Source: an uncultured Azospirillum sp.
Lineage (GTDB): Bacteria; Pseudomonadota; Alphaproteobacteria; CACIAM-22H2
Direction of reading: 5' to 3'
Assembly: GCA_964416335.1 (NCBI GenBank)
Contig: CAYQDN010000014.1
Coordinates: forward strand, 15,107-79,106
Length of the DNA: 64,000 nucleotides
The translations under genes and the position numbers were made by a program. The notes below the pieces were generated by a model, which worked only from the letters and a program-made list of their open reading frames with translations, was not told where the DNA came from and did no database searches. Below are positions 1 to 64,000 of this stretch, one piece after another (positions within the stretch are counted from its first letter, which is position 1; each line of letters opens with the position of its first letter).

Positions 1-632
1 GCACGACGGGCATCTATTTCATCATGATCACGCTCGCCTTCGCGCAGATGGTCTATTTCTTCTTCGTCTCCTTGCGCGCCTATGGCGGCGACGACGGGCT
101 GCGCTTCCCCGGCGCGACGGTCGTCCTCGGCCTGATCGACACCGAAGACGACGTCGCGTTCTACTATCTCGTCTTCGCGATCCTGTGCGCGGTCCTCTAT
201 GCCGGCCATCGGCTCGTCAATTCGCGCTTCGGCCTGGTCGTGCAGGGCTGCCGCGAGAACGAGCGGCGCATGAAGGCGCTGGGCTTCCCGACCACGCGCT
301 ACAAGCTTGCCTGCTTCACCATCGCCGGTGCCGTGGCGGGGCTGGCCGGTGCGCTGCTTGCGGCACACGAAAGCTATATCAGCCCGTCGATCATGCACTG
401 GACGCGCTCGGGCGACCTGATCGTGATGGTCGTCCTCGGCGGCATCGGCACGCTGGTCGGGCCGGTCGTGGGCGCCGTCACGTTCCTGTTCCTGGAAAAG
501 ACGCTGCCCGACTATACCGAGCACTGGATGGTCGTCTTCGGCCCGATCCTGCTGCTGCTCGTGCTGTTCGCGCGGCGCGGCATCTTCGGCTGGTTCCGGC
601 CGACGGAGGTGCAGGATGGCGACCGCCCCTGA
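1..632 (+). CDS. Branched-chain amino-acid ABC transporter permease (LivM-like), C-terminal fragment. The gene starts upstream of the window.
   Basis: The ORF 24..632 is an in-frame hydrophobic C-terminus typical of LivM/LivH permeases. It is followed by translationally coupled livG and livF. Confidence 0.75.
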   Translation, partial: TTGIYFIMITLAFAQMVYFFFVSLRAYGGDDGLRFPGATVVLGLIDTEDDVAFYYLVFAILCAVLYAGHRLVNSRFGLVVQGCRENERRMKALGFPTTRYKLACFTIAGAVAGLAGALLAAHESYISPSIMHWTRSGDLIVMVVLGGIGTLVGPVVGAVTFLFLEKTLPDYTEHWMVVFGPILLLLVLFARRGIFGWFRPTEVQDGDRP

Positions 633-1377
633 CACGCTTCTTGCGGTCGACCGGCTGGTCAAGCGCTTCGGCGGCCTGACGGCGACCGACAACGTGTCGC
701 TCGACGTGCGGCGCGGCGAGATCCACGCGATCATCGGGCCCAACGGTGCCGGGAAGACCACCTTCATCGCCCAGCTTGCCGGCGAACTGAAACCCAACGG
801 CGGTTCCATCCTGTTCGACGGGGCGGACGTCACGGCCCTGGGCGTCGATGCGCGCGCCCGCCTCGGCATCGCGCGCTCCTACCAGATCACCCAGGTCTTC
901 GCCGGGTTCACGGCCCTCGACAATGTCGCGATGGCCGTGCAGGCGCAGGACGGGCATTCCTTCCGCTTCTGGCAGAAGGCACGCACGCAGGGATCGTTGC
1001 GCGATCCCGCCCGCGCGATCCTCGCGCGCGTCGGGCTCGAGGCGCGCGCCGACGTGCGGGCGGCGAACCTCGCGCATGGCGAGCAGCGCCAGCTCGAGAT
1101 CGCCATGGCGCTGGCCACACGCCCGCGCCTGCTGCTGCTCGACGAACCGATGGCCGGCATGGGCAAGGACGAGTCCGAGCGCATGACGCAGCTGCTGTCC
1201 AGGCTCAAGCGCGAGGAGACGATCCTGCTGGTCGAGCACGACATGGACGTGGTCTTCGCGCTCGCCGACCGGATCACCGTCCTCGTCTATGGCCGCGTCA
1301 TCGCGTCGGGCACGCCCGATGCGATTCGCGGCGACGCGGAAGTCCGCGCCGCCTATCTGGGGGACGGCGATGCTTGA
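616..1377 (+). CDS. livG: Branched-chain amino-acid ABC transporter ATP-binding protein LivG
   Basis: Walker A motif GPNGAGKTT, the ABC signature and a LivG-type C-terminus. The start overlaps the end of the permease gene. Confidence 0.85.
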   Translation: MATAPDTLLAVDRLVKRFGGLTATDNVSLDVRRGEIHAIIGPNGAGKTTFIAQLAGELKPNGGSILFDGADVTALGVDARARLGIARSYQITQVFAGFTALDNVAMAVQAQDGHSFRFWQKARTQGSLRDPARAILARVGLEARADVRAANLAHGEQRQLEIAMALATRPRLLLLDEPMAGMGKDESERMTQLLSRLKREETILLVEHDMDVVFALADRITVLVYGRVIASGTPDAIRGDAEVRAAYLGDGDA

Positions 1378-2062
1378 GGTCGAGAATCTCGAGACCAGCT
1401 ACGGCGCAAGCCAGATCCTGTTCGGCATCTCCTTTACGGTCGCCGCGGGCGAGGTCGTGACGCTTCTGGGCCGCAACGGCATGGGCAAGACGACGACCGT
1501 GCGCTCGATCATGTCACTCACACGTCCCAAGGCCGGCTCGGTGCGGCTCGACGGCAGGGCGATGACGGGGCTGCCCGCCTATCGCGTGGCGCAGGCCGGC
1601 ATCGGGCTGGTGCCCGAAGGCCGCCAGATCTTCCCGAACCTGACGGTGCGCGAGAATCTTGTCGCCACCGCGCGACCGGTCGCGGGCGGCTGGACGCTCG
1701 ACAAGGTGCACGGCTATTTCCCGCGGTTGGCCGAGCGCGCGTCCAACATGGGCAACCAGCTGTCGGGCGGCGAACAGCAGATGCTCGCCATCGGCCGCGC
1801 ACTGATGACGAACCCGAAGCTGCTGATCCTCGACGAGGCGACCGAGGGCCTTGCCCCGCTCGTCCGCCAGGAAATCTGGCGGTGCCTTGCCGCCCTCAAG
1901 GCCGAGCGGCAGGCGATCCTCGTGATCGACAAGAATCTTGAGTCTCTTCTGAAGCTTGCGGACCGCCACGTCGTCGTCGAGAAGGGCCGCGTGGTCTGGC
2001 AGGGCGGCTCGCGCGAGCTGGCGGCCGCCCCGGAAATCCAGCATCGCTATCTCGGCGTCTGA
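1370..2062 (+). CDS. livF: Branched-chain amino-acid ABC transporter ATP-binding protein LivF
   Basis: N-terminus MLEVENLETSYG, Walker A motif GRNGMGKTT and signature LSGGEQQML. The ATG at 1370 overlaps the livG stop. Confidence 0.85.
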   Translation: MLEVENLETSYGASQILFGISFTVAAGEVVTLLGRNGMGKTTTVRSIMSLTRPKAGSVRLDGRAMTGLPAYRVAQAGIGLVPEGRQIFPNLTVRENLVATARPVAGGWTLDKVHGYFPRLAERASNMGNQLSGGEQQMLAIGRALMTNPKLLILDEATEGLAPLVRQEIWRCLAALKAERQAILVIDKNLESLLKLADRHVVVEKGRVVWQGGSRELAAAPEIQHRYLGV

Positions 2063-2240
2063 TCGTCCTTGACCTGCTGACTCCGCCTCCTTCATGATTC
2101 TTGGGTCGAGGTCCGGTCGATTCGCCCGTTCATCGGGAGAGTGGCTGGATGGGTGGGCGGCCCTATCCGTCCTTCCGGCGACCGATACGACGTCCGCGCG
2201 GGATCGCGGGCCGGTCGCCGCCACGAAAGGAGGTGATCCA

Positions 2241-2360
2241 GTGCGCACAGGATCGTTCAATTCCGGCTTCGTGCCGGTGCTTGCCGTGACCGCTTTGGAG
2301 AAATTCGAAGCTGGCCATGCGCGGACGACGACCTCAGCGATCGCCTCCGACGTGGAATGA
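2241..2360 (+). CDS. Candidate small ORF of 39 aa with a GTG start, preceded by a near-perfect Shine-Dalgarno sequence. It may instead be a structured non-coding leader.
   Basis: The sequence GAAAGGAGGTGATCCA, complementary to the 16S 3-prime end, lies 7 nt upstream of GTG 2241. The ORF ends at TGA 2358-2360, just before two hairpins. The codon bias is only moderately GC3-rich. Confidence 0.2.
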   Translation: MRTGSFNSGFVPVLAVTALEKFEAGHARTTTSAIASDVE

Positions 2361-2395
2361 CGGGCCGCAAGGCCCCTTAACGGCATTCGATCCGA

Positions 2396-2433
2396 CCCCC
2401 GCCGGGTCCCGCCCGGCGGGGGTTTCGATTCTT
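2396..2433 (+). terminator. Rho-independent terminator-like hairpin with an 11-bp GC stem (cccccgccggg / cccggcggggg) followed by TTTCGATTCTT.
   Basis: The hairpin is seen directly in the sequence. It is preceded by a second GNRA-loop hairpin, GGGCC-GCAA-GGCCC, at 2362-2375. It lies at the left edge of the AT-rich island. Confidence 0.6.
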
Positions 2434-2500
2434 ATGGACTAGTCCGTCCAATAAATTGAAAATCAAATAAAATCGATCTTTGATTGTTTTGAGGCAAAAG

Positions 2501-3535
2501 ATGAAGCGGTTCGATACGCGCCCCTACAGCGTTGCCGATTTTATCGAATGGACTGCAAATGGACTCTTGAATTTGAGCCCAGATTTTCAGCGGCGCTCGG
2601 TGTGGAAAGAGTCTGCCCGCTCGTACTTAATCGACACACTATTGCGCGGCCGACCGATTCCGAAAATATTGATCACCCAACATTTAAAGGCAGGAAAAAC
2701 CGTCCGTGTCGTTGTCGATGGGCAGCAGAGGCTTCGCGCAATTTTAGACTATGTCTCAGACTCATTTAAGATTTCCAAAGCCCACAACCCAGAATTCCCG
2801 GTCGTATACTCAAAGCTTCCTGAAGAGATGCAGGATGCTCTCAGAACTTATGAAATATCTTGCGACCTGCTTTATGGCGCTGAGTACGAAGAAATATTAG
2901 ACATCTTTACACGCTTGAACGCGTACACGGTTCCGCTTACTCAACAGGAAAAGCTGAACGCAGAGTACGTCGGCTACTTCAAGCAAACGTCCTACAAAAT
3001 CGGCTATAAATACGTCAAATACTGGTTGGATTCCGGTGTCTTAAGCCAAGATCGAATTGCTCGAATGGGGGAAGCGGAATTGGCCTCCGACCTCACAATC
3101 GCAATGCTCTTTGGCGTTCAAACAAGCAAATCGATTCCGACATATTACAAGCGTTTTGAAGACAACGACACTGCGCTCAAAAATGCTGAGGTTCGATTTG
3201 ATCGAGTCATGTCGATAGTTGGCGCCATATATCCAGTGGCAGAACTTAAAGCGTCGATCTGGAAGAAGGGGCCGTTGTTCTACACCCTTTTTGGAATTGT
3301 CGCTCACAGCCAGTACGGAGTTGCTGGCGTCATTTCAGATCGTCCGAAAATCAACGAAAAGGCGCTTGCTAAGACCCGACAGCGCTTGGATGAAATTGGC
3401 GCGCTTCTGGACCGAAGTCCGACGACCCTCAATAGGGATCAGTTAAAATTCGTCGATGCGTCAAAGCGGCGCACTGCGGACACAAAATCAAGAGCATTCC
3501 GCATCGCATATGCGTGCAAAGAGCTGATCAAATAG
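2501..3535 (+). CDS. DUF262 / ParB-like nuclease-domain protein, of the GmrSD/BrxU N-terminal domain type. It is stand-alone, with no DUF1524 HNH-like domain.
   Basis: The N-terminal motif LSPDFQRRSVW (FQR..W) and the DGQQRL motif (nt 2717-2734) are hallmarks of DUF262. A GAGG RBS lies at 2491-2494 before ATG 2501. The gene sits inside a low-GC island. Confidence 0.8.
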   Translation: MKRFDTRPYSVADFIEWTANGLLNLSPDFQRRSVWKESARSYLIDTLLRGRPIPKILITQHLKAGKTVRVVVDGQQRLRAILDYVSDSFKISKAHNPEFPVVYSKLPEEMQDALRTYEISCDLLYGAEYEEILDIFTRLNAYTVPLTQQEKLNAEYVGYFKQTSYKIGYKYVKYWLDSGVLSQDRIARMGEAELASDLTIAMLFGVQTSKSIPTYYKRFEDNDTALKNAEVRFDRVMSIVGAIYPVAELKASIWKKGPLFYTLFGIVAHSQYGVAGVISDRPKINEKALAKTRQRLDEIGALLDRSPTTLNRDQLKFVDASKRRTADTKSRAFRIAYACKELIK

Positions 3536-3556
3536 CCACAAGTCGGTTTCGCCAAA

Positions 3557-4237
3557 ATGGCCCGCCTTCCAATTACAAGGGTTCCACTTGCTAAGCTCGA
3601 GAAGCATCTTAAGAGCATCGAGAAAATTGACTCAAACAATAGAAAGAGACTACTTCCGAAGCTGGCGCCCATTACGGGTGGCCATGCGCCGATACTATCG
3701 GTGGTGGCCCGCAAACAGAAAAAGTTGGAGCTAGAAACTCTGACAGAAGGACTCTACCTAGCAGTGCATAGAGAATTCGAGGAATTTCTCGAGAGAATAT
3801 TTATGCTTTATCTATCAAGATCAAATTACGTATCGATGTTGGGGGTTAAGGCCCTTGTGCAACCAAAGTCAGAAGAGCACGCGCGCAAATTGTTGAAGGG
3901 CGCTCATCGGGGTAGAGTTGACTGGAACGACACGGGGGTAGTGGCGGATAGAGCGGATATTTATTTTAAATCCGGACAACCATTCTCAGTTGTAATACGT
4001 CCGCGCCAAGCGATTCTCAAGGAAATGCAAATCATAAGGAACCGAGTTGCACATAGCAGCGGCGAAGCTGAAACGAAATTTCAAAATGTCGTGACTGCTT
4101 ATTTCTCGGTACCTCCAATCAATAGAGTTCAGCCTGGAGAATTTCTAAATCTTCCAGCCAAAGCGACGCCATCAATTTCAAATTTTCACTATTTTATTTC
4201 CGTAATTAGAGCGGTGTCTCGAGGCTGTACAGTTTGA
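3557..4237 (+). CDS. Hypothetical protein with a canonical HEPN-type Rx4-6H motif (RNRVAH). It is a putative HEPN RNase partner of the DUF262 protein.
   Basis: The motif IIRNRVAHSSGE lies at residues 161-166 (nt 4037-4054) and is followed by an alpha-helical region. A 21-bp gap separates it from the DUF262 gene. It has the same low-GC composition, and no other recognisable domain was found by eye. Confidence 0.45.
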   Translation: MARLPITRVPLAKLEKHLKSIEKIDSNNRKRLLPKLAPITGGHAPILSVVARKQKKLELETLTEGLYLAVHREFEEFLERIFMLYLSRSNYVSMLGVKALVQPKSEEHARKLLKGAHRGRVDWNDTGVVADRADIYFKSGQPFSVVIRPRQAILKEMQIIRNRVAHSSGEAETKFQNVVTAYFSVPPINRVQPGEFLNLPAKATPSISNFHYFISVIRAVSRGCTV

Positions 4238-4310
4238 TGGTAATTGGACAAATAGCCTTTTAGTGTAGTGCGATTGCTAACAAACGTCAGAAACCGTTGT
4301 TCCTAGAATT

Positions 4311-5087
4311 ATGACCCAGACCGATCTCCTGATCGACAATCCCGCACCCGGCGTGCGGCGCCTCACGCTCAACCGGCCGGCCGCGCGCAACGCGCTGTCG
4401 ACCGACCTGCTCGGCCTCGTCGCCGACGCGCTCGACGCCGCGGCGGACGACGACGAGGTCCGCGCGGTCGTCCTCACCGGCGGCGAGAAGATCTTCGCGG
4501 CCGGGGCCGACATCAAGGAACTCGCCAGCCGCAACGCCGTGACCGCCCTGCTCGACGCGCGCGTGGGCCACTGGCAGCGCATGCGCCGCTTTCCCAAGCC
4601 CGTCGTCGCCGCCGTGTGCGGCTTCGCACTTGGCGGCGGCTGCGAGCTTGCCATGCATGCCGACATCGCGATCGCCGGCGAAAGCGCCAGGTTCGGCCAG
4701 CCGGAGGTCAATCTCGGCGTCGTGCCGGGTGCCGGCGGCACGCAGCGCCTGGCGCGCATCGCCGGCCAGCAGGTCGCGATGAAGCTGATCCTGTCGGGCG
4801 AGATGATCTCGGCAGCAGAAGCCCACGCCTGCGGGCTCGTCGCCGAAATGGTTCCCGACGCCGATGTCGGCGCGCGCGCGGTCGCCCTTGCCGCGAAGAT
4901 CGCCGAGAAGCCGGTCCTCGCGATCCGGCTGGCCAAGGAACTGGTGCTCGCCGCGCGCGACGTGCCCCTCGAGCAGGGCCTGCAGTTCGAGCGCAAGGCG
5001 TTCGCCACGCTCGTCGCCAGCGAGGATTTCAAGGAAGGGGTCGCCGCCTTCATCGAGAAGCGGCCGGCCAAATTCAAAGGACGCTGA
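4311..5087 (+). CDS. Enoyl-CoA hydratase/isomerase (crotonase family)
   Basis: The sequence VLTGGEKIFAAGADIKEL and the crotonase fold signature are present. The protein is 258 aa. Confidence 0.85.
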   Translation: MTQTDLLIDNPAPGVRRLTLNRPAARNALSTDLLGLVADALDAAADDDEVRAVVLTGGEKIFAAGADIKELASRNAVTALLDARVGHWQRMRRFPKPVVAAVCGFALGGGCELAMHADIAIAGESARFGQPEVNLGVVPGAGGTQRLARIAGQQVAMKLILSGEMISAAEAHACGLVAEMVPDADVGARAVALAAKIAEKPVLAIRLAKELVLAARDVPLEQGLQFERKAFATLVASEDFKEGVAAFIEKRPAKFKGR

Positions 5088-5271
5088 GAGGCGCTTGATT
5101 TCGCGCGGAACGTGTTATAGAGTAATTTCCTAATTGCTCTTTGACATGGTGAATATGCGCGCACCATGCCGGCAGGTCGAGGCCGGGCGGCGCGGCGTGC
5201 GGCCGGGCACGGACTACAAAAAGCGGAAAACGCGTGTTGCAGTAACATCCGTTTAACTTCAAATAGATAAA

Positions 5272-5288
5272 TAGGTTACGGTAACCTA
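5272..5288. repeat. Perfect 17-bp palindrome TAGGTTAC-G-GTAACCTA within an AT-rich convergent spacer
   Basis: Seen directly in the sequence. Five GTAAC motifs and a second inverted repeat CATGGTG-N10-CACCATG (5145-5168) lie in the same 290-bp spacer. Confidence 0.5.
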
Positions 5289-5377
5289 TATACCCCCGTC
5301 CGGTTGCCTGTCGTAACCTCTACATTCGGCCATCGGTAACATCGATGCGGCGTCGCCACGGTTTGCGTAAATAAATC

Positions 5378-5899
5378 CTATGGTGCGCGCGGTGCCAGCG
5401 GCCGGCGCCGGTCGAGTTCGATCAGCAGCCGGCGTGCCCGGTCCGCCTCGCCGGGTGCGAAGCCCACCGCGACGCGCGCCGCCGCGATCCGTGCACGCTC
5501 GAAATCGGCCCCCTGCAGCAGCCGCCCGGCGCGTGCCGCATAGGCATAGGCGAGCGGCAGGTCGCGCGTCACGCCGGCCCCCTGCTCGTGCATCAACGCG
5601 AGATTGAGCATCGCCTGCGGATCGCCCTGCTCGGCCGCGCGCGTGAACCACTGGGCCGCAAGCGCCTGGTCCGCCGGCACGCCCTCGCCCGCACGATAGA
5701 GATGGCCGAGCGAGAACTGCGCGTCGCGGTGGCCGCGCTCGGCGGGCCCGATCCAGAAGAACCACGCCGTCGCCGGATCGCCGTCGAGATACGCCTTGAG
5801 CCCGGCCTCGTAGGTCGTGGCGTCTTCCTCCGGCGTCTGCGCGTGCACGGGAAGCACGGCGACGAAGGCGACGAGCAGCGCGCGGATCGCCGCCCTCAT
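5378..5899 (-). CDS. Secreted Sel1-repeat (TPR-like) protein
   Basis: The signal peptide MRAAIRALLVAFVAVLPVHAQ is followed by Sel1-like repeats (GHLYRAGEGVPADQALAAQWFTRAAEQG...). The gene is translationally coupled to the upstream EamA gene by an ATGA overlap. Confidence 0.7.
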   Translation of the reverse strand: MRAAIRALLVAFVAVLPVHAQTPEEDATTYEAGLKAYLDGDPATAWFFWIGPAERGHRDAQFSLGHLYRAGEGVPADQALAAQWFTRAAEQGDPQAMLNLALMHEQGAGVTRDLPLAYAYAARAGRLLQGADFERARIAAARVAVGFAPGEADRARRLLIELDRRRPLAPRAP

Positions 5900-6774
5900 C
5901 CGTCCCCCTTGAGCTTGCGCTCGCGGTAGAAGACGTAGATGCCCGCCGCGACGACGACCGCGGTTCCGGCCAGCGTCGCCGGGCTCGGAACGTCGCCGAA
6001 CAGCGCGAAGCCGAACAGCGCCACCCAGACCATCTGCACGTAGACGTAAGGGGCGATGACCGAGGCGCGCGCGTAGATATAGGCTCGGCTCAGGCAGTAG
6101 TGCCCCATCGTTCCGAACGCACCCATGCTGGCCAGCAGCAGCCATGCCGCCATGTCCGGCGTGCGCCAGACGAACGGGACGGTCGCCGAGAAGATCGCCG
6201 CCCCGACGACTCCCGATATGGCGATGCCGATGTCGGGGCTGTCGCTGCTCGCGAGGGCCCGCGTCATCAGGTGGAAGCAGGCGTTGAGGGCCGCACACGC
6301 AAGGCAGAGGAGTGCCGCCCAGTGCATCGAATCGCCGGTCGGCCGGATCACCAGCAGCACGCCCACGAAGCCGACCGTGACGGCGGCCCAGCGGCGCGGG
6401 CCGACCTTCTCGCCGAAGAAGAAAAACGCGATCGCGGTCAGGATCAGCGGCATCGTGAAGCTGATCGCCTGCGCGTCGACCAGCGGCAGGTAGCGCAGCG
6501 TCGTGAAGAACATGAACGTGATGAGGCTGATCAGGACCGCGCGGCCGATCTGCAGGCCCGGCCGGTTCGTCGCGAAGGACCGCCGCAGGCCGCGCCGGTA
6601 GATGAAGGGCAGGATCACCACGACCTGGAAGAAGTAGCGGCCCCAGACGACCTGCAGCGGGTGATATTCGCGCGTCAGATACTTGGCGACCGTGTCCAGC
6701 ACCCCGAAGCACAGCGTCGTTCCGCAGACCAGCAGGATGCCGATCCAAGCCCGGCTTTTCGGTCGGTCGTTCAT
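5896..6774 (-). CDS. EamA/DMT-family transporter (RarD-like)
   Basis: A 10-TM hydrophobic profile and EamA-type repeats. Confidence 0.75.
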   Translation of the reverse strand: MNDRPKSRAWIGILLVCGTTLCFGVLDTVAKYLTREYHPLQVVWGRYFFQVVVILPFIYRRGLRRSFATNRPGLQIGRAVLISLITFMFFTTLRYLPLVDAQAISFTMPLILTAIAFFFFGEKVGPRRWAAVTVGFVGVLLVIRPTGDSMHWAALLCLACAALNACFHLMTRALASSDSPDIGIAISGVVGAAIFSATVPFVWRTPDMAAWLLLASMGAFGTMGHYCLSRAYIYARASVIAPYVYVQMVWVALFGFALFGDVPSPATLAGTAVVVAAGIYVFYRERKLKGDG

Positions 6775-6823
6775 GGCCCCAATGTGCCAAATATCGGCCG
6801 CGAGGGGAAATGTCCCCGGCGCT

Positions 6824-7741
6824 TCAGACCTTCAGCGCGACGTAGAAGAGGATCGCCATCGCGACCGCGGCGGCGGGCATGATCCACAGCCCCTCGCCCA
6901 GCCGGCCCTTGTTGCGCAGGTTGAAGATGTGGCGGATGCCGGCCCCCACGCAGGCGAGGCCCGCGAGCAGCGCCCAGTTCCAGTCGTGGCCCCACGTGCT
7001 GGCGTAGTTCTTCGACAGCATGATGAAGATGATCGGCAGCGTGAAATAGTTGTTGTGGAGCGAGCGGAACTTCGCCTGGTTCGCGAAGCGGTACTGCGGC
7101 GGGCGGCCCTCGCGCGTCGCGTCGACCAGCTCGCGCTGGTTGGGGATGATGATCATCCACACGTTCGCGGTCATGATCGTGCCGATCACCGCACCGACAT
7201 GCATGTAGGCCACGTGCGGCGCCATGACCTGCGTGAGGAACCACGCCAGCAGCACCAGAAGCACGAAGGTCGTCACAGTGGCCGCAAGCGCATTGGCTTC
7301 CGCCCAGGCCGACTTCCACAGCAGGTCGTAGACCGTCCACGACACCGCGATGACGGCGAGCGAGAACAGCGCTGCCCCCAGCGTGCCGAGATCGGCGAGC
7401 AGCGGATGGGTCAGGAACGAGCCGCCGGAGCCGACGTAATAGACGACCGCGAGCAGCAGGATCCCCGACATCCACGTGAAGCCGGCCTCCCACTTGAACC
7501 AGTGCAGTTCCTTGGGCAGGACGGGCGGCGCGACGGCGAACTTCTCGACGCGGTAGAAGCCGCCGCCATGCACCAGCCACGTCTCGCCCTCGACGCGATC
7601 GCGCGGGGTTTCGGGCGGCCGGAATTTCGATTCGAGCCAGTTGAAGTAGAACGACGACCCGATCCACGCGATGCCGGCGATCACGTGCGTCCAGCGCACG
7701 ACCAGGTCGATCCATTCTTGGAAGAGCTGCAGGAAACTCAT
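6824..7741 (-). CDS. DUF989-family integral membrane protein (PuuD-like urate hydroxylase membrane domain). No CxxCH haem motif is present.
   Basis: N-terminus MSFLQLFQEWIDLVVRWTHVIAGIAWIGSSFYFNW. The gene is polytopic and lies immediately downstream of hiuH in the same orientation. The internal ATG 7741 was chosen as the start. Confidence 0.6.
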   Translation of the reverse strand: MSFLQLFQEWIDLVVRWTHVIAGIAWIGSSFYFNWLESKFRPPETPRDRVEGETWLVHGGGFYRVEKFAVAPPVLPKELHWFKWEAGFTWMSGILLLAVVYYVGSGGSFLTHPLLADLGTLGAALFSLAVIAVSWTVYDLLWKSAWAEANALAATVTTFVLLVLLAWFLTQVMAPHVAYMHVGAVIGTIMTANVWMIIIPNQRELVDATREGRPPQYRFANQAKFRSLHNNYFTLPIIFIMLSKNYASTWGHDWNWALLAGLACVGAGIRHIFNLRNKGRLGEGLWIMPAAAVAMAILFYVALKV

Positions 7742-7757
7742 CGTCGGCCGTCTCCGT

Positions 7758-8108
7758 TCAGGACCCGCGATAGGTCGAATAGCTCCACGGGCTGACGAGC
7801 AGCGGCACGTGGTAGTTGCCGGCGGGTTCCGCGATGCCGAACGCGATCGTCGCGACATCGACGAACGCCGGCTCGGGCAGCGCCACGCCGAGCGACCTGA
7901 AATACGCCGCCACGTGGAAGCGCAGCTCGTACTTCCCCGTGCGGAAGCTCGCGGCGTCGAGCAGCGGGCGGTCCGCCTTCCCGTCGGCATTCGTCAGAAA
8001 GTCGCCGATCCGGACGGGCTGCGCGTCGGCCCGGAAGAACTCGACCTTCATGCCGGCCGCCGGCCGGCCGTTCATCGTGTCGAGCACATGGGTCGAAAGC
8101 TTTGCCAT
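7758..8108 (-). CDS. hiuH: 5-hydroxyisourate hydrolase (transthyretin-like)
   Basis: The 116-aa protein begins MAKLSTHVLDT and ends in the HIUase-diagnostic C-terminus YRGS. Confidence 0.85.
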   Translation of the reverse strand: MAKLSTHVLDTMNGRPAAGMKVEFFRADAQPVRIGDFLTNADGKADRPLLDAASFRTGKYELRFHVAAYFRSLGVALPEPAFVDVATIAFGIAEPAGNYHVPLLVSPWSYSTYRGS

Positions 8109-8235
8109 CGCCGCCTTCCAGTGGGTTGCACCGCACAATAGATAGCGGGCCAAATTCCCACAAGTTCGGCCCATTCTGCCGAAAAATTGGGCAATCGCCT
8201 TGCCAGGGCTGAGTCCCGTGCGGCAAAGTCCCGGC

Positions 8236-9093
8236 ATGAAGCTTGCTGACCATCATCCCGAACAGGATCCAAGTGCGGCCGGAGGCTCGAACCACGTGGG
8301 AACCAACGACTTCGTCGATATCGACCGGGTCAGCCTCGTCTACCGCACCAAGGACGGCGACACGCTCGCCCTCAAGGACGCCGACATCAAGATCGCCAAG
8401 GGCGAATTCGTCTCGGTGGTCGGTCCCTCGGGCTGCGGCAAGTCGACCCTGCTGAAGCTCGTCTCCGGCCTCACCAACGCCACGACCGGCAACGTCATCG
8501 TCGGCGGCGAGGAAGTGACGGGGCCGCTGAAGATCTGCGGCATGGCGTTCCAGAACTCGATCATGCTGCCGTGGCGCACGCTGATGGACAACGTGCTGCT
8601 GCCGCTCGAGATCGTCGAGCCGCACTCCCGCACGTTCCGCCGCGACCGCGACAAGCACGTCGCGACGGCCAAGGAACTGCTCGCCACGGTCGGGCTGTCG
8701 GGCTTCGAGGACAAGTTCCCCTGGCAGCTCTCCGGCGGCATGCAGCAGCGCGGCTCGCTGTGCCGGGCGCTGATCCACAGCCCGCAGCTGCTGCTGCTCG
8801 ACGAACCGTTCGCCGCCCTCGACGCCTTCACGCGCGAAGAGCTCTGGGACGTCGTCCAGGCGCTGTGGATCAAGAAGCGCCCGACCGTCATCCTGATCAC
8901 GCACGACCTTCGCGAAGCGGTCTATCTCTCCGACCGCGTCTTCATGATGAGTGCGCGGCCCGGCCGGATCATCTCGATCAACCAGGTCGACTTCCCGCGC
9001 CCGCGCACGCCGGAAGTGGCGTTCCAGCCCGAATTCGTCGACATCGTGCACCACCTGCGCGACGAGATTTCGGTCGTCCGCGCGAAGAAATAG
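8236..9093 (+). CDS. ABC transporter ATP-binding protein of the NitT/TauT (nitrate/sulfonate/bicarbonate) family. It is an orphan ATPase with no adjacent permease.
   Basis: Walker A motif GPSGCGKST, signature LSGGMQQR and an SsuB/TauB-like architecture. An alternative start is at 8200. Confidence 0.75.
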   Translation: MKLADHHPEQDPSAAGGSNHVGTNDFVDIDRVSLVYRTKDGDTLALKDADIKIAKGEFVSVVGPSGCGKSTLLKLVSGLTNATTGNVIVGGEEVTGPLKICGMAFQNSIMLPWRTLMDNVLLPLEIVEPHSRTFRRDRDKHVATAKELLATVGLSGFEDKFPWQLSGGMQQRGSLCRALIHSPQLLLLDEPFAALDAFTREELWDVVQALWIKKRPTVILITHDLREAVYLSDRVFMMSARPGRIISINQVDFPRPRTPEVAFQPEFVDIVHHLRDEISVVRAKK

Positions 9094-9163
9094 GCCCTTA
9101 CGCCAAGCCGGGTTCGACGTATCACTTGCCCTGACGGGCGGAGTGGGATTCAATCGGTCCGAT

Positions 9164-10207
9164 ATGAATCCTATTTCGGTCGAAACGGCGCTCGACGCGC
9201 TTGCCGAACGTGTGAGCGACCCGGTCGTGCGCATCGGTGCGGGCAGCCGCGTCGTCTTCGCGAACGCCGCGTTCGCGCGCGAATTCGGCCCCGCACCTTC
9301 CGACATCCTCGAACTCGCCGGCGGCGATTTGTGCCGGACCGAACTTGCGGCCACCATCGCCATCGGCGGCGAGCGCGAACTGCCGCTGCTCGACGCGTCC
9401 GGCCGGCTGCGCCTCGTCTCGGTCGACGCGATGCGCTGCGGCGGCGGCCAGATCGTCGTGCTGCGCCCGCAGCTGCCCGAAAGCAAGCGCGCGGGCGACG
9501 TGTTCATCGCGACGGCCAGCCACGAGCTGCGCACGCCGCTCAACGCGATCCTCGGCTTCGCCCAGCTGCTCGAACGCGGCATCGGCGGTGCGGTGACCGC
9601 CAAACAGCGCGAATATCTCGCTTCCATCCGCACCGGGACCGACCTGCTCGTCGGCATCGTCGAGGAACTGCTCGAGGTGGCCCAGGACGACAGTGCTGCC
9701 GAACGCCTGCACGAGGCGACCCTCGACCTCACGGCCCTGGCCCGGGCGCAGCGCGACCTGATGCGCGCCGACGCCGAGACCCGCAAGGTGGAACTGGCGG
9801 CCGACCTGCCGGAGGCACCGATGCTGGTGCGCGCCGACGCGCGCAAGCTCGCCAAGGCGATGCTCGATCTCCTGTCCAATGCGATCCGGTTCTCGCCGGC
9901 CGGCAGCACCGTCACGATCGGGGTGGGCCGCAATCCGGCCGGCGCCATCGTGATCTGGGTCGCCGACCAGGGCCCCGGCATCCCGCCGACCGACGAGCGG
10001 CGGCTTGGCGCACCCAGCGTCAGCCTCGACAATGCCTATTTGCGGCGCACGCCCGGTTCGGGTATCGGCCTTGCGATCGTGCGCCGCTATGTCGAGCAAC
10101 ATGGCGGCCATCTCGATATCGGAACCGCACCGGGCGGCGGCGCATCCGTCACGATGCGCCTCCCGGCCGACCGGCTGGTCGGGGCCGCCGAAGCGCGACG
10201 GATCTAG
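9164..10207 (+). CDS. Soluble sensor histidine kinase (PAS-like N-terminus, HisKA, HATPase_c)
   Basis: H-box ASHELRTPLNAILGFAQLL and a G-box GSGIGLAIV are present. There is no TM segment and no adjacent response regulator. ATG 9164 was verified. Confidence 0.8.
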   Translation: MNPISVETALDALAERVSDPVVRIGAGSRVVFANAAFAREFGPAPSDILELAGGDLCRTELAATIAIGGERELPLLDASGRLRLVSVDAMRCGGGQIVVLRPQLPESKRAGDVFIATASHELRTPLNAILGFAQLLERGIGGAVTAKQREYLASIRTGTDLLVGIVEELLEVAQDDSAAERLHEATLDLTALARAQRDLMRADAETRKVELAADLPEAPMLVRADARKLAKAMLDLLSNAIRFSPAGSTVTIGVGRNPAGAIVIWVADQGPGIPPTDERRLGAPSVSLDNAYLRRTPGSGIGLAIVRRYVEQHGGHLDIGTAPGGGASVTMRLPADRLVGAAEARRI

Positions 10208-10797
10208 CGCGCGGCGAGTGCTGCCTCGAGCTCCGCGATCCGCCTGTCGCGCATGTCGAGTGCGGCCTGCACGTCCGCCGCCTCGAAGCGCTGGGGAATA
10301 TGCTGCGGGCAGTTCGCGTCCCACGCCGCGATCGTGAACACGAGCGCGTGCTCCGGGATCCCCCCGTAGCTCGGCGGCGCAAGTTTCCCGAGCAACGCGG
10401 CGTCATCCTCGACGGCACGCAGCGTCCCCCAGATCTTGATGCGCCGGCGGTTCGCATAGTCGATCAGGAACATGTGCGCCTGCGGATTTTCGGCGACGTT
10501 CCCGAGCGTGATGTACTGGCGGTTCCCCCGGAAATCCGCGAACCCGAAGCTGCGGCTGTCGAGCGGCACCAGGAACCCCGGCGGCCCGCCGCGGTGCTGG
10601 ATATAGGGCTGCCCCTTCGCGTTGGCGGTCGCCAGGAAAACGCTGGTCTGGAGACCGAGAAACGCCGAAAGCTCCGGCGTGATCTCGGTCTGCCAGCCCC
10701 GCCCGGCTTCCAGGCGCGCATAAGACGGGCGCGAGCCCTTGCGCGTCTGGATCGCCTTGACGGTGTCGGTGAAGGCGATGTCGCTTGGAACGGACAT
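10204..10797 (-). CDS. PPOX-class FMN-binding split-barrel flavoprotein (pyridoxamine 5-phosphate oxidase-related family)
   Basis: A 197-aa protein. It lies downstream of the CMD gene in the same operon. Confidence 0.65.
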   Translation of the reverse strand: MSVPSDIAFTDTVKAIQTRKGSRPSYARLEAGRGWQTEITPELSAFLGLQTSVFLATANAKGQPYIQHRGGPPGFLVPLDSRSFGFADFRGNRQYITLGNVAENPQAHMFLIDYANRRRIKIWGTLRAVEDDAALLGKLAPPSYGGIPEHALVFTIAAWDANCPQHIPQRFEAADVQAALDMRDRRIAELEAALAAR

Positions 10798-10811
10798 TGC
10801 CGGTCTCCGGT

Positions 10812-11363
10812 TCAGGCCGCAACGCCCAGCTGGACGACCGGGAAGTCGATCTGCGTGCCCGCGACCTCGTTGATGTAGTTCGTGAAGGTGTTGAGCGCCA
10901 CATGCGCGACGACCTCGACGATTTCGGCGTCGCCGAAGCCGGCCGCACGCACGTCCGCGATGGCGGCATCGTCGACATGGCCGCGCGCCTTGGCGACCGC
11001 GACCGCGAAGCGGACCGCGGCGTCGGCCTTCGGATCGTTCGACCCGCCGCGGCGGTTGGCGGCGATTTCCGCGGCATCGAGCTTGGCGAGATTCGCCGCA
11101 AGATAGCTGTGCGCGGAGAGGCAGTAGCCGCAGCCGTTCACCTCGGCGATCGCCAGTGCGATGCGTTCGCGCGTCTTGCCGTCGATCGTGCCCTTGGCGA
11201 GCGCGCCGTTGAAGCCGAGATAGGCTTCGAGGGCCGCCGGCGCATTGGCGACGACGCGGAACAGGTTGGGTACCGTACCGAGCTGGCGCTTGACGCCCTC
11301 GAGAAGCGGGCGGGCGGCGACCGGGCTGGCGTCGATCGAGGCGGGCGTGGAAAGGCGGGACAT
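10812..11363 (-). CDS. Carboxymuconolactone decarboxylase-family (AhpD-like) protein
   Basis: The CMD/AhpD fold motif EVNGCGYCLSAH (CxxC) is present. An AAGGA RBS lies upstream of ATG 11363. Confidence 0.8.
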   Translation of the reverse strand: MSRLSTPASIDASPVAARPLLEGVKRQLGTVPNLFRVVANAPAALEAYLGFNGALAKGTIDGKTRERIALAIAEVNGCGYCLSAHSYLAANLAKLDAAEIAANRRGGSNDPKADAAVRFAVAVAKARGHVDDAAIADVRAAGFGDAEIVEVVAHVALNTFTNYINEVAGTQIDFPVVQLGVAA

Positions 11364-11457
11364 GGGACATTCCTTTTGAGGTTCTTGCGGCGGGCCCGAT
11401 GCCCGTCCTGACCCGGTGAATATCAATGTTGCGCCAAGTGATGATAATAATGATAAT

Positions 11458-11485
11458 ATGCAAAAGTTCATTGCAGAAAGTGCAT
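11458..11485. promoter_or_regulatory. Candidate LysR-type binding site: the dyad ATGCA-N18-TGCAT containing TGCA-N9-TGCA (T-N11-A type)
   Basis: The site lies in the AT-rich divergent intergenic region between the lysR gene (11493) and the CMD operon (11363). An adjacent direct repeat ATGATAATA x2 lies at 11441-11458. Confidence 0.4.
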
Positions 11486-11492
11486 CAATCAG

Positions 11493-12392
11493 ATGGACCG
11501 CTTCGATGCTCTCGCCGCCTTCGTCCGCGTCGCCGAACTGCGCGGCTTTGCGCCGGCAGCCCGGCAGATCGGAATCTCGCCGTCCGCGGCGACGCGCCTC
11601 GTCGCCGGGCTCGAAGACCATCTGGGCTTGCGTCTCCTGCAGCGCACGACGCGCTCGGTGTCGCTGACGGACGCGGGCGCACGCTATCTCGACCGCGCAC
11701 GCGCGATCCTCGCGGACCTGACGGAAGCCGACGAGGCGGCGCGCGCCGAACGCACCGTCCCGTCGGGCCGGCTGGTCGTATCGGCGCCATCCGTGTTCGG
11801 CCGGCTGCATGTGGCATCGCTGATCTGCAGCTTCTTGCGCACGCACACGGAAGTCACCGGTGAGCTGCAGCTCACCGACCGTATCGTCAATCTGGTCGAG
11901 GAAGGCATCGACCTCGCCGTCCGCATCGGAAACCTCGCCGACTCAAGCGTCGTCGCGCGCCGGATGGGTGCGACACGACGCGTCATCGTCGCCTCGCCGG
12001 GCTATCTTGCCGAACGCGGCACGCCGCGCCGGCCGGACGATCTCCAGCGGCACCGGACGATCCATTTCTCCGGCATCACCGCACCTGCCGAATGGCGGTT
12101 CGTCGAGGACGGGCGCGAGCGCCGCGTGGTGATCGCACCGCGCTACGAAACGAACAGTGCCGATGCGGCGATCGGCCACGCCGAACAGGGCGGCGGCCTG
12201 GCCTGGGTGCTGGCATATCAGGCTGCGGAAGCGGTCGCAGCACGCCGGCTCAAGATCGTCCTCGCGAAATTCGAGATCCCGCCGCTGGCGATCCAGTTCG
12301 TCTACCCAGCCGCACGCCTGCTGTCGGCGAAAGTGCGCGCCTTCATCGACATGGCCGAGCAGGACTGCGACTGGTCGTTCGACGCGCGCTGA
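11493..12392 (+). CDS. LysR-family transcriptional regulator
   Basis: The N-terminal HTH MDRFDALAAFVRVAELRGFAPAARQIGISPSAATRLV. The gene is divergent from the CMD/PPOX operon. Confidence 0.9.
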   Translation: MDRFDALAAFVRVAELRGFAPAARQIGISPSAATRLVAGLEDHLGLRLLQRTTRSVSLTDAGARYLDRARAILADLTEADEAARAERTVPSGRLVVSAPSVFGRLHVASLICSFLRTHTEVTGELQLTDRIVNLVEEGIDLAVRIGNLADSSVVARRMGATRRVIVASPGYLAERGTPRRPDDLQRHRTIHFSGITAPAEWRFVEDGRERRVVIAPRYETNSADAAIGHAEQGGGLAWVLAYQAAEAVAARRLKIVLAKFEIPPLAIQFVYPAARLLSAKVRAFIDMAEQDCDWSFDAR

Positions 12393-12395
12393 CTC

Positions 12396-13634
12396 TCACT
12401 CGTTCGCGAGCGCTTCCAGGCAATCGGCCAGCACGCGCGCACCGGCCGCAAGATCGGAAGGTGTCGCGGCCTCGGCCTCGTTGTGGCTGATGCCGCGCTC
12501 GCACGGCACGAAGATCATGCCCGCGGGTCCGTGCGGGGCGACATGCATCGCGTCGTGCCCGGCCCCCGACGGCATGTCCATGTTCGACAGCGCGAGTGCG
12601 GACGACTTGGCGCGCACCAGATCGACGATGCGCGGATCGAACACCGTGGGTGCCACGCTGTTGATCCGCTCGACCTTGGCCGTGCACGGGCCGACGCTTG
12701 CGGAAACCACCGAAGGGATCGCGTCGCCGAGCCTTGCGAGGACGGCCGCATCGGGATGGCGGAAATCGATCGTGAAATGCACCTGTCCGGGCACCGTATT
12801 GGGCGAGCCCGGACGGCATTCGAGCCGCCCGACGGTGAAGCGCACGATGTCGGCGGGATCGTGCATGTGCCGTTCCAGCGCCTGGATCGCGGCGACGGCG
12901 GACTTGAGCGCGTCCTTGCGCACGCGCAGCGGCGTCGTGCCCGCATGCGCTTCCTCGCCGAAGATATCGATCGTATAGCGCTGCGAACCCTGGATCCCGG
13001 TCACGACGCCGATCGTGCGACCGTCGGCTTCCAGCCGCGGGCCCTGCTCGATATGCGCCTCGATATAGGCATGGAAACGCCGGTCGAACCCCTGCACGAC
13101 ACGGCAGGGCGCGGCCACCAGCGTCGAGGCCAGCGCATCGGCAACCTTCGTGCCCGAGCGGTCTTCGACCGCGAGCATCTTCGCAAGATCGTACTGGCCG
13201 GCCCACACGGCCGAGCCCATGGCACCGGGCTGGAAGCGGCTGCCCTCCTCGTTCATCCACGCGACGACTTCGACCGGCCGCCTCGTTCGGATGCCGGCAT
13301 CGTCGAGGGCCTCGAGCGCTTCGAAGCCGGCGAGCACGCCGTACATCCCGTCGTACTTGCCCCCGGTCGGCTGGCTGTCCATGTGCGATCCGGTCAGCAC
13401 TGGTGCCGCTTCATTGTCAGCACCTGAACGCCGGACATAGAGATTGCCGATGGGATCGCCATAAACATCGTAGCCGCGCGCGGCGGCCCAGCCCGCGAGC
13501 AGCTTGCGCGACGCCGCGTCTTCGGCGGACAGGGCCTGCCGGTTGACGCCCCCCTTCGGAAGGCCGCCGATCTTCGCCATGTCGACATGGCGCTGCCACA
13601 GGCGGGACTGGTCGATCTTGTCGGATGCGGGCAT
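12396..13634 (-). CDS. Zn-dependent M20-family amidohydrolase (allantoate amidohydrolase / N-carbamoyl-amino-acid hydrolase family, AllC-like)
   Basis: A 412-aa protein with the metal-binding M20 motifs of the AllC/AmaB family. An AAGGAG RBS is present. It lies directly downstream of ureG. Confidence 0.75.
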   Translation of the reverse strand: MPASDKIDQSRLWQRHVDMAKIGGLPKGGVNRQALSAEDAASRKLLAGWAAARGYDVYGDPIGNLYVRRSGADNEAAPVLTGSHMDSQPTGGKYDGMYGVLAGFEALEALDDAGIRTRRPVEVVAWMNEEGSRFQPGAMGSAVWAGQYDLAKMLAVEDRSGTKVADALASTLVAAPCRVVQGFDRRFHAYIEAHIEQGPRLEADGRTIGVVTGIQGSQRYTIDIFGEEAHAGTTPLRVRKDALKSAVAAIQALERHMHDPADIVRFTVGRLECRPGSPNTVPGQVHFTIDFRHPDAAVLARLGDAIPSVVSASVGPCTAKVERINSVAPTVFDPRIVDLVRAKSSALALSNMDMPSGAGHDAMHVAPHGPAGMIFVPCERGISHNEAEAATPSDLAAGARVLADCLEALANE

Positions 13635-13644
13635 GCGTCGCTCC

Positions 13645-14258
<614 letters not shown>

Positions 14259-14262
<4 letters not shown>

Positions 14263-14945
14263 GATCTGAAAATCCTCGAATACTGGGTCTCGTGGCGGAA
14301 GGATAGCGCATCGACGACAAGGGCCGCACTGCCCGCCTCATCGAGCGACCGGCCAAGCGCTTCGCCCGTCGCATTGTCGACATGCGGCTCGATCTCGGCA
14401 AGCACGCGTTGCCCGTCGGTCTGCCCCAGCGGGATCGCGCGCACGGCCGCGGAGACGAGATTGGCCGCGAATGCGTGAAGATAGGCGGCCAAGGCGTCGC
14501 CGAGCGGCACGCCTGCAGCGGCCGCCGCAGTGGCGACGGCGACGGGATAGGCCGGACGCAATCCGGCGTCGGCCAATGCCTGCCGCCAGCCGGAAACATC
14601 GACCGGCCAGGCATCGCCGATCGCGCGGAAAAAGCTCTCGCCCTGTTGCGTGGCTTCAAGCGCAAGCTCGCCAGAACCGCGCGTGGCACCTGCAAGCTCA
14701 GCGATTTCGACGAAACGCGCCGTGTCGGCATCGGCAACGGCACGATAGACGTGGCAGAAGAACACGGCATCGGCCCGCGGGCCACCTTGCGCCACGAGGC
14801 TGGCGATCCAGTCCTGCAGCGAGGAGCGGTCGCGCACGAGACCTTCGTCGATGGCGGATTCGAGCGCGTGGCTGTACGCGAATGCGCCGACGGGGAACGA
14901 CGGCGACAGCCAGGCGAGTAGCTTCAGGAGCCCGTCAGTGGCCAT
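14259..14945 (-). CDS. ureF: Urease accessory protein UreF
   Basis: The UreF family sequence [24 protein letters not shown]. The start at 14945 overlaps the ureE gene. Confidence 0.85.
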
Positions 14946-15384
14946 GGGCCCCGCCGGCATAGGCGCCGGGCTCCGGATCGAAAGGGGCCGCGTGGCGGCG
15001 GACCCGCGCACCCAGCTTCTCCGCCATTTCGGCGATCACATGGTCGTCGAGCAGGCGCAATACGCCATCGGGAAGGACCTGCACGGCCAGGTGCCGGTTC
15101 CCGACATGCCATGCCACGCGCGCGAGATGTGCGGAATCGGTGCAGGCGATGTCCATCACAGGTTCGTCCGCCGCACGGATTTCGACATAGGAGCCGTCCT
15201 CCAGCGCCAGCCCATCGCCGGCCTTCAGATGTACGGCATGCACGAGGTCGAGAAGGAACTCGAATCCGTCGTCGGCACGCAGCGTGACCCGGCGCCGGTG
15301 GCGGTCGTCGGAGGCCAGCGTGACATGGCCGCGAAGACGCTGCCGGTCCCATGCCCCGGCCGGATCGACCGCCAGTGCGCGCAT
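14935..15384 (-). CDS. ureE: Urease accessory metallochaperone UreE
   Basis: A 149-aa protein with a His-rich C-terminus (GGAHGH). Its start is coupled to the ureC stop. Confidence 0.8.
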   Translation of the reverse strand: MRALAVDPAGAWDRQRLRGHVTLASDDRHRRRVTLRADDGFEFLLDLVHAVHLKAGDGLALEDGSYVEIRAADEPVMDIACTDSAHLARVAWHVGNRHLAVQVLPDGVLRLLDDHVIAEMAEKLGARVRRHAAPFDPEPGAYAGGAHGH

Positions 15385-17093
15385 CAGAACAGGAAATAGC
15401 GCTGCGCGAGCGGCAGCAACTTCGCCGGTTCGCAGACGATCGGCGTGCCGTCGGCGCGGACTTCGTAGGTCTCGGGATCGACCTCCACCTTCGGCATCGC
15501 GTCGTTGTGGATCATGTGCTTCTTGCCGATCTTGCGCGTGTTCTTGACCGGAAGGACGGTGCGCGCGAGACCGAGCTTGCGCCCGATCCCGTCCTTGTGC
15601 GCGAGCTTCGACACGAAGGTGAGGCACGACGAACCCAGCGCCTTGCCGAACGCGCCGAACATCGGCCGGTAGTGCACGGGCTGCGGCGTGGGGATCGAGG
15701 CGTTGGGATCGCCCATCGGGGCGGCCGCGATCGTGCCACATTTCAGGATCATCTCGGGCTTGGCGCCGAAGAAGGCCGGCTGCCAGATCACGAGATCGGC
15801 GTACTTGCCCTTCTCGATCGAACCGACATAGCTGGAGATCCCCTGTGCGATCGCCGGATTGATCGTGTATTTGGCGAGATAGCGCTTGGCGCGGAAATTG
15901 TCGTTCTCGCCCGTCTCTTCCTTCAGCCGGCCGCGCTGCATCTTCATCTTGTGGGCCGTCTGCCATGTCCGCGCGATGACCTCGCCGATGCGCCCCATCG
16001 CCTGGCTGTCCGAACTCATCATCGAGATGGCGCCGATGTCGTGGAAGATGTCTTCCGCGGCGATCGTCTCGCGCCGGATGCGGCTTTCGGCGAAGGCGAC
16101 GTCCTCGGGGATGCGTTGGTCGAGATGGTGGCAGACCATGAGCATGTCGAGATGCTCGTCGATCGTGTTGACCGTGAAGGGCCGCGTGGGATTGGTCGAC
16201 GACGGCAGCACGTTGGGCAGACCGATGACCTTGATGATGTCGGGCGCATGCCCGCCGCCGGCGCCTTCGGTATGGAAGGCGTGGATCGTGCGGCCCTTGA
16301 ACGCGGCGACCGTATCCTCGACAAAGCCGCTCTCGTTCAGCGTGTCGGTGTGGATCGCGACCTGGATGTCGTATTTGTCCGCAAGCTTCAGGCAGGTGTC
16401 GATTGCGTTGGGGGTCGTCCCCCAGTCCTCGTGCAGCTTCATGGCGCACGCACCCGCGCGCACCATCTCGACCATCGGCGCCAGCGCCGAGGCGTTGCCC
16501 TTGCCGAAGAAGCCCATGTTGATCGGCAGGCCCTCGGCGGCCTCGAGGATGCGATGCATGTGCCACGGGCCCGGCGTGCAGGTCGTCGCCGATGTGCCGG
16601 CGGCGGGTCCCGTCCCGCCGCCCATCAGGGTCGTGATGCCGGAATAGAGCGCATCCTCGACCTGCTGCGGGCAGATGAGGTGGATGTGCGCATCGATGCC
16701 GCCCGCTGTGACGATGCGGCCCTCGCCGGCGATCACCTCGGTTCCCGGACCGACGACGATGTCCACGCCGGGCTGGATGTCGGGGTTCCCGGCCTTGCCG
16801 AGGGCAGCGATCTTGCCGTCCTTGAGGCCGATGTCGCATTTCACGATGCCCCACCAGTCGAGGACGAGCGCGTTCGTGATGACGGTATCGACGGCCCCTT
16901 CGCGGCGCGAGCGCTGGCTCTGCCCCATGCCGTCGCGGATGACCTTGCCGCCGCCGAACTTCACTTCCTCGCCGAAGACGGTCAGGTCCTTCTCGACCTC
17001 GATGAACAGATCGGTATCGCCCAGGCGCACGCGGTCGCCGGTCGTCGGGCCGTACATGCCGGCATAGGCGGCACGGGAAATCCGATAGGACAT
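15384..17093 (-). CDS. ureC: Urease alpha subunit UreC
   Basis: A 569-aa protein with the [30 protein letters not shown]-terminus and the active-site motifs of UreC. Confidence 0.95.
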
Positions 17094-17094
17094 G

Positions 17095-17415
17095 CTATTT
17101 CCCCCGCTTCTTGAGCTTGCCGTTCACCGCACCGCGAAATCCGTGGACGATCCGGGCACCACCATAGGCGACCAGATTGGCCTTGCGGGTCTGGCCCGGC
17201 TCGAAGCGCACGGCCGTACCGGCCGGAATATCGAGCCGCATGCCGTAGGCAGCCTTGCGGTCGAACGACAGGGCGGGGTTCGTCTCGAAGAAGTGATAGT
17301 GCGAGCCGACCTGGATCGGCCGGTCGCCGGTATTCGAGACGTTCAGCGTGACGGTCTCGCGACCGGCATTCAGCTCGATCTCGCCGTCGCGCACCAGAAT
17401 TTCGCCGGGCTTCAT
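17095..17415 (-). CDS. ureB: Urease beta subunit UreB
   Basis: The sequence [16 protein letters not shown]. Confidence 0.95.
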
Positions 17416-17425
17416 GCGCGCTCCC

Positions 17426-17728
17426 TCAGCGGATCGGATTGTGGACGGTCACGAGCTTCGTGCCGTCGGGAAAGGTCGCCTCGACCTGGATGTCGTGGAT
17501 CATCTCGGAGATGCCGTCCATCACCTGATCGCGCGTGATCACCTTGGCCCCGTCGCGCATCAGGTCGGCGACCGACCGGCCGTCGCGGGCACCCTCGACG
17601 ACGAAATCGGCGATCAGGGCGACCGCCTCCGGATGGTTGAGCTTGACCCCCCGCTCCAGCCGGCGGCGCGCGACCATCGCGGCCATCGCCACCAGCAGCT
17701 TGTCTTTCTCGCGTGGACTGAGATTCAT
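17426..17728 (-). CDS. ureA: Urease gamma subunit UreA
   Basis: The sequence [35 protein letters not shown]. Confidence 0.95.
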
Positions 17729-17761
17729 GCGTTGCCCCCTCCGTCGGGGCCGATCCTAGCA

Positions 17762-18601
17762 TCACACGTGCCACAGGCGGGACAGCCTCTCCGGCAGTCC
17801 GAACAGCCCCGTACGCAGTGCAAGCCACAGGTCCAGATAGCGTTCGCGCAGTGCTGCCGCGTCCGGGTCGAGCAGCCGGGCCACGAGGACCGGGCCGATC
17901 AGGCCGCAGGATACCCCGGGCCGCGCGCGGGCGATTTCCAGCGCCTTGTCGGGCGATCCGCACACGCAGACCATCGTTGCCGCCGCACGCGCCCCGCCGA
18001 GAAGGGCGGGCCGGTCGAGGAGTGCGTCGTCCAGCGGGTCGGCGACGAACGCGTCGGCCCAGACGAGGCGGCCGTCGCGGCGGATCGACCAGCGGTCGCG
18101 CAAGGCGCCCCCCGTCATCGTCTCGCCCCGGGCGCGCCGGGCGAACACGACGATCTCGCCGCCCAGGAAGGCCGCATTGCCGGCCAGCGTCAGGGACAGC
18201 CGCCGGTCGAGCCGCGCCTTGTCGAACAGGATCGTCTCCTGCGGGAACCATTCGAGACGCCCGTCCGCAGCGACATTCAGGTCGTTGGCGATCTCGCTCG
18301 CCGGTCCCCAGCTGCGATAGACCTTCTCGGCCGCCTGCCCGACGACCAGTGCCGCGGCACCTGCACCGACCGCGATCGAGGTTTCGAGGCGGTCGCCGCC
18401 GACGACGCCACCGCCGGTATTGACCAGGACTGCGACCGGCTGGCGTTCGGCCAGCGGATCGGGAAAGAGGATCTTCAGCGGGTCGCGCTGCTCGAGATCC
18501 TTCAGGCGCGAAACGCCGTCCCGGTCGCGCGCGAATGCCGCACCCGACCGGCCCGAAACCGCAGGACGCACGAGCCCGCGCGTGGTATCTCCACTGTCCA
18601 T
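17762..18601 (-). CDS. ureD: Urease accessory protein UreD/UreH
   Basis: UreD family and the first gene of the ureDABCEFG operon. The internal ATG 18601 was chosen over the longer ORF. Confidence 0.75.
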   Translation of the reverse strand: MDSGDTTRGLVRPAVSGRSGAAFARDRDGVSRLKDLEQRDPLKILFPDPLAERQPVAVLVNTGGGVVGGDRLETSIAVGAGAAALVVGQAAEKVYRSWGPASEIANDLNVAADGRLEWFPQETILFDKARLDRRLSLTLAGNAAFLGGEIVVFARRARGETMTGGALRDRWSIRRDGRLVWADAFVADPLDDALLDRPALLGGARAAATMVCVCGSPDKALEIARARPGVSCGLIGPVLVARLLDPDAAALRERYLDLWLALRTGLFGLPERLSRLWHV

Positions 18602-18652
18602 AACGACAACGAGTGTAGCCGCCGGCCTTGGCCGCTGCACAGGGGGACCAGC

Positions 18653-19432
18653 ATGACCGACCAATCCTGCCGCGACCTTCGCGTGCTCGTGACCGCCGGT
18701 GCGGCCGGAATCGGCCGTGCCATTGCGGGTGCATTCGCCGGAGCCGGCGCGCGCGTCGTCGTGTGCGATGTCGACGAAGCCGCCCTCGCCCGTTTCCGCC
18801 AGGAGCTGCCCGGCCACGAGGCCTTCGAATGCGACGTGTCCGACGAGGACGATGTCGACGAGCTGTTCGAGGACGTCATCGATTCACTGGGCGGGCTCGA
18901 CGTGCTGGTCAACAACGCCGGGATCGCCGGCCCGACCGGTCCGGTCGAGACCCTCTCGCCCGACGACTGGCGCCACACGATGGAAATCAACATCGACGCG
19001 CAGTTCCTCTGCACCCGGCGGGCCGTGCCTCTGCTGCGCGCCAGCGGCGGCGGGACGATCGTCAATCTTTCGTCGGCGGCGGGAAAATTCGGATTTGCCC
19101 ATCGCACGCCCTATTCGGCGAGCAAGTGGGCGGTCGTCGGATTCACGAAGAGCCTCGCGATCGAGCTCGGGGCCGACAACATCCGGGTCAATGCGATCCT
19201 TCCCGGTGCGGTCGACGGGCCGCGCATCCGCCGCGTCATCCAGGCAAAAGCCGCCTCGACCGGCGTTCCGGTCGAAGAGATGGAATCGCTCTATACGCGC
19301 CAGGCCTCGCTCGGCCGGATGGTCGAGGCCGAAGACATCGCGCGGCTTGCGGTCTTCCTAGCCGGCGTGGGCGGACGGAATATCTCGGGTCAGGCCCTGT
19401 CGGTCGACGGCGACACGCAGGCCCTCGTCTAA
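18653..19432 (+). CDS. SDR-family oxidoreductase (short-chain dehydrogenase)
   Basis: Nucleotide-binding motif TAGAAGIGRA and catalytic motifs NNAG, YSASK. An AGGGGGA RBS is present. Confidence 0.85.
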   Translation: MTDQSCRDLRVLVTAGAAGIGRAIAGAFAGAGARVVVCDVDEAALARFRQELPGHEAFECDVSDEDDVDELFEDVIDSLGGLDVLVNNAGIAGPTGPVETLSPDDWRHTMEINIDAQFLCTRRAVPLLRASGGGTIVNLSSAAGKFGFAHRTPYSASKWAVVGFTKSLAIELGADNIRVNAILPGAVDGPRIRRVIQAKAASTGVPVEEMESLYTRQASLGRMVEAEDIARLAVFLAGVGGRNISGQALSVDGDTQALV

Positions 19433-19442
19433 CAGACCGGGG

Positions 19443-19880
19443 CTATTTCTTTCCCAGGTCGTGCACCAGCGCCAGCGGTGCGGGATCGCGCCCGGCCGAT
19501 GCGGCGTCGTCGATGCGCTGGATGTGGCCGTCGACCTGCGCTTCCTGTTCGACCGTCAGCGTCTCGTAGCGGATGTCGCCGACGACCTGCGCCGTACGGC
19601 CAAGGTCGATCGACTTGGCGCGGATCGGGCCGAAAACCTTGCCGAGGATGCGCACGCGCTCGGCCGTGATCTCGCCACGCACTTCGCCGGTGGCACCGAT
19701 CGTCAGCGACTTCGTGCGCACGACGCCTTCGACTCGCCCGTCGAGCTGGATGTCGCCCTCGCACACGATATCGCCCTTCAGCGACAGGCTCGCCGAAATG
19801 ATCGACGGCACCGACGGGCTGTTCGCCTTGAGTGCGCGCGTGTCGGGAACGACGGGCTTGCTATTCGACTTTCCGAACAT
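19443..19880 (-). CDS. Bactofilin (DUF583 polymer-forming cytoskeletal protein)
   Basis: The N-terminus MFGKSNSKP resembles the conserved bactofilin membrane-targeting sequence, and a beta-helical repeat domain follows. The gene overlaps the M23 peptidase gene by 20 nt. Confidence 0.8.
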   Translation of the reverse strand: MFGKSNSKPVVPDTRALKANSPSVPSIISASLSLKGDIVCEGDIQLDGRVEGVVRTKSLTIGATGEVRGEITAERVRILGKVFGPIRAKSIDLGRTAQVVGDIRYETLTVEQEAQVDGHIQRIDDAASAGRDPAPLALVHDLGKK

Positions 19881-21186
19881 GGCGGGCAGCCTCCAGGAAA
19901 CGGGCCGGGTCGACGGCACGGCCGTCGACGAGAACTTCGTAGTGAACGTGCGGACCAGTGCTCCGGCCGGTCGATCCGAGCAGCCCGACCGTCTGGCGAC
20001 GCTCGACCCGCTGTCCGACCCGGACATCGATCCGTGTCATGTGACCATAGCGCGTCGAGAGACCGAAATCATGCTCGATCTCGACCATGTTCCCGTACTC
20101 GCCGTTCCAGCCGGCCGTCACAATTTTTCCTGCCGCCGTCGCCAGTATGGGCGTGCGGGGCGGGGCCGACAGGTCGATGCCGCTGTGCATGGCGAGCTGG
20201 CCGTTGAACGGGTCGCGGCGCATGCCGAACGGGCTCATCACCGAAAAATCATCGAGGGGCGCGCGCAGTGGAAGTCGGCGCACGGCCGCACGCATGTCAC
20301 GCAGCCGCTCGAGATCTGTGCCGAGCGACGCTAGCAGAAGGCTCGGATCCGTACTCGCCCGGTCGAGCGTCGGCACGACGAACGGGCCGCCCGAATTGCC
20401 GCTGCGCGCACCGATCACGCGATCGGCCTGCAAGCCGGCAGCACGCAGGACACGCACGATCTCTTCGATCTGGGCGCGCGTGCTGCCTGAAATTTCCGCA
20501 AGGGCGGCATCCTGCGCGCGGGCAGCGTCGCGATCGACCGCGCGCAGGCTCGCAAGATCGCCCGTCGTCGCGCGATGCTCGATCGCCAGGCGCCTGGCCT
20601 CCACCGCAAGCCGTCCGCGCTCGGCAAGGGCTTCGATGCGCACGCGTTCCAGCGCCGCCACGCGGTCGGCGGCACTCGCCGGGTCCGGTGCACGGCCGGC
20701 AAGGCGTGCTTCGACGCCGCGCAGGCGCTCCATCAGTCCTTCGTGCGTGACAAGCGCACGCTCGCGCTCGTTCTCCGCAGCCGAAAGGCCCTGCTCGATC
20801 TCGACCATGCGCTCGGTCAGGCGGTTGCGCTGCTCGATAAGGCCGGCGACGGCTTCGGCCGCTTCGGCCCGGCCGCGTTCGGTCGCCCGCGCCAAAGCCT
20901 CGCCCAGCTCTTCCAGACGGGTGCGATGGTCGTCCTGGAGGCGCACCACGTCCTGCGCGCGCAGTTCGATTTCGGTCAGAGCCGAACGGTAACTGTCGAT
21001 CGCCGCGCCCCCCGATGCGGCGGCAAGCACCAGGGCGCCGGCGGCAAGACGCTGCAGGCAGGTGGAAATCCGGACCAGCCGGACCTGGCCGTCCGAGCGC
21101 ACGAGAACCTCGCGGGGCCGGAAAAGCCACGCGTCGACGCGCCCGAGCCAGAGTCCAATTCGGCGGTTTCGTTCCTGCTGCTGCAT
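19861..21186 (-). CDS. M23-family (LytM-type) metallopeptidase with an N-terminal TM helix and coiled-coil region; LmdC-like
   Basis: The C-terminal M23 motifs HSGIDL and HVHYEV, a long Ala/Arg/Glu-rich coiled coil and an N-terminal TM helix. It is upstream of bactofilin, apparently in the same operon. Confidence 0.8.
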   Translation of the reverse strand: MQQQERNRRIGLWLGRVDAWLFRPREVLVRSDGQVRLVRISTCLQRLAAGALVLAAASGGAAIDSYRSALTEIELRAQDVVRLQDDHRTRLEELGEALARATERGRAEAAEAVAGLIEQRNRLTERMVEIEQGLSAAENERERALVTHEGLMERLRGVEARLAGRAPDPASAADRVAALERVRIEALAERGRLAVEARRLAIEHRATTGDLASLRAVDRDAARAQDAALAEISGSTRAQIEEIVRVLRAAGLQADRVIGARSGNSGGPFVVPTLDRASTDPSLLLASLGTDLERLRDMRAAVRRLPLRAPLDDFSVMSPFGMRRDPFNGQLAMHSGIDLSAPPRTPILATAAGKIVTAGWNGEYGNMVEIEHDFGLSTRYGHMTRIDVRVGQRVERRQTVGLLGSTGRSTGPHVHYEVLVDGRAVDPARFLEAARHVRKVE

Positions 21187-21449
21187 TGTCCCGATTTCGA
21201 CTTCCACTGTTCGACCGTCAATCCGTTCGCCGCCCAACCTTTGATGGCTGGTACCGGATTCTTTCGTTCGGACGGCGGATGATGCCGATTCACCTACATG
21301 CGTTCAAGCAAGCCTTTGGCCAATGTTCTGAAAATTAGACGGTCTTTTTCACGGCGAAGTCGTTACGCGAATAGTCGCGCTCAACCTGCTGATTCAATGC
21401 CGATTCCGATTTTGCAAAAGACACACACTGTGGATAACTCGGGGACAAA

Positions 21450-22250
21450 TCACGCCCGGCGATCGGCCTGCCGTGTGCCGAAATAGGCAAGCACCGCCAC
21501 GACGCCAATCATAATGGCAGCAAGGGCGTTTATCTGAGGCGAAAGGCCGAGCCGGACGCTCGAATAGACGAGCATCGGCAGGGTCGTGGCGCCCGGCCCG
21601 GAAACGAAACTCGCGATGACCAAATCGTCGAGCGAAAGCGTGAAGGCAAGCAGCCAGCCTGCCGCGACGGCCGGCAGCAGCAGCGGAAGGGTCACCCGCG
21701 CGAACGCGCGCAAGGGCCCTGCCCCCAAGTCGAGAGCCGCCTCCTCAAGCGCCGGTTCGATGCCGCGCAGCCGCGCCTCCACGATTACCGCGACGAATGC
21801 CGTCCCATACGTCGCGTGGGCGAGCGCAATGGCGACCATTCCGCGCTCGCCCGGCCAGCCGACCAGCCGGTCGAGCGCGGAATAGGTCATCAACATCGAC
21901 AGACCCAAAATCACTTCGGGCAAGACCATCGGGGCGAGCAGCAGCAACGCGAACAAGGTCCTCAGCCGGAAGCGGCCAAGCCGCCCGAGCGAATAGCCTG
22001 CGAGCGTGCCGAACACCGCCGAGACGGTGCCGGCGAGTGCCGCGATGCCAAGGCTCAGCCAGGCAGCGTCAAGCATGCGCGTATTTCCCAGCAATTCGGC
22101 GTACCAGCGCGTGGAAAAACCGGCCCAGACGGTCACGAGCCTGCTTTCGTTGAAGCTGAAAACGACGAGCAGCAGGATCGGCAGATAGAGAAACGCAAAA
22201 CCCGCTGCAAGCAGGGCCGGAAGTCGCGGCAGGAAATCGGCGGGCTTCAT
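21450..22250 (-). CDS. ABC transporter permease (PotC/PotI-like)
   Basis: A polytopic protein with a binding-protein-dependent permease motif. An ATGA overlap couples it to the upstream permease gene. Confidence 0.8.
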   Translation of the reverse strand: MKPADFLPRLPALLAAGFAFLYLPILLLVVFSFNESRLVTVWAGFSTRWYAELLGNTRMLDAAWLSLGIAALAGTVSAVFGTLAGYSLGRLGRFRLRTLFALLLLAPMVLPEVILGLSMLMTYSALDRLVGWPGERGMVAIALAHATYGTAFVAVIVEARLRGIEPALEEAALDLGAGPLRAFARVTLPLLLPAVAAGWLLAFTLSLDDLVIASFVSGPGATTLPMLVYSSVRLGLSPQINALAAIMIGVVAVLAYFGTRQADRRA

Positions 22251-23101
22251 GCGCGGCTGTTCCGGAGGCGGTCGAACAGCAGAATTGGGCCCGCAAGAAG
22301 TACAGCCATCGTCGTCGCGAGGGCGCAGGCGACCGGCCAGTCGCGGTTCTGGAAGAACTCGAGCCACAGGATGCGGCCGATCATCTGCGTGTCGGGCCCG
22401 CCCAGCAGGTCCGGGATGACGAATTCGCCGCTCGCCGGGATGAAGACCAGCAGCGATCCGGCAATCACCCCCGGCAGGGAAAGCGGAAACGTGATCCGCC
22501 AGAACGCGCGGGCGGGCGACGCACCCAGATCCTGTGCCGCTTCGAGCAGGGCCGGATCCATCTTCTCAAGCGTCGCATAGAGCGGCAGGACCATGAACGG
22601 CAGGTAGGCATAGACGATGCCGAGATGGACCGCGAACGCGTTTGCGATCAACGCAAGCGGCTCGTCGATCAGGCCCAAAGCCTGGAGGGTCGTATTCACA
22701 AGCCCGGTCGGCCGGAGCAGTCCCATCCACGCATAGACGCGGATCAGGAACGACGTCCAGAACGGCAGCACGACGAGAAAGAGCAGCAGTGCGCGTCTGC
22801 GCGGTCGCGCACGCGCGATCGCCAGCGCCATCGGGCAGCCGACGAGAAGGCAGATCAGCGTCGATGTCCCGGCAATCCGCGCGGCCGCGAGGAATGCCTC
22901 CCAATAGAGATCGTCGCCGAAGACCAACGCATAGTTCGAGAACGAGAACCCCCATTCGAACGGCGGGGCGTCTTGCGTGGCTTCGCCGAAGCTGATTGCC
23001 GCCACGAGGACCAGCGGCAACGCGACCGTCGCCGCGAGCCACGCGAATGCGGGCGCGATGAAGACCCTGCGGGACGCCGCCGCCCAGGGTGCGGTCGTCA
23101 T
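22247..23101 (-). CDS. ABC transporter permease (PotB/PotH-like)
   Basis: Permease family. It is coupled to the ATPase gene by an ATGA overlap. Confidence 0.8.
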   Translation of the reverse strand: MTTAPWAAASRRVFIAPAFAWLAATVALPLVLVAAISFGEATQDAPPFEWGFSFSNYALVFGDDLYWEAFLAAARIAGTSTLICLLVGCPMALAIARARPRRRALLLFLVVLPFWTSFLIRVYAWMGLLRPTGLVNTTLQALGLIDEPLALIANAFAVHLGIVYAYLPFMVLPLYATLEKMDPALLEAAQDLGASPARAFWRITFPLSLPGVIAGSLLVFIPASGEFVIPDLLGGPDTQMIGRILWLEFFQNRDWPVACALATTMAVLLAGPILLFDRLRNSRA

Positions 23102-24090
23102 CGCGCAAGCCTCAGCTCGGCGCTCTCGGGCCAGTCGAACGCGATCTCGGTGCCGTTCTCCGGTGCCGGCAGGGAGCCCGGCACGCTCGCGGTCACGCGC
23201 CCGAGCGGGCTGTCAATGAAGACAAGCCGCCGCTCGCCCAGATAGGCGCATTCGCGCACGCGGCCGCGGCGGGTACCGGAGCCGAGCGACACGCGCTCGG
23301 GGCGGACGGCGATCCAGCCCGCGCTGTCGGGTGCCGCGAAAAGATTGATGCGCCCGACGAATTCGGCGACGAAGCGCGTCGCTGGCCGCTCGTAGAGTTC
23401 GCCCGGCGTCGCAATCTGGACGATCTTCCCCGCTTCCATGACGCCGATCCGGTCGGAAATCGCCATTGCTTCGTCCTGATCGTGCGTGACGAACACGAAG
23501 GCGATCCCAAGGCGGGCCTGCAGTTCGACGATTTCGAGCCGCGTTTCCTCGCGCAGCTTCGCGTCGAGCGCCGACAGCGGCTCGTCGAGCAGCAGGACTT
23601 TCGGATGCCGCGCAAGCGCGCGTGCGATCGCGACACGCTGCCGCTGCCCGCCGGAAAGCTGGGCCGGCTTGCGCGCCTCGAAGCCTTCGAGCCGCACCAG
23701 ATCGAGCATCTCGCGAACGCGCCCTGCACGCTCGACCGCATCAAGGGCCAGCGTATCCAGCCCGAACGCGACGTTCTGGGCGACCGTCAGATGCGGAAAC
23801 AAAGCGTAGCTCTGGAACACCGTGTTGACCGGCCGGTCCCACGGCGGAACATTCGTCACGTCATTGCCGTCGAGCAGGATCAGGCCGGCGTCGGGCGTCT
23901 CGAAGCCGCCCACGCATCGGAGCAGCGTGGTCTTGCCGCATCCCGAAGGCCCCAGCAGGCAGAAGATCTCGCCGGCCGCGATATCCAGATCCACGCCGTC
24001 GACGGCCGCAATGCCGCCGAAGCGCTTCTCCAGGCCCTGGATGCGGATCAAGTGCCGGTCGCCTAGCGGCCCGCCGTCACGCGCGTCCAC
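23098..24090 (-). CDS. ABC transporter ATP-binding protein (PotA/PotG-like, with a C-terminal TOBE domain)
   Basis: Walker A motif GPSGCGKTT and signature LSGGQRQRV. The start is uncertain: the track gives GTG 24090, and an alternative TTG lies near 24051. Confidence 0.8.
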   Translation of the reverse strand: MDARDGGPLGDRHLIRIQGLEKRFGGIAAVDGVDLDIAAGEIFCLLGPSGCGKTTLLRCVGGFETPDAGLILLDGNDVTNVPPWDRPVNTVFQSYALFPHLTVAQNVAFGLDTLALDAVERAGRVREMLDLVRLEGFEARKPAQLSGGQRQRVAIARALARHPKVLLLDEPLSALDAKLREETRLEIVELQARLGIAFVFVTHDQDEAMAISDRIGVMEAGKIVQIATPGELYERPATRFVAEFVGRINLFAAPDSAGWIAVRPERVSLGSGTRRGRVRECAYLGERRLVFIDSPLGRVTASVPGSLPAPENGTEIAFDWPESAELRLAR

Positions 24091-25154
24091 GCGCGCGTGC
24101 GCAGGCGCTCGTAGTCGCGGGCAGCCGGCGTGATCGTGTAGAGCCGTGCGCGGATTTCCGGCGGCATGAACACGATCGGATCGTCGCGCACCTCGGGCCG
24201 GACGAGCGGCCGCGATGCCGGCACGGGGTTGGGGTAGCCGACGGCATCCGAATTCAAGGCCGCGATCTCAGGCTGGAGCATGAAATCGACGAAACGGTGG
24301 GCGGCCTCGACATTGCGTGCATCCGCCGGGATTGCCCAGACGTCGTGCGACAGCAGGGCGCCTTCCTGCGGGATCGCGTATTCGACGCGCACGCCTGCCT
24401 TCTTCGCTTCGGCCGCGCGTGCCGCCGCCTGCTTGATGTCGCCCGAATAGCCGAAGGCGATACAGGCATCGCCGTTCGCCAGATCGTTGATGTATTCGGA
24501 CGAATGCCATTTGCGCACATAGGGCCGTACCCGCATCAGCAGCTCGGTCGCCTTGGCGAGATGCTCGGGCGCCTTCGAGTCCGGATCGAGCCCGAGATAG
24601 GCCAATGCGGCAGGGAAAACGTCCGTCGGCGAGTCGAGGACGACGATTCCGCAGGACTGGAACCGCCTGGCGACTTCGGGATCGAAGATCATGCGCAGCG
24701 AATAGACGGGTGCATCCGCCATCACGCGGCCGACGCGCTCGGCGTTGTAGCCGATACCCGTCGTGCTCGACAGGTGCGGAACGCCGAACCGGTTGCCCGG
24801 ATCGAACCGTTCGAGCTCGCGCAGCACGACGGGATCGATCTTCGGGAAATTCGACAGCCGCGCGCGGTCGAACTCCCGGTAGAGGCGGGCCGGAATCTGT
24901 TGGGCAAGGAACGGCGATGCCGACGGAACGACGAGGTCGTAGCCCGAACGGCCGGCACGCAGCTTGGCATCCAGCGTCTCGTTCGAATCGTACGTGTCGT
25001 AGGTCACCCGGATGCCGGTTTCCTTCTGGAACCGTTCGAGCGCCAAAGGGGAGACATAGTCGTTCCAATTGTAGACATTGAGCGTCTGCTGGGCGGCGGC
25101 AGGGCAAATTCCAGCCAGCAGCGCCATAAATCCGACAAACAATCCCTTGCACAT
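24063..25154 (-). CDS. Periplasmic substrate-binding protein of the PotD/PotF (polyamine-type) family
   Basis: A signal peptide followed by a family-PotF fold sequence. Confidence 0.75.
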   Translation of the reverse strand: MCKGLFVGFMALLAGICPAAAQQTLNVYNWNDYVSPLALERFQKETGIRVTYDTYDSNETLDAKLRAGRSGYDLVVPSASPFLAQQIPARLYREFDRARLSNFPKIDPVVLRELERFDPGNRFGVPHLSSTTGIGYNAERVGRVMADAPVYSLRMIFDPEVARRFQSCGIVVLDSPTDVFPAALAYLGLDPDSKAPEHLAKATELLMRVRPYVRKWHSSEYINDLANGDACIAFGYSGDIKQAAARAAEAKKAGVRVEYAIPQEGALLSHDVWAIPADARNVEAAHRFVDFMLQPEIAALNSDAVGYPNPVPASRPLVRPEVRDDPIVFMPPEIRARLYTITPAARDYERLRTRAWTRVTAGR

Positions 25155-25304
25155 GGTCCTGCCCCCCGATCCATTTGGCTGATTAGAGCCCGGTCGGGGC
25201 CTGCACTGTCAATGCGCAGTTGCCAAGAGGGCGGCGTGGAATTTCCGGCCGGCTTTGGCTACGGTCTTGCATCGTGCGGCGCGTCAGAAAGCACCCGAGT
25301 CGTC

Positions 25305-27107
25305 ATGCAGGATAGCCTCGATTTCACCGCCCTCCGGACCGCCTACGCCAGCGGCAAAGATCCGCGCGACACGGTTGCCGCCGTCTACCAGCGGATCGAG
25401 GCGCGCGGGGCCGACCCGACATGGCTGCACGTCGTGCCGCGGGCGCAGACCCTCGCGGCGGCAACCGCGCTTGCCGGCATTCCGCGGACGGCGCCCCTCT
25501 GGGGCGTGCCGTTTGCGATCAAGGACAATATCGATCTCGCCGGCGCGCCGACGACGGCGGCGTGTCCCGCTTTCAGCTATGTCGCGAACCGCTCGGCACG
25601 GGCGGTCGAGCGGCTCGTCGCGGCGGGTGCAATCCCGATCGGGAAGACGAATCTCGACCAGTTCGCAACGGGTCTTGTCGGCGTGCGTTCGCCCTACGGC
25701 ATTCCGGCGAACACGTTCGACAAGCGGTACATCCCCGGCGGCTCGTCGTCGGGCTCCGCCGTTGCCGTCGCGGCGGGGCTGGTGTCGTTTGCACTGGGTA
25801 CGGATACGGCCGGTTCGGGCCGCGTGCCGGCAGGCTTCAACAACCTTGTGGGGCTGAAACCCACGAAGGGACTGCTCTCGACCGCCGGACTGGTCCCGGC
25901 CTGCCGCACGCTCGACGTGATTTCGGTCTTCGCCCTGACCGTATCCGATGCGCTGGAAGCAACCAAAGCCGCCGCCGGATACGATCCGTCGGATCCCTAC
26001 TCGCGTGTCGAAGCCGACCGGACGCCGCTCGGCCTGCCGCCAGCACCGAAATCGTTCCGCTTCGGCGTACCGCGTGCGGACCAGCTGAAGTTCTTCGGCG
26101 ACGCGGAGGCCGAGCGCCAGTATCGCTTGGCACTCGTGCGCCTCGAAAAGATGGGAGGCAAGCCGGTCGAGTTCGATTTCGCACCCTTCAAGGAGACGGC
26201 GGACCTTCTCTATGACGGCCCCTGGGTGGCCGAACGCTATGCCGCGATCGAGACGATGATGCGTGAGCGACCCGACGAGGTCCATCCGACGACGCGCGCA
26301 GTCATCGCGAATGCCACAAAATACGACGCGGTATCGACCTTCAGGGCGCTCTATCGTCTCGAGGAGCTGAAGCGGCGCGCAGCCGGGGTCTGGCAATCGA
26401 TCGATGCCATGGCCCTGCCGACGAGCGGGACGATCTTCACGCTCGCCCAGCTTGCCGCCGAGCCGGTCCGGCACAATACCGAGCTTGGCTACTACACGAA
26501 CTTCGTCAACCTGCTCGACCTGTCGGCGCTCGCCGTTCCCTCGGCGATCCGCGCCGACGGCCTGCCGACCGGCATCACGCTGATCGGTCAGGCGTGGCGG
26601 GATGGATGGCTTGCGGGGATCGGCAACGCCTTCCACCGCGATGCCGGCCTGACCCTTGGTGCGACGGGTGCGGCGATGCCGCCACCTGCCCCGACCGTGA
26701 CCGCGCCGTCGCAGACGATCCAGATCGCGGTCGTCGGCGCGCACCTGTCAGGCATGCCGCTCAACGGCCAGCTCGTCGAGCGCGGCGGACGTCTGGTGTG
26801 CGCAGCAAAGACGGCAGCCGCCTACCGCCTGTTTGCGCTTGCCAACACAAAGCCGCCCAAGCCCGGCCTCGAGCGGATCGGCGCCGGCGGGGCGGCGATC
26901 GCACTCGAGATATGGGAAATGCCGGTAGCCGAGTTCGGTTCGTTCGTCGGCCTCGTGCCGCCGCCGCTTGCCATCGGATCGGTCGAGATCGATGATGGCA
27001 CCTGGTGCAAGGGATTCGTCTGCGAGCCGGCAGCATTGCGGTCGGCGCACGACATCACGCGGTTCGGCGGCTGGCGCGCCTATATCCAGGACATGGCACA
27101 GCAATGA
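25305..27107 (+). CDS. atzF: Allophanate hydrolase (an amidase-signature domain plus a C-terminal AtzF-type domain)
   Basis: A 600-aa protein with the AS motif GGSSSGSAVAV and a conserved C-terminal allophanate-hydrolase domain. ATG 25305 was verified in frame. Confidence 0.85.
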   Translation: MQDSLDFTALRTAYASGKDPRDTVAAVYQRIEARGADPTWLHVVPRAQTLAAATALAGIPRTAPLWGVPFAIKDNIDLAGAPTTAACPAFSYVANRSARAVERLVAAGAIPIGKTNLDQFATGLVGVRSPYGIPANTFDKRYIPGGSSSGSAVAVAAGLVSFALGTDTAGSGRVPAGFNNLVGLKPTKGLLSTAGLVPACRTLDVISVFALTVSDALEATKAAAGYDPSDPYSRVEADRTPLGLPPAPKSFRFGVPRADQLKFFGDAEAERQYRLALVRLEKMGGKPVEFDFAPFKETADLLYDGPWVAERYAAIETMMRERPDEVHPTTRAVIANATKYDAVSTFRALYRLEELKRRAAGVWQSIDAMALPTSGTIFTLAQLAAEPVRHNTELGYYTNFVNLLDLSALAVPSAIRADGLPTGITLIGQAWRDGWLAGIGNAFHRDAGLTLGATGAAMPPPAPTVTAPSQTIQIAVVGAHLSGMPLNGQLVERGGRLVCAAKTAAAYRLFALANTKPPKPGLERIGAGGAAIALEIWEMPVAEFGSFVGLVPPPLAIGSVEIDDGTWCKGFVCEPAALRSAHDITRFGGWRAYIQDMAQQ

Positions 27108-28309
27108 ATCTCGATGCCTATACGCGCCACGAGCGCGTGAAGATATCCGGTGCCGAAGACGGCCCGCTGCGCGGAACCGTCTTCGCGGCAAAGGACAACT
27201 ACGAGATCGCCGGGCACCGTACGGGTGGCGGCAACCCGACTTGGCTGCAGACCCACAACAAGGCGACGAAGACGGCCGCTGCCGTACAGGCATTGCTGGA
27301 CGCTGGCGCCATGCTTCTTGGCAAGACGCTGATGGACGAGCTTGCCTACGGCCTGACGGGCCGCAATCTCCATTACGGCACGCCGGCAAATCCCGCAGCA
27401 CCGGATCGCGTTCCCGGCGGTTCGTCCTCCGGCTCGGCGGCGGCAGTCGCCGGACGGGCCTGCGACTTTGCATTGGGCACGGATACCGGCGGATCGATCC
27501 GCGTACCGGCCGGCTATTGCGGCCTGTTCGGCATGCGGCCGACCCATGGGCGGATTTCCGCCGAAGGACTCGTCCCGCTGGCACCGTCGTTCGATACGGT
27601 CGGCTGGTTCGCGCGCGACGCCGAGCTGCTGGAGCGCGTCGGGCGCGCTCTTCTCGACGAAAGCGTCGCACCCGCCGAGCCCGGCCGCCTTCTCGTCGCG
27701 ACCGATGCGATGCGGCTGGCCGACGGCGATGTCTATACCGCACTCCTGCCGTGGATCGGTCGCGCCAAGTCGTTCTTCGATCTTTCCTACGACATCGAGA
27801 TCGCGGGTGCGGGCCTCGCCAACTGGGTCGAGAGCTTCCGGATGCTGTCGGCCTCCGAAGCCTGGGCGTGCCACGGCGGATGGATCGGCGAAGTGAAGCC
27901 CAAGCTCGCGGCGGATGTGGCGGCCCGGTTCGAATTCGGCCGCTCGGTGACACCCGAGGCGGTCGCCGAGCATGCCGGAAAGCGCGAGACGGTCCGCAAG
28001 CGCATGGCCGAGTTGATGACGGAGGGCACGATCCTCTGCATCCCGACGGCGGCCACGCCCGCACCGCTGCGCGACGCCGACGAGGCGACGTTCGATCGCG
28101 TGCGTCAACGCACGCTGCCGCTTACCTGCATCGCCGGGCTGGCGGGATTGCCGCAGATATCCCTGCCGGCCGGCTTCGCCCAGGACGCGCCGGTAGGCGT
28201 TTCGTTCCTTGCCCCGCCGGGCGAGGACGCGATGCTGCTCAATTTCGTACGCGTACTCACCTCGCCCAGCGAAGCGGAGCCGGAATCCGATGCCCAGCCG
28301 AAAGCCTAA
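27104..28309 (+). CDS. Amidase-signature family amidase (401 aa), translationally coupled to atzF
   Basis: AS motif GGSSSGSAAAVA and the Ser-cisSer-Lys context. ATG 27104 overlaps the atzF TGA. Confidence 0.8.
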   Translation: MNLDAYTRHERVKISGAEDGPLRGTVFAAKDNYEIAGHRTGGGNPTWLQTHNKATKTAAAVQALLDAGAMLLGKTLMDELAYGLTGRNLHYGTPANPAAPDRVPGGSSSGSAAAVAGRACDFALGTDTGGSIRVPAGYCGLFGMRPTHGRISAEGLVPLAPSFDTVGWFARDAELLERVGRALLDESVAPAEPGRLLVATDAMRLADGDVYTALLPWIGRAKSFFDLSYDIEIAGAGLANWVESFRMLSASEAWACHGGWIGEVKPKLAADVAARFEFGRSVTPEAVAEHAGKRETVRKRMAELMTEGTILCIPTAATPAPLRDADEATFDRVRQRTLPLTCIAGLAGLPQISLPAGFAQDAPVGVSFLAPPGEDAMLLNFVRVLTSPSEAEPESDAQPKA

Positions 28310-29216
28310 GCAAGCCGCCTATCCGCGCGACCTGATCGGCTATGGCCGCAATCCGCCGCATGCGAACTGGCCCAACGGCGCCCGCATCGCCGTCTCCTTC
28401 GTCGTGAACTACGAGGAAGGCGGCGAACGTTCGATCCTGCACGGCGACAAGGAGTCCGAGGTCTATCTGCAGGAGGTCGTCGGCCTTGTGCCCAGGCCGC
28501 GGCGGCGCGACGAGAGTACCGAAAGCGTCTACGAATACGGCAGCCGGGCCGGTTTCTGGCGGATCCTTCGCGAATTCGAGAAGCGCCGCCTGCCCTTCAC
28601 GTCATGGGCCGTCGGCATGGCGCTCGCCCGCCACCCCGATGCCGGCAAGGCGATGGCCGAAGGCGGGCACGAGGTGGCAAGCCACGGCTGGCGCTGGATC
28701 GACTACCAGAAAATGCCGATCGCCGAAGAACGCAAGCATTTCCGCCTCGCGATCGACGCGATCACGAAGGCTGCAGGTGCTGCACCGCTGGGCTGGTACA
28801 CGGGCCGCATGTCGCCCAACACCCGTGCGCTCGCCGCCGAGTTCGGCATGCTCTATGACAGCGACGCCTACAACGATGATCTTCCGTACTGGACGAAGGT
28901 CGGAAAGAAGCCGCATCTCGTCGTCCCCTACACGCTCGACGTCAACGACATGAAGTTCGGCACCGCGCAGGGTTTCAATACCGGCGACGACTGGTTCGCA
29001 TATGCACGCGACGCCTTCGACGTGCTCTATGCGGAAGGCGCCGACGCGCCCAAGATGATGACGCTCGGCCTGCATCTGCGGCTGATCGGCCGGCCAGGGC
29101 GGTTCCGCGCACTCCAGAAATTCATGGATCACGTCGAGAAGCACGACAACGTCTGGGTCGCGCGCCGGATGGACATCGCGCGGCACTGGATCAAGACCCA
29201 CCCGCACAAAGGATAG
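28290..29216 (+). CDS. puuE: Allantoinase PuuE (polysaccharide-deacetylase family)
   Basis: The N-terminus AAYPRDLIGYGRNPPHANWPNGARIAVSFVVNYEEGGE closely matches the PuuE-type allantoinase N-terminus. Confidence 0.8.
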   Translation: MPSRKPKQAAYPRDLIGYGRNPPHANWPNGARIAVSFVVNYEEGGERSILHGDKESEVYLQEVVGLVPRPRRRDESTESVYEYGSRAGFWRILREFEKRRLPFTSWAVGMALARHPDAGKAMAEGGHEVASHGWRWIDYQKMPIAEERKHFRLAIDAITKAAGAAPLGWYTGRMSPNTRALAAEFGMLYDSDAYNDDLPYWTKVGKKPHLVVPYTLDVNDMKFGTAQGFNTGDDWFAYARDAFDVLYAEGADAPKMMTLGLHLRLIGRPGRFRALQKFMDHVEKHDNVWVARRMDIARHWIKTHPHKG

Positions 29217-29220
29217 GCGC

Positions 29221-29865
29221 TTGGCCGGTCTTGCCGATTATTCGCGCTTCGTCGTCACGCTGCTGGCGATCCTGACGCCGTTCGCGGCGATCCCGGTTTT
29301 CCTCGCGATGACCGGCGGACAGGACGACCGCTTCAGGACGCGCACGGCCAACATGGCAGCGGCGACCGTCTTCGTCGTGCTGGTCGTGTCGGCGATCACC
29401 GGCGACATGCTGCTGCGCGTGCTGGGAACGAGCCTCGACGCGTTCCGCGTCGGCGGCGGCATCGTGCTTTTCCTGATGAGCCTGTCGATGCTCAACGCCA
29501 AGATGTCGCCCGTTCAGCAGACTCAGGAGGAGGCCGACGAGGCCGGCCAGAAATCGACCCTCGGCGTGGTGCCGATCGGCATCCCGCTGCTCGTCGGGCC
29601 CGGCTCGATCTCCTCGACGATCATCGAGACCAAGCGCAGTGGCGAATTCGCCCATCTCGCCTCGGTCGTCGCATGCATAGCACTGGTGTGCGTGGTCGTC
29701 TGGATCACGCTGCGGCTTGCCGACCCGATCGGCCGGCAGCTTGGCCGCACCGGCCTCAACATCCTCAACCGTATCTTTGGCCTGCTGCTCGCGGCGATTG
29801 CCGTTCAGATCGTGGCGGTCGGGTTGATCGGCCTATTCCCCGCCCTCGCGGGCCTGCGCACGTAG
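29221..29865 (+). CDS. MarC-family (UPF0056) integral membrane protein
   Basis: A TTG start with an AAGGA RBS. The protein has 6 TM segments of the MarC family. Confidence 0.75.
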   Translation: MAGLADYSRFVVTLLAILTPFAAIPVFLAMTGGQDDRFRTRTANMAAATVFVVLVVSAITGDMLLRVLGTSLDAFRVGGGIVLFLMSLSMLNAKMSPVQQTQEEADEAGQKSTLGVVPIGIPLLVGPGSISSTIIETKRSGEFAHLASVVACIALVCVVVWITLRLADPIGRQLGRTGLNILNRIFGLLLAAIAVQIVAVGLIGLFPALAGLRT

Positions 29866-31266
29866 CTCGAAGCGCCGGACCTTCCCCATCGCATTGCGCG
29901 GCAGCACATCGACGAACCGGTACGCCTTGGGCCATTTGAATCTGGCGAGTCGACCGTCGAGGAATGCGCGCAGTGCCGCGGCGTCGATTTCGGCGCCCGG
30001 CCGCTTGACGATGAACACGACGGGAACCTCACCCCATCGCGCGTCCGGCTTGGCAACGGCTGCGCATTCGGCAACCGCCGGATGTGCGGAAAGTGCCGCC
30101 TCGATCTCCGCCGGATAGACGTTCTCGCCGCCGGAAATGATCATGTCCTTCTTGCGTTCGTCGACCCACCAGTTGCCGTCCGAATCGATCCGGCCGAGAT
30201 CGCCGGTGCGGAACCAGCCATTCGTGAAGGCCGCGCGCGTGGCTTCCGGATCGCGCCAATACCCGGTCGCAACATTCGGTCCGCGAACGAGGATTTCGCC
30301 GTCATCGAGCCTCGCTTCGCAATTCAGCGCCGGCTGGCCGGTCGATCCTTCGTTGACGAGAGCGTCCTCGCGTTTCTGATAGATCGCGATGGGGCCCGTC
30401 TCCGTCGCACCGTATACCTGTGCGACCGGCACACCGCGCGCATGGAACGCCCGGATGAGATCGACCGGCACGATCGACGATCCGGCACCCAGCATGCGAA
30501 GGCTCGACAGGTCCGCAATCGCCCATGCAGGATGCTCGATCATCGCCTTCATGACGGCGGGCACCACCAGCGAAAGCGTGGGCCGCATAGCTCCGATCGC
30601 CGCCAGCGCCTCGCCGGGTTCGAATTTCCGCATCAGGACGATCTCGGCGCCGAGTGCCAGCGCCGGGACGGTCTGGATATTGAGCCCGCCGACGTGGAAC
30701 ATCGGCAGGAACGTGAGCACACGGTCCCGCGCCGTCATGTCGTGCATCTGCTGGCTGTTGACCGCGTTCCAGGCAACCGCGTTCTGCGTCAGGACGGCAC
30801 CCTTCGCGCGGCCCGTCGTGCCGGATGTGTAGACAAGCAACAGGGGCAGATCCGGCCGGCCCGCGCGCGCGCACGGCATGGTCGGAAGCGTATCGAGCGT
30901 GTCGATCCCGAGCGGTGCTCGATCCGCCAACCCAGCGGCAAAGCTTCTTTCGCTGATCAAGACGCGTGGCTCGGCATCCGCGAGAATCTGCGCGTGCTCG
31001 GCCGGTGCGAGCCGCCAGTTGAGCGGGACGAGAATCGCGCCAAGCCGTGCGCAGGCAAAAAGCAGGGCCAGATAGTCGGGATGGTTCGTCGACAGCAAAG
31101 CGACCCGGTCGCCGGCAGTCGTGCCTTGCGCCGAAAGGACGCCCGCCAGAAACGCCACGCGCGCGGCAAATGCGCGATAGCTCGTCACCGTGCCTTCGAA
31201 GACGATCGCGGTGCGGTCGGGCGTGCGCGCGGCGTGACGCTCGATCCAGACCGACAGGTCGCTCAT
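29833..31266 (-). CDS. AMP-dependent acyl-CoA synthetase/ligase
   Basis: The AMP-binding motif YTSGTTGRAKG and a fatty-acid CoA ligase architecture. ATG 31266 is coupled to the ACAD stop. Confidence 0.85.
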   Translation of the reverse strand: MSDLSVWIERHAARTPDRTAIVFEGTVTSYRAFAARVAFLAGVLSAQGTTAGDRVALLSTNHPDYLALLFACARLGAILVPLNWRLAPAEHAQILADAEPRVLISERSFAAGLADRAPLGIDTLDTLPTMPCARAGRPDLPLLLVYTSGTTGRAKGAVLTQNAVAWNAVNSQQMHDMTARDRVLTFLPMFHVGGLNIQTVPALALGAEIVLMRKFEPGEALAAIGAMRPTLSLVVPAVMKAMIEHPAWAIADLSSLRMLGAGSSIVPVDLIRAFHARGVPVAQVYGATETGPIAIYQKREDALVNEGSTGQPALNCEARLDDGEILVRGPNVATGYWRDPEATRAAFTNGWFRTGDLGRIDSDGNWWVDERKKDMIISGGENVYPAEIEAALSAHPAVAECAAVAKPDARWGEVPVVFIVKRPGAEIDAAALRAFLDGRLARFKWPKAYRFVDVLPRNAMGKVRRFELRAQAREGGE

Positions 31267-32453
31267 TCGTCGCGCTCGCCCGGCTCGTAGAGGGCCTCGC
31301 GCCCAAGCCTGTCGAGGCAGAGCTCGGCCGTCCACGGCAGCATCAGCGATCCGCAGCGGCTGTCGCGGTAGAGCCGCTCCAGCGGCAGCGACTTCAGCAT
31401 CGACTGGCCGCCGCAGGTGCGGATCGCCAGCCGACAGAGGTCGTTGGCGTTCTCCATGATCGTATATTGCGTCGCATAGGCATCGAGCCGCGCCTGCTTG
31501 GAAGGGTTGACCTTCGCCGCATCGATCGTCCGCTCGAACAGGGCGCGCGTCTGCGCGAGCTTGATGTACATCTCGGCAACCGCGATCTGCTTGGTCGGGT
31601 ACATGCGCCGCTTGATCGGCGGCTGCCCAGGCGTCTCGCCGCGCAGGTACTGGATCGTGAAATCATACGCCGCCTGCGCAATGCCCATATAGGTCGGCGA
31701 CAGCGTCATGAACATGTGCGGCCAAGCCGATGCCGCCTTGAAATAGAGGCCGCGCGGCAAAAGCTGGGCATCGTCCGGAACGAAGACATCCTTCAGGATC
31801 AGCGTGCGCGACACCGTCCCGCGCATGCCGAGCGGATCCCAATCTCCAGTGATCGTCAGGCCGGCCGCCTCTTTGGGAACGGCCATGTAGAGCGTGTCGC
31901 GCACCGAGCGGTCGGCCCGGTCCTCGGTGCACAGGATCCCGTAATAGTCCGCGGCACCCGAAAGCGATGCGAAGATCTTCTTGCCGTTGATGATCCATCC
32001 GCCATCGGCCTTGGCCGCAAGCGTGCCGAAAGGTGCACGGCCGGCAGCAGCCGCGGAGCCTTCGGAAAACGGCTGGGCGTAGATGGCGCCCTGCTCGACG
32101 ATCCGCTTATAGTGCCCGGCCCGCAGCCGTTCGAGTTCGGCGCGCTGGTCATCCGTCATGTCGAGATCGTCGGCCAGCGGCCCGGTCCACAGCGCCGAAC
32201 AGGCATGCATGTTGAACGTCAGCGCGGTCGCACCGCACCAGCGGCCCATTTCGGCCGCAACACGGCAATAGGTCGCGAAGTCGGCACCCATCCCGCCATA
32301 TCGGCGTGGCACGCACAACGCCAGAAGGCCGGACTCGCGCAGATCGGCATAGTTCTCGAACGGGAAACTTGCCTCGCGGTCGTAGCGCTCGGCACGCGGC
32401 GCGAATTTCTCGCGCCCGAGGATGGCGACCTTCTCGATCAACGCGTCAAGCAT
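31263..32453 (-). CDS. Acyl-CoA dehydrogenase
   Basis: ACAD family, 396 aa. Confidence 0.85.
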   Translation of the reverse strand: MLDALIEKVAILGREKFAPRAERYDREASFPFENYADLRESGLLALCVPRRYGGMGADFATYCRVAAEMGRWCGATALTFNMHACSALWTGPLADDLDMTDDQRAELERLRAGHYKRIVEQGAIYAQPFSEGSAAAAGRAPFGTLAAKADGGWIINGKKIFASLSGAADYYGILCTEDRADRSVRDTLYMAVPKEAAGLTITGDWDPLGMRGTVSRTLILKDVFVPDDAQLLPRGLYFKAASAWPHMFMTLSPTYMGIAQAAYDFTIQYLRGETPGQPPIKRRMYPTKQIAVAEMYIKLAQTRALFERTIDAAKVNPSKQARLDAYATQYTIMENANDLCRLAIRTCGGQSMLKSLPLERLYRDSRCGSLMLPWTAELCLDRLGREALYEPGERDE

Positions 32454-33282
32454 GGTCCAGCTCCAGTGAGTCGAGGAATGTCAGGACGGCCGCGTCGTAC
32501 GCGTCCGGATCCTCAAGATTTGCGAGATGCCCGCATTCGGCCAGTGTCGCGAACTTCGCGCCGGCGATCTTCGAGGCCATCGTCTCCATCATCGCAGCCG
32601 GCGCGTTGGCGTCGCGGGCACCGGCGAGAAGCAGGGTCGGGCAGGCGATCCGCGCGAGATCGGCGCGGCCGTCGAACGTGACGATCAGGCGGATCGCGGC
32701 CGCAAATGCCGCAACCGGCACCTGACCGACGCAGGCCTGCGCATATTCGCGCGCCGCACGGCTTGCCTTCGGGCCCATCAGGCCCTCGACCGTCGCTTCG
32801 GCAAGATCAGCGAGCGTCTTGCCGGTTTCGAGCGGTGCCAACCGCTGGCGGACGAATTCGCGCTGCCAGTCGCCGTCCGGCCGGCCGAAGGCCGGGCTTG
32901 TCGCGGAAAGGATCAATGATCGGGTGCGCGTCGGATGCCGCACGGCGAAAACTTGGGCGACCATCCCGCCGATCGAATGACCGAGGATATTTGCCCGTTC
33001 GATCCCCGCCCGGTCGAGGAGCCGCGCCAACCCGTCGGCCAGCGCCGGCCAATCCATCGGCGAGAGCGGCGGTGAACATCCGTATCCAGGCATGTCCCAT
33101 GCGAGGACGTGGAACCGCCGTGCCAGCCGGATGGATTGCGGCCTGAACGCGCGGTGATCGGTACCCACCCCGTGCAGCAGGACCAGCGGCGGCCCGTCCC
33201 CTGTCGCATAGACGGCCGGTATCGGTGCGGATGCGCCCATGGCGACGATCATAGCCCTTCTGCGTTTTACATGAAAAGGCAT
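32446..33282 (-). CDS. Alpha/beta-fold hydrolase (3-oxoadipate enol-lactonase-like)
   Basis: The nucleophile-elbow motif GHSIGG. Start alternatives are 33252 and 33240. Confidence 0.75.
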   Translation of the reverse strand: MPFHVKRRRAMIVAMGASAPIPAVYATGDGPPLVLLHGVGTDHRAFRPQSIRLARRFHVLAWDMPGYGCSPPLSPMDWPALADGLARLLDRAGIERANILGHSIGGMVAQVFAVRHPTRTRSLILSATSPAFGRPDGDWQREFVRQRLAPLETGKTLADLAEATVEGLMGPKASRAAREYAQACVGQVPVAAFAAAIRLIVTFDGRADLARIACPTLLLAGARDANAPAAMMETMASKIAGAKFATLAECGHLANLEDPDAYDAAVLTFLDSLELDHA

Positions 33283-33293
33283 ATAATGAAGCC

Positions 33294-33725
33294 ATGCCGC
33301 GTTTCGTCGACGACTACCTGTCCTACCTGCTGTCTGCCGCGAGCGAGCGAGTCAGCCGGGAATTCCACCGCCAGCTCCGGCCTTACGGGCTTTCGGTGCA
33401 CAAATGGCGCGTCCTCGCGACCCTGTCGGACGGGGATGCGCTGAGCATCGGCGCTCTCGCGCGCATCGTGCTGATGCAGCAGCCGACGCTGACGAAACTC
33501 GTCGCCCGCATGGCCAAGGACGGCCTCGTGAACGTGGGTACCGATCCCGACGACAGGCGCCGTACGCTCGTGCGCATCGCCGAACCGGGCCGGACCATGG
33601 TTGCCCCGCTCGTCGTGCGCGCGAAAGCCCACGAGCGGGCATGTCTGGCCTCCTATTCGGCGGCGGAAGTCGCTAAGGTGAAGCGCCTTCTCAAGGACCT
33701 ATTGCGCCGGAGCGAAACGAAATGA
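33294..33725 (+). CDS. MarR-family transcriptional regulator
   Basis: A winged-helix MarR sequence. The gene is divergent from the hydrolase operon. A TATAAT sequence lies only about 6 nt upstream of the ATG, so the transcript may be leaderless. Confidence 0.85.
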   Translation: MPRFVDDYLSYLLSAASERVSREFHRQLRPYGLSVHKWRVLATLSDGDALSIGALARIVLMQQPTLTKLVARMAKDGLVNVGTDPDDRRRTLVRIAEPGRTMVAPLVVRAKAHERACLASYSAAEVAKVKRLLKDLLRRSETK

Positions 33726-35290
33726 GATCCCGTCCCCACAGCGTCCAGAACCTGACGATCCGCAAGCCCGGTGCCGGCTCGGCGATCGGCGGCGTCATCT
33801 CCGGGCAGGCAAAGGGTGCCATGGATATCGGCGCCGAAATCCTTGCGCAGGGCGGCAACGCGGTCGATGCGGCCGTGGCCGCAAGCTTCGCACTTGCGAC
33901 CGCGGAGCCGTGGAACAGCGGGCTCGGCGGAATCGGCTTCCTGATGTTCCGGCCGGCGGATACCGGCAAGGTCCAGGTCATCGACTTCGGACCACAGGCG
34001 CCAGCACGGCTCGATCCCAAGCACTTTCCGCTGACCGGCCGGCTTGGCGGCGACCTGTTCGGATGGCCGGAAGTCGAAGGTAACCGCAATGTCCACGGCC
34101 CCTTGTCGATCGCGGTTCCGGGGCAGGTCGACGGCATGGCGCTCGCGCTCGAGCGCTTCGGCACGCTGCCTTGGGAAATGGTCCTTGAGCCGGCCGCACG
34201 GCTGGCCGACCGGGGATTGCCGATCGATTTCTGGACGACATTGAAAGTGGCGGCAGGTGCCAAGGACCTGCATCGATATCCCTCGTCGCGCGACATCTAT
34301 CTTCGCGGCGGTTTTCCGCCGACAACCGAAAGCGGAACGCCGCAAGGCTATCTCGGGATGGGAAACCTTGCGGCGACGATCCGTCGCCTGCAACTCAAAG
34401 GGCCGCGGGATTTCTACGAGGGTGCGATCGCGGCCGACATTGCCGACGACGCGCAGGCGCTCGGCGGTGTCCTGACGCGCGAAGATCTTGCCAGCTATCA
34501 CGCCCGGCTCGTCGAGCCGCATCTGACGCGTTATCGGGGGGCCGAATTCGCATGCGCGCCCGTGGGCACGGCCGGCCCCACCCTCGCCCGGGTGCTTCAA
34601 CTGCTCGAACCCATGCTGTTCCGTCCGTTCGGGGCCGACGCCGCGAGTTTCGTCGCTTATGCCGATGCACTTCGGCAAGCCTATACCGAACGTCTTGCCG
34701 GTACGCCCGCGGCGTCAGGACCTGCCACCAGCACGACGCATCTCAATGTCGTCGACCGCCACGGAAACGTCGTGGCGCTGACCCAGACCCTGCTGTCCTC
34801 GTTCGGCAGCCGGCTGGTGCTACCGCGTACCGGCATCCTGATGAACAACGGCATCATGTGGTTCGATCCGCGCCCCGGCCGTCCGAACTCGATCGCGCCC
34901 GGCAAACGCCCGTTGACGAACATGTGCCCGACGATCGTTTCGAAGGACGGCAAAGGCTGGATCGCCGTCGGCGCATCGGGGGGACGGCGCATCCTGCCGT
35001 CGGTCGCCCAGTTGCTCTCGTTCATCGTCGATCACGGCATGGATCTCGACACGGCGTTCCATCATCCGCGCATCGACGTTTCCGGCGGCGACGCGGTCGA
35101 GTACGATCCGCGCCTGCCGATCGACGTGCAGACGGCCCTCGCCGCGCGCTTCCAGGTCCGGGCCGCCGAGCACACGATCTTCCCGGCAAGCTACGCCTGC
35201 CCGTCGGCGATCCTGATCGACCCGGCGACGGGCGGGCGGACGGGCATGTCCGACACGAACAGCCCCTGGTCGGCCTCGATCTCGGTCTGA
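33722..35290 (+). CDS. Gamma-glutamyltransferase-family (Ntn-hydrolase) protein
   Basis: The GGT fold with a putative autoprocessing Thr in the TTHLNVVD motif. It is coupled to the marR stop by an ATGA overlap. Confidence 0.8.
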   Translation: MRSRPHSVQNLTIRKPGAGSAIGGVISGQAKGAMDIGAEILAQGGNAVDAAVAASFALATAEPWNSGLGGIGFLMFRPADTGKVQVIDFGPQAPARLDPKHFPLTGRLGGDLFGWPEVEGNRNVHGPLSIAVPGQVDGMALALERFGTLPWEMVLEPAARLADRGLPIDFWTTLKVAAGAKDLHRYPSSRDIYLRGGFPPTTESGTPQGYLGMGNLAATIRRLQLKGPRDFYEGAIAADIADDAQALGGVLTREDLASYHARLVEPHLTRYRGAEFACAPVGTAGPTLARVLQLLEPMLFRPFGADAASFVAYADALRQAYTERLAGTPAASGPATSTTHLNVVDRHGNVVALTQTLLSSFGSRLVLPRTGILMNNGIMWFDPRPGRPNSIAPGKRPLTNMCPTIVSKDGKGWIAVGASGGRRILPSVAQLLSFIVDHGMDLDTAFHHPRIDVSGGDAVEYDPRLPIDVQTALAARFQVRAAEHTIFPASYACPSAILIDPATGGRTGMSDTNSPWSASISV

Positions 35291-35300
35291 GGACACGGGA

Positions 35301-35855
35301 ATGGCCGACAAGCGTCTCTGGAAGACCCTCGCGTCGCGCGAAGTCTATTCGGCACCGCCGTGGGTCCGCGTCATCGACGACCGGCTCGAACTGCCCGACG
35401 GCCGGATCGTCGAAAGCTTCCATCGCGTCCTGCTCCCCGACTATTCGATCCTGTTCCCGGTTCTCGAGGACGGCCGCGTGCTCGCCATGCGCAGCTACCG
35501 GCATGGTGCGGGAGACATCGTCCTCGGCTTCCCTGGCGGCGGGATCGATGCAGGTGAAACCCCGGTGCAGGCCGCCAAGCGGGAACTGCTGGAGGAGACC
35601 GGCCACTCGGCATCGGCGATCGTGCCACTCGGTTCCTACATAACCGGCGCCAATGTCCGCGGCGCCATGTGCCACTTCTTCCTTGCGACCGGCTGCCGGC
35701 AGATCGCCGAGCCGGATTCCGGCGATCTCGAAGAGCAGGAGCTCGTCCGGTTTACCCGTGCCGAGATCGCGGCGGTCCTCCACGAAAACCGCTTCCATGT
35801 ACTGGCACATGCGGCGATCACCGCGCGCGCCCTGCTCGAATGGGATGGAAAATGA
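35301..35855 (+). CDS. NUDIX hydrolase
   Basis: The Nudix box GGIDAGETPVQAAKRELLEETG. Confidence 0.85.
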   Translation: MADKRLWKTLASREVYSAPPWVRVIDDRLELPDGRIVESFHRVLLPDYSILFPVLEDGRVLAMRSYRHGAGDIVLGFPGGGIDAGETPVQAAKRELLEETGHSASAIVPLGSYITGANVRGAMCHFFLATGCRQIAEPDSGDLEEQELVRFTRAEIAAVLHENRFHVLAHAAITARALLEWDGK

Positions 35856-36472
35856 GCGCGCCGCACATCGTCGAAGATCTTGCCCGTCTCGAGACGCTCT
35901 ATGGTGCTCCGGTCAAGCGCTCCCTCGACAAGGAGATCGATCACCTCAACGCGCATTACCGCGCGTTCGTCGAAGCGGCCCCGTTCGTCGCACTTGCGAG
36001 CGCCGGTCCCGGCGGTCTCGATGTCAGCCCGCGCGGCGATGCCGCCGGTTTCGTCATCGTCGAGAACGAGAAGACGCTCCTGCTGCCCGACCGACGCGGC
36101 AACAACAGGATCGACACGCTGCGCAACATCGTCGCCGATCCGCGCGTCGCACTCCTCTTCCTCGTTCCCGGAATCGGCGAGACGCTGCGCGTGAACGGGC
36201 GTGCGTCGATCTCGGTCGATCCGACGCTCCTCGCGCGGTTTGCATTCGATGGCAAGGCGCCACAGACGGTTCTCGTCGTGGCGGTCGAGCGCGTCTACTT
36301 CCAATGCTCGCGTGCGGTCGTGCGTGCCGACCTCTGGAATCCCGAGAAGCGTCTTCCGAGGGAATCGCTTCCGAGCACCGGACAGATTCTCGAAGCGCTG
36401 AGCGCGGACCGGTTCGACGGCCGCGCCTACGATGCGGAACTTCCGGCCCGGGTAGCCGCGTCGCTCTATTGA
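35852..36472 (+). CDS. PPOX-class FMN-binding flavoprotein (MSMEG_1061-like family)
   Basis: A 206-aa protein. ATG 35852 overlaps the NUDIX TGA. It is a paralogue of the gene at 10204..10797. Confidence 0.65.
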   Translation: MSAPHIVEDLARLETLYGAPVKRSLDKEIDHLNAHYRAFVEAAPFVALASAGPGGLDVSPRGDAAGFVIVENEKTLLLPDRRGNNRIDTLRNIVADPRVALLFLVPGIGETLRVNGRASISVDPTLLARFAFDGKAPQTVLVVAVERVYFQCSRAVVRADLWNPEKRLPRESLPSTGQILEALSADRFDGRAYDAELPARVAASLY

Positions 36473-37662
36473 GCGAGCTGCGCGCCGGCGATCCGCCGGA
36501 GGACGATCATGCCGGCAAACGAAACCAACGTCGCGACGGCGCAGACCGCCAGACCGGCCGCCGGGCCCGCCGTCTCGACCGCCGCGGCGATCGCGAAGGG
36601 TGCTGTCGCGAAGACGAGATTCATCGGCAAACCCATCTTGCCCAATACGGTCGCATAGCCGGCACGACCGAACAGCACGAGTGGGGCGATGGCGCGCACG
36701 ATCGTGTTGGCACCCGCCCCGAGGCCATAGCCGACAACCATCAGGATGAGCGTCACCGCGGAGCCGCCGAACAGCAGCGGAAGGAACAGGGCGACCGAGA
36801 TCGTGGCGAGGCTGACGAAGCCGACGTCCAGGATCGGGATGCGCTGCCCGAACGTCGTCTCCGCCGTCCGCGCGACCATCTGTGCTGGGCCCATGATCGC
36901 ACCGACAAGAACGGACACCGCCGCCGGCTGGCCATAGGCACGCGCGATCTCGACAAGATGGAGCGGGAGCCCCCACGTCACGAAGCCGATGCAGGAGAAC
37001 GCGACCGCCATCGTCCAAAAAGCCCGGCGCCGGAGCGTCACATCGGCGATCCCGCCGATTTCGGACCCGCCGGATAGGCCGCCGATTTCCCTTGCGATCG
37101 GCCGGACCATGATCGCGGCATGCAGCGGCACGCAGAACACGATTTCGACGGCCGAAAAGAGAAAGCATATCCCGCGCCAGCCCAGCGCAGGTTCGAGCCA
37201 CGCCATCGCAGGCAGGAACACCACCGACGTCAGGCTGCCGACAAGCGTCATGAGCCCGATGGCGCGCCGCGCCTCGCCGGGTACGAGCATCGCGGCGGCG
37301 GCGAACGGCGTCTGGATCAGCACCATGGGCATGCCGAGCCCCATCACCGACCAGGCAAGGACAAACCCGGCAATGCCATCGGCAAGGCCGAGCAGGAGGA
37401 GCCCGACTGCCATGAGTGCGGATCCGACGACCATCACCCGGCGCGGACCGTCGCGATCGACCTGCCGACCGACCTGCGGGCCCACGAACGCGCCGACAAC
37501 CAGCATGATCGTCACGCCGGAGAAAACGACGGTCGGCCGCAGCTCGAGATCGGCGGAAATCCGCTCGACCAGCATCGCCGGAACGAAATAGGTCGATCCC
37601 CAACCGACAATCTGCGTGGCGGCAAGTGCGATTACGCCACGCCGCCGCTGCAACGCGATCAT
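36466..37662 (-). CDS. MFS transporter
   Basis: A 12-TM major facilitator profile. Confidence 0.8.
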   Translation of the reverse strand: MIALQRRRGVIALAATQIVGWGSTYFVPAMLVERISADLELRPTVVFSGVTIMLVVGAFVGPQVGRQVDRDGPRRVMVVGSALMAVGLLLLGLADGIAGFVLAWSVMGLGMPMVLIQTPFAAAAMLVPGEARRAIGLMTLVGSLTSVVFLPAMAWLEPALGWRGICFLFSAVEIVFCVPLHAAIMVRPIAREIGGLSGGSEIGGIADVTLRRRAFWTMAVAFSCIGFVTWGLPLHLVEIARAYGQPAAVSVLVGAIMGPAQMVARTAETTFGQRIPILDVGFVSLATISVALFLPLLFGGSAVTLILMVVGYGLGAGANTIVRAIAPLVLFGRAGYATVLGKMGLPMNLVFATAPFAIAAAVETAGPAAGLAVCAVATLVSFAGMIVLRRIAGAQLAQ

Positions 37663-37675
37663 GGCGCCGGCCCGG

Positions 37676-39064
37676 TCACGAAACGGGCATCCGCCAAGGG
37701 CGTATGGCTTCGATCGCGCGTGCCGCGCGGAGGACGAGGCGGTCCTCGTAGTGACGTCCGACGAGCTGGATCGCCATCGGCAGGCCGTTCGAGTGCAGGC
37801 CGGCCGGAACGCTTGCTGCCGGCTGGCGCGTCATGTTGAACGGATAGGTAAACGGCGTCCAATCGATCCAATAGCTCTGGTCGGGCGACGCGACATCCGT
37901 CCCGGCGGCGAAGGCCGTGATCGGCAGCTGCGGCGTCAGCAGCAGGTCGAATTTGCGGTGGAACCGCGCCATCGCTTCGGTCGCGCGCACGCGCGCACCG
38001 TCGGCAGCGAGATATTCCTGTGCCGACAGACGCATCCCCGCTTCGGTCGTCGCGACAAGACCCGGATCGCAGTCGCTCCAGCGCTCGCGTGCGTACGCCT
38101 GGAGCGGGCGCGCAAGCCCGGCCGTCCAAAGACGATAGAAGACATCGCGCACATCGCCCATGTCCGGTTCGGCCGCCTCGACATGGGCGCCGGCTTCCGC
38201 CAGAAGCCGGGCGACTGCGTCCGTCGCGGCAGCGATCTCCGGATCGACGTTGGCGCCGCCCAAACGCGGGCTGAATCCGATCCGCAAACCCTTGACGCCT
38301 TTTTCGAGATCGAGGAGCCAGGATCCCGGGTCCGGCGGCAGCGAGAAGACGTCGCGATCGTCCGGTTGCGCGATGACCTCCATCATCCGCGCCGCATCGT
38401 CGACGCCCCGGGCCATCGGGCCGATATGCGCAAGCAACCCCGCCGGCGAAGCCGGATAGGCTGCGACACGCCCGAAGGTCGGCTTGAGCCCGAATACTCC
38501 GCAGAATCCCGCCGGCATCCGGATCGAGCCGCCGCCGTCGGTCCCGACATGGAGGGCGCCCATGCCCAATGCTGCGGCAACCGCCGCACCGGCCGACGAG
38601 CCGCCCGCCGTCCGGCTCGGATCCCACGGATTGCGCGTGATTCCGGTCAGCGGCGAGTCGCCGATCCCCTTCCAGCCGAATTCCGGCGTGGTCGTCTTGC
38701 CCAGAAGGACGGCATTGCTTGCGCGCAGCCGCGCCACGGTCGGCGCATCTTCCGACCAGTCCTGATCCTTCGCGACCAGCTTCGAACCGCGCAGCGTCGG
38801 CCAGCCCTTCGTCAAGAGCAGGTCCTTGACCGTCGTAGGAACGCCGTCGAGCGTGCCCTGCGGCGCCCCGCTTGCCCAACGTCCTTCCGATCGCCCGGCC
38901 GCCGCGAGTGCAGACTCCTCGTCCACGAGGCAGAAGCCGTTATAGGTCGGGTCGAGCCGCGAGATCCGCGCGAAGCAAGCCTGTGCCACTTCGACAGGCG
39001 AAAAGCGTCGGCGTGCATAGCCGGCGAGCAGTTCCGTAACGGAAAGAAGTGCGAGATCGGACAT
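37676..39064 (-). CDS. Amidase-signature family amidase (462 aa)
   Basis: The AS motif GGSSAGAAVAAA and the GatA-like fold. Confidence 0.85.
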   Translation of the reverse strand: MSDLALLSVTELLAGYARRRFSPVEVAQACFARISRLDPTYNGFCLVDEESALAAAGRSEGRWASGAPQGTLDGVPTTVKDLLLTKGWPTLRGSKLVAKDQDWSEDAPTVARLRASNAVLLGKTTTPEFGWKGIGDSPLTGITRNPWDPSRTAGGSSAGAAVAAALGMGALHVGTDGGGSIRMPAGFCGVFGLKPTFGRVAAYPASPAGLLAHIGPMARGVDDAARMMEVIAQPDDRDVFSLPPDPGSWLLDLEKGVKGLRIGFSPRLGGANVDPEIAAATDAVARLLAEAGAHVEAAEPDMGDVRDVFYRLWTAGLARPLQAYARERWSDCDPGLVATTEAGMRLSAQEYLAADGARVRATEAMARFHRKFDLLLTPQLPITAFAAGTDVASPDQSYWIDWTPFTYPFNMTRQPAASVPAGLHSNGLPMAIQLVGRHYEDRLVLRAARAIEAIRPWRMPVS

Positions 39065-39128
39065 TTGTGACTCCGGTCGGGACGGCTATGCTCGCATGTC
39101 CGACGCCCGTTCCGAAAGAGCCCGCACC

Positions 39129-40628
39129 ATGCGTCTCGTCCTCGCCATGCTCAAGCACGAAACAAACACGTTTTCGCCCGTCGTGACCGACCTTGGCCGA
39201 TTCACGCAATGGGGGCTTCAGTTCGGCGAGGACGTCGTCGCGGCTTACGAAAATACCTCGATGCCGATCGCCGCCTACATGAAGCTTGCGCGCGAACGCG
39301 GCGCCGAGATCGTGACGCCGGTCGCGGCGGAGGCGATGCCCGGCGGCCCGGTGACGAAGGCCGCCTACGAGCGACTCGTCGAACCGATCCTGGTAGCCGT
39401 CGCCGACGGCTGCGACGGCGCCCTGCTCGACCTGCATGGTGCAATGGTGTGCGAGCACACCGAGGATGGCGAAGGCACGCTACTTGCCCGCATCCGGGCG
39501 ATCCGGCCGGATCTGCCGATCGCGGTTACTTACGATCTGCATGCAAACCTCTCCGCCGAGATGGCCGGCAACTGCACCGCAATGATCGGCTACAAGACCT
39601 ATCCGCACATCGACATGTACGAGGTCGCCGAGCGCGTGGGCCGCATCGTCCTCGATGCGATGGACGGCAAATGCCGGCCGGTCATCGCATGGGGCCGACT
39701 GCCGCTGCTGTCGCAGACCCTGCGCCAGGGTACGGCGGATTCACCGATGCGCGAACTGCAGGACATGGCGAGAAGCCTGGAAATGCGGCCCGGCATCCTC
39801 TGCGCGACCGTTTTCGGTGGATTTCCGATGGCGGACATCCCGATCGCCGGAAATTCTGCGATCGTCGTTGCCGACGGCAACCGTGGCACGGCTGTCGCCG
39901 CGACCCAGTCGCTGCTCGATGCGGCATGGGCCGCACGTACGCAGTTCACGCATGTCCATGCACCGCTACGGGCAACGGTCGCCCGGGCGAAAGAGATCAA
40001 TGCCGCACCGATCGTCCTGCTCGATCATGCCGACAATGTCGGTTCGGGCGGCACATCCGATGTCATGACGGTGATCGCGGAGGTCCTGCGACAGGAACTC
40101 GACGATGTCGCGGTCGCGACCGTCTGGGATCCCGCAGCCGTGGCCACGATGCAGAAAGCCGGGCTTGGAGCGCGCGTGACGCTCGAATTGGGCGGCAAAT
40201 GCGACATGCCCTCGATCGGCCTTCTTGGCCGTCCGCTTCGGGTCGAAGGGACGGTCCGGAACCTTACGGACGGGCGCTGGCGCGTCGAGGGGCCGATGTA
40301 TACCGGTGTTCTCGTCGATACCGGGCCGACCGCCGTGCTCGACACCGGACGGATGCGGATCGTCGTCGTATCGCGCCATCACGAGCCTTGGGATACGGGA
40401 ATTTTCACGGCAAATGGCATCGACCCGACCCGGCAGAGGTTCCTTCTGCTCAAGTCGCGCATCCACTACAGGGCTGGCTTTGCGCCACTGGCGCGCGCCA
40501 CCTTCACGCTCGACGGCGAGGGGGTCACGACGTCCGACAACTCCAGACTGACCTACGGGCGTGTGCAGCGACCGATCTACCCGCTCGATCCCGGTCCGTT
40601 CCCGCCGGCGGTCGCGCAAGAGGTTTGA
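39129..40628 (+). CDS. M81-family metallopeptidase (microcystinase C MlrC-like)
   Basis: The N-terminus MRLVLAMLKHETNTFSP (the HETNTF motif of DUF1485/MlrC) and a C-terminal MlrC domain. The ORF track start at 39096 is an alternative. Confidence 0.75.
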   Translation: MRLVLAMLKHETNTFSPVVTDLGRFTQWGLQFGEDVVAAYENTSMPIAAYMKLARERGAEIVTPVAAEAMPGGPVTKAAYERLVEPILVAVADGCDGALLDLHGAMVCEHTEDGEGTLLARIRAIRPDLPIAVTYDLHANLSAEMAGNCTAMIGYKTYPHIDMYEVAERVGRIVLDAMDGKCRPVIAWGRLPLLSQTLRQGTADSPMRELQDMARSLEMRPGILCATVFGGFPMADIPIAGNSAIVVADGNRGTAVAATQSLLDAAWAARTQFTHVHAPLRATVARAKEINAAPIVLLDHADNVGSGGTSDVMTVIAEVLRQELDDVAVATVWDPAAVATMQKAGLGARVTLELGGKCDMPSIGLLGRPLRVEGTVRNLTDGRWRVEGPMYTGVLVDTGPTAVLDTGRMRIVVVSRHHEPWDTGIFTANGIDPTRQRFLLLKSRIHYRAGFAPLARATFTLDGEGVTTSDNSRLTYGRVQRPIYPLDPGPFPPAVAQEV

Positions 40629-40710
40629 CGCGCCTCCGGTCTGTGGCATGCTTTTGGCTCTCGAATTGCAGGAATTTTGGCGAACGAGACGACAGTGGAG
40701 GATTGACGAG

Positions 40711-42297
40711 ATGAAACATGCATTCAGAAGGCTGACCGCCGCGACCGCGCTTGCGGTCGTTGCCGCAAGCATCGGCGTTACGGGCGAGGCATCCGCCCAG
40801 CAGAAAGTCCTGCGATTCATTCCGCACGCAAATCTCTCGTCGATCGATCCGATCACGACGACGGGATACATCGTGCGAAACCACGGCTACCTCGTCTACG
40901 ACACCCTCTTCGCGACCGACGCGAATTTCAAGATCCAGCCTCAGATGGTCGACAAGTGGTCGTCGAGCCCGGACGGCCTGCGATGGGAATTCACGCTTCG
41001 GGACGGCCTCAAATTCCATGACGGTGCTCCGGTACGGCCGGCGGACGTCATCGCCTCGCTGAAGCGCTGGGCGGTCCGCGACACGTTCGGCCAGGCGATG
41101 GCCGCGACGGTCGACAGCTACGAAGCACTCGGCACGAATGGTTTCGCGATCAAGCTCAAGAAGCCCTTCCCGCTGATGATCGAGGCTCTCGGCAAGCTTT
41201 CGTCGAACGTGCCCTTCATCATGCCCGAGCGCGTGGCCAATACCGACCCGGCGCAGAACATCACCGACGCGACCGGTTCGGGCCCGTTCCGGTTCGTGCG
41301 CGACCAGTGGGTTCCGGGCCAGATCGCCGTGTACGAGCGCAATCCGGACTATCGCCCGCGCAGCGAACCGCCGTCCTGGGCCGCCGGCGGAAAGGTCGTG
41401 AAATTCGACCGGCTCGAGTGGCGCATCATCCCGGATGCGGCCGTCGCTTCCGCAGCACTTGCCGCCGGCGAAGTGGACTGGTGGGAGCAGCCGCTGGGCG
41501 ATCTTCTGCCCGTCCTCGAAAAGAACAAGGACATCAAGATCGAAATGATCGATCCGCTCGGTTCGATCGCGATGATGCGCTTCAACCATCTGAATCCGCC
41601 GTTCGACAATCCCAAGGTCCGGCAGGCCGTGATGATGGCGGTCAATCAGACCGACTACCTCAAGCAGATCATCGATACCTCGAAATACCAGACCGTCTGC
41701 AAGTCGTTCTTCACGTGCGGCACGCCGATGGCAAGTGACGTCGGGGTGCAAAATGCCGCCGGCGATTTCAAGAAGGCGCAGGATATGCTGCGCGCCTCCG
41801 GCTACAAGGGCGAGAAGGTCGTCATCATTTCGCCCACCGACATCGCGACCAATCACGTGCAGAGCCTGGTCACCGAGGACCTGCTCAAGCGGCTTGGCAT
41901 GAATGTCGAGCTGGTCGCGACGGACTGGGGCTCGGTACTCGCGCGCCGCAACAGCCGCAACACGACCGATCAGGGCGGCTGGTCGATCTTCCACACCTGG
42001 TGGGTCGGGCCCGACGTCGTGAGTCCGGCCCTTCATGCCCCCCTGCGCGGAAACGGAACATCGGCGTGGGCCGGTTGGCCGACCGATCCGCAGATGGAAG
42101 CGCTTCGCGAAAAATGGCTGGTCGCGCCGACGACCGCCGAACAGGTCGGCATCGCCAAGGAAATGCAGGCACGCGCCTACGAAATGGTCCCGTACGTGAC
42201 CACGGGCCAGTTCCAGCAGCCGACGGCGTTCCGCGCGAGCGTCAGCGGCATCGTCGTGTCGCCGGTACCGTTCTTCTGGAACGTCGAAAAGCGCTGA
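40711..42297 (+). CDS. ABC transporter substrate-binding protein, family 5 (DppA/OppA-like peptide/nickel/opine type)
   Basis: A signal peptide and an SBP_bac_5 profile. A GGAGG RBS precedes ATG 40711. Confidence 0.85.
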   Translation: MKHAFRRLTAATALAVVAASIGVTGEASAQQKVLRFIPHANLSSIDPITTTGYIVRNHGYLVYDTLFATDANFKIQPQMVDKWSSSPDGLRWEFTLRDGLKFHDGAPVRPADVIASLKRWAVRDTFGQAMAATVDSYEALGTNGFAIKLKKPFPLMIEALGKLSSNVPFIMPERVANTDPAQNITDATGSGPFRFVRDQWVPGQIAVYERNPDYRPRSEPPSWAAGGKVVKFDRLEWRIIPDAAVASAALAAGEVDWWEQPLGDLLPVLEKNKDIKIEMIDPLGSIAMMRFNHLNPPFDNPKVRQAVMMAVNQTDYLKQIIDTSKYQTVCKSFFTCGTPMASDVGVQNAAGDFKKAQDMLRASGYKGEKVVIISPTDIATNHVQSLVTEDLLKRLGMNVELVATDWGSVLARRNSRNTTDQGGWSIFHTWWVGPDVVSPALHAPLRGNGTSAWAGWPTDPQMEALREKWLVAPTTAEQVGIAKEMQARAYEMVPYVTTGQFQQPTAFRASVSGIVVSPVPFFWNVEKR

Positions 42298-42331
42298 CGC
42301 GGCACGAAGGACGATCGGGAGCGCCCGCAGC

Positions 42332-43273
42332 TTGCTTGCTTTCGTCGTCCGGCGAATCCTGGCCACCATTCCCGTCATGGGCGTGGTGGCCATTTTCGTT
42401 TTCTCGCTTCTTTACTTCTCGCCCGGCGATCCGGCGGCGATCATCGCCGGGGACATCGCGACGGCCGACGACATTGCGCGGATCCGTCAGGCTCTCGGGC
42501 TCGACCAGCCGTTCCACATCCGCTTCGGAACCTGGCTTTGGGCGATCCTCCATGGCGATCTGGGAAGCTCGATCTTCTCAAACCTGCCGGTCTCGACCCT
42601 CATCGGCCAGCGGCTCGAAGCGACGATCTCGCTTTCGATAACCACGCTGGTCTTCGCGGTGATCGTCGCCGTACCGCTTGGCGTCGTCGCTGCCTGGAAG
42701 GCCGGCGGCTGGATCGACCGTGCGGTCATGGCGCTGGCGGTCTTCGGCTTCTCGGTTCCGGTCTTTGTGCTCGGCTATCTGCTGATCTTCGGCTTCGCAC
42801 TGCAGCTCGACTGGCTCCCCGTCCAGGGGTTCGTTTCGATCCGCGAAGGCTTCTGGCCGTTCCTCCGCCAGCTTATCCTGCCTTCGGTGGCACTCGGGAC
42901 GGTCTATATCGCGCTCATCGCCCGCATGACGCGCGCTTCGATGCTCGAGGTCCTGAGTCAGGATTACATCCGCACGGCCAGTGCCAAGGGGCTGCGCACC
43001 GACCGGATCCTGCTCGTCCATGCCCTGCGCAACGCCGCGGTGCCGATCATCACCGTGATCGGCATCGGTGTTGCCCTGCTGATCGGCGGCGTGGTTGTCA
43101 CGGAAAGCGTCTTTGCGATCCCTGGCCTCGGCCGGATGACGGTCGACGCGATCCTGCGGCGCGACTATCCGATCATTCAGGGCGTAATCCTGATGTTCTC
43201 GTTCGTCTACGTCATCATCAACCTGCTGGTCGATCTCAGCTATACGCTGTTCGATCCGCGCATCCGGTATTGA
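42332..43273 (+). CDS. ABC transporter permease (DppB-like)
   Basis: Permease motifs. Confidence 0.85.
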   Translation: MLAFVVRRILATIPVMGVVAIFVFSLLYFSPGDPAAIIAGDIATADDIARIRQALGLDQPFHIRFGTWLWAILHGDLGSSIFSNLPVSTLIGQRLEATISLSITTLVFAVIVAVPLGVVAAWKAGGWIDRAVMALAVFGFSVPVFVLGYLLIFGFALQLDWLPVQGFVSIREGFWPFLRQLILPSVALGTVYIALIARMTRASMLEVLSQDYIRTASAKGLRTDRILLVHALRNAAVPIITVIGIGVALLIGGVVVTESVFAIPGLGRMTVDAILRRDYPIIQGVILMFSFVYVIINLLVDLSYTLFDPRIRY

Positions 43274-43280
43274 GGCGACC

Positions 43281-44152
43281 GTGACACTAACCGTCGTCGC
43301 CCCGCCTTCGAGCGCGCAGCTGAAAGGCCATCGACGCGCCTGGTGGCGCCGGCACCTGTCGATCGTCATCGGCGTCAACCTGCTGCTGTTGGCACTGGCA
43401 GCGGCGGTTTTCGCACCGTGGCTCGGCACGCAGGATCCGATGGCGTTGTCGCCACTCCGCCGCCTCCGTCCACCGTCGGAACAGTTCTGGTTCGGCACCG
43501 ATCCGCTCGGACGCGACCTCTATAGCCGCGTCATGTACGGTGCTCGAGCGTCTCTCTTCGTCGGCTTCGCAGTCGCGGTGTCGGCGGTCCTGTCGGGACT
43601 GCTGTTCGGGCTGGTCGCGGGCTTCAATCGCTGGGTGGATGCCGTGCTGATGCGGGTGATGGACGGCCTCATGTCGATCCCGTCCGTGCTGCTTGCGATC
43701 GCGCTCATGGCGCTGACCAAGGCGAGCCTCGGGAACGTGATTCTCGCGATCGCGATCGCCGAGGTTCCGCGCGTCACGCGCCTGGTTCGCGGCGTCGTCC
43801 TGGGCCTGCGCGAACAGCCGTTCGTCGAGGCCGCGATCGCGACCGGAACATCGACAATCCGAATCCTGATCCGCCACATCCTGCCGAACACGATCGCACC
43901 GCTCGTCGTGCAGGCGACCTATATCTGTGCGTCGGCGATCATTACCGAGGCGATCCTGTCGTTCATCGGCGCCGGCCTTCCCCCGTCCATCCCGACCTGG
44001 GGAAACATCATTGCCGACGGCCGGGCCGTCTTCCAGATCCGCCCGCATCTGATCCTGATACCGGCGGCGTTCCTGTCGGTCACGGTGCTTGCGATCAACC
44101 TGCTCGGCGACGGGCTACGCGACGCGCTCGATCCGCGCCTTGCACGGCAGAT

Positions 44153-44156
<4 letters not shown>
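43281..44156 (+). CDS. ABC transporter permease (DppC-like)
   Basis: Permease motifs. Confidence 0.85.
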
Positions 44157-45162
<1,006 letters not shown>

Positions 45163-45166
<4 letters not shown>

Positions 45167-46143
45167 CCGTACCGTTGCTGCAAGTCATCAATCTCAAGAA
45201 GCACTACCCGATCCGCAAGGGGTTGTTCGGCCAGCAGGCCGCGACCGTGTACGCGGTCGATGGAATCACGTTTCATGTCGACGCCGGCGAAACGCTGGGA
45301 CTTGTCGGCGAGTCGGGCTGCGGCAAGTCGACGGCCGGCAAGGCGATCCTGAAGCTGGTCGAGCCGACATCCGGCATCGTGCGGCTGATGGGTACGCGCA
45401 TCGACAGTCTTGGACGGGCGGAGATGTGGCCCCACCGGCGCGACCTGCAGGTCGTCTTCCAGGACCCCTACTCCTCGCTCAGTCCCCGGCTGTCGGCCGG
45501 TGCAATCGTCGCCGAGCCGCTCACCAACTACGGCATCGCGAAAGGTGCCGAAGCGCGCGAGCAGGTCGCCTGGCTGTTCGAGAAGGTCGGGCTACGCCCC
45601 GAGCAGATGGACCGATACCCGCACGAATTCTCCGGCGGGCAGCGCCAGCGCCTTGGCATCGCCCGCGCGCTCGCGGTTCGTCCGAAATTGATCGTGGCCG
45701 ACGAACCGGTCTCTGCCCTCGACGTTTCCGTCCAGGCGCAGGTCATCAACCTGATGACCGATCTGCAAGCCGAGTTCGGGGTCTCGTTCCTTTTCGTCGC
45801 CCACGACCTTGCCGTGGTCGAGCATATCAGCCACCGCGTCGCGGTCATGTATCTTGGCAAGATCGTCGAGATCGCGGATCGCCGAACCATCTTTTCGGCT
45901 CCGCAGCATCCGTATACCGAAGCGCTCCTTTCGGCGGCACCGCAGCCGAACCCGCGCGTGAAAAAGAAACGCGTCATCCTCAGCGGCGATGTCCCGTCGC
46001 CGATCAACCCGCCCGCCGGCTGCCGATTCCATACGCGCTGCCCCTATGCCGAGGCACGCTGCCGCGTCGAGGAACCGGCGATCAAGGAACTCGCACCCGG
46101 CCACCAAGTTGCCTGCCACTTGCGCCAACCGAGCCAGAAATGA
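45163..46143 (+). CDS. ABC transporter ATP-binding protein (DppF-like)
   Basis: The N-terminus [16 protein letters not shown] with Walker A and signature motifs. ATG 45163 overlaps the dppD TGA. Confidence 0.85.
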
Positions 46144-46144
46144 C

Positions 46145-46290
46145 TGATATTTGTGCGTTGCAATATTAGTATTATGCTTAATATACTGACTTAATATAAT
46201 ATTATATTGCACTGCAATAATTCTTGTGCGACGATGCATTCAGTCGATTCCGGGAGGTGACGTCCGATTTCTCGAACGCTGGGAGGTTGG
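46145..46290. promoter_or_regulatory. AT-rich promoter/operator region with a tandem direct repeat CTTAATATA-ctga-CTTAATATA and an inverted repeat TTGCAATAT...ATATTGCA
   Basis: Seen directly in the sequence. It lies upstream of the thioesterase gene and downstream of the dpp operon end. Confidence 0.4.
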
Positions 46291-46719
46291 ATGACCTACA
46301 TCGCGCAGGAACGACCCGATGCCTCCGGTACGCTTGGCCTTGCCGGCCCGAGGGGCGAGCTCGCGTCGCGCACGCTTGCGATGCCGGCCGACACCAACCC
46401 GCGCGGCGATGTCTTCGGCGGATGGATCATGTCGCTGATGGATGTCGCCGGAAAGATGAGCGCGACCAGATACGCGCACGGGCGCGTGGCGACGGTCGCC
46501 GTCTCGAACATCGTCTTTCACCGTCCGGTCAAGGTCGGGGATACGGTCTGCTGCTATACGGATCTCCGCAAACTCGGGCGGACCTCGATCACGTTCGATG
46601 TCGAAGTCTGGGTCCTGCGCCAGGGTCATGGCGACCGGGTTCGTGTAACCGATGCGAGCTTCACCTTCGTCGCCCTCGATGAAAAAGGGCGACCGCAGCC
46701 GCTGGCCGCCGACGCCTGA
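46291..46719 (+). CDS. Acyl-CoA thioesterase (hotdog fold, YciA-like)
   Basis: A 142-aa hotdog thioesterase sequence. Confidence 0.8.
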   Translation: MTYIAQERPDASGTLGLAGPRGELASRTLAMPADTNPRGDVFGGWIMSLMDVAGKMSATRYAHGRVATVAVSNIVFHRPVKVGDTVCCYTDLRKLGRTSITFDVEVWVLRQGHGDRVRVTDASFTFVALDEKGRPQPLAADA

Positions 46720-46722
46720 ACG

Positions 46723-48024
46723 CTATTCGGCGAGGCGCGCCTCGATCCACGCCGCATACGCGATCAGCGCGTTGTCCTCGTTGTGGGCACCGACCAGCTG
46801 GATCGCAAGCGGCAGGCCGATATCCGTTTTCCCGGCGGGCAGTGCAATGCACGGATTGCCGAGCAGCGTCCACATCCGGTTGAACACCGGATCGCCTGTG
46901 CGCTCGAGCCCCTTGGGGGCTGCACCCGGTGCCGCCGGGGCAAGAATGATATCGCTGTCGCGCCAGACCTGCGCAAGACGGTTCCGGCACTTGGTCGCAA
47001 GCGCCTTGGCCGCGGTTTCCTCGCGAATGCCGACCCTGTCGCCGTCCTCGAGAAGCTGGATCAGACGCTCGGAGAGCAGCTTCGGATGCTCGGCTCGCTC
47101 GCGCGCCAGGGCGCGGACGGCCTCACGCATCATGATCGCAAGCTGGGCATCGTTGATCCCGTCCCAGGTCTCGTCCGGATCGAAAGCGGCGATCGTGGCT
47201 CCTGCTCCGATCAGCTTTCCCACGACTCGTTCGAACATCGCTCGCGTGTCGGAATCGGCTTCGGTCCAATACGGTGTGCGACAGATTGCGATGCGCGGCG
47301 GCTTGCGGCCCACGTCCCCGATTCCCGGAACCGGCGCACCGGTGAATGCCCGCCGGACAAGATCGAGGTCCGCGACCGCGCGGCAGAACACGCCAAGCGT
47401 ATCGAGTGCGGGCGACAACGGCTTGACGCCGCCCATGTCCATCCAGCCATAGGTACCCTTGTAGCCGACGACGCCGCAGAAAGCGGCCGGCCGGATCACG
47501 GAGCCGGCCGTCTGCGTCCCCAGCGCGATCGGGACCTGGAAATCCGCGACGGCCGCCGCGGAACCGGACGACGACCCGCCCGGCGTAAAGCCGCGCAGAT
47601 GCGGATTGTGGGTCGGTCCAGGTGTGAAATAGGCGAACTCGGTCGTGACCGTCTTGCCCAGCACGATGGCGCCGGCGGCCACAAGCTTCTTGACGCAGGC
47701 CGCATCCGACTTGGGCCGGTTGTCGCGATAGATCGCGGAGCCATAGGTTGTCGGGATACCGGCGGTATCGATCAGATCCTTGATGCCCACCGGAATGCCG
47801 TGGAGCGGCTGGCTGCGGGCGAGCCGGTCGAGCGACGATGCCCGCAACAGGCTCTCCCTGCGCTCGACATTGACCCAGGCGCGGACGTCCTTGTCGCGCG
47901 CATCGATGCGCGAAAGACACGCCCGAACGAGAGTTTCGGAATCGAGCTTCCCGGAGCCGATCGCCGCGCGCATCGCGCTGGCCGTCAGGCGCTCCGGGTC
48001 TGGAGTCAGGTGCGGCTTTGTCAT
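46723..48024 (-). CDS. Amidase-signature family amidase (433 aa)
   Basis: The AS motif GGSSSGSAAAVA. Confidence 0.85.
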   Translation of the reverse strand: MTKPHLTPDPERLTASAMRAAIGSGKLDSETLVRACLSRIDARDKDVRAWVNVERRESLLRASSLDRLARSQPLHGIPVGIKDLIDTAGIPTTYGSAIYRDNRPKSDAACVKKLVAAGAIVLGKTVTTEFAYFTPGPTHNPHLRGFTPGGSSSGSAAAVADFQVPIALGTQTAGSVIRPAAFCGVVGYKGTYGWMDMGGVKPLSPALDTLGVFCRAVADLDLVRRAFTGAPVPGIGDVGRKPPRIAICRTPYWTEADSDTRAMFERVVGKLIGAGATIAAFDPDETWDGINDAQLAIMMREAVRALARERAEHPKLLSERLIQLLEDGDRVGIREETAAKALATKCRNRLAQVWRDSDIILAPAAPGAAPKGLERTGDPVFNRMWTLLGNPCIALPAGKTDIGLPLAIQLVGAHNEDNALIAYAAWIEARLAE

Positions 48025-48075
48025 GCAGCCGCATCTTACCGGGATGAAGCGGCAGTACCACCCAATTCCGGAGTT

Positions 48076-48771
48076 TCAGGCGTCGACGTTCTCGTCCAGT
48101 GCGTATCCAGCCGAGCGGACAGTCCGGATGATGTCCGAGTCGCCGGGCGAATTAATCGCCTTGCGTAGGCGCCGGATATGCACATCGACCGTCCGCGGCT
48201 CGACATAGATATCGCGGCCCCAGACGGCGTCGAGGAGCTGCTCGCGGCTGTAGACCCGCCCGGGCCGTTCCAGCAAAAACCGCAGTAGCCGGAATTCGGT
48301 CGGCCCGAGATGGATCGGCCGGCCGGACCGCAGCACGCGATGCGCCGAGAGATCCATCACCAGATCGCCGAACGTCAGCAGATCCTGCGCCGTCGACGGC
48401 TTCGAACGCCGGAGCACGGCGCGGACGCGCGCGATGAGCTCGGACGGGCTGAACGGCTTTGCGACATAGTCGTCCGCACCCACCTCAAGCCCGCGGATCC
48501 GGTCTGTCTCTTCGCCGCGTGCCGTCAGCATGATGATCGGAACCTCGCGCGTTTCCGCCTTCCTCCGCAGCTGCCGGCAGACTTCGAGGCCGGAAATATG
48601 CGGCAGCATCCAGTCGAGCACGATCAGATCGGGCGGTACCTCGGAAACCGAAACGAGTGCCGCTTCCCCGTCATTGGCGACAGAGACACGGAAGCCTTCC
48701 TTCTCGAAATTGTACCGAAGGAGCTCGACGAGCGCTGCCTCATCTTCGACGATCAGAAGCTGTGGTTTCAA
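48076..48771 (-). CDS. phoB: Phosphate regulon response regulator PhoB (OmpR family)
   Basis: A receiver domain (LIVEDE, D in VLDWMLP) and a winged-helix C-terminus. The probable start is TTG (rc of 48769-48771), with an AGGGAG RBS 6 nt upstream. The track ORF extends to 48870. Confidence 0.8.
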   Translation of the reverse strand: MKPQLLIVEDEAALVELLRYNFEKEGFRVSVANDGEAALVSVSEVPPDLIVLDWMLPHISGLEVCRQLRRKAETREVPIIMLTARGEETDRIRGLEVGADDYVAKPFSPSELIARVRAVLRRSKPSTAQDLLTFGDLVMDLSAHRVLRSGRPIHLGPTEFRLLRFLLERPGRVYSREQLLDAVWGRDIYVEPRTVDVHIRRLRKAINSPGDSDIIRTVRSAGYALDENVDA

Positions 48772-48781
48772 TGCGATCTCC

Positions 48782-49504
48782 CTACGCCTGCTTTGGCTCT
48801 GCCGAAACGACGGCAAAGTTGGATGCATCGCCCTTCGGGCGCGCCTCCCGGAGCGGCACGCCGCGAACAAGGAAATGGATGGTCTCCGCGATATTCGTCG
48901 TGTGATCGCCGATCCGCTCGATGTTCTTCGCGATGAAAAGAAGATGCGTCGAGCCCGAAATGTTTCGCGGATCCTCCATCATGTAGGTCAGAAGCTCGCG
49001 AAACAGGGACGAATACATTTCGTCCAGTTCCTCGTCGCGGTTCCAGACGGAAATGGCCTTGGTTACGTCGTGGGACGCGAAAGCATCGAGAACGTCCTTC
49101 AGCATCTCCCGGACCATCGCCCCCATGCGCGGGATCGAATGGATAGGGCGAAGCGGCGGTACCTGCGCCAGAACGCTCGCGCGTTTCGCGACGTTCTTGG
49201 CATAGTCAGCCGCCCGCTCAAGATCGGCGCCGATGCGCAGCGCGCCGAGCACGAGCCGCAGATCGCTTGCGACCGGTTGGCGAAGCGCCATCACCCGCAG
49301 CACCTGGTCATCGATCTCGCGCTCGAGATCGTCCACGCGAACATCCGCACTGACGACGGATGCCGCCAGCTCGGCATCGCGCTGGATAACGGCCTGAATC
49401 GCGGTCGCGATCTGCGTCTCAACCAGGCCGCCCATGCGCGCGAGCAGGTTGGTCAGACGCTTCAGCTCGTCGTCGTAGGACTTCACGATGTGTTCGCTCG
49501 CCAT
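48782..49504 (-). CDS. phoU: Phosphate signalling protein PhoU
   Basis: The duplicated PhoU repeats and ERIGDHTTNIAE motif. Confidence 0.9.
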   Translation of the reverse strand: MASEHIVKSYDDELKRLTNLLARMGGLVETQIATAIQAVIQRDAELAASVVSADVRVDDLEREIDDQVLRVMALRQPVASDLRLVLGALRIGADLERAADYAKNVAKRASVLAQVPPLRPIHSIPRMGAMVREMLKDVLDAFASHDVTKAISVWNRDEELDEMYSSLFRELLTYMMEDPRNISGSTHLLFIAKNIERIGDHTTNIAETIHFLVRGVPLREARPKGDASNFAVVSAEPKQA

Positions 49505-49590
49505 TGTCTATACCTCTAGCCGCACAGGGATACCCGAGACCGCGGGCGCCATTCTGGCCCAATCGGTGCCCGCGTCCAAAGTCAACCGTC

Positions 49591-50442
49591 TCACCCGAAC
49601 CTTCCGGTGATGTAATCCTGGGTCCGCTTCTCCTTGGGCGAGGTGAACATCTCTGCCGTTTGTCCGAATTCGACGACATCCCCAAGATACATGAATGTCG
49701 TGAAGTCAGAGACGCGAGCGGCCTGCTGCATGTTGTGCGTCACGATAATGATCGTGTAGTCCCGCTTCAGTTCGTCGATCAACTCTTCGATCTTCGCCGT
49801 CGAGATTGGGTCGAGTGCCGAGCAGGGCTCGTCGAAGAGGATCACTTCCGGCCGTACGGCCACCGTTCGGGCGATGCACAAGCGCTGCTGCTGCCCGCCC
49901 GAGAGGTCCAATCCCGTCGTACCTAGCTTGTCCTTTACCTCATCCCAGAGAGCCGCACGCCGGAGCGCCATCTCGACCCGGGCATCGATTTCGGCGCGAG
50001 GCAGGTTTTCGTAGAGACGGATACCGAAAGCAATGTTCTCGTAGATAGACATCGGGAACGGCGTCGGTTTCTGGAAAACCATGCCGATCCGTGCCCGGAG
50101 CAGGTTGATGTCCTGACGCGGTGACAGGAGATTCTCGCCGTCGAGAAGCACCTCGCCGGTCGCGTGCTGCCCTGGATAGAGATCATACATCCGGTTAAGG
50201 ACGCGCAGCAGGGTGGATTTCCCGCAGCCCGATGGCCCGATGAACGCCGTCGCTCTGTTGGCATAGAGCGGAAGATTGATCCCCTTCAGAGCGCGGGAAT
50301 CGCCGTAGAAGAATTCAAGATTGCGGATTTCGATCTTCTTGGACATTCCCATGGAAGTGCTGAGCGCTGGCAGCGTATTGCCTTTTGCGGGCCAGGCAGG
50401 GGTGGTGGCGGGCGCGGAGGTGGCCGGAGATGCCAAGTTCAT
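49591..50442 (-). CDS. pstB: Phosphate ABC transporter ATP-binding protein PstB
   Basis: The sequence [12 protein letters not shown], Walker A motif GPSGCGKST and the PstB C-terminus. ATG 50442 abuts the pstA stop. Confidence 0.9.
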
Positions 50443-51293
50443 GACGATTTTCTCTTGGTAAGAGAGCGGGCAACAATGCTCAGCGACAGCACGGCGATCG
50501 TGATCAGAAGTGCGCCGGTCCATGCAAGCTTCTGCCATTCTTCGTAAGGCGACAGCGCGAACTGGAAGATAACGACCGGAAGGCTCGGCATGGGAGCGCC
50601 CATGTTGAGGCTCCAGAACTGGTTGTTGAGTGCGGTGAACAGCAGCGGTGCCGTTTCGCCGCTGATCCGCGCGACGGCTAGCAGAATGCCCGTCACGATG
50701 CCTGCACGGGCTGCGCGGTAGGCAATCCGGACGATCATGTGTGCGCGCGGCAATCCGATCGATGCCGCCGCTTCGCGAAGCGTATTCGGCACCAACGTCA
50801 GCATGTCTTCGGTCGTGCGGACGACGACCGGGATGACAATGACCGCCAGGGCGACAGAACCGGCGTATCCGGAAAAATGCCCCATCGGGGCAACCATGAC
50901 TTCATAGACGAAAAGCCCGACCACGACAGACGGCGCGCTGAGAAGGATATCATTGATGAACCGCACGACCGTCGCGAGTTTCCCGTGCCGGCCATACTCC
51001 GCAAGATAAGTGCCGGCGAGTATCCCGATTGGCGTGCCGATCAGCACCGCAAGGACCGTCATGACGAGACTGCCGGCGATGGCGTTGAGAAGGCCGCCGG
51101 CTGCACCGGGCGGCGGCGTCATCTCCGTGAAGACCGAAAGCGAGAGGCCGCCAAAGCCGTTGTAGAACAGCACGGCGAGAATGAGCGCGATCCAGCCCAA
51201 GCCGAACGCAGTCGCCGCATAGGCCAACGCCGTCGCGAGCTTGTTGACGGCGCGCCGCCGGCTGTAGATCGGGTTCTGGGGAGTAGTGGCCAT
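50439..51293 (-). CDS. pstA: Phosphate ABC transporter permease PstA
   Basis: PstA family. Confidence 0.9.
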
Positions 51294-51296
51294 GCT

Positions 51297-52307
51297 CTAG
51301 CTCGCCTTCCGTTCGATACGCGACAGCAGATATCGCGCGAACGCCAATACCGTGAAGGTGATGACAAAGAGGATCAGGCCGAGTGCTACAAGCGACGAGG
51401 TGTAGAGGTCGCCGACGGCTTCCGTGAACTCGTTCGCGATGGACGCTGAAATCGTCGTGCCGGGCGCAAGGATCGAGCCGGATATCCTGTGCGCGTTCCC
51501 GATCACGAACGTGACGGCCATCGTTTCACCGAGGGCCCGTCCCAGGCCGAGCATTACGCCGCCGATGACGCCAACCCGCGTGTACGGGAGCACGACAGAT
51601 TTGAAAACCTCCCAGGTCGTGCATCCAAGCCCGTAGGCGGCTTCCTTGACCACCGGCGGAACCGCGTCAAATACGTCGGTCGAAATCGCCGTAATGAAAG
51701 GCAGCACCATGATCGCGAGGATGAGGCCGGCCGTCAGGACGCCGATCCCGTAAGGCGGTCCTGCGAACAGGGTCGAAAAAACCGGAAGGCCGTCGAACAG
51801 GTCGATCAATCCGGGCTGTACGTATTTCTGCAGGAAGGGCGCGAAGACGAACAATCCCCAGATGCCGTAAATGATGCTCGGAACACCGGCCAGAAGCTCG
51901 ATCGCCATTGCGATGGGCCGGCGGAGAATCTTCGGGCAGAGTTCGGTCAAGAAGAAGGCGACCATGATGCCGATTGGAACAGCGATGACCATCGCGATCG
52001 CCGAGGTGACCAGCGTGCCGTGAATTGGCGCCAATGCGCCGAATTTCTCGGTTACCGGGTTCCAGACTTCGTCGACGAAGAACGACAGGCCAAAGGCCTT
52101 GAATGCCGGCGTTGCGCCGATGATCAACGAGAGAATCACGCCGCTCAGAAGGGCCAGGACCACATAGACGGCAACTTGCGTCAGAATCCGGAAGGCCGTA
52201 TCGCCCAACCGGAGTCGCTTCAGCGCTGCCGCACGCTCGATCGCCTGGATGTCGCCCATAACTGCGCTGTTTAACACTGCCTGAGCCACGCTATCTTGCC
52301 TCGCCAA
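51297..52307 (-). CDS. pstC: Phosphate ABC transporter permease PstC
   Basis: PstC family. Confidence 0.85.
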   Translation of the reverse strand: MARQDSVAQAVLNSAVMGDIQAIERAAALKRLRLGDTAFRILTQVAVYVVLALLSGVILSLIIGATPAFKAFGLSFFVDEVWNPVTEKFGALAPIHGTLVTSAIAMVIAVPIGIMVAFFLTELCPKILRRPIAMAIELLAGVPSIIYGIWGLFVFAPFLQKYVQPGLIDLFDGLPVFSTLFAGPPYGIGVLTAGLILAIMVLPFITAISTDVFDAVPPVVKEAAYGLGCTTWEVFKSVVLPYTRVGVIGGVMLGLGRALGETMAVTFVIGNAHRISGSILAPGTTISASIANEFTEAVGDLYTSSLVALGLILFVITFTVLAFARYLLSRIERKAS

Positions 52308-52385
52308 AGCCGGTTGATTTCATCTTGCGCGCTATCGGGGTGGCGCCAAGCGGGCCACCCCGACGCTTGCGATACGGCAGGCTAC

Positions 52386-53432
52386 TCAGTTCGTCAGGGC
52401 AAGGAGCGGTTTGCCACCGGCATCCTTGATCTCGGAAATCCACATGTTGAGGACATCCGCCGAGACCTTCGCTGGCATCGGAACGTAGTCGAGATCGACG
52501 GCCATGCTTTGGCCCTTCGAGTAGGCCCAGGAGAAGAACTTCAGCGCTTCCTGGGTGGCCACGGCATCGGCCGGCTTCTTGTAGATCAGGATCCATGTGG
52601 CGGCGGTCATCGGCCAAGAGCCATCGCCCGGCTGATTGGCGAGAATAACGCCGTAACCCGGCTGCGACTTCCAATCGGCATTCGCGGCGGCAGCCTGGAA
52701 CGCTTCTGCGGTCGGGGAAACCGACTTGCCCGATTTGTTCAGCATCTTCGTGTAGGTCAATTTGTTCTGCTTGGCATAAGCGTATTCGACATAGCCGAGC
52801 CCGCCCTTCGTCTGCGCGACATTCACCGAGACGCCTTCGTTCCCCTTGGCACCGATACCCGCCGGCCACTGGACCGACGTGTTTGTGCCGACCTTGCTCT
52901 TCCAATCCGGACTGACGTCGGAAAGGTAGAAGGTGAAGTTGAACGTGGTGCCCGATCCGTCGGAGCGGTAGACGAGTGCGATCGCCTGCGAAGGCAGCTT
53001 CACACCGGGATTGAGCTTGGCGATCGCCGGATCGTCCCACTTCTTGATGTCGCCAAGATACATCTTGGCGAGCGTCGGACCGTCGATCAGGAGTTCACCG
53101 GGCTTGATGCCGTCAAGATTGACGACCGGCACGATGCCACCCATGACCATCGGGAACTGGGCGAGACCGGACTCGTCGAGTTCGTTGCCGGGCAACGGTG
53201 CGTCCGTCGCGCCGAACGTGACCGTCTTGGCCTTGATCTGCTTGATGCCGCCGCCCGACCCGATCGACTGGTAGTTGAGGCCGATGCCGGTCTCCTTCTT
53301 GTAGGCGTCGGCCCACTTCGCATAGATCGGATACGGGAACGTCGCGCCTGCGCCGGAAATATCGGCCGCTAAGACGGCGAACGATGGGGCCGCCAGGGCC
53401 AGCGCCGTCAGGACAATCCTAAAAATTTTCAC
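52386..53432 (-). CDS. pstS: Phosphate-binding protein PstS
   Basis: A signal peptide and PstS family sequence. Confidence 0.9.
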
Positions 53433-53634
53433 GAGGGGGTCTCCTTTGTTCGGGGCGCCGCCGATGGGAACCGGCGGCGACGCCTCTTCCTAACAAAGGG
53501 GTATTGCCGTTTTGTGACGCCCGGCGTCCGGCCGAAAACTAATCTGGGGTGACTTGCCCGAGGCACATTCAAAAAGTAATTATTATCAATAAATACAATA
53601 TCTTATGTTGAAATCCGATCTGCGCCCGACGCGG

Positions 53635-54456
53635 CTAGGATCGCCGGAGCATTGCGGGCGCATGGGCCCGGACGAGCGACTCGACATGCCGCGTGTCGTC
53701 ACCGGCCAGGACGTCGATGAGGCCTTCGGCGAGGGCCGCCCGGATCGGTCCTTCGATGTCGAGCCCATATGCCAGCCGAGCGGCGATCCGTTCGGGACGC
53801 GGCAAAGTCACACGTACAGCAATGCCGGCGGCGTGCAGGGCAAGCGCGTCGTCGGCATGGAACATATCCGTCTCGATCGCCACGGATGCAGCACCGGCAT
53901 TGCGCGCGACGGCAACCGGATCGACGTGACGCGCATGCGTGATGATTTCCGTTCGCAGGTCCGGAATGCGCGCACGCGCACGAAGGAGCGTCGGATGATC
54001 GAATGAGATCACCAGCACTTCACCAACCGCACCGAGCGAACCGAGCACCGCACCCAACCGCTCGATCATCCGGTCGGGCCGTTGGCGCTCCTTGATCTCG
54101 ACGAGCGTGCCGAGCCCGAACCGGCGTGCGGCGAGCAGCGCTTCGGCAAGCGTCGGGACGCGCGTTCCGGCGAATTTCGGATCGAACCAAGCGCCAGCAT
54201 CGAGCCTCTTTATCTCGGCAAGACCACGATCGGCCACGCGGCCGCGCCCATCCGTGGTTCGGTCGAGGATTTCGTCGTGCAGGAGCACGATCTCGTCGTC
54301 GTGCGTCAGGACGACATCGATCTCGCAGACGGTGGCGCCGTGCGCCGCCGCCGCCTCGATCGCTGCCAGCGTATTCTCAGGCGCGCCGATGCTGTGTCCT
54401 CGATGCGCGCAGACGTGGAACCGTCCGGCAGACGACGCAAGCGGGATGTAATTCAT
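53635..54456 (-). CDS. Glycerophosphodiester phosphodiesterase (GDPD/UgpQ-like)
   Basis: The GDPD catalytic motif HRGHSIGAPENTL and a TIM-barrel sequence. The track start at 54480 is an alternative. Confidence 0.8.
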   Translation of the reverse strand: MNYIPLASSAGRFHVCAHRGHSIGAPENTLAAIEAAAAHGATVCEIDVVLTHDDEIVLLHDEILDRTTDGRGRVADRGLAEIKRLDAGAWFDPKFAGTRVPTLAEALLAARRFGLGTLVEIKERQRPDRMIERLGAVLGSLGAVGEVLVISFDHPTLLRARARIPDLRTEIITHARHVDPVAVARNAGAASVAIETDMFHADDALALHAAGIAVRVTLPRPERIAARLAYGLDIEGPIRAALAEGLIDVLAGDDTRHVESLVRAHAPAMLRRS

Positions 54457-54466
54457 CAGCGCGCCC

Positions 54467-55522
54467 TCACCCGGCTTCAATCGTTACAGCAAGCACTTCG
54501 TGGTCGGAAATCGCAACACCCCTGGCGTCGACTGCGGCGATGATCGCCGGTTCGCAGCAGACAAGGCCGCGCGAGAACAGCCAGTCGATCTTTCCGAAGG
54601 GCGGCTCCGGGGTTCCGTCGGGGCGGGTGCGCTGCGTCGGGGCAAGCGGCACGTTGCAGGTATTCCAGTCGAAGCCCTTGCGCTGCAGCAGATCGAACAT
54701 CGGCTCGTAGGCCATCGGCGCCACGAGCCGTGTCGGGTCCACGGCAAGTGCGCGCGCAACGTGGGTCTTTTCGCCCTTGTCCACGCGCTCGAACGTGCTG
54801 GTGTTGAAATCGCCGCCGATCAGGACCGGCACTCCTGGCGCATGCGCGTCGATCTCGTCGATCATCTCTTGCGTCTGCAGCAAGCGGTCCGCTGGGCCGG
54901 TATGGCTCTCGTAGTGGACGGATGCGAGCAGGACTCTCGCACCATCCAGCCGGATCTCGGCCAGCATCGCGATGCGTCCGCCCACGCGCCGCTCGTGGAA
55001 GGCGCCGTCGAACCATCGGCCGGACGTTTCAAGCCGGACCAGCGTCGGGCGCGTCAATGCCGCACCCGACACGAAGCCGCCGCCATGCAGGCCCGACCGG
55101 TTCGGCATTCCTGCAAACGTCTTGCGCTCGCGCAGGTCGCCGAGCCCGAGCTCGATGAACTCGACGCCGAAGACGTAGCCCTGCCCGAGCGAATCCGCGA
55201 GATCGCGGATCGTATGGCGGTCCTGCGAGCGGACCATCCCGAGATCAAGCTCGCAAAGCATCAGCACATCCGCACCCAGCCCACCCAGCAGCGCTGCCGA
55301 CGGCGCCTCGTATTTGAGACGCTCGGCATTCCAGAACGCGATCCGCGCGCGCTTGCCCAGCGTTCGTGGCGAATTCGGCGCACGCACCTCGATCTCGTGC
55401 AGGACCGGGCTGGCATCGAATGCATGCCGGAAGCTATCGGCAACGACCGGCGCGTCGATGATCGCCTGGCGCGCCTCGACGGTCGGTGGAATAAGGCGGT
55501 CGGTCGTCTTCGTCACGCGCAT
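54467..55522 (-). CDS. Endonuclease/exonuclease/phosphatase (EEP) family protein
   Basis: The EEP fold motifs (LCELD, SDHEVL). Confidence 0.7.
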   Translation of the reverse strand: MRVTKTTDRLIPPTVEARQAIIDAPVVADSFRHAFDASPVLHEIEVRAPNSPRTLGKRARIAFWNAERLKYEAPSAALLGGLGADVLMLCELDLGMVRSQDRHTIRDLADSLGQGYVFGVEFIELGLGDLRERKTFAGMPNRSGLHGGGFVSGAALTRPTLVRLETSGRWFDGAFHERRVGGRIAMLAEIRLDGARVLLASVHYESHTGPADRLLQTQEMIDEIDAHAPGVPVLIGGDFNTSTFERVDKGEKTHVARALAVDPTRLVAPMAYEPMFDLLQRKGFDWNTCNVPLAPTQRTRPDGTPEPPFGKIDWLFSRGLVCCEPAIIAAVDARGVAISDHEVLAVTIEAG

Positions 55523-56340
55523 GCTGCGATTTCCTCAAGGAGCGGCCGGAGCTTGTCCGGATCGTTGCTCGTGACCTGGGTACAGCCGGCACGAACCAGA
55601 CGGGCAAGCAGGTCGCGCAAACCCGACCGGTCGGCGTCGACCGTCCAGACATCGACTTCCGCACCATTCTGTCTTACTGCATCGATCAGGTTCACGCCTG
55701 CGTCCAGTCCGCCGAGGACGAGATTCGCTTCCAGATAGTAGATTGCGGCATCCGGTGCCGTCGCGACGGTCTTCGCGGCAAGCGCACGATAGGCGTCGGC
55801 ATCTTCGGGCAACGTCCGCGGATAGAAATCGAGCGGGTCGAACCCGGCCTTCATCCCCGGAATTCCGGCAGCAAGGCGCGTCGGCATCCGCCAATCGCAG
55901 GCACCTGCGACGAACCGGTGTGCCGCATCGCCGATCGACCGGGTCATCCGTCCGAGCGTCGCGTCGTCGAATGCGTCGATGGGCGCCTTGACGTCGAGTT
56001 GCACGAGCCCGCCATCGGCCCGCCCGAAGCGGCGCACGGCCTCGGCGACCTCGTCGAGGAACAGGGGGGCGGAATCAACCGGCACGCCATCCGGCGCGCG
56101 CTGGCGCAGCGCCTCGATCTCCGAGCGCCGCAATGCCGCCGCCGGTCCCGTCCCCGTCGTTTCCCGGTCGAGCGTCCGGTCATGCAGGCAGAATGCGTGG
56201 CCGTCGGCCGTGAACTGGATATCGACTTCACATGCAGCCCCGGCCTCAAGTGCGGCCGCAAGATTCGCGCGCAGATGCCCCGGGTCTGATTTTCGACGGC
56301 GCAGCATGTGCCATTTGAGCCGCGGAACCGGCTTCGTCAT
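55513..56340 (-). CDS. Glycerophosphodiester phosphodiesterase-family protein
   Basis: GDPD-like sequence. It is overlap-coupled to the ATPase and EEP genes. Confidence 0.7.
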   Translation of the reverse strand: MTKPVPRLKWHMLRRRKSDPGHLRANLAAALEAGAACEVDIQFTADGHAFCLHDRTLDRETTGTGPAAALRRSEIEALRQRAPDGVPVDSAPLFLDEVAEAVRRFGRADGGLVQLDVKAPIDAFDDATLGRMTRSIGDAAHRFVAGACDWRMPTRLAAGIPGMKAGFDPLDFYPRTLPEDADAYRALAAKTVATAPDAAIYYLEANLVLGGLDAGVNLIDAVRQNGAEVDVWTVDADRSGLRDLLARLVRAGCTQVTSNDPDKLRPLLEEIAACA

Positions 56341-57398
56341 GGCACCGGATCGATCTTCGCCGTTCCGATCCGCCGGGACGTTTCCGAATTGAAAAGCAGC
56401 CCGCCCGAAAGATTGAACGAAAGCGAATCGCCGATCTTGAACCGGGCCTGTGCGCCCGGTTCGAGAACCCGAAGCGTTCCGAATGGCGAATCAAGATGGT
56501 AGATCGTCTCGCGTCCATGCGGCTCGAAATCGTGCACTTTGCCGCGGAACGGACCCGTGCCAAGACCGATCGCTTCCGGCCGGAGTCCGAGAACGCATTT
56601 CCCGTCGCCGGCACCCGTGACCCGCAGCGACGCTCCCCCGACGCGCAGCGTGCCGGCGGCGAGCGTACCGTCGAACAGGTTGATCGGCGGCGAACCGATG
56701 AAACCCGCGACGAACAGGCTGTCCGGCCGATGATAGAGGTCGTCGGCCGTGCCGATCTGCTCGATGCGGCCGCGGCTCATGCAGATGACGCGGTCGGCCA
56801 TCGTCGTGGCCTCGATCTGGTCGTGCGTGACCAGCAGCGTCGTCACGCCGAGCTTGCGCTGCAGGCCGCGGATCTCGCTGCGCATCGTCAAGCGCAGCGA
56901 CGCATCGAGATTCGAGAGCGGTTCGTCGAGCAGGAGAAGCTGCGGCTCCTTGATCAGCGCGCGTGCGAGCGCCACGCGCTGCTGCTGGCCGCCCGACAGC
57001 TGGCCGGGCTTGCGCTCGAGCAGCTCGTGCACCTGGACAAGGCGGGCCGATTCTTCGACGCGCGTGGCCGCGACATTGTCCGCGACGTCCTTGAATCGCA
57101 GCGGGAAGCGGATGTTGTCGCGCACGGTCATGTTCGGATAGAGCGCGTAGGACTGGAATACGATTCCGACGTTGCGGTCGCGCGCCTCGACATCGTTGAC
57201 GCGTTGCCCGTCGAACAGGATGTCGCCGTCGCTCGGCGTGTAGATGCCGGCAAGCATGAACAGCGTCGTCGATTTCCCGCAGCCGGAAGGCCCGAGAATG
57301 GCGACGAATTCACCGTCCCCGATCGAGAGATCCGTCGGCTCGACCGCCGCCACATCGCCCCAGCGCTTCGCAACACCCTTGAGTTCTATTTTTGCCAT
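56337..57398 (-). CDS. ABC transporter ATP-binding protein (UgpC/MalK-like)
   Basis: Walker A motif GPSGCGKST, signature LSGGQQQRV and a TOBE C-terminal domain. Confidence 0.85.
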   Translation of the reverse strand: MAKIELKGVAKRWGDVAAVEPTDLSIGDGEFVAILGPSGCGKSTTLFMLAGIYTPSDGDILFDGQRVNDVEARDRNVGIVFQSYALYPNMTVRDNIRFPLRFKDVADNVAATRVEESARLVQVHELLERKPGQLSGGQQQRVALARALIKEPQLLLLDEPLSNLDASLRLTMRSEIRGLQRKLGVTTLLVTHDQIEATTMADRVICMSRGRIEQIGTADDLYHRPDSLFVAGFIGSPPINLFDGTLAAGTLRVGGASLRVTGAGDGKCVLGLRPEAIGLGTGPFRGKVHDFEPHGRETIYHLDSPFGTLRVLEPGAQARFKIGDSLSFNLSGGLLFNSETSRRIGTAKIDPVP

Positions 57399-57402
57399 CT
57401 TG

Positions 57403-58467
57403 TCAGCCCTTGATGCCGCCGACCGACATCTGCGTCAGGTATTTCTGGCACAACGTGTAGAGGACGACCGACGGCAGCACGTAGAACACGCCGACCGCCG
57501 ATACCATCGCATAGTCCGTCCCCATCACGTCGTCGTACATCCAGAAGAGGAAAAGGCTCATCGTCCAGTTCGCCTTCTCGAAGAGCAGCGTGCGGACGAA
57601 GACGTATTCCTCCCAGCCGCGAAGGAACGCGAAAACGCCGACTGCAATCATCCCGACTTTGACCTGCGGCAGAACGACCATGAAGAACGCCTGCCGGCGG
57701 GATGCGCCATCGGTCATGGCACTCATCTCGATGTCCCAGGGAACGGCGTCGAAAAATCCCTTCATCACGAAAATGGCGAATGGAAGCTCCAGCGCCACGA
57801 TGACGAGAACGACGCCGGTCAGCGTGTCGAGCAGGCCGATCCAGTACATCATCAGGAAGATCGGGATGATCAGCGACATCGCCGGGAAGGCGTGCAGGAC
57901 CAACAGGCCCTTGAGGTAGCCGCCCCTCCCCTTGAAGTCGAACCGGGAAAGATAGTAGCCGGCAAACGTGCTGGTGATCACGACAAGCGCCATCTGGACG
58001 AGGGCAAGGCTGAGGGAGTTCCGGAAGGCAAGCCAGACGCTGGGATAGCGGTTCCCGACGCCGCCGAGCCCTTTCAGGTCGTCGGCGATATTCGCGTTCC
58101 ACAGGAACCGGAAATTGTCGGTGTGGAGATAGGGGCCGGTAATCGCTGCAAGCGCCAGTAACGTTACGGCGCCCAACGTCCACTCGAAAAGACGCAAGCG
58201 ACGCACGTCGTCGATGGCGAGCCTGAACATCGACCACAGCACGAGTGCTGGCATTGCGACAGCGAGCGTACGCCAGAGCACGACCGTCGATGTTCCCGTC
58301 CGGCCGGAGACAGCGACGGTGACCAGCCAGAGATAGGGGACGACGATCGGCAGCGAGCCCAGGATGAGGATCGTGTAGAGGAACGCAGTCGTCACGCGTC
58401 GTCGCGTACGGGCGCGCGAGACGAGCGCGCCCCAGTCCGGCCGGGTGTCCGTGGAGACGGCGCTCAT
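57403..58467 (-). CDS. Sugar/glycerol-phosphate-type ABC permease (UgpE-like)
   Basis: A 354-aa permease. ATG 58467 is coupled to the upstream permease stop by an ATGA overlap. Confidence 0.8.
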   Translation of the reverse strand: MSAVSTDTRPDWGALVSRARTRRRVTTAFLYTILILGSLPIVVPYLWLVTVAVSGRTGTSTVVLWRTLAVAMPALVLWSMFRLAIDDVRRLRLFEWTLGAVTLLALAAITGPYLHTDNFRFLWNANIADDLKGLGGVGNRYPSVWLAFRNSLSLALVQMALVVITSTFAGYYLSRFDFKGRGGYLKGLLVLHAFPAMSLIIPIFLMMYWIGLLDTLTGVVLVIVALELPFAIFVMKGFFDAVPWDIEMSAMTDGASRRQAFFMVVLPQVKVGMIAVGVFAFLRGWEEYVFVRTLLFEKANWTMSLFLFWMYDDVMGTDYAMVSAVGVFYVLPSVVLYTLCQKYLTQMSVGGIKG

Positions 58468-59375
58468 GTGACCTCGATGCGCGGTTTTTGGAGAAGGGCG
58501 CGCATGTCGAAGAAGCGCCAAAGGACAAGCGAGACGATCGTACCCGCGACCACGAGACCGAGCGAAAGGGCAGCGCCATAGGCGTATTGGCCGTTCTCGA
58601 ACGCGCGGCGGTAGACATAGAGCGCGTAGACGGTCGTGTCGAAGAACGGACCGCCATTGGTAATCAGCCAGATGTATTCGAAGCTCACGAGCAGCGCCAA
58701 GGCCTGGTAGATCGTCACAAAGCTCAGCTGCCAGCGGATCGCCGGCAGCGTGATGTGGCGGATGATTGCGAATCCGCCTGCTCCGTCCACCCGCGCCGCA
58801 TGGAACAGATGCTGCGGAATCGAGCGGATGGCGCTGGTGAAGATGATCATGCCAAACGACGCGCCGATGAAACCGTTGGCCAGCAGGATGACCAGCATCG
58901 GGGCATCGCTCTTGAGGTCGAGTGCCGCGATTCCGAAAAAGGCCAATGCCTGGTTGAGGAGACCGTAGTCGGTGGGCGCAATCACCCACGACCACAGCAG
59001 CGCGTAGACGACCGAAGGACTCATGCGCGGCAGGAACCAGATCGCCCGAAAGAAGGCACCGGTCTGGTCCGGCAGCGACGTCGTGACGAGTGCGAGCAGC
59101 AGGCCATAGGAGACGTTGAAGATCGCGAGCGTGCCGAGCACGTAGCCGAGCGTAACCAGCATGACGCTTGCCAGACGCGAGTCGCCGCCGAACATCCGCG
59201 CGAAGTTCGCCGTCGTCATCCCCGTGACCTGGAGATTCCGGCTCATGTCGGTGAAGGCGAGGCCGATATCGACGACGACCGGCAACATGAAGAATGCAAG
59301 CAGCAGAAAGGTCGCCGGGCCCAGGAAGAGGACCCGGTCGACCTTCCGCCGCACGGAGGAGCCGATGCTCGGCAT
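58464..59375 (-). CDS. Sugar/glycerol-phosphate-type ABC permease (UgpA-like)
   Basis: Permease family. Confidence 0.8.
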   Translation of the reverse strand: MPSIGSSVRRKVDRVLFLGPATFLLLAFFMLPVVVDIGLAFTDMSRNLQVTGMTTANFARMFGGDSRLASVMLVTLGYVLGTLAIFNVSYGLLLALVTTSLPDQTGAFFRAIWFLPRMSPSVVYALLWSWVIAPTDYGLLNQALAFFGIAALDLKSDAPMLVILLANGFIGASFGMIIFTSAIRSIPQHLFHAARVDGAGGFAIIRHITLPAIRWQLSFVTIYQALALLVSFEYIWLITNGGPFFDTTVYALYVYRRAFENGQYAYGAALSLGLVVAGTIVSLVLWRFFDMRALLQKPRIEVT

Positions 59376-59397
59376 TGTGCGCGGGCTTTCCGTCCGC

Positions 59398-60777
59398 TCA
59401 GCCGAGCTTGTCGACGATCTTCACGGCACCCTTCAGCTCGTTGGTCATCTCGTCCTCGAGGAACTCGATGGCCTTGGCCGGCGTGAGGCGCCCCGTCTCG
59501 ACGCCCTGGAGCGCCTTGAACAGGATACTGTTGTAACGCCCGAACTCGGGATGGTTCGGGATGAAGGTCGAACGCGCCAGCATCGGCGTAGCCGCCGACA
59601 GGTACCACGCGCTGGCATAGTCCGGCATGCTGCCCTGACCGTTCAGGATGGCCGTGTGAGCCGTCGTCACCGCATGCTTGGTGTTGAAGTACGGCAGCGA
59701 AGCGTAGGCCACCAGAGTCGCCGCCAGTTCGGCGTTCTTCGACTTCGGATTGACGATATAGACGATCGGGTGCGACAGGTTGGCAGGCTGGCCGCCCTTG
59801 ACTGCAGCAGGCGCATGCAGCCAGCCGATCTTCTTGAAGTAGCCCGCCGCGTCCTTGGGCCAGTTGCCGCCTTTGGCATCACCCAGCATCCATTCGCCGA
59901 CCGCCCAGACGCCCTGGTGATAGATGAATGCCTTCTCCGACTTGAACGCGCCCTGGATCTCGTCCCACGACATCGCCGTGTTGTTCTTCGGCGTCACGCC
60001 GTTGTTCGCGTTCCAGGCAAACCACTCGAGCCCCTTGCGGATCTCGGCCTTCGGCAGCAGGAGCTGGCCGGTCTTCTCGTCCACCCACTTGGCGCCGAAA
60101 GAGGCGAAGTTCATCAGATAGTCGGGTCCGGCATTCGGGCGATGGACCATGCCCATCTGGGCAGCCCCCTTGTCGACGACCTCCTTGGCGAGGTTCGACA
60201 GGTCCTGCATCGTGAACTCGCCCTTCTCGACCATCGCGGGCAGGCCATTCACGAAATCCTCGCTCTTGCCGATCTTGCGCAGCATGTCCTTGTTGTAGAA
60301 GAACATGCGGATTTCGGAATCCTGCGGGATCGCATGGACCTTGCCCTGATACTTGGTCGACTCCCACAGCACCGGAATTACATCGGCGAAGGCCCAGTCG
60401 TTCTTCTTGACGAACGCTTCGAGATTCATCGCATAGCCGGACTTGGCGAACTCCCCGACCCATTCGTGCGCGGCAACATAGACGTCCGGTCCGCGATCGA
60501 CCGCGAAAGCCTTGAGGATGTCGAGTGCGTCCGCGTCGTAGCCGGTCGCCGGCCCCTCGAACACGTCGACCTTCACGGTCTTGTCGGATCCGGCCGCCTT
60601 GAGCGCCAGATTGAGGGCTTCGGCGGCCGCCACGATATTGCCGGCGCGCAGCGGACCGGATCGATCGGCACGCGCCCAGAGCTTGACGACGACTTCTTCG
60701 GCATAGCTGGCAGCCGTCGAACCGACCAGCATCGTGCCGGCAAGCAGAACCGCGGACAGCATTCTTGACGTCTTCAT
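59398..60777 (-). CDS. ABC transporter substrate-binding protein, family 1 (UgpB-like extracellular solute-binding protein)
   Basis: A signal peptide and SBP_bac_1 profile. It is the first gene of the operon. Confidence 0.8.
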   Translation of the reverse strand: MKTSRMLSAVLLAGTMLVGSTAASYAEEVVVKLWARADRSGPLRAGNIVAAAEALNLALKAAGSDKTVKVDVFEGPATGYDADALDILKAFAVDRGPDVYVAAHEWVGEFAKSGYAMNLEAFVKKNDWAFADVIPVLWESTKYQGKVHAIPQDSEIRMFFYNKDMLRKIGKSEDFVNGLPAMVEKGEFTMQDLSNLAKEVVDKGAAQMGMVHRPNAGPDYLMNFASFGAKWVDEKTGQLLLPKAEIRKGLEWFAWNANNGVTPKNNTAMSWDEIQGAFKSEKAFIYHQGVWAVGEWMLGDAKGGNWPKDAAGYFKKIGWLHAPAAVKGGQPANLSHPIVYIVNPKSKNAELAATLVAYASLPYFNTKHAVTTAHTAILNGQGSMPDYASAWYLSAATPMLARSTFIPNHPEFGRYNSILFKALQGVETGRLTPAKAIEFLEDEMTNELKGAVKIVDKLG

Positions 60778-61073
60778 GGCGACATCTCCCTTTTTGGACC
60801 GGATGGGCCGGCCTTTTTATCGGGCCCTTGTTGACCCATTTGTTTCCGTCTCGTGAAGCTTCGGCGCACCAGCTGATGCGCATGACCGCACGGAGAATTC
60901 TTCGTAATCAAAGTGTCATATCAGGTGCACGACCTTGTCAAGGCGGTGCGGGCCTCCGTAGCTCGAAGGCCGGACGATCACGGATCTTGCTGCAGCGCGA
61001 TATCGCCGGAATCCGGACAAAAAGAAACCGCCGGCCCCTGGGAAGAGGCCGGCGGCTACAAACGCTTCGTCGA

Positions 61074-62201
61074 TTACATCTCGGCGTACTTGCCGTCCTT
61101 CCAGATGTAGAAGACGTAGTTGGGCTGCGTGAGGTCGCCCTTGGTGTCGTAGGTCAGCTTGCCGATGACTGTGTCGAAGGCCTTGCCGTGCATGTTCGCC
61201 ACGAGCGCGTTGACGCCCGTGCCGTTGGCGGCCTTGGCAGCACCCGCGAAGACCTGCACGCCGGCATACGAAAGCAGCGTGTAGCCTTCCGGATCGTAGT
61301 TCTCCTTCACGAACTGCGCGACGACCTGCTTGGCGGCCGGGGACTTCTTCGGGTCGCTGTCGAAGGTCATGATCACGCCGTCCGACGCCTTGCCCGCGAT
61401 CGACCCGAATTCGGCCGTCACGATGCCGTCGCCGGAGACGAGCTGCGCGCCGAGACCCTGTTCGCGCGCCTGGCGCACGAGAAGGGCTGCTTCGGTGTGC
61501 AGGCCGCCGAAGTAGATCGCTTCGACGCCCTGGCTCTTCATGCGCGTGATGAGCGCCGTGAAGTCCTTGTCGCCGACGGCAACACCGTCATAGAGCTTCT
61601 CGGCGAGACCCTTGGCGTTCATCGCCTTCTTGGTCTCGTCGGCGAGGCCCTGGCCATAGGTCGTCTTGTCGTGGATGACGGCGACGGCCTTGCCCTTGTA
61701 CTTGTCGGCAAGCCAGTTGCCGGCGATCGCGCCCTGCTGGTCGTCGCGGCCGCACGTGCGGAACACGTTCTTGAACTTCGCGCCGCGATCGGTCAGGCGC
61801 GGATTGGTCGACGCCGGCGTGATCTGCAGGACGCCTTCCTCGGCGTACACTTCCGAGGCCGGGATCGAGCAGGACGAGTTGAAGTGGCCGAGCACGAACG
61901 GAACCTTCTTGCCCGCGAGGCGGTTTGCCGCCGCGCGCGCCTGGTTGGGATCCGACGCGTCGTCTTCGAACACGCCGGCAAGCTTCTTGCCGAGCACGCC
62001 GCCGGCAGCGTTGATGTCGGCGATCGCCATGTTGAAGCCACGCTTCAGCTGTTCGCCGTACGCAGCGTTCGGGCCCGTGAACGGACCGGCGCAACCGATC
62101 GTGAGGTCGCCTGCCTGGGCGCGCACGATCGAGGGCGAAACGGCCACGAACACCGCCGCACCGGCGCCCGCCTTGATAAGATCTCTACGCTTCATCGACA
62201 T
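61074..62201 (-). CDS. Branched-chain amino-acid ABC transporter substrate-binding protein (LivK/LivJ family), with a Tat-like signal peptide
   Basis: The RRDLIKAG twin-arginine-type signal and Peripla_BP_6 family sequence. Confidence 0.85.
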   Translation of the reverse strand: MSMKRRDLIKAGAGAAVFVAVSPSIVRAQAGDLTIGCAGPFTGPNAAYGEQLKRGFNMAIADINAAGGVLGKKLAGVFEDDASDPNQARAAANRLAGKKVPFVLGHFNSSCSIPASEVYAEEGVLQITPASTNPRLTDRGAKFKNVFRTCGRDDQQGAIAGNWLADKYKGKAVAVIHDKTTYGQGLADETKKAMNAKGLAEKLYDGVAVGDKDFTALITRMKSQGVEAIYFGGLHTEAALLVRQAREQGLGAQLVSGDGIVTAEFGSIAGKASDGVIMTFDSDPKKSPAAKQVVAQFVKENYDPEGYTLLSYAGVQVFAGAAKAANGTGVNALVANMHGKAFDTVIGKLTYDTKGDLTQPNYVFYIWKDGKYAEM

Positions 62202-62237
62202 TTTAGCTCTCCCTGTAAGTGAAACCCCAAGTGCGCA

Positions 62238-62627
62238 TTAATGCCCGAGCCGGTCCTGGGACCCGGCGCCAGACGCGCTGGCGGGCGCATTGCGCGTCCG
62301 CCAGCTGAAAACCCCATCGGGCTCGTAGAGCCATGGATACTGCCGCGTCATCGTACGTGCCCGCGTGACCCGATATGCAACCAGTGCCAGAGCGCCGACA
62401 ATAGCAAAATCCAGCAGGAAAAGTCCGATCGCGCGAAGGCTGCCGCCGAACAGCGAATAGGACAGGAATCGGTTCGCCGCCGCAAGTAATACGGCATAGA
62501 GCAGCGAATGCCACCACGGGCGCCATGTCTGCGCCAGCGCCTGCCCCATCAGGAAGCCGGCCCCGCCAAACAGGACGAGCGTCATGAAGACGAACTCCGC
62601 CATGTCGCTGCCGGTCATGCCGAGCAT
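62238..62627 (-). CDS. Small 3-TM membrane protein of unknown function, embedded in the liv operon
   Basis: Three hydrophobic helices. A GGAG RBS precedes ATG 62627. It lies between livF and livK, on the same strand. Confidence 0.5.
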   Translation of the reverse strand: MLGMTGSDMAEFVFMTLVLFGGAGFLMGQALAQTWRPWWHSLLYAVLLAAANRFLSYSLFGGSLRAIGLFLLDFAIVGALALVAYRVTRARTMTRQYPWLYEPDGVFSWRTRNAPASASGAGSQDRLGH

Positions 62628-62640
62628 CCGCCCATCTCCA

Positions 62641-63369
62641 TCAGTGATGGCCTCCGGCCAGATACGCCTTCTGGACATCCGGATTGGCCAGCAGTTCGTT
62701 CCCTGCCCCGCTCATCCGGATCGATCCATTGACGAGTACATAGCCGCGATTGGCAAGCCGCAACGCGTGGTAGGCGTTCTGCTCGACCAGAAGGACCGTC
62801 ACGCCCTCGCCGCGGTTGATCTGCTTGATGGTCGCGAAAATCTGCGCGACGAGCAAGGGGGCAAGCCCCAGCGACGGCTCGTCGAGCAGCAAAAGTCGCG
62901 GCCGGCTCATAAGGGCACGGCCGATCGCAAGCATCTGCTGTTCGCCGCCCGACATCGTGCCGGCACGCTGGTCGCGACGCTCCGCCAGACGCGGGAACAG
63001 CCGCAGCACGCGATCGAGGTCGCTTTCGAAATTCGCCGGATCGCCGGCAAACGCGCCCATCTGCAGGTTTTCGATGACGCTCATGCGCGGGAATATCCGC
63101 CGCCCTTCGGGCGACTGCGCGATGCCGAGCCGCACCATCTCGTGCAGCGGCGTATGCGTGATGTCCTTGCCGTCGTACATGACGCGACCGGCACTGGCCC
63201 GCGGATCGCCACAGATCGTCATCAGCAGTGTTGACTTGCCGGCACCGTTTGCACCGATGAGCGCCACGATCTCGCCCGGATAGACATCGAGCGACACGCC
63301 GCGCAACGCTTCGACCGGCCCGTAGTTCGCCTTGACGTCCTGGACGGAAAGCAGCGGCTGCACGGTCAT
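62641..63369 (-). CDS. livF: Branched-chain amino-acid ABC transporter ATP-binding protein LivF
   Basis: A 242-aa protein with Walker A motif GANGAGKSTLL and signature MSGGEQQML. An ATGA overlap couples it to livG. Confidence 0.9.
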   Translation of the reverse strand: MTVQPLLSVQDVKANYGPVEALRGVSLDVYPGEIVALIGANGAGKSTLLMTICGDPRASAGRVMYDGKDITHTPLHEMVRLGIAQSPEGRRIFPRMSVIENLQMGAFAGDPANFESDLDRVLRLFPRLAERRDQRAGTMSGGEQQMLAIGRALMSRPRLLLLDEPSLGLAPLLVAQIFATIKQINRGEGVTVLLVEQNAYHALRLANRGYVLVNGSIRMSGAGNELLANPDVQKAYLAGGHH

Positions 63370-64000
63370 TGCGATGCGACCTCGTCTTCGGCCGCCCCCA
63401 GATAGGCACGGATGACTTCCGGATCGTCGCGCACCTTGTCGGGCGTCCCTTCGGCGATTTTGCGCCCGTGATCGAGAACGACAATGCGGTCGGAGATTTC
63501 CATCACGACGCTCATGTCGTGCTCGATCAGCAGGATCGCGATCTTGTCTTCGTCGCGGATGCGCCGGACCAGCGTGGCAAGTGCCGCCGATTCCGCAGGA
63601 TTGAGCCCGGCAGCCGGTTCGTCGAGGCACAGCAGGCGCGGCCCCGTACACATGGCGCGCGCGATCTCGAGGCGGCGCTGTGCGCCGTAGGGCAGGCTTC
63701 CGGCATCGTCGTTCGCCAGATGGATCATGCCGATCCGGTCCAGCCACAGGCGTGCGCGTTCGATCGCCGCACGTTCGGCATTGCGATATCGGGCAAGCCC
63801 GAGAAGACCCGCGATCGAGAAAGCGGATGCGCCCTGCAGCACATTGTGTTGCGCCACGAGCAGATTCTCAAGCACCGACATCTTCGGAAACAGTCGGATG
63901 TTCTGGAACGTGCGCGCAACGCCTGCGTACTTGGCGATCCGAAAGCCTTCCATGCGCTCGAGCAGCCATTCGTGGCCGTCCTTGGCCAATCGCATGCGGC
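63366..64000 (-). CDS. livG: Branched-chain amino-acid ABC transporter ATP-binding protein LivG, partial. The N-terminus is beyond the window end.
   Basis: A LivG-type C-terminal extension and signature. The ORF runs to the window edge. Confidence 0.85.
   Translation of the reverse strand, partial: RMRLAKDGHEWLLERMEGFRIAKYAGVARTFQNIRLFPKMSVLENLLVAQHNVLQGASAFSIAGLLGLARYRNAERAAIERARLWLDRIGMIHLANDDAGSLPYGAQRRLEIARAMCTGPRLLCLDEPAAGLNPAESAALATLVRRIRDEDKIAILLIEHDMSVVMEISDRIVVLDHGRKIAEGTPDKVRDDPEVIRAYLGAAEDEVASQ

Follow-up and report, generated by a model that had tools for sequence, protein, structure and literature searches.

A DUF262 gene paired with a downstream HEPN gene in a foreign low-GC islet: a candidate two-gene anti-phage cassette of PD-T4-2-like architecture

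The window, by which we mean the whole 64-kb stretch of DNA that was analyzed, encodes a 344-aa protein with a DUF262 domain, and this locus raises the question of how such a protein acts when no nuclease domain follows. The DUF262 domain of BrxU, SspE, and GmrSD is a sensor of modified DNA that binds and hydrolyzes NTPs and has a nuclease domain under its control (PMC10952713, PMC12065111). A sequence-only reading of the locus had proposed a truncated enzyme of this type, approximately 345 aa long and without DUF1524, whose effector would be supplied in trans by a HEPN-like gene downstream. Here, we ask whether the protein is a truncation at all, which gene it works with, and what the pair may do.

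Gene A and the absent nuclease domain

The ORF of the DUF262 gene, referred to here as gene A, runs on the + strand from ATG 2501 to the stop codon at 3533–3535 and encodes 344 aa by ORF calling, although the longest ORF opens at TTG 2480. All homologs in a 47-sequence family alignment begin with MK.FDTR, and a Shine–Dalgarno sequence, GAGG, is found at 2491–2494 with a 6-nt spacer to ATG 2501; based on these N-termini and this spacing, we assign the start to 2501 rather than 2480. The features of gene A are as follows.

2501..3535, + strand: gene A, a 344-aa protein with DUF262 (ParB/Srx fold) and a helical C-terminal domain; presumed NTP-dependent DNA sensor/switch
2501..2974, + strand: DUF262 domain of gene A, residues 1 to approximately 158 (from Pfam, the family alignment, and the AF2 model)
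2585–2605, + strand: motif I of gene A, FQRRSVW, residues 29–35
2717–2731, + strand: motif II of gene A, DGQQR, residues 73–77
2906–2920, + strand: motif III of gene A, FTRLN, residues 136–140 (F136..N140)
2975..3532, + strand: C-terminal domain of gene A, residues 159–344; all-helical, ParBDB-like, no HNH/DUF1524

The Pfam model GmrSD_N/DUF262 (PF03235) matches residues 25–156 of gene A with an E-value of 2.3e-21 and a score of 77.3 bits (gathering threshold, 33.2), so that the earlier assignment to DUF262 from the motifs FQR..W and DGQQR is confirmed and a third motif is added to it. The three DUF262 motifs, QRxxxW, DGxQR, and FxxxN, correspond to Q30, R31, and W35; D73, G74, Q75, Q76, and R77; and F136 and N140, respectively, and all three are invariant across the 47 aligned family sequences. 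The C-terminal half likewise contains many invariant or near-invariant columns in this alignment.

The absence of DUF1524 from a protein of this length also held up: neither gene A nor the gene downstream has a match to DUF1524 or HNH at E ≤ 1 in Pfam, NCBIfam, or PADLOC. A [DE]H[IVL]xP (DHIYP-like) motif is absent from gene A, which has three histidines in all. The AF2 model of gene A has a pLDDT of 88 and consists of helices only, with zero beta strands, over residues 160–344. Because this region is wholly helical in a confident AlphaFold model, we exclude a cryptic beta-beta-alpha-metal finger, and no HNH or DUF1524 domain is concealed in the C-terminus of the protein.

A search of 5.8 billion proteins with gene A identified 2177 homologous clusters (90% identity), 120 of which were listed. 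All but two of the 120 listed homologs are 345–355 aa long, and those other than the window's own entry (P0001) are approximately 50% identical to gene A over essentially the whole query. Given this uniform family length and the conservation of the C-terminal domain, we rejected the hypothesis that gene A is a truncated GmrSD, and the term "truncated" in the sequence-only reading was not sustained; the C-terminal half of gene A is a family-conserved all-helical domain rather than the stump of a truncation.

Fold comparison using the predicted model found BrxU, PadC, SspE, and DndI as the best structural matches of gene A, with BrxU the best among solved structures, and the CTPases ParB, Noc, and KorB as further structural neighbors. 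PDB sequences searched with the gene A and gene B family profiles contained no significant relative of either; as judged from the model, the relation of gene A to solved proteins is at the level of the fold only. Among the PADLOC models, NsnA is the top match to gene A (E 7.4e-29, over the N-terminal domain), followed by PD-T4-2_A (1.4e-19), and the REase_II models match weakly (E 1e-15). Two gene A relatives, P0023 and P0038, match the NsnA model across both domains (profile positions 46–373 of 385). Since close relatives align end to end with this model, we liken the C-terminal domain of gene A to ParBDB, which binds DNA and was defined in 2025 for NsnA of Menshen as well as for SspE, GmrSD, and DndB (Li et al. 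2025, PMC12065111). The C-terminal domain of gene A is probably DNA binding. PHROGs returned unannotated DUF262 families only for gene A, and an NCBIfam search of gene A and gene B returned nothing useful.

Gene B and the pairing of the two genes

The gene downstream, referred to here as gene B, starts 21 nt past the gene A stop codon on the same strand.

3557..4237, + strand: gene B, a 226-aa stand-alone HEPN protein; presumed RNase effector
4037–4060, + strand: gene B motif R161-N-R-V-A-H166-S-S168, catalytic-type

Gene B has no match in Pfam, NCBIfam, PADLOC, or PHROGs (Pfam and PADLOC at E ≤ 1), and a word-index sequence search recovered gene B itself as its only match. The genes encoding approximately 205 aa directly 3′ of gene A homologs in Pseudomonas chlororaphis, Alcanivorax, and Arenibacter align with gene B from its residue 1 with 24–29% identity, and a profile built from these partners retrieved 151 gene B clusters. 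An HMM search run exhaustively over 1.84 billion representatives gave 1487 matches for the gene B family at E ≤ 1e-3, of which 776 reach E ≤ 1e-10; the best 150 of the 1487 are small stand-alone proteins, mostly of approximately 200–217 aa.

The predicted model of gene B has a HEPN helical-bundle fold, with structural matches to HI0074, TTHA0636, YutE, and the HEPN–MNT toxins 8xdj, 7ae2, and 5yep, and the HEPN toxins of HEPN–MNT systems are the best of these. HEPN domains are non-catalytic in some cases; in gene B, R161, N162, H166, and S168 are invariant among 50 aligned sequences, and the RNxxAH motif is found in 72 of 74 gene B partners. Pfam HEPN_RiboL-PSP (PF18735) is matched at E < 0.01 by 11 of 50 gene B relatives (best 1.5e-5) and HEPN_MAE_28990 (PF18737) by two of the 50 at the same cutoff; the matches with a reported score fall under the gathering threshold, the one to PF18735 having 21.2 versus 28.4 bits. 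In addition, one gene B cluster carries a precomputed PF18735 match and two clusters are named RiboL-PSP-HEPN in UniRef. Based on these matches and names, gene B is a divergent RiboL-PSP-type HEPN protein. The NCBI annotation gives gene B 177 aa; the alignment with its partners from residue 1, together with a pLDDT of 98 at residues 11–30, supports the 226-aa form instead.

We surveyed the pair using one genome per species, which gave 80 loci, and kept the 71 that are nonredundant and at least 40% identical to gene A. A full-length gene B lies directly downstream on the same strand in 65 of these 71 species-representative loci. The other loci comprise two with gene B fragments only (by ORF calling), three in which gene A is interrupted or truncated and B-like sequence downstream is still found by tblastn, and one with an IS110-type insertion within gene A. 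The gaps between the two genes in 64 automatically scored pairs range from −47 to +17 nt, as counted from longest-ORF starts, and 15 of them are 4-nt overlaps. The 71 loci are distributed over more than ten phyla, with members in the Alpha-, Beta-, and Gammaproteobacteria, Bacteroidota, Ignavibacteriota, Actinomycetota, Chloroflexota, Planctomycetota, Patescibacteria, Spirochaetota, Deinococcota, Acidobacteriota, Nitrospirota, and others. Pairwise identities in gene A and in gene B, compared over 74 pairs, are correlated (r = 0.87; Mantel test, 0/2000 permutations), with gene B evolving faster (mean identity 32% versus 52% for gene A). The copy in the window forms a deep branch, its nearest relatives being 56% identical in gene A and at most 31% identical in gene B, and its gene B carries a 20-residue insertion.

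The pair is also present on the conjugative plasmid pRE117-1 of Glutamicibacter, in which the partner is aligned with gene B at an hhalign probability of 99.9% and the pair adjoins a Fic/VbhA TA module, and of six IMG/VR viral contigs with gene A, five also carry the partner. Neighbors of the pair in some genomes include integrases, SymE, HepT/MNT and Fic TA modules, ThsB/TIR, GajA, DRT, and type II RM, as well as an EcoRI-like methylase with a DUF262–HNH gene and SLATT with a reverse transcriptase. Many copies, including that of the window, lie amid housekeeping genes rather than in defense islands. P. chlororaphis strains differ in the intactness of gene B.

Gene A and gene B form one unit, a widespread, horizontally acquired two-gene cassette. 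The earlier proposal of an effector acting in trans from the downstream gene is supported by the HEPN fold, the Rx4H motif, the pairing in 65 of 71 loci, and the co-divergence of the two genes.

The low-GC islet and the candidate function of the pair

In the window, the pair occupies an islet of atypical composition between an ABC-transporter ATPase gene that ends at 2062 and an enoyl-CoA hydratase (ECH) gene that starts at 4311.

2395..2423, + strand: hairpin with a perfect 12-bp stem and a 5-nt loop, then a T-rich tail
2425..4310, no strand: low-GC islet of approximately 1.9 kb, holding only gene A and gene B
2425..2500, + strand: AT-rich leader, 32% GC; presumed cassette promoter, including GAGG at 2491–2494

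The GC content of the islet is 0.40–0.52 versus 0.65–0.74 in the flanks, and GC3 is 0.545 in gene A and 0.432 in gene B versus 0.88–0.90 in the flanking ABC-ATPase and ECH genes. No other extended low-GC segment occurs in the window. By composition, the islet is foreign and unameliorated. The hairpin, in high-GC DNA of the host type, marks where the islet begins on the left and probably terminates the upstream operon. No site in the leader, which is presumed to carry the promoter of the cassette, passed a promoter consensus scan. No direct or inverted repeats bracket the islet, and no integrase is encoded at it. A scan of metagenome contigs with the ECH protein found no empty-site relative (none of the best relatives exceeds 59% identity), and the order of ABC ATPase then ECH is kept by none of the scanned relatives, one of which (L167) has an ABC ATPase downstream of ECH. 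Because no empty-site relative was found, the borders of the islet are drawn from composition only. We also considered an RNA gene or a tRNA-type integration site in the structured high-GC region at 2100–2425, and rejected both given that an Rfam scan of 1900–4500 at E ≤ 1 and a tRNA/tmRNA scan of 1–8000 returned nothing.

We consider that the two genes, acquired horizontally, probably make up a self-contained anti-phage cassette of the PD-T4-2 type, in which gene A would be the sensor and switch and gene B the HEPN RNase effector. This function is transferred by architecture and not by close homology, because the PADLOC model PD-T4-2_B is unmatched and PD-T4-2_A matches in its core only. By analogy with BrxU, SspE, and GmrSD, we hypothesize that, upon infection, gene A would bind DNA of phage origin, which may be modified or nonself in some other way, and that its DGQQR pocket would bind and hydrolyze an NTP, with a change of conformation or oligomeric state as the result. 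This switch would license gene B, probably dimeric with a composite Rx4H site, and licensed gene B would cut cellular or phage RNA, with translation and phage growth stopping through abortive infection or direct arrest. The analysis itself establishes the identities of the domains, their intact catalytic-type motifs, the coupling of the genes in an operon, their co-divergence, their mobility, and their foreign origin; we infer the defense role, the RNase activity of gene B, the trigger of gene A, and the activation, rather than restraint, of gene B by gene A.

The main rival reading is a TA-like arrangement. As a TA or addiction module, the HEPN protein of gene B would be a toxin with constitutive activity, for which the DUF262 protein of gene A would be the antitoxin, and the pair would stabilize mobile DNA instead of sensing phage, with defense at most a side effect. 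The small size, tight coupling, and frequent overlap of the genes, the location of the pair beside Fic/VbhA on a conjugative plasmid and elsewhere beside SymE and HepT/MNT modules, and the HEPN–MNT toxins as best structural matches of gene B would all suit this arrangement; however, gene A, at 344 aa and with another conserved domain in addition to its invariant NTPase-type pocket, far exceeds the needs of a neutralizer. Moreover, neither gene looks indispensable for survival in the presence of the other given that gene A is frameshifted and gene B intact in Hymenobacter piscis (L080) and that the reverse is found in P. chlororaphis CP097271 (L005), a weak argument from single cases in which an assembly error is possible. 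We regard a TA module as unlikely. We also think it quite unlikely that the nuclease activity resides in gene A, which would then be a ParB-like DNase working as a type IV restriction-like enzyme, while the HEPN protein would have an accessory role as a regulator or RNA-binding subunit. Nuclease activity has been ascribed to proteins of the ParB fold under the name "ParB nuclease" (Anantharaman et al. 2013, PMC3710099), the structural neighbors PadC and pNOB8 ParB-N of gene A are deposited as "ParB-like nuclease domain" proteins, and the PADLOC REase_II models give the weak matches mentioned above; against this, DUF1524 is the cleaving domain and DUF262 the NTPase/sensor in BrxU, SspE, and GmrSD (PMC10952713), and the invariant RNxxAH of gene B argues for a catalytic HEPN.

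That many copies lie between ordinary metabolic genes speaks for a pair with a housekeeping or regulatory role outside conflict, such as RNA processing tied to DNA binding. We judge this improbable in view of the patchy distribution over more than ten phyla at approximately 50% identity, the foreign composition, the plasmid and viral copies, the frequency of decayed copies, and the varying intactness of gene B among P. chlororaphis strains. Least credible, and in our opinion hardly worth retaining, is the hypothesis that gene A is a decaying GmrSD/BrxU-type remnant from which DUF1524 was lost: although BrxU is its best solved-structure match, the hypothesis is refuted by the lengths of the listed homologs, all but two of the 120 having 345–355 aa with end-to-end coverage of the query, and by the conserved C-terminal columns of the family alignment, and a conserved partner gene begins 21 nt past the gene A stop. 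In weighing the anti-phage cassette, we counted for it the invariant motifs and the folds of both genes, their conserved pairing and co-divergence, the unameliorated islet, the validated PD-T4-2 of the same make-up, the role of DUF262 in BrxU and SspE, the copies on the conjugative plasmid and on viral contigs, and the defense-gene neighbors in some genomes, and we counted against it the transfer of function by architecture, the many copies among housekeeping genes, and the fact that HEPN is sometimes non-catalytic.

Relation to known systems

PD-T4-2 of Escherichia coli ECOR65 was selected for T4 resistance and is listed as "DUF262, HEPN" (Vassallo et al. 2022, PMC9519451). Its deletion in the native strain restores T4 plaquing, its A protein matches DUF262 (HHpred 99.7), and its unannotated B protein matches HEPN_RiboL-PSP (97.8) and HEPN_MAE_28990 (96.9) by HHpred (PMC9519451). 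Like the window pair, PD-T4-2 consists of a DUF262 gene of approximately 350 aa that lacks DUF1524, followed by a small stand-alone HEPN gene, and the top Pfam families of its B protein are the same two (PF18735 and PF18737) that the partners of the window family match below threshold. In contrast, the PD-T4-2_A model aligns with window gene A in the DUF262 core only (profile positions 39–207 of 363, E 1.4e-19) and scores lower than NsnA, the PD-T4-2_B model matches neither window gene B nor three gene B relatives, and the window cassette is 1737 bp long with a gene B of 226 aa, compared with 1540 bp for PD-T4-2. PADLOC left two of three gene B relatives without a match and gave marginal matches for the third, to REase_II (E 0.024) and CARF_HEPN (E 0.045). 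Set apart by the PADLOC models, the window pair is, at the level of sequence, a separate family of the known PD-T4-2 architecture; PADLOC-type annotation would not call it, because PD-T4-2_A matches partially and PD-T4-2_B not at all. An E. coli prophage pair (ON470584, L090) and a Klebsiella P2-like phage pair (NC_049450, L181), each composed of a DUF262 gene and a small partner, were considered as PD-T4-2 and rejected by the PADLOC models; their partners resemble gene B weakly, around RNxxAH.

Anti-phage defense by DUF262–HEPN pairs has been validated once only, for PD-T4-2, and we found no published mechanism for PD-T4-2 or any other DUF262–HEPN pair in the searchable literature. The PD-T4-2 architecture is common to a far larger phylum-spanning family, a co-evolving mobile unit of 1.7–1.9 kb that the PADLOC models miss and that comprises at least 2177 gene A clusters (90% identity) and approximately 1500 gene B clusters (50% identity). 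We tentatively suggest, as a possibility that we hold at somewhat under even chances, that these pairs form a large uncatalogued DUF262–HEPN family whose trigger and RNA target may be unlike those of PD-T4-2 and whose sensor may be a general plug-in module. If so, the sensor would pair with HEPN RNases here, with NsnB/NsnC in Menshen, and with Ser/Thr kinases in relatives from Lachnospiraceae and Thiotrichaceae. The importance of the family would increase if its trigger is distinct or if the DUF262 sensor generally swaps effectors, and its two small, confidently predicted proteins may serve as a minimal system in which to study the coupling of DNA sensing to an RNase by a ParB-fold NTPase. For the annotation of the window, the analysis accounts for its sole foreign islet and corrects where the HEPN gene starts.

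Menshen (NsnABC), reportedly described by Millman in 2022, resembles the window pair in its sensor, given that NsnA and gene A share a two-domain architecture of DUF262 and ParBDB. We rejected an identification of the window pair as Menshen; no NsnB ATPase or NsnC effector is encoded downstream of gene A, which is followed instead by the HEPN gene and then by the enoyl-CoA hydratase gene, and where Menshen has NsnB/NsnC downstream, 65 of the 71 related loci have a HEPN gene. HEPN–MNT systems (HepT/MntA) have an MNT nucleotidyltransferase antitoxin, whereas the islet encodes none and the partner of its HEPN protein is a DUF262 protein encoded upstream.

In a comparative genomics study (Anantharaman et al. 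2013, PMC3710099), the HEPN genes listed as "in operon with ParB" include those of the RiboL-PSP-HEPN and MAE_28990 types. This is the same neighborhood association as in the window pair, although window gene B itself matches no Pfam HEPN model. Given PD-T4-2 and this operon link, the DUF262–HEPN architecture was already known. Finally, GmrSD, BrxU, and SspE carry a DUF1524 His-Me nuclease, whereas gene A has none, either fused or in a neighboring gene; the effector of those systems is a DNase, and that of the window pair is predicted to be an RNase-type HEPN protein.

Start of gene B and borders of the islet

The NCBI annotation of the MAG gives the HEPN gene (gene B, the presumed RNase encoded downstream of the DUF262 gene, gene A) a length of 177 aa and a start ~147 nt downstream of the ATG at window position 3557. 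Homologues align with gene B from residue 1 of a 226-aa form, and residues 11–30 of this form have a pLDDT of 98 in the predicted structure; together, the alignment and the model support the ATG at 3557 and the 226-aa product over the 177-aa annotation. Gene B of the window also carries an insertion of ~20 residues (about residues 34–53) that its relatives lack. In gene A, Ser92 and His95 (KIS.AHN, window 2774–2785) are invariant throughout the family and are located between DUF262 motifs II and III, outside the three classical motifs.

A 330-nt high-GC stretch (window 2094–2423) separates the stop codon of the ABC-ATPase gene from the low-GC islet that holds genes A and B, and Rfam and tRNA searches of this stretch gave no match. 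It contains two features, the second of which is at its end and coincides exactly with the left border of the islet:

window 2094–2360, putative 88-aa ORF
window 2395–2423, perfect 12-bp hairpin with a T-rich tail

Three other short GC dips (300–400 nt, 52–54% GC) occur in the window, at 5101–5400, 21201–21500, and 46001–46400.

Decayed copies, phage-borne pairs, and a putative defence island

Six loci from other genomes and phages (coordinates are those of each locus) contain decayed, phage-borne, or clustered DUF262 pairs:

L065:6930–9187, IS110-type transposase inserted at the 3' end of gene A
L005:7065–7678, frameshifted gene B in a complete Pseudomonas chlororaphis genome
L080:6001–7737, frameshifted gene A adjoining an intact gene B in Hymenobacter piscis
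L090:1747–4688, DUF262 and small-partner pair of E. coli phage vB_EcoM-689R6 (ON470584)
L181:2363–4266, DUF262 and small-partner pair of Klebsiella phage ST16-OXA48phi5.4 (NC_049450)
L009:7875–10204, EcoRI-like adenine methylase and second DUF262 protein, directly downstream of an Arenibacter gene A/B pair

The first three are decayed copies of the gene A/B pair; gene B is intact in sister strains of the P. chlororaphis genome. The two phages are enterobacterial prophages. The E. coli phage pair adjoins the integrase at the icd end and its small partner contains ARNACAH; the Klebsiella phage pair is flanked on both sides by tail genes of a P2-like phage. PADLOC models rejected both pairs as PD-T4-2, the known E. 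coli DUF262 and HEPN anti-phage system, and no PADLOC model matched either small partner. The second Arenibacter DUF262 protein also has a weak Pfam HNH match, and an integrase (12922–13065) is encoded ~5 kb downstream; this locus looks like a small defence island in which two different DUF262 systems are adjacent.

Partners of distant gene A relatives

Distant relatives of gene A are found beside other partners:

L089:5989–7715, Thermomicrobiales relative (31% identity) and 220-aa partner
L083:5998–7883, relative and Ser/Thr kinase (Pfam Pkinase, E 1.9e-33)
L087:4741–8168, relative and Ser/Thr kinase

The Thermomicrobiales partner, encoded downstream, contains CRNYLAH and matches the gene B family marginally in hhalign; it is HEPN-like, of a sequence family other than that of gene B. 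Loci of Lachnospiraceae and Thiotrichaceae (L082–L088, 31–34% identity to gene A) have no HEPN partner of the gene B type, and in the two inspected, L083 and L087, the relative is followed by the kinase gene. At L087, a DGQHR (DndB-like) gene is located upstream, and the C terminus of the DUF262 protein is extended by a Cys-rich segment. The presence of a kinase in place of a HEPN protein suggests that different effectors pair with the DUF262 sensor, and in PADLOC these kinases are PD-T4-6/mad6-like.

Follow-up and report, generated by a model that had tools for sequence, protein, structure and literature searches.

The 64-kb stretch of DNA analysed here (the window) carries a gene for a 226-aa protein of the HEPN fold, a predicted RNase effector, at positions 3557–4237 (+ strand). 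Together with the DUF262 gene directly upstream, it probably forms a mobile defence cassette of two genes, of the PD-T4-2-like DUF262+HEPN type. The HEPN family itself is unannotated and is unmatched in the profile libraries we searched.

The system type, in contrast, is not new. It was already known, from a prediction of the operon in 2013 and from the demonstration in 2022 that PD-T4-2 acts against a phage. Anantharaman et al. 2013 (PMC3710099) predicted a 'Ribo L-PSP-HEPN ... operon with ParB'. PD-T4-2, from E. coli ECOR65, was described as 'DUF262, HEPN', with a B component that matches PF18735 in HHpred (97.8%) (Vassallo et al. 2022, PMC9519451). Deletion of PD-T4-2 in ECOR65 restores plaquing by T4 (PMC9519451). 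Reviews and the Menshen study place PD-T4-2 among the DUF262 systems without DUF1524 and call it uncharacterised (PMC12065111 for the paper that defines the motifs). Our search of the literature found no mechanistic study of PD-T4-2-like (DUF262+HEPN) systems.

An Rx4H motif is conserved across a large family of small proteins

A sequence-only reading of the window had picked out R-N-R-V-A-H at residues 161–166 and tentatively proposed that the protein is a HEPN ribonuclease. The 226-codon ORF and codons 4037–4054 on the + strand (AGG AAC CGA GTT GCA CAT) confirm R161-N162-R163-V164-A165-H166, which we predict to be the catalytic site (Rx4H, here as RNxxxH). When the 226-aa protein was shuffled 20,000 times, Rx4H arose by chance in 45% of shuffles and RNxxxH in 2.2%. 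At these frequencies in shuffles, the motif alone proves nothing, and the label 'tentative' was justified, as the motif by itself is not significant. The above-chance signal is the conservation of the motif in homologues, not its presence.

We therefore rely on the family. An exhaustive phmmer search (E ≤ 1e-3) yielded 789 cluster representatives at 50% identity, mostly 200–220 aa long. Every one of 96 aligned sequences (alignment A1) has E75, W123, R161 and H166, and E64, F82, N162, S168 and L197 are conserved in at least 90% of them (N162 in 94/96, E64 in 88/96). Rx4H is kept by all 170 family proteins examined, as RNxxxH in 166 and as R[D/H]xxxH in the other four. Whether homologues conserve the motif was a check proposed with the original call, and they do.

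Searches with single sequences recovered little. A word-indexed homologue search with the 226-aa protein returned only a near-identical MAG copy, and a scan of genome contigs with the same single protein gave no match. Scanning with another family member (P0155) found one locus, which was already known. No match was found in phages by tblastn.

The start of the HEPN gene is ATG 3557, since the homologue alignment begins at residue 1 and an N-terminal helix (residues 8–32) is modelled there with a pLDDT of about 98. As publicly annotated, the near-identical MAG copy (P0001, 177 aa; positions 1413–1946 of locus L001) begins instead at a GTG that corresponds to V50, a difference that concerns window positions 3557–3704. 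This copy is probably mis-started in the database; a start at V50 would delete the conserved helix 8–32.

The predicted structure follows HEPN anatomy

According to the published anatomy of HEPN domains, the Rx4-6H motif ends helix 3, a conserved acidic residue in helix 2 lies close to the motif, and a variable insert separates helices 2 and 3 (Anantharaman et al. 2013, PMC3710099). We built an AlphaFold2 model of the 226-aa protein from the 96-sequence alignment. The model is all helical (pLDDT 92.9, pTM 0.90), with helices at residues 8–32, 49–87, 106–114, 126–136, 143–165, 169–182, 193–198 and 209–225. We assign residues 8–32 to helix 1, 49–87 to helix 2, 88–142 to the insert, 143–165 to helix 3 and 169–182 to helix 4, with 193–198 and 209–225 as extra C-terminal helices (all encoded within 3557–4237, + strand).

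In the order of its helices and the places of these residues along the chain, this arrangement matches the published anatomy point by point. The motif, with R161 and H166 present in 96/96 sequences, closes helix 143–165; E75 and E64 both lie within helix 49–87; and residues 88–142 supply the insert. The stretch from E64 to E75 (codons 3746–3781, + strand) contains the candidates, from alignment A1, for the acidic residue of a HEPN active site. The model also agrees with the earlier description of an alpha-helical protein whose motif is flanked by helices, the next helix being 169–182.

Support for HEPN from sequence profiles is weak but consistent. A scan of 96 members against Pfam found that 32 match HEPN_RiboL-PSP at E ≤ 0.1 (best, 7.4e-6), and members also match the Pfam HEPN families HEPN_Cthe2314, Swt1, pEK499_p136, Apea and MAE_28990. 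The family consensus aligns with PF18735 from helix 2 to the motif (residues 59–158 to positions 41–166 of the 191-position profile) at 16 bits and E = 0.011, which does not reach the gathering threshold of 28.4 bits; the window protein has no match to this profile at E ≤ 1. Scattered weak matches of HEPN type (CARF_HEPN, RTasHEPN, AbiD, Cas13, Csm6) were returned when the family was scanned with PADLOC.

The sequence-only reading had called for a HEPN-like match in a sensitive profile or structure search. Relatives gave such matches to HEPN profiles, but Foldseek against the PDB returned nothing significant, with HepT chains over-represented among the top-ranked entries, and the 226-aa protein matched no curated profile at threshold in Pfam, NCBIfam, PADLOC or PHROGs. 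Foldseek against BFVD (viral) likewise gave nothing significant, and a comparison of the 226-aa protein with PDB sequences gave nothing usable. A golgin match from a PDB profile search with A1 was rejected as chance.

HEPN_RiboL-PSP is the family that most resembles ours, both as its best Pfam match and in having the same ParB/DUF262 operon partner. However, all scores of the family fall below 28.4 bits. When the family was compared by hhalign and HMMER with a genuine RiboL-PSP branch that occurs next to DUF262 (alignment A2; Klebsiella/E. coli, 261 aa), the result was not significant beyond the helix of the RxxxxH motif and was partly misaligned; therefore, we make no claim of membership in Pfam PF18735. 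We conclude that the 226-aa protein is a member of the HEPN superfamily with RiboL-PSP as its nearest family, and is not a Pfam member of RiboL-PSP. The invariant motif and the HEPN-like anatomy thus support the call of a putative HEPN ribonuclease.

The upstream gene encodes a DUF262 protein with intact NTPase motifs

The gene upstream of the HEPN gene (2501–3535, + strand) encodes a 344-aa DUF262/GmrSD_N (ParB-like NTPase) protein, a predicted sensor or regulator. A mechanical ORF call starts at TTG 2480. ATG 2501 has GAGG 7 nt upstream and agrees with both the 344-aa public call and the MK(N/R)FDTR start that is common to all homologues. The protein matches Pfam GmrSD_N (2.5e-21, residues 32–163), and in PADLOC it matches NsnA (5.8e-29) better than PD-T4-2_A (1.5e-19), with a further match to 'REase_II' (1e-15).

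All three DUF262 motifs, as defined in PMC12065111, are intact in the window protein and invariant in an alignment of nine partner proteins (A3). Motif I, QRxxxW, reads FQRRSVW; motif II, DGQQR, is encoded at 2717–2731 (+ strand) and is the DUF262 motif for nucleotide binding and hydrolysis; motif III, FxxxN, reads FTRLN. A DGQQR-type motif is needed for defence in the GmrSD-like system HEC-06. Beyond the motifs, the partner has a C-terminal helical region of about 190 aa, which may be 'ParBDB'-like, judging from PADLOC similarity to NsnA and from the literature. An AlphaFold2 model of the partner from its single sequence was uninformative (pLDDT 34). Pfam and PADLOC found no DUF1524/HNH or other nuclease domain in either cassette protein.

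The two genes are strictly paired and lie in an islet of foreign composition

We examined the neighbours of the HEPN gene at 13 independent loci besides the window, on 10 contigs (divergent members included) and three plasmids (Glutamicibacter, Rhizobium, Rhodococcus). In 13/13, a DUF262/GmrSD_N gene (about 347 aa) lies directly upstream, and the gap between the two genes is 2–30 nt. The hosts include members of Pseudomonadota and Actinomycetota and, besides these, a Trueperaceae MAG. Beyond the pair, gene content differs from locus to locus and often comprises mobile or defence genes: integrases, a transposase, HepT/MNT, ParE, TIR, DpnII R-M and prophage cI/Cro-like genes. The HepT/MNT pair, found at locus L003, is separate from the cassette and unrelated to it. 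The suggestion that the two window genes form a sensor-plus-RNase pair fits this strictly conserved DUF262 neighbour and the published DUF262+HEPN system PD-T4-2.

The partners co-diverge. Across nine cassettes (the window, L002–L006 and L010–L012), mean identity is 63% for DUF262 and 45% for HEPN, and identity to the window proteins is 47–51% for DUF262 and 25–32% for HEPN. On these identities, the predicted HEPN effector evolves faster than the predicted DUF262 sensor.

Within the window, the pair occupies a low-GC islet (2430–4290) that holds only the DUF262 and HEPN genes. The GC content of this 1.9-kb islet is about 44–51% (46% overall), compared with 64–73% in the flanks (68%), and composition profiles show no other strongly low-GC stretch within the 64-kb window. 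From the annotation of L001 and the ORFs, the left flank carries an ABC-transporter ATPase gene (1289–2062) and the right flank an enoyl-CoA hydratase gene (4311–5087). A search for integration-site marks at the islet found no flanking direct repeats, tRNA genes or Rfam elements. The composition of the islet is foreign, and the pair was very probably acquired horizontally.

A perfect 12-bp GC-rich hairpin marks the left edge of the islet (2395–2423; inverted repeat I4, also returned by a scan for terminator-like elements). Its arms, ACCCCCGCCGGG and CCCGGCGGGGGT, enclose a 5-nt loop, and it sits exactly at the drop in GC. The hairpin could terminate the region upstream of the islet, or it could be what is left of an insertion site.

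The cassette resembles PD-T4-2 and probably shares the logic of DUF262 systems

Like the window cassette, PD-T4-2 consists of two genes in the same order, an A component that is DUF262/ParB-like without DUF1524 (the window protein matches PADLOC PD-T4-2_A at 1.5e-19 and, in Pfam, GmrSD_N only) and a B component that is a small, single-domain HEPN protein with HEPN_RiboL-PSP as its nearest Pfam family. The two also differ. The window HEPN protein (226 aa; family members about 207–216 aa) is longer than PD-T4-2B, whose length of about 165 aa is judged from HHpred ranges and a span of 1540 bp, and NsnA is a better match than PD-T4-2_A for the window DUF262 protein. Neither the window HEPN protein nor any of 96 relatives matched PD-T4-2_B in PADLOC. 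Since the genuine RiboL-PSP partner from Klebsiella also lacks a PD-T4-2_B match, the PADLOC model for PD-T4-2_B, if present, may be narrow.

GmrSD, BrxU, SspE and Menshen NsnABC share with the cassette the DUF262 module (QRxxxW, DGQQR, FxxxN) followed by a helical region, and the cassette would follow their logic, in which a nuclease effector is under the control of a DUF262 sensor. In GmrSD, BrxU and SspE, the DUF262 part is an NTP-driven sensor and DUF1524 cuts. Unlike GmrSD, the window DUF262 protein has GmrSD_N (residues 32–163) without a fused DUF1524 DNase, and the predicted effector is a separate HEPN protein. The window cassette also departs from Menshen: the HEPN gene is followed by the enoyl-CoA hydratase gene, with no NsnB ABC ATPase and no NsnC inPIN effector, and NsnB and NsnC are likewise missing at 10 related loci. 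By analogy with these systems, the cassette fits the DUF262 logic with a predicted RNase-type effector supplied in trans.

A model in which a DUF262 sensor controls a HEPN RNase

We propose the following model. The HEPN gene would share a transcript with the DUF262 gene upstream, and the translation of the two is probably coupled. By analogy with other HEPN nucleases, which are metal-independent endoribonucleases that usually act as dimers, two copies of the HEPN protein would pair to form a composite active site. RNA cleavage is predicted to occur at the Rx4H site (R161/H166 and N162, with E75 from helix 2). The DGQQR pocket and the C-terminal, DNA-binding-type region of the DUF262 protein would detect invading, possibly modified, phage DNA. 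Binding or hydrolysis of NTP would then change the conformation of the DUF262 protein, and this change would release or activate the HEPN RNase. Cleavage of cellular and/or phage RNA would stop phage multiplication, through abortive infection or direct immunity. Our analysis shows the fold and motif with their conservation, the strict pairing of the genes and the islet's foreign composition; catalysis, dimerisation, the trigger and the phenotype are inferences.

Three other readings have to be weighed, and each is less likely than a DUF262 sensor acting with a HEPN RNase. The first is that HEPN is a constitutive RNase toxin and DUF262 its antitoxin or stabiliser, the pair forming an addiction module. 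Much about the cassette would suit a toxin-antitoxin system: it is compact, with two genes that lie almost end to end and the neutraliser-like one in first place, it has copies on plasmids and beside other toxin-antitoxin genes, and among solved structures the HepT toxins of HEPN-MNT systems (PDB 8xdj, 7ae2 and 5yep) have the nearest folds. Sequence identity to these HepT proteins is 10–13%, and the 226-aa protein exceeds them by about 90 residues, having a large insert between helices 2 and 3 as well as the extra C-terminal helices. However, the HEPN antitoxins characterised so far are MNT nucleotidyltransferases, and there is none here; in the window and at the 13 loci, the adjacent gene encodes DUF262 and not an AMPylating MNT antitoxin. 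The partner is instead a 344-aa, enzyme-like protein whose three DUF262 NTPase motifs are invariant, and DUF262 proteins studied to date are NTP-driven DNA sensors. Moreover, DUF262 is more conserved than HEPN, which is opposite to what is usual for a simple antitoxin. We consider an addiction module unlikely.

A second possibility is that the cassette restricts DNA in the style of type IV systems, with the DUF262/ParB-like protein as the nuclease or nickase and HEPN as an accessory that is non-catalytic or regulatory. Anantharaman et al. place ParB-like domains among the DNases of R-M systems and HEPN genes in R-M-like operons (PMC3710099); the 'REase_II' match of the DUF262 protein and the cassette copy that adjoins a DpnII R-M system point the same way. 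Yet the cassette lacks DUF1524/HNH and any other nuclease domain, the DUF262 part of GmrSD, BrxU and SspE is the NTPase and sensor while DUF1524 does the cutting, and the invariance of R/N/H in HEPN argues for catalysis rather than scaffolding. DNA restriction by the DUF262 protein therefore appears quite improbable to us.

That the HEPN-like helical bundle is not a nuclease and binds a ligand or nucleotide, as in kanamycin nucleotidyltransferase or sacsin HEPN, is very improbable: some HEPN domains are indeed non-catalytic (the 'inactive' entries in Table 1 of PMC3710099), and neither Foldseek nor any curated HEPN model gave a match of significance, but inactive HEPN families typically lack the R or the H (PMC3710099), whereas here both are invariant (170/170) and N, the acidic residue of helix 2 and S168 are conserved as well.

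With the DUF262 sensor and HEPN RNase preferred over these readings, the call turns a 'hypothetical protein' into an RNase effector that can be tested. The profile libraries searched (Pfam and PADLOC, at the thresholds used) miss a widespread partner family of DUF262. Because no profile for component B matches, a PD-T4-2 call that needs one would probably fail at such loci. The cassette, being compact and highly conserved, is a convenient model for communication between a ParB-like NTPase and an RNase.

Tentatively, and with somewhat more doubt than belief, we suggest a broader claim. The window HEPN family, with at least 789 clusters at 50% identity and below detection in Pfam, NCBIfam, PADLOC and PHROGs at the thresholds used, may, in place of the canonical RiboL-PSP branch, supply the obligate effector for a separate lineage of DUF262-HEPN defence that spans phyla. 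In this lineage, an NTP-driven, ParB-like DNA sensor would switch on RNA degradation, and the effector would evolve markedly faster than the sensor, possibly driven by phage inhibitors. If true, this would be a 'type IV restriction sensor wired to an RNase'.

Related proteins and DUF262 partnerships

At one locus (L010, positions 1–2400), the cassette adjoins YbcO and genes of cI-like (HTH_3 + Peptidase_S24) and Cro-like type. It thus lies in the immunity region of a lambdoid prophage, a typical site of prophage-borne defence genes. A megablast search of complete E. coli genomes with this cassette found no match.

One homologue of 463 aa (P0052) joins, in a single ORF, about 250 residues from the C-terminal part of a DUF262 partner (39% identity to that of the window) to the family HEPN domain at residues 290–453. 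No other of the best 150 matches is a long protein. P0052 is either a natural fusion or a frameshift or stop-loss artefact, and because a frameshift may have produced it, we do not count it as evidence.

Of the 96 family members, 21 match Pfam DUF6548 (PF20185), and the match is confined to the RNxxxH helix (equivalent to window residues 139–174; about positions 45–72 of the 164-position profile). From this sequence similarity, DUF6548 may itself be an HEPN family that has gone unrecognised.

A second kind of DUF262+HEPN pair is found on plasmid pC9_001 of Klebsiella aerogenes (L008, positions 2962–4829). Its DUF262 protein matches PADLOC NsnA at 2.2e-75 and PD-T4-2_A at 9.4e-40, and its gene overlaps by 1 nt the downstream gene for a 261-aa HEPN_RiboL-PSP protein (1.2e-19). 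Proteins of this RiboL-PSP type have an invariant RHxxxH, with relatives known from E. coli, Serratia, Vibrio and Aeromonas.

On plasmid pA84-3 of Cronobacter dublinensis (L007, positions 329–1975), the gene that precedes DUF262 encodes a 213-aa protein with a GS...D.D pattern. We checked this gene as a HEPN candidate and rejected it. The 213-aa protein recalls minimal nucleotidyltransferases and may represent another DUF262 partnership.

Follow-up and report, generated by a model that had tools for sequence, protein, structure and literature searches.

The two overlapping genes analyzed here most probably form an lmdC-bacA operon, i.e., a copy of the bactofilin/M23-endopeptidase morphogenetic module of Pöhl et al. 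2024 (PMC10945521), and we put the probability of this sequence-based assignment at roughly 0.87. The module, with its overlapping genes and wide spread, was published in 2024 (eLife 12:RP86577; PMC10945521), its LmdC-BacA genes being lmdC/HNE_2629 in H. neptunium and Rru_A1868/Rru_A1867 in R. rubrum. The present locus, from the MAG of an uncultured alphaproteobacterium, is thus an ordinary further example that matters little for discovery. Its assignment would nevertheless refine the annotation, with lmdC replacing "M23 family protein" and bacA replacing "polymer-forming cytoskeletal protein."

Open reading frame calling placed the peptidase and bactofilin genes in the same orientation on the minus strand, at the coordinates given in the first-pass annotation (Table 1). 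Public gene calls on the same DNA give identical products of 441 and 145 amino acids, and an NCBI entry identical to the 441-amino-acid protein, itself from a MAG, is named "peptidoglycan DD-metalloendopeptidase family protein." We placed the bacA start at the ATG at 19880 rather than at the ATG at 20027 because GGAGG lies 9 nt upstream of the former, bactofilin homologues are 142 to 147 amino acids long, and all bacA orthologues have an MF N terminus. A longer lmdC reading from the TTG at 21237 was rejected on homologue lengths and conserved N termini, and the start at 21186 was kept. Genes for urea and amide metabolism lie on either side of the pair, and the 64-kb window, i.e., the whole stretch of DNA analyzed, holds no tRNA or rRNA gene.

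Table 1. Features of the lmdC-bacA locus (coordinates are those of the 64-kb window)
Feature	Position	Strand	Description	Basis
lmdC-like gene	19861..21186	-	441-aa bitopic M23 DD-metalloendopeptidase (predicted); ATG at 21186, stop 19863-19861	ORF, Pfam, AlphaFold2
bacA-like gene	19443..19880	-	145-aa bactofilin with putative N-terminal membrane-targeting peptide MFGKSNSK; ATG at 19880, stop 19445-19443	
lmdC/bacA overlap	19861..19880	-	20 nt; last 7 lmdC codons (H-V-R-K-V-E-stop) double as bacA M-F-G-K-S-N-S in the other frame	
bacA ribosome-binding site GGAGG	19890..19894	-	within lmdC codons L-E-A	
M23 catalytic domain	19906..20190 (codons 333-427)	-	H334-x3-D338, H382, H413-x-H415	Pfam
Periplasmic helical, coiled-coil-like stalk (predicted)	20440..20994 (codons 65-249)	-		AlphaFold2 helices, heptad periodicity, Foldseek
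Single transmembrane helix (predicted)	20998..21066 (codons 41-63)	-		hydropathy, charge, AlphaFold2
Cytoplasmic β-hairpin (predicted)	21067..21123 (codons 22-40)	-	FRPREVLVRSDGQVRLVRI; presumed BacA-binding motif	AlphaFold2, conservation
Candidate promoter	21279..21307	-	TTGAAC-17 nt-CATCAT, in conserved block TGCTTGAAC..GAATCGGCATCATC	inferred from conservation only
Perfect DnaA-box consensus	21429..21437	-	TTATCCACA; lies 243-251 nt ahead of the lmdC start codon	sequence match

The predicted architecture of the peptidase is that of LmdC from H. neptunium and R. rubrum: a cytoplasmic β-hairpin, a transmembrane helix, a coiled coil, and an M23 domain of the active type. In the AlphaFold2 model (mean pLDDT 84), the hairpin strands take up residues 25 to 31 and 34 to 40, followed by helices at 42 to 164 and 169 to 249 and by the C-terminal M23 fold. 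The hairpin sequence R25-E-V-L-V-R30-S31, with the spacing R-x-x-x-x-R-S, corresponds to the clusters R25/H26/L27 and R30/S31 of R. rubrum LmdC, mutation of which abolishes BacA-dependent localization (PMC10945521). Counterparts read RHFMIRS in Pararhodospirillum and RQIYHRS in Hyphomonas, the motif aligns across 34 orthologues, and R25 and R30 are invariant among 68 homologues; R25, R30, and S31 are likewise shared with the H. neptunium and R. rubrum proteins. The motif preceding the hairpin is F-R-P-R-E, the commoner form being F-P-E-R-Q. Most homologues match Pfam DUF5930 (PF19353) in their N-terminal region, whereas a search with thresholds up to E = 10 gave no such match for the window protein; because of this miss, we built our own profile of LmdC residues 18 to 64, which matched 34 orthologous loci. 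The variant motif and the missing DUF5930 match, together with a clade-specific DnaA box and the urea/amide gene setting, distinguish the window copy from those of H. neptunium and R. rubrum.

That the peptidase is anchored by its N terminus and carries a coiled coil had been proposed at first pass, and hydropathy, modeled helices, and sequence periodicity all support it. The top 19-residue hydropathy window, LAAGALVLAAASGGAAIDS (residues 47 to 65), scores 1.48 on the Kyte-Doolittle scale, and residues 1 to 44 bear a net charge of +5; the predicted membrane segment is Ala/Gly rich and just moderately hydrophobic. Heptad periodicity was detected in residues 65 to 164 (p ~0.004 against shuffles) and was not significant in residues 169 to 249 by the same shuffle test. 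The topology is predicted, as are the coiled coil and the hairpin.

The catalytic domain is readily recognized by Pfam (Peptidase_M23, residues 333 to 427, E = 8.9e-34), and none of its metal-binding or catalytic residues is missing: H334-S-G-I-D338, H382, and H413-V-H415 are all present. Among 68 homologues, H334, D338, H413, and H415 are invariant and H382 is nearly so (at least 90%), and the five residues are all invariant in a 13-sequence alignment. The best solved relatives of this domain are active endopeptidases, Csd1/Csd2 (5j1l, E = 3.4e-27) and ShyA. In H. pylori, too, the M23 peptidase of the Csd1/Csd2-CcmA system is tied genetically and functionally to a bactofilin; unlike the window LmdC, however, the Csd proteins have neither an LmdC-type hairpin nor a long stalk, and the match is to the M23 domain only. 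The literature link of the pairing to Hyphomonas, Rhodospirillum, and Helicobacter that the first-pass annotation had made is correct (PMC10945521).

The partner gene specifies a bactofilin by Pfam (PF04519, residues 26 to 120, E = 6.3e-24, 97/98 profile positions). Among solved structures, it comes closest to that of C. crescentus BacA (2n3d, E = 4.6e-21, residues 18 to 135), followed here by the T. thermophilus bactofilin (6ria, E = 4e-8). The N terminus MFGKSNSKP, already singled out at first pass, is present in the translation of 19880..19443. The corresponding peptide of C. crescentus BacA is MFSKQAKS, in which F2, K4, and K7 are critical, and the membrane-targeting consensus is MFSKKKK (PMC12448750). 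The window peptide retains F2 and K4 but has its second Lys at position 8 instead of 7, and the BacA proteins of all clade members start with MFGKSN or MFLKAN. Judged by this residue match, MFGKSNSK is a putative N-terminal membrane-targeting peptide of the C. crescentus type, and the MF-x-K pattern is also that of the H. neptunium and R. rubrum BacA proteins.

The two genes are tightly linked across relatives. We inspected 80 species-level loci among the matches listed by a contig search, all from distant relatives (25 to 55% identity). Among these listed loci, a bactofilin gene directly followed all 34 M23 genes whose products have the N-terminal module, at -62 to +76 nt by estimated starts, and 1 of the 45 whose products lack it (Fisher p = 1.4e-21, a value that overstates independence in that the loci come from related species). 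The pair was also kept in 10 of 10 closer relatives looked up individually (88 to 34% identity), with different flanking genes in 5 of them. The first-pass notion of an LmdC-like peptidase and a BacA-type bactofilin as a conserved module is borne out by both surveys. This suggests an operational rule: where an M23 protein has an N-terminal F-x-x-R-x-[ILV]-x-x-R-S hairpin and a transmembrane helix, a bactofilin gene is to be expected directly downstream.

The model species were compared through proxies. Hyphomonas sp. CY54-11-8, standing in for H. neptunium, has an LmdC with 32% identity over residues 22 to 439 (E = 9e-38) and a BacA with 34% identity (E = 4e-20) to the window proteins; the values for Pararhodospirillum oryzae, from the sister genus of R. 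rubrum, are 34% (E = 2e-49) and 45% (E = 5e-28). These ranges, 32 to 34% for LmdC and 34 to 45% for BacA, are comparable to the 39% and 37% reported between the model species themselves. In both proxies the genes overlap by 17 nt, as reported for H. neptunium (PMC10945521), whereas the overlap is 20 nt here; gene order, the location of the bacA start within the lmdC 3' end, and the relative reading frame are identical. A Caulobacter sp. MAG has the pair with a 20-nt overlap.

By analogy with the studied orthologues, the bactofilin would polymerize at the cytoplasmic side of the membrane, held there by its MF-x-K peptide, and the polymer would bind the β-hairpin of the peptidase and so gather this periplasmic DD-endopeptidase at certain places. 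Cutting of peptidoglycan cross-links there would then bias the insertion of new wall and modify cell shape.

What shape the module serves is a separate matter. A genuine module might operate in an ordinary rod-shaped or ovoid cell, in local housekeeping remodeling of peptidoglycan, for instance when poles or septa mature or cell width is set, rather than in the making of curved, stalked, or budding forms, and we grant this reading an appreciable, if less than even, chance. A hairpin-bearing LmdC with an overlapping, MF-start bactofilin gene is encoded also in genomes of Erythrobacter, Novosphingobium, Qipengyuania, Parerythrobacter, and Paracoccus, genera whose cells are described as rods or cocci of simple form. 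Nothing in this analysis supports the step from the module to the curved, budding, or stalked morphology that the first-pass annotation had suggested, while its other proposal, localized peptidoglycan remodeling, stands. Cell morphology cannot be inferred from the presence of the module, and localized peptidoglycan remodeling is the only warranted wording. Against an ordinary cell speaks the taxonomic placement, which rests on the closest named homologue of this LmdC (67% identity), from a Tagaea sp. MAG of the Rhodospirillales, an order with many vibrioid and spiral forms; a literature search on Tagaea morphology returned nothing usable. To our knowledge, moreover, all cases of the module studied experimentally to date involve complex shapes. 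The listing of the module in 226 species from many phyla and the merely mild phenotype of BacA loss in C. crescentus (PMC10945521) again favor a housekeeping role.

It is improbable that the bactofilin chiefly scaffolds some other client, e.g., a synthase resembling PbpC or a factor in chromosome segregation, and that its overlap with lmdC reflects co-expression only. Bactofilin clients are diverse, and the characterized client of C. crescentus BacA is the synthase PbpC, which it recruits (PMC12448750; PMC10945521); nonetheless, the window protein conserves those hairpin residues of LmdC that bind BacA, and the two genes stay together even where every other neighbor differs. Additional clients would complement the lmdC-bacA reading more than compete with it.

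The first-pass annotation had named a generic EnvC/NlpD homologue with no conserved linkage to bactofilin as the outcome that would speak against a module. Resemblance to such LytM factors does exist: MepM, ShyA, ShyC, EnvC, NlpD, and DipM are among the NCBIfam matches, source databases label homologues "MepM/NlpD," and the layout, in which a C-terminal M23/LytM fold comes after a long coiled coil, recalls EnvC of E. coli and Vibrio, to which the LmdC model aligns in full length by Foldseek (6tpi_A, 355 columns). The NCBIfam matches, however, are confined to the M23 region (residues ~300 to 428), and all score far under the curated cut-offs: MepM, 106 versus 341; ShyC, 105.5 versus 700; ShyA, 99 versus 700; EnvC, 47.5 versus 270; NlpD, 46 versus 311; and DipM, 57 versus 740 to 900. 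The M23 domains of EnvC, NlpD, and DipM are degenerate (PMC10945521), whereas the site of the window protein is intact. EnvC shares just 18% identity with it, is catalytically dead in its LytM domain, is secreted rather than anchored by an N-terminal helix, and has no linkage to bactofilin; conversely, the window LmdC has no LysM domain by Pfam, and no ftsEX lies in the neighborhood of the pair. With bactofilin linkage perfect for M23 genes bearing the N-terminal module and nearly absent for the others, the linkage test largely refutes the idea of a generic LytM factor, whether an EnvC/NlpD/DipM activator or a MepM/ShyA-type endopeptidase, that adjoins a bactofilin gene by chance and without functional coupling, and we consider it very improbable. 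At the level of sequence, the window peptidase has every feature that defines LmdC and does not qualify as a generic homologue of EnvC, NlpD, or MepM.

The 20-nt overlap between the genes, noted at first pass, is exact, and an overlap of this length recurs in relatives with 88% to 44% LmdC identity. Orthologues carry GGAGGC or AAGGC at an equal distance from the bacA start. Across orthologous pairs, overlaps measured from MF-based starts range from 11 to 68 nt in one relative frame throughout, and the bacA start, like its ribosome-binding site, always falls within the lmdC 3' end.

Upstream of lmdC, the DnaA-box consensus TTATCCACA is the sole exact copy in the 64 kb (0.02 expected) and is invariant in relatives. 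Single or tandem copies occur in 8 of the 9 sampled operons with at least 42% LmdC identity, even where the upstream gene differs; two of the relatives (L090 and L091), whose neighboring genes are different, have tandem copies. The box is absent upstream of lmdC in L092 to L094 and is not general to lmdC promoters, with a density of 0.14 per kb upstream of 34 distant loci versus a background of 0.12. Tentatively, then, lmdC-bacA of this clade might be under direct control of DnaA, or of another factor recognizing TTATCCACA, with dual coding of the bacA start enforcing translational coupling and stoichiometry, a proposal we hold to be possible but rather doubtful. Were DnaA control real, output of this cell-shape module would be linked with the initiation of replication or with the cell cycle. 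The embedding of the bacA start in lmdC probably couples translation of both proteins, and the dual coding would account for the ..(H/N/Y/D)-V.. tail that LmdC proteins conserve. Both the fixed-frame dual coding and the clade-specific DnaA box may be new, and they provide cheap, testable hypotheses on the control of expression and stoichiometry.

Scans of positions 19200 to 21700 for sigma-70 consensus promoters and intrinsic terminators found nothing. The block that holds the candidate promoter is invariant in six relatives (65 to 88% LmdC identity) in which the surrounding spacer has diverged, and a block resembling it is present in L092.

The bactofilin gene bacA and the M23 peptidase gene lmdC of the window belong to a module already published (Pöhl et al. 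2024, eLife; PMC10945521). The first-pass annotation had placed two genes at 19443-21186, with a 20-nt overlap and a bactofilin starting MFGKSNSKP, and every detail was borne out by the ORFs (both on the minus strand, overlapping at 19861-19880), their Pfam domains and public gene calls. Those calls, made on an identical sequence in the MAG assembly GCA_016195065.1, give 441- and 145-aa products; homologue lengths agree with both, and GGAGG lies 9 nt 5' of the bacA ATG. Both start codons are thus well supported.

Coordinates of the lmdC-bacA pair, its upstream elements and the matching DnaA boxes at related loci in other genomes (L numbers)
Feature	Position	Strand	Remarks
lmdC-like M23 peptidase ORF	ATG 21186, stop 19863-19861	-	441 aa
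Peptidase_M23 (Pfam)	LmdC residues 333-427		E 8.9e-34
bacA-like bactofilin ORF	ATG 19880, stop 19445-19443	-	145 aa; downstream of lmdC
Bactofilin (Pfam)	BacA residues 26-120		E 6.3e-24
bacA ribosome-binding site and start in lmdC 3' end	19861-19894	-	likewise at orthologous loci among L001-L094 with an MF start
Perfect DnaA-box consensus TTATCCACA	21437-21429	-	243-251 nt upstream of lmdC
Invariant block TGCTTGAAC-N9-GAATCGGCATCATC	21310-21277	-	same across six relatives
DnaA-box consensus upstream of lmdC, relatives	L084 5679-5687; L085 5758-5766; L087 2755; L088 2812; L089 2808		
DnaA-box consensus, tandem	L090 2880/2888; L091 1198/1206		

According to its published description, LmdC is essential and bitopic, a DD-endopeptidase in which a short cytoplasmic tail and a transmembrane helix precede a coiled coil in the periplasm and an active M23 domain (PMC10945521). 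The AlphaFold2 model of the window protein, built from 68 homologues (mean pLDDT 84), comprises an N-terminal helix (residues 2-21), a β-hairpin (strands 25-31 and 34-40), one very long helix (42-164) whose first ~20 residues are the protein's only hydrophobic segment by hydropathy, a second long helix (169-249) and a C-terminal M23 fold. Heptad periodicity is significant in residues 65-164; for residues 169-249 a crude test gave no significant periodicity. The M23 signature is complete (H334-x3-D338, H382, H413-x-H415). All five residues are invariant in a 13-sequence alignment, as are H334, D338, H413 and H415 among the 68 homologues, in which H382 is nearly so (at least 90%). The nearest solved domains by sequence and fold, Helicobacter pylori Csd1/Csd2 (5j1l), ShyA and NMB0315, are active endopeptidases. 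LmdC is thus predicted to be a membrane-anchored periplasmic peptidase, catalytically competent by its residues, with a conserved cytoplasmic hairpin.

In the published system, the cytoplasmic tail of LmdC binds BacA (KD ~15 µM), and BacA-dependent localisation of Rhodospirillum rubrum LmdC requires R25/H26/L27 and R30/S31 of the hairpin (PMC10945521). The window protein has R25-E-V-L-V-R30-S31 at these positions, and orthologues from Pararhodospirillum oryzae and from a Hyphomonas have R-H-F-M-I-R-S and R-Q-I-Y-H-R-S, respectively. The membrane-targeting sequence of Caulobacter crescentus BacA, the best solved relative of the window bactofilin (E 4.6e-21), is MFSKQAKS with F2, K4 and K7 critical, and the global bactofilin consensus is MFSKKKK (PMC12448750); window BacA begins MFGKSNSK (F2, K4, K8). 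Architecture, hairpin residues, targeting peptide and gene linkage all indicate that the first-pass assignment to a known module was essentially right.

Generic M23 identities fared poorly. No named NCBIfam equivalog came near its cut-off: DipM scored 57 (cut-offs 740-900), NlpD 46 (311), EnvC 47.5 (270) and MepM 106 (341). EnvC aligns with LmdC over its full length, yet at 18% identity.

Conservation of the bactofilin linkage in relatives had been named beforehand as the test of the LmdC reading, and it was upheld. We searched a profile of the N-terminal hairpin and transmembrane region against all ORFs of the 80 M23-relative loci among the matches listed in a scan that took a single genome for each species. 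A bactofilin lay directly downstream on the same strand in 34/34 module-bearing loci, spread over Sphingomonadales, Rhodobacterales, Rhodospirillales, Caulobacterales and Hyphomonadaceae, versus 1/45 loci without the module (Fisher p 1.4e-21, which overstates independence as the species are related). Exact-protein look-ups found the pair kept in 10/10 closer relatives (LmdC identity 88% down to 34%). Flanks are syntenic at LmdC identities of at least 65% (ABC transporter upstream, SDR gene and urease cluster downstream), whereas five more distant relatives (L090-L094) have wholly different flanks and keep the pair alone; the linkage is therefore specific to lmdC-bacA.

At five other loci without the module, belonging to Paraburkholderia, to a Pseudomonas sp. 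and to a MAG of Pseudomonadota, a bactofilin lies 330-500 nt away. At L058, L072 and L074 (Paraburkholderia), L073 (Pseudomonas sp.), L075 (Pseudomonadota MAG) and L054 (Comamonadaceae MAG), M23 genes lacking the module are followed 27-506 nt downstream, without overlap, by an MFSKKK-type bactofilin, which is a looser, differently built association. Some LmdC-linked bactofilins do not start MF: those of L017 and L030 (Rhodospirillales/Stellaceae MAGs) start MWFK, and those of L044 and L059 start MKKFRRIIYLKI or MKKLRKLIFLKM. A hydrophobic anchor may replace the usual membrane-targeting peptide there.

Wherever the bactofilin of an orthologous locus starts MF, the bacA start lies within the 3' end of lmdC. 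Overlaps measure 11, 17, 20, 23, 26, 29, 47, 50, 53, 62 or 68 nt (17 bp in Hyphomonas neptunium; PMC10945521); each leaves a remainder of 2 on division by 3, which keeps the two reading frames in one constant relation. In consequence, NAT-GTT for the (H/N/Y/D)-V of the LmdC tail is written over the ATG-TT(C) of bacA, and the bacA ribosome-binding site, GGAGGC or AAGGC, comes from L-E-A or K-A-G codons of LmdC. This dual reading accounts for the near-invariance of V437 and K439 in the 13-sequence alignment. The embedded start suggests translational coupling of the two genes.

The DnaA-box consensus upstream of lmdC is its sole exact copy in the 64-kb window (0.02 expected by chance). It is invariant at 65-88% LmdC identity while the remaining spacer diverges, and two relatives at 44-45% identity with other upstream genes (L090, L091) carry tandem (T/C)TATCCACAtATCCACA; conservation thus reaches down to about 44%, even beside a different upstream gene. 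The box is absent or degenerate upstream of lmdC at L092-L094, the upstream regions of 34 distant lmdC genes show no enrichment for it, and a search of the available literature found no paper linking DnaA boxes to bactofilin operons. The invariant block looks like a candidate lmdC-bacA promoter (TTGAAC, 17 nt, CATCAT), which a consensus promoter scan did not call. One tentative and rather unlikely proposition combines the dual-coded bacA start in its fixed frame with control of the module by DnaA, or by the cell cycle, that is specific to this clade.

By analogy with characterised orthologues, a BacA polymer on the membrane would capture LmdC through the hairpin, and LmdC would cut DD-cross-links locally, redirecting peptidoglycan insertion. 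The first pass had suggested a curved, budding or stalked morphology, or localised peptidoglycan remodelling. The module also occurs in genera described as plain rods or cocci, such as Erythrobacter, Novosphingobium and Paracoccus, and its presence therefore does not predict a curved, stalked or budding cell. Among named relatives, a Tagaea sp. MAG (Rhodospirillales) is nearest.

Elsewhere in the window, an Rfam 5_ureB_sRNA match (RF02514; 16652-16941, plus strand, 112 bits, E 1.3e-28) lies antisense within the urease alpha-subunit gene (15384..17093, minus strand); it probably reflects coding-sequence conservation and does not count as evidence for an antisense RNA here. A low-GC island at about 1400-4300 (GC 0.51 versus 0.66 for the window) holds a 290-aa ORF without a Pfam match (1514-2386, minus strand) and, adjoining it, an ORF (2480-3535, plus strand) whose product matches the N-terminal domain of GmrSD_N/DUF262 restriction endonucleases (E 2.5e-21), which suggests a defence gene gained by horizontal transfer.
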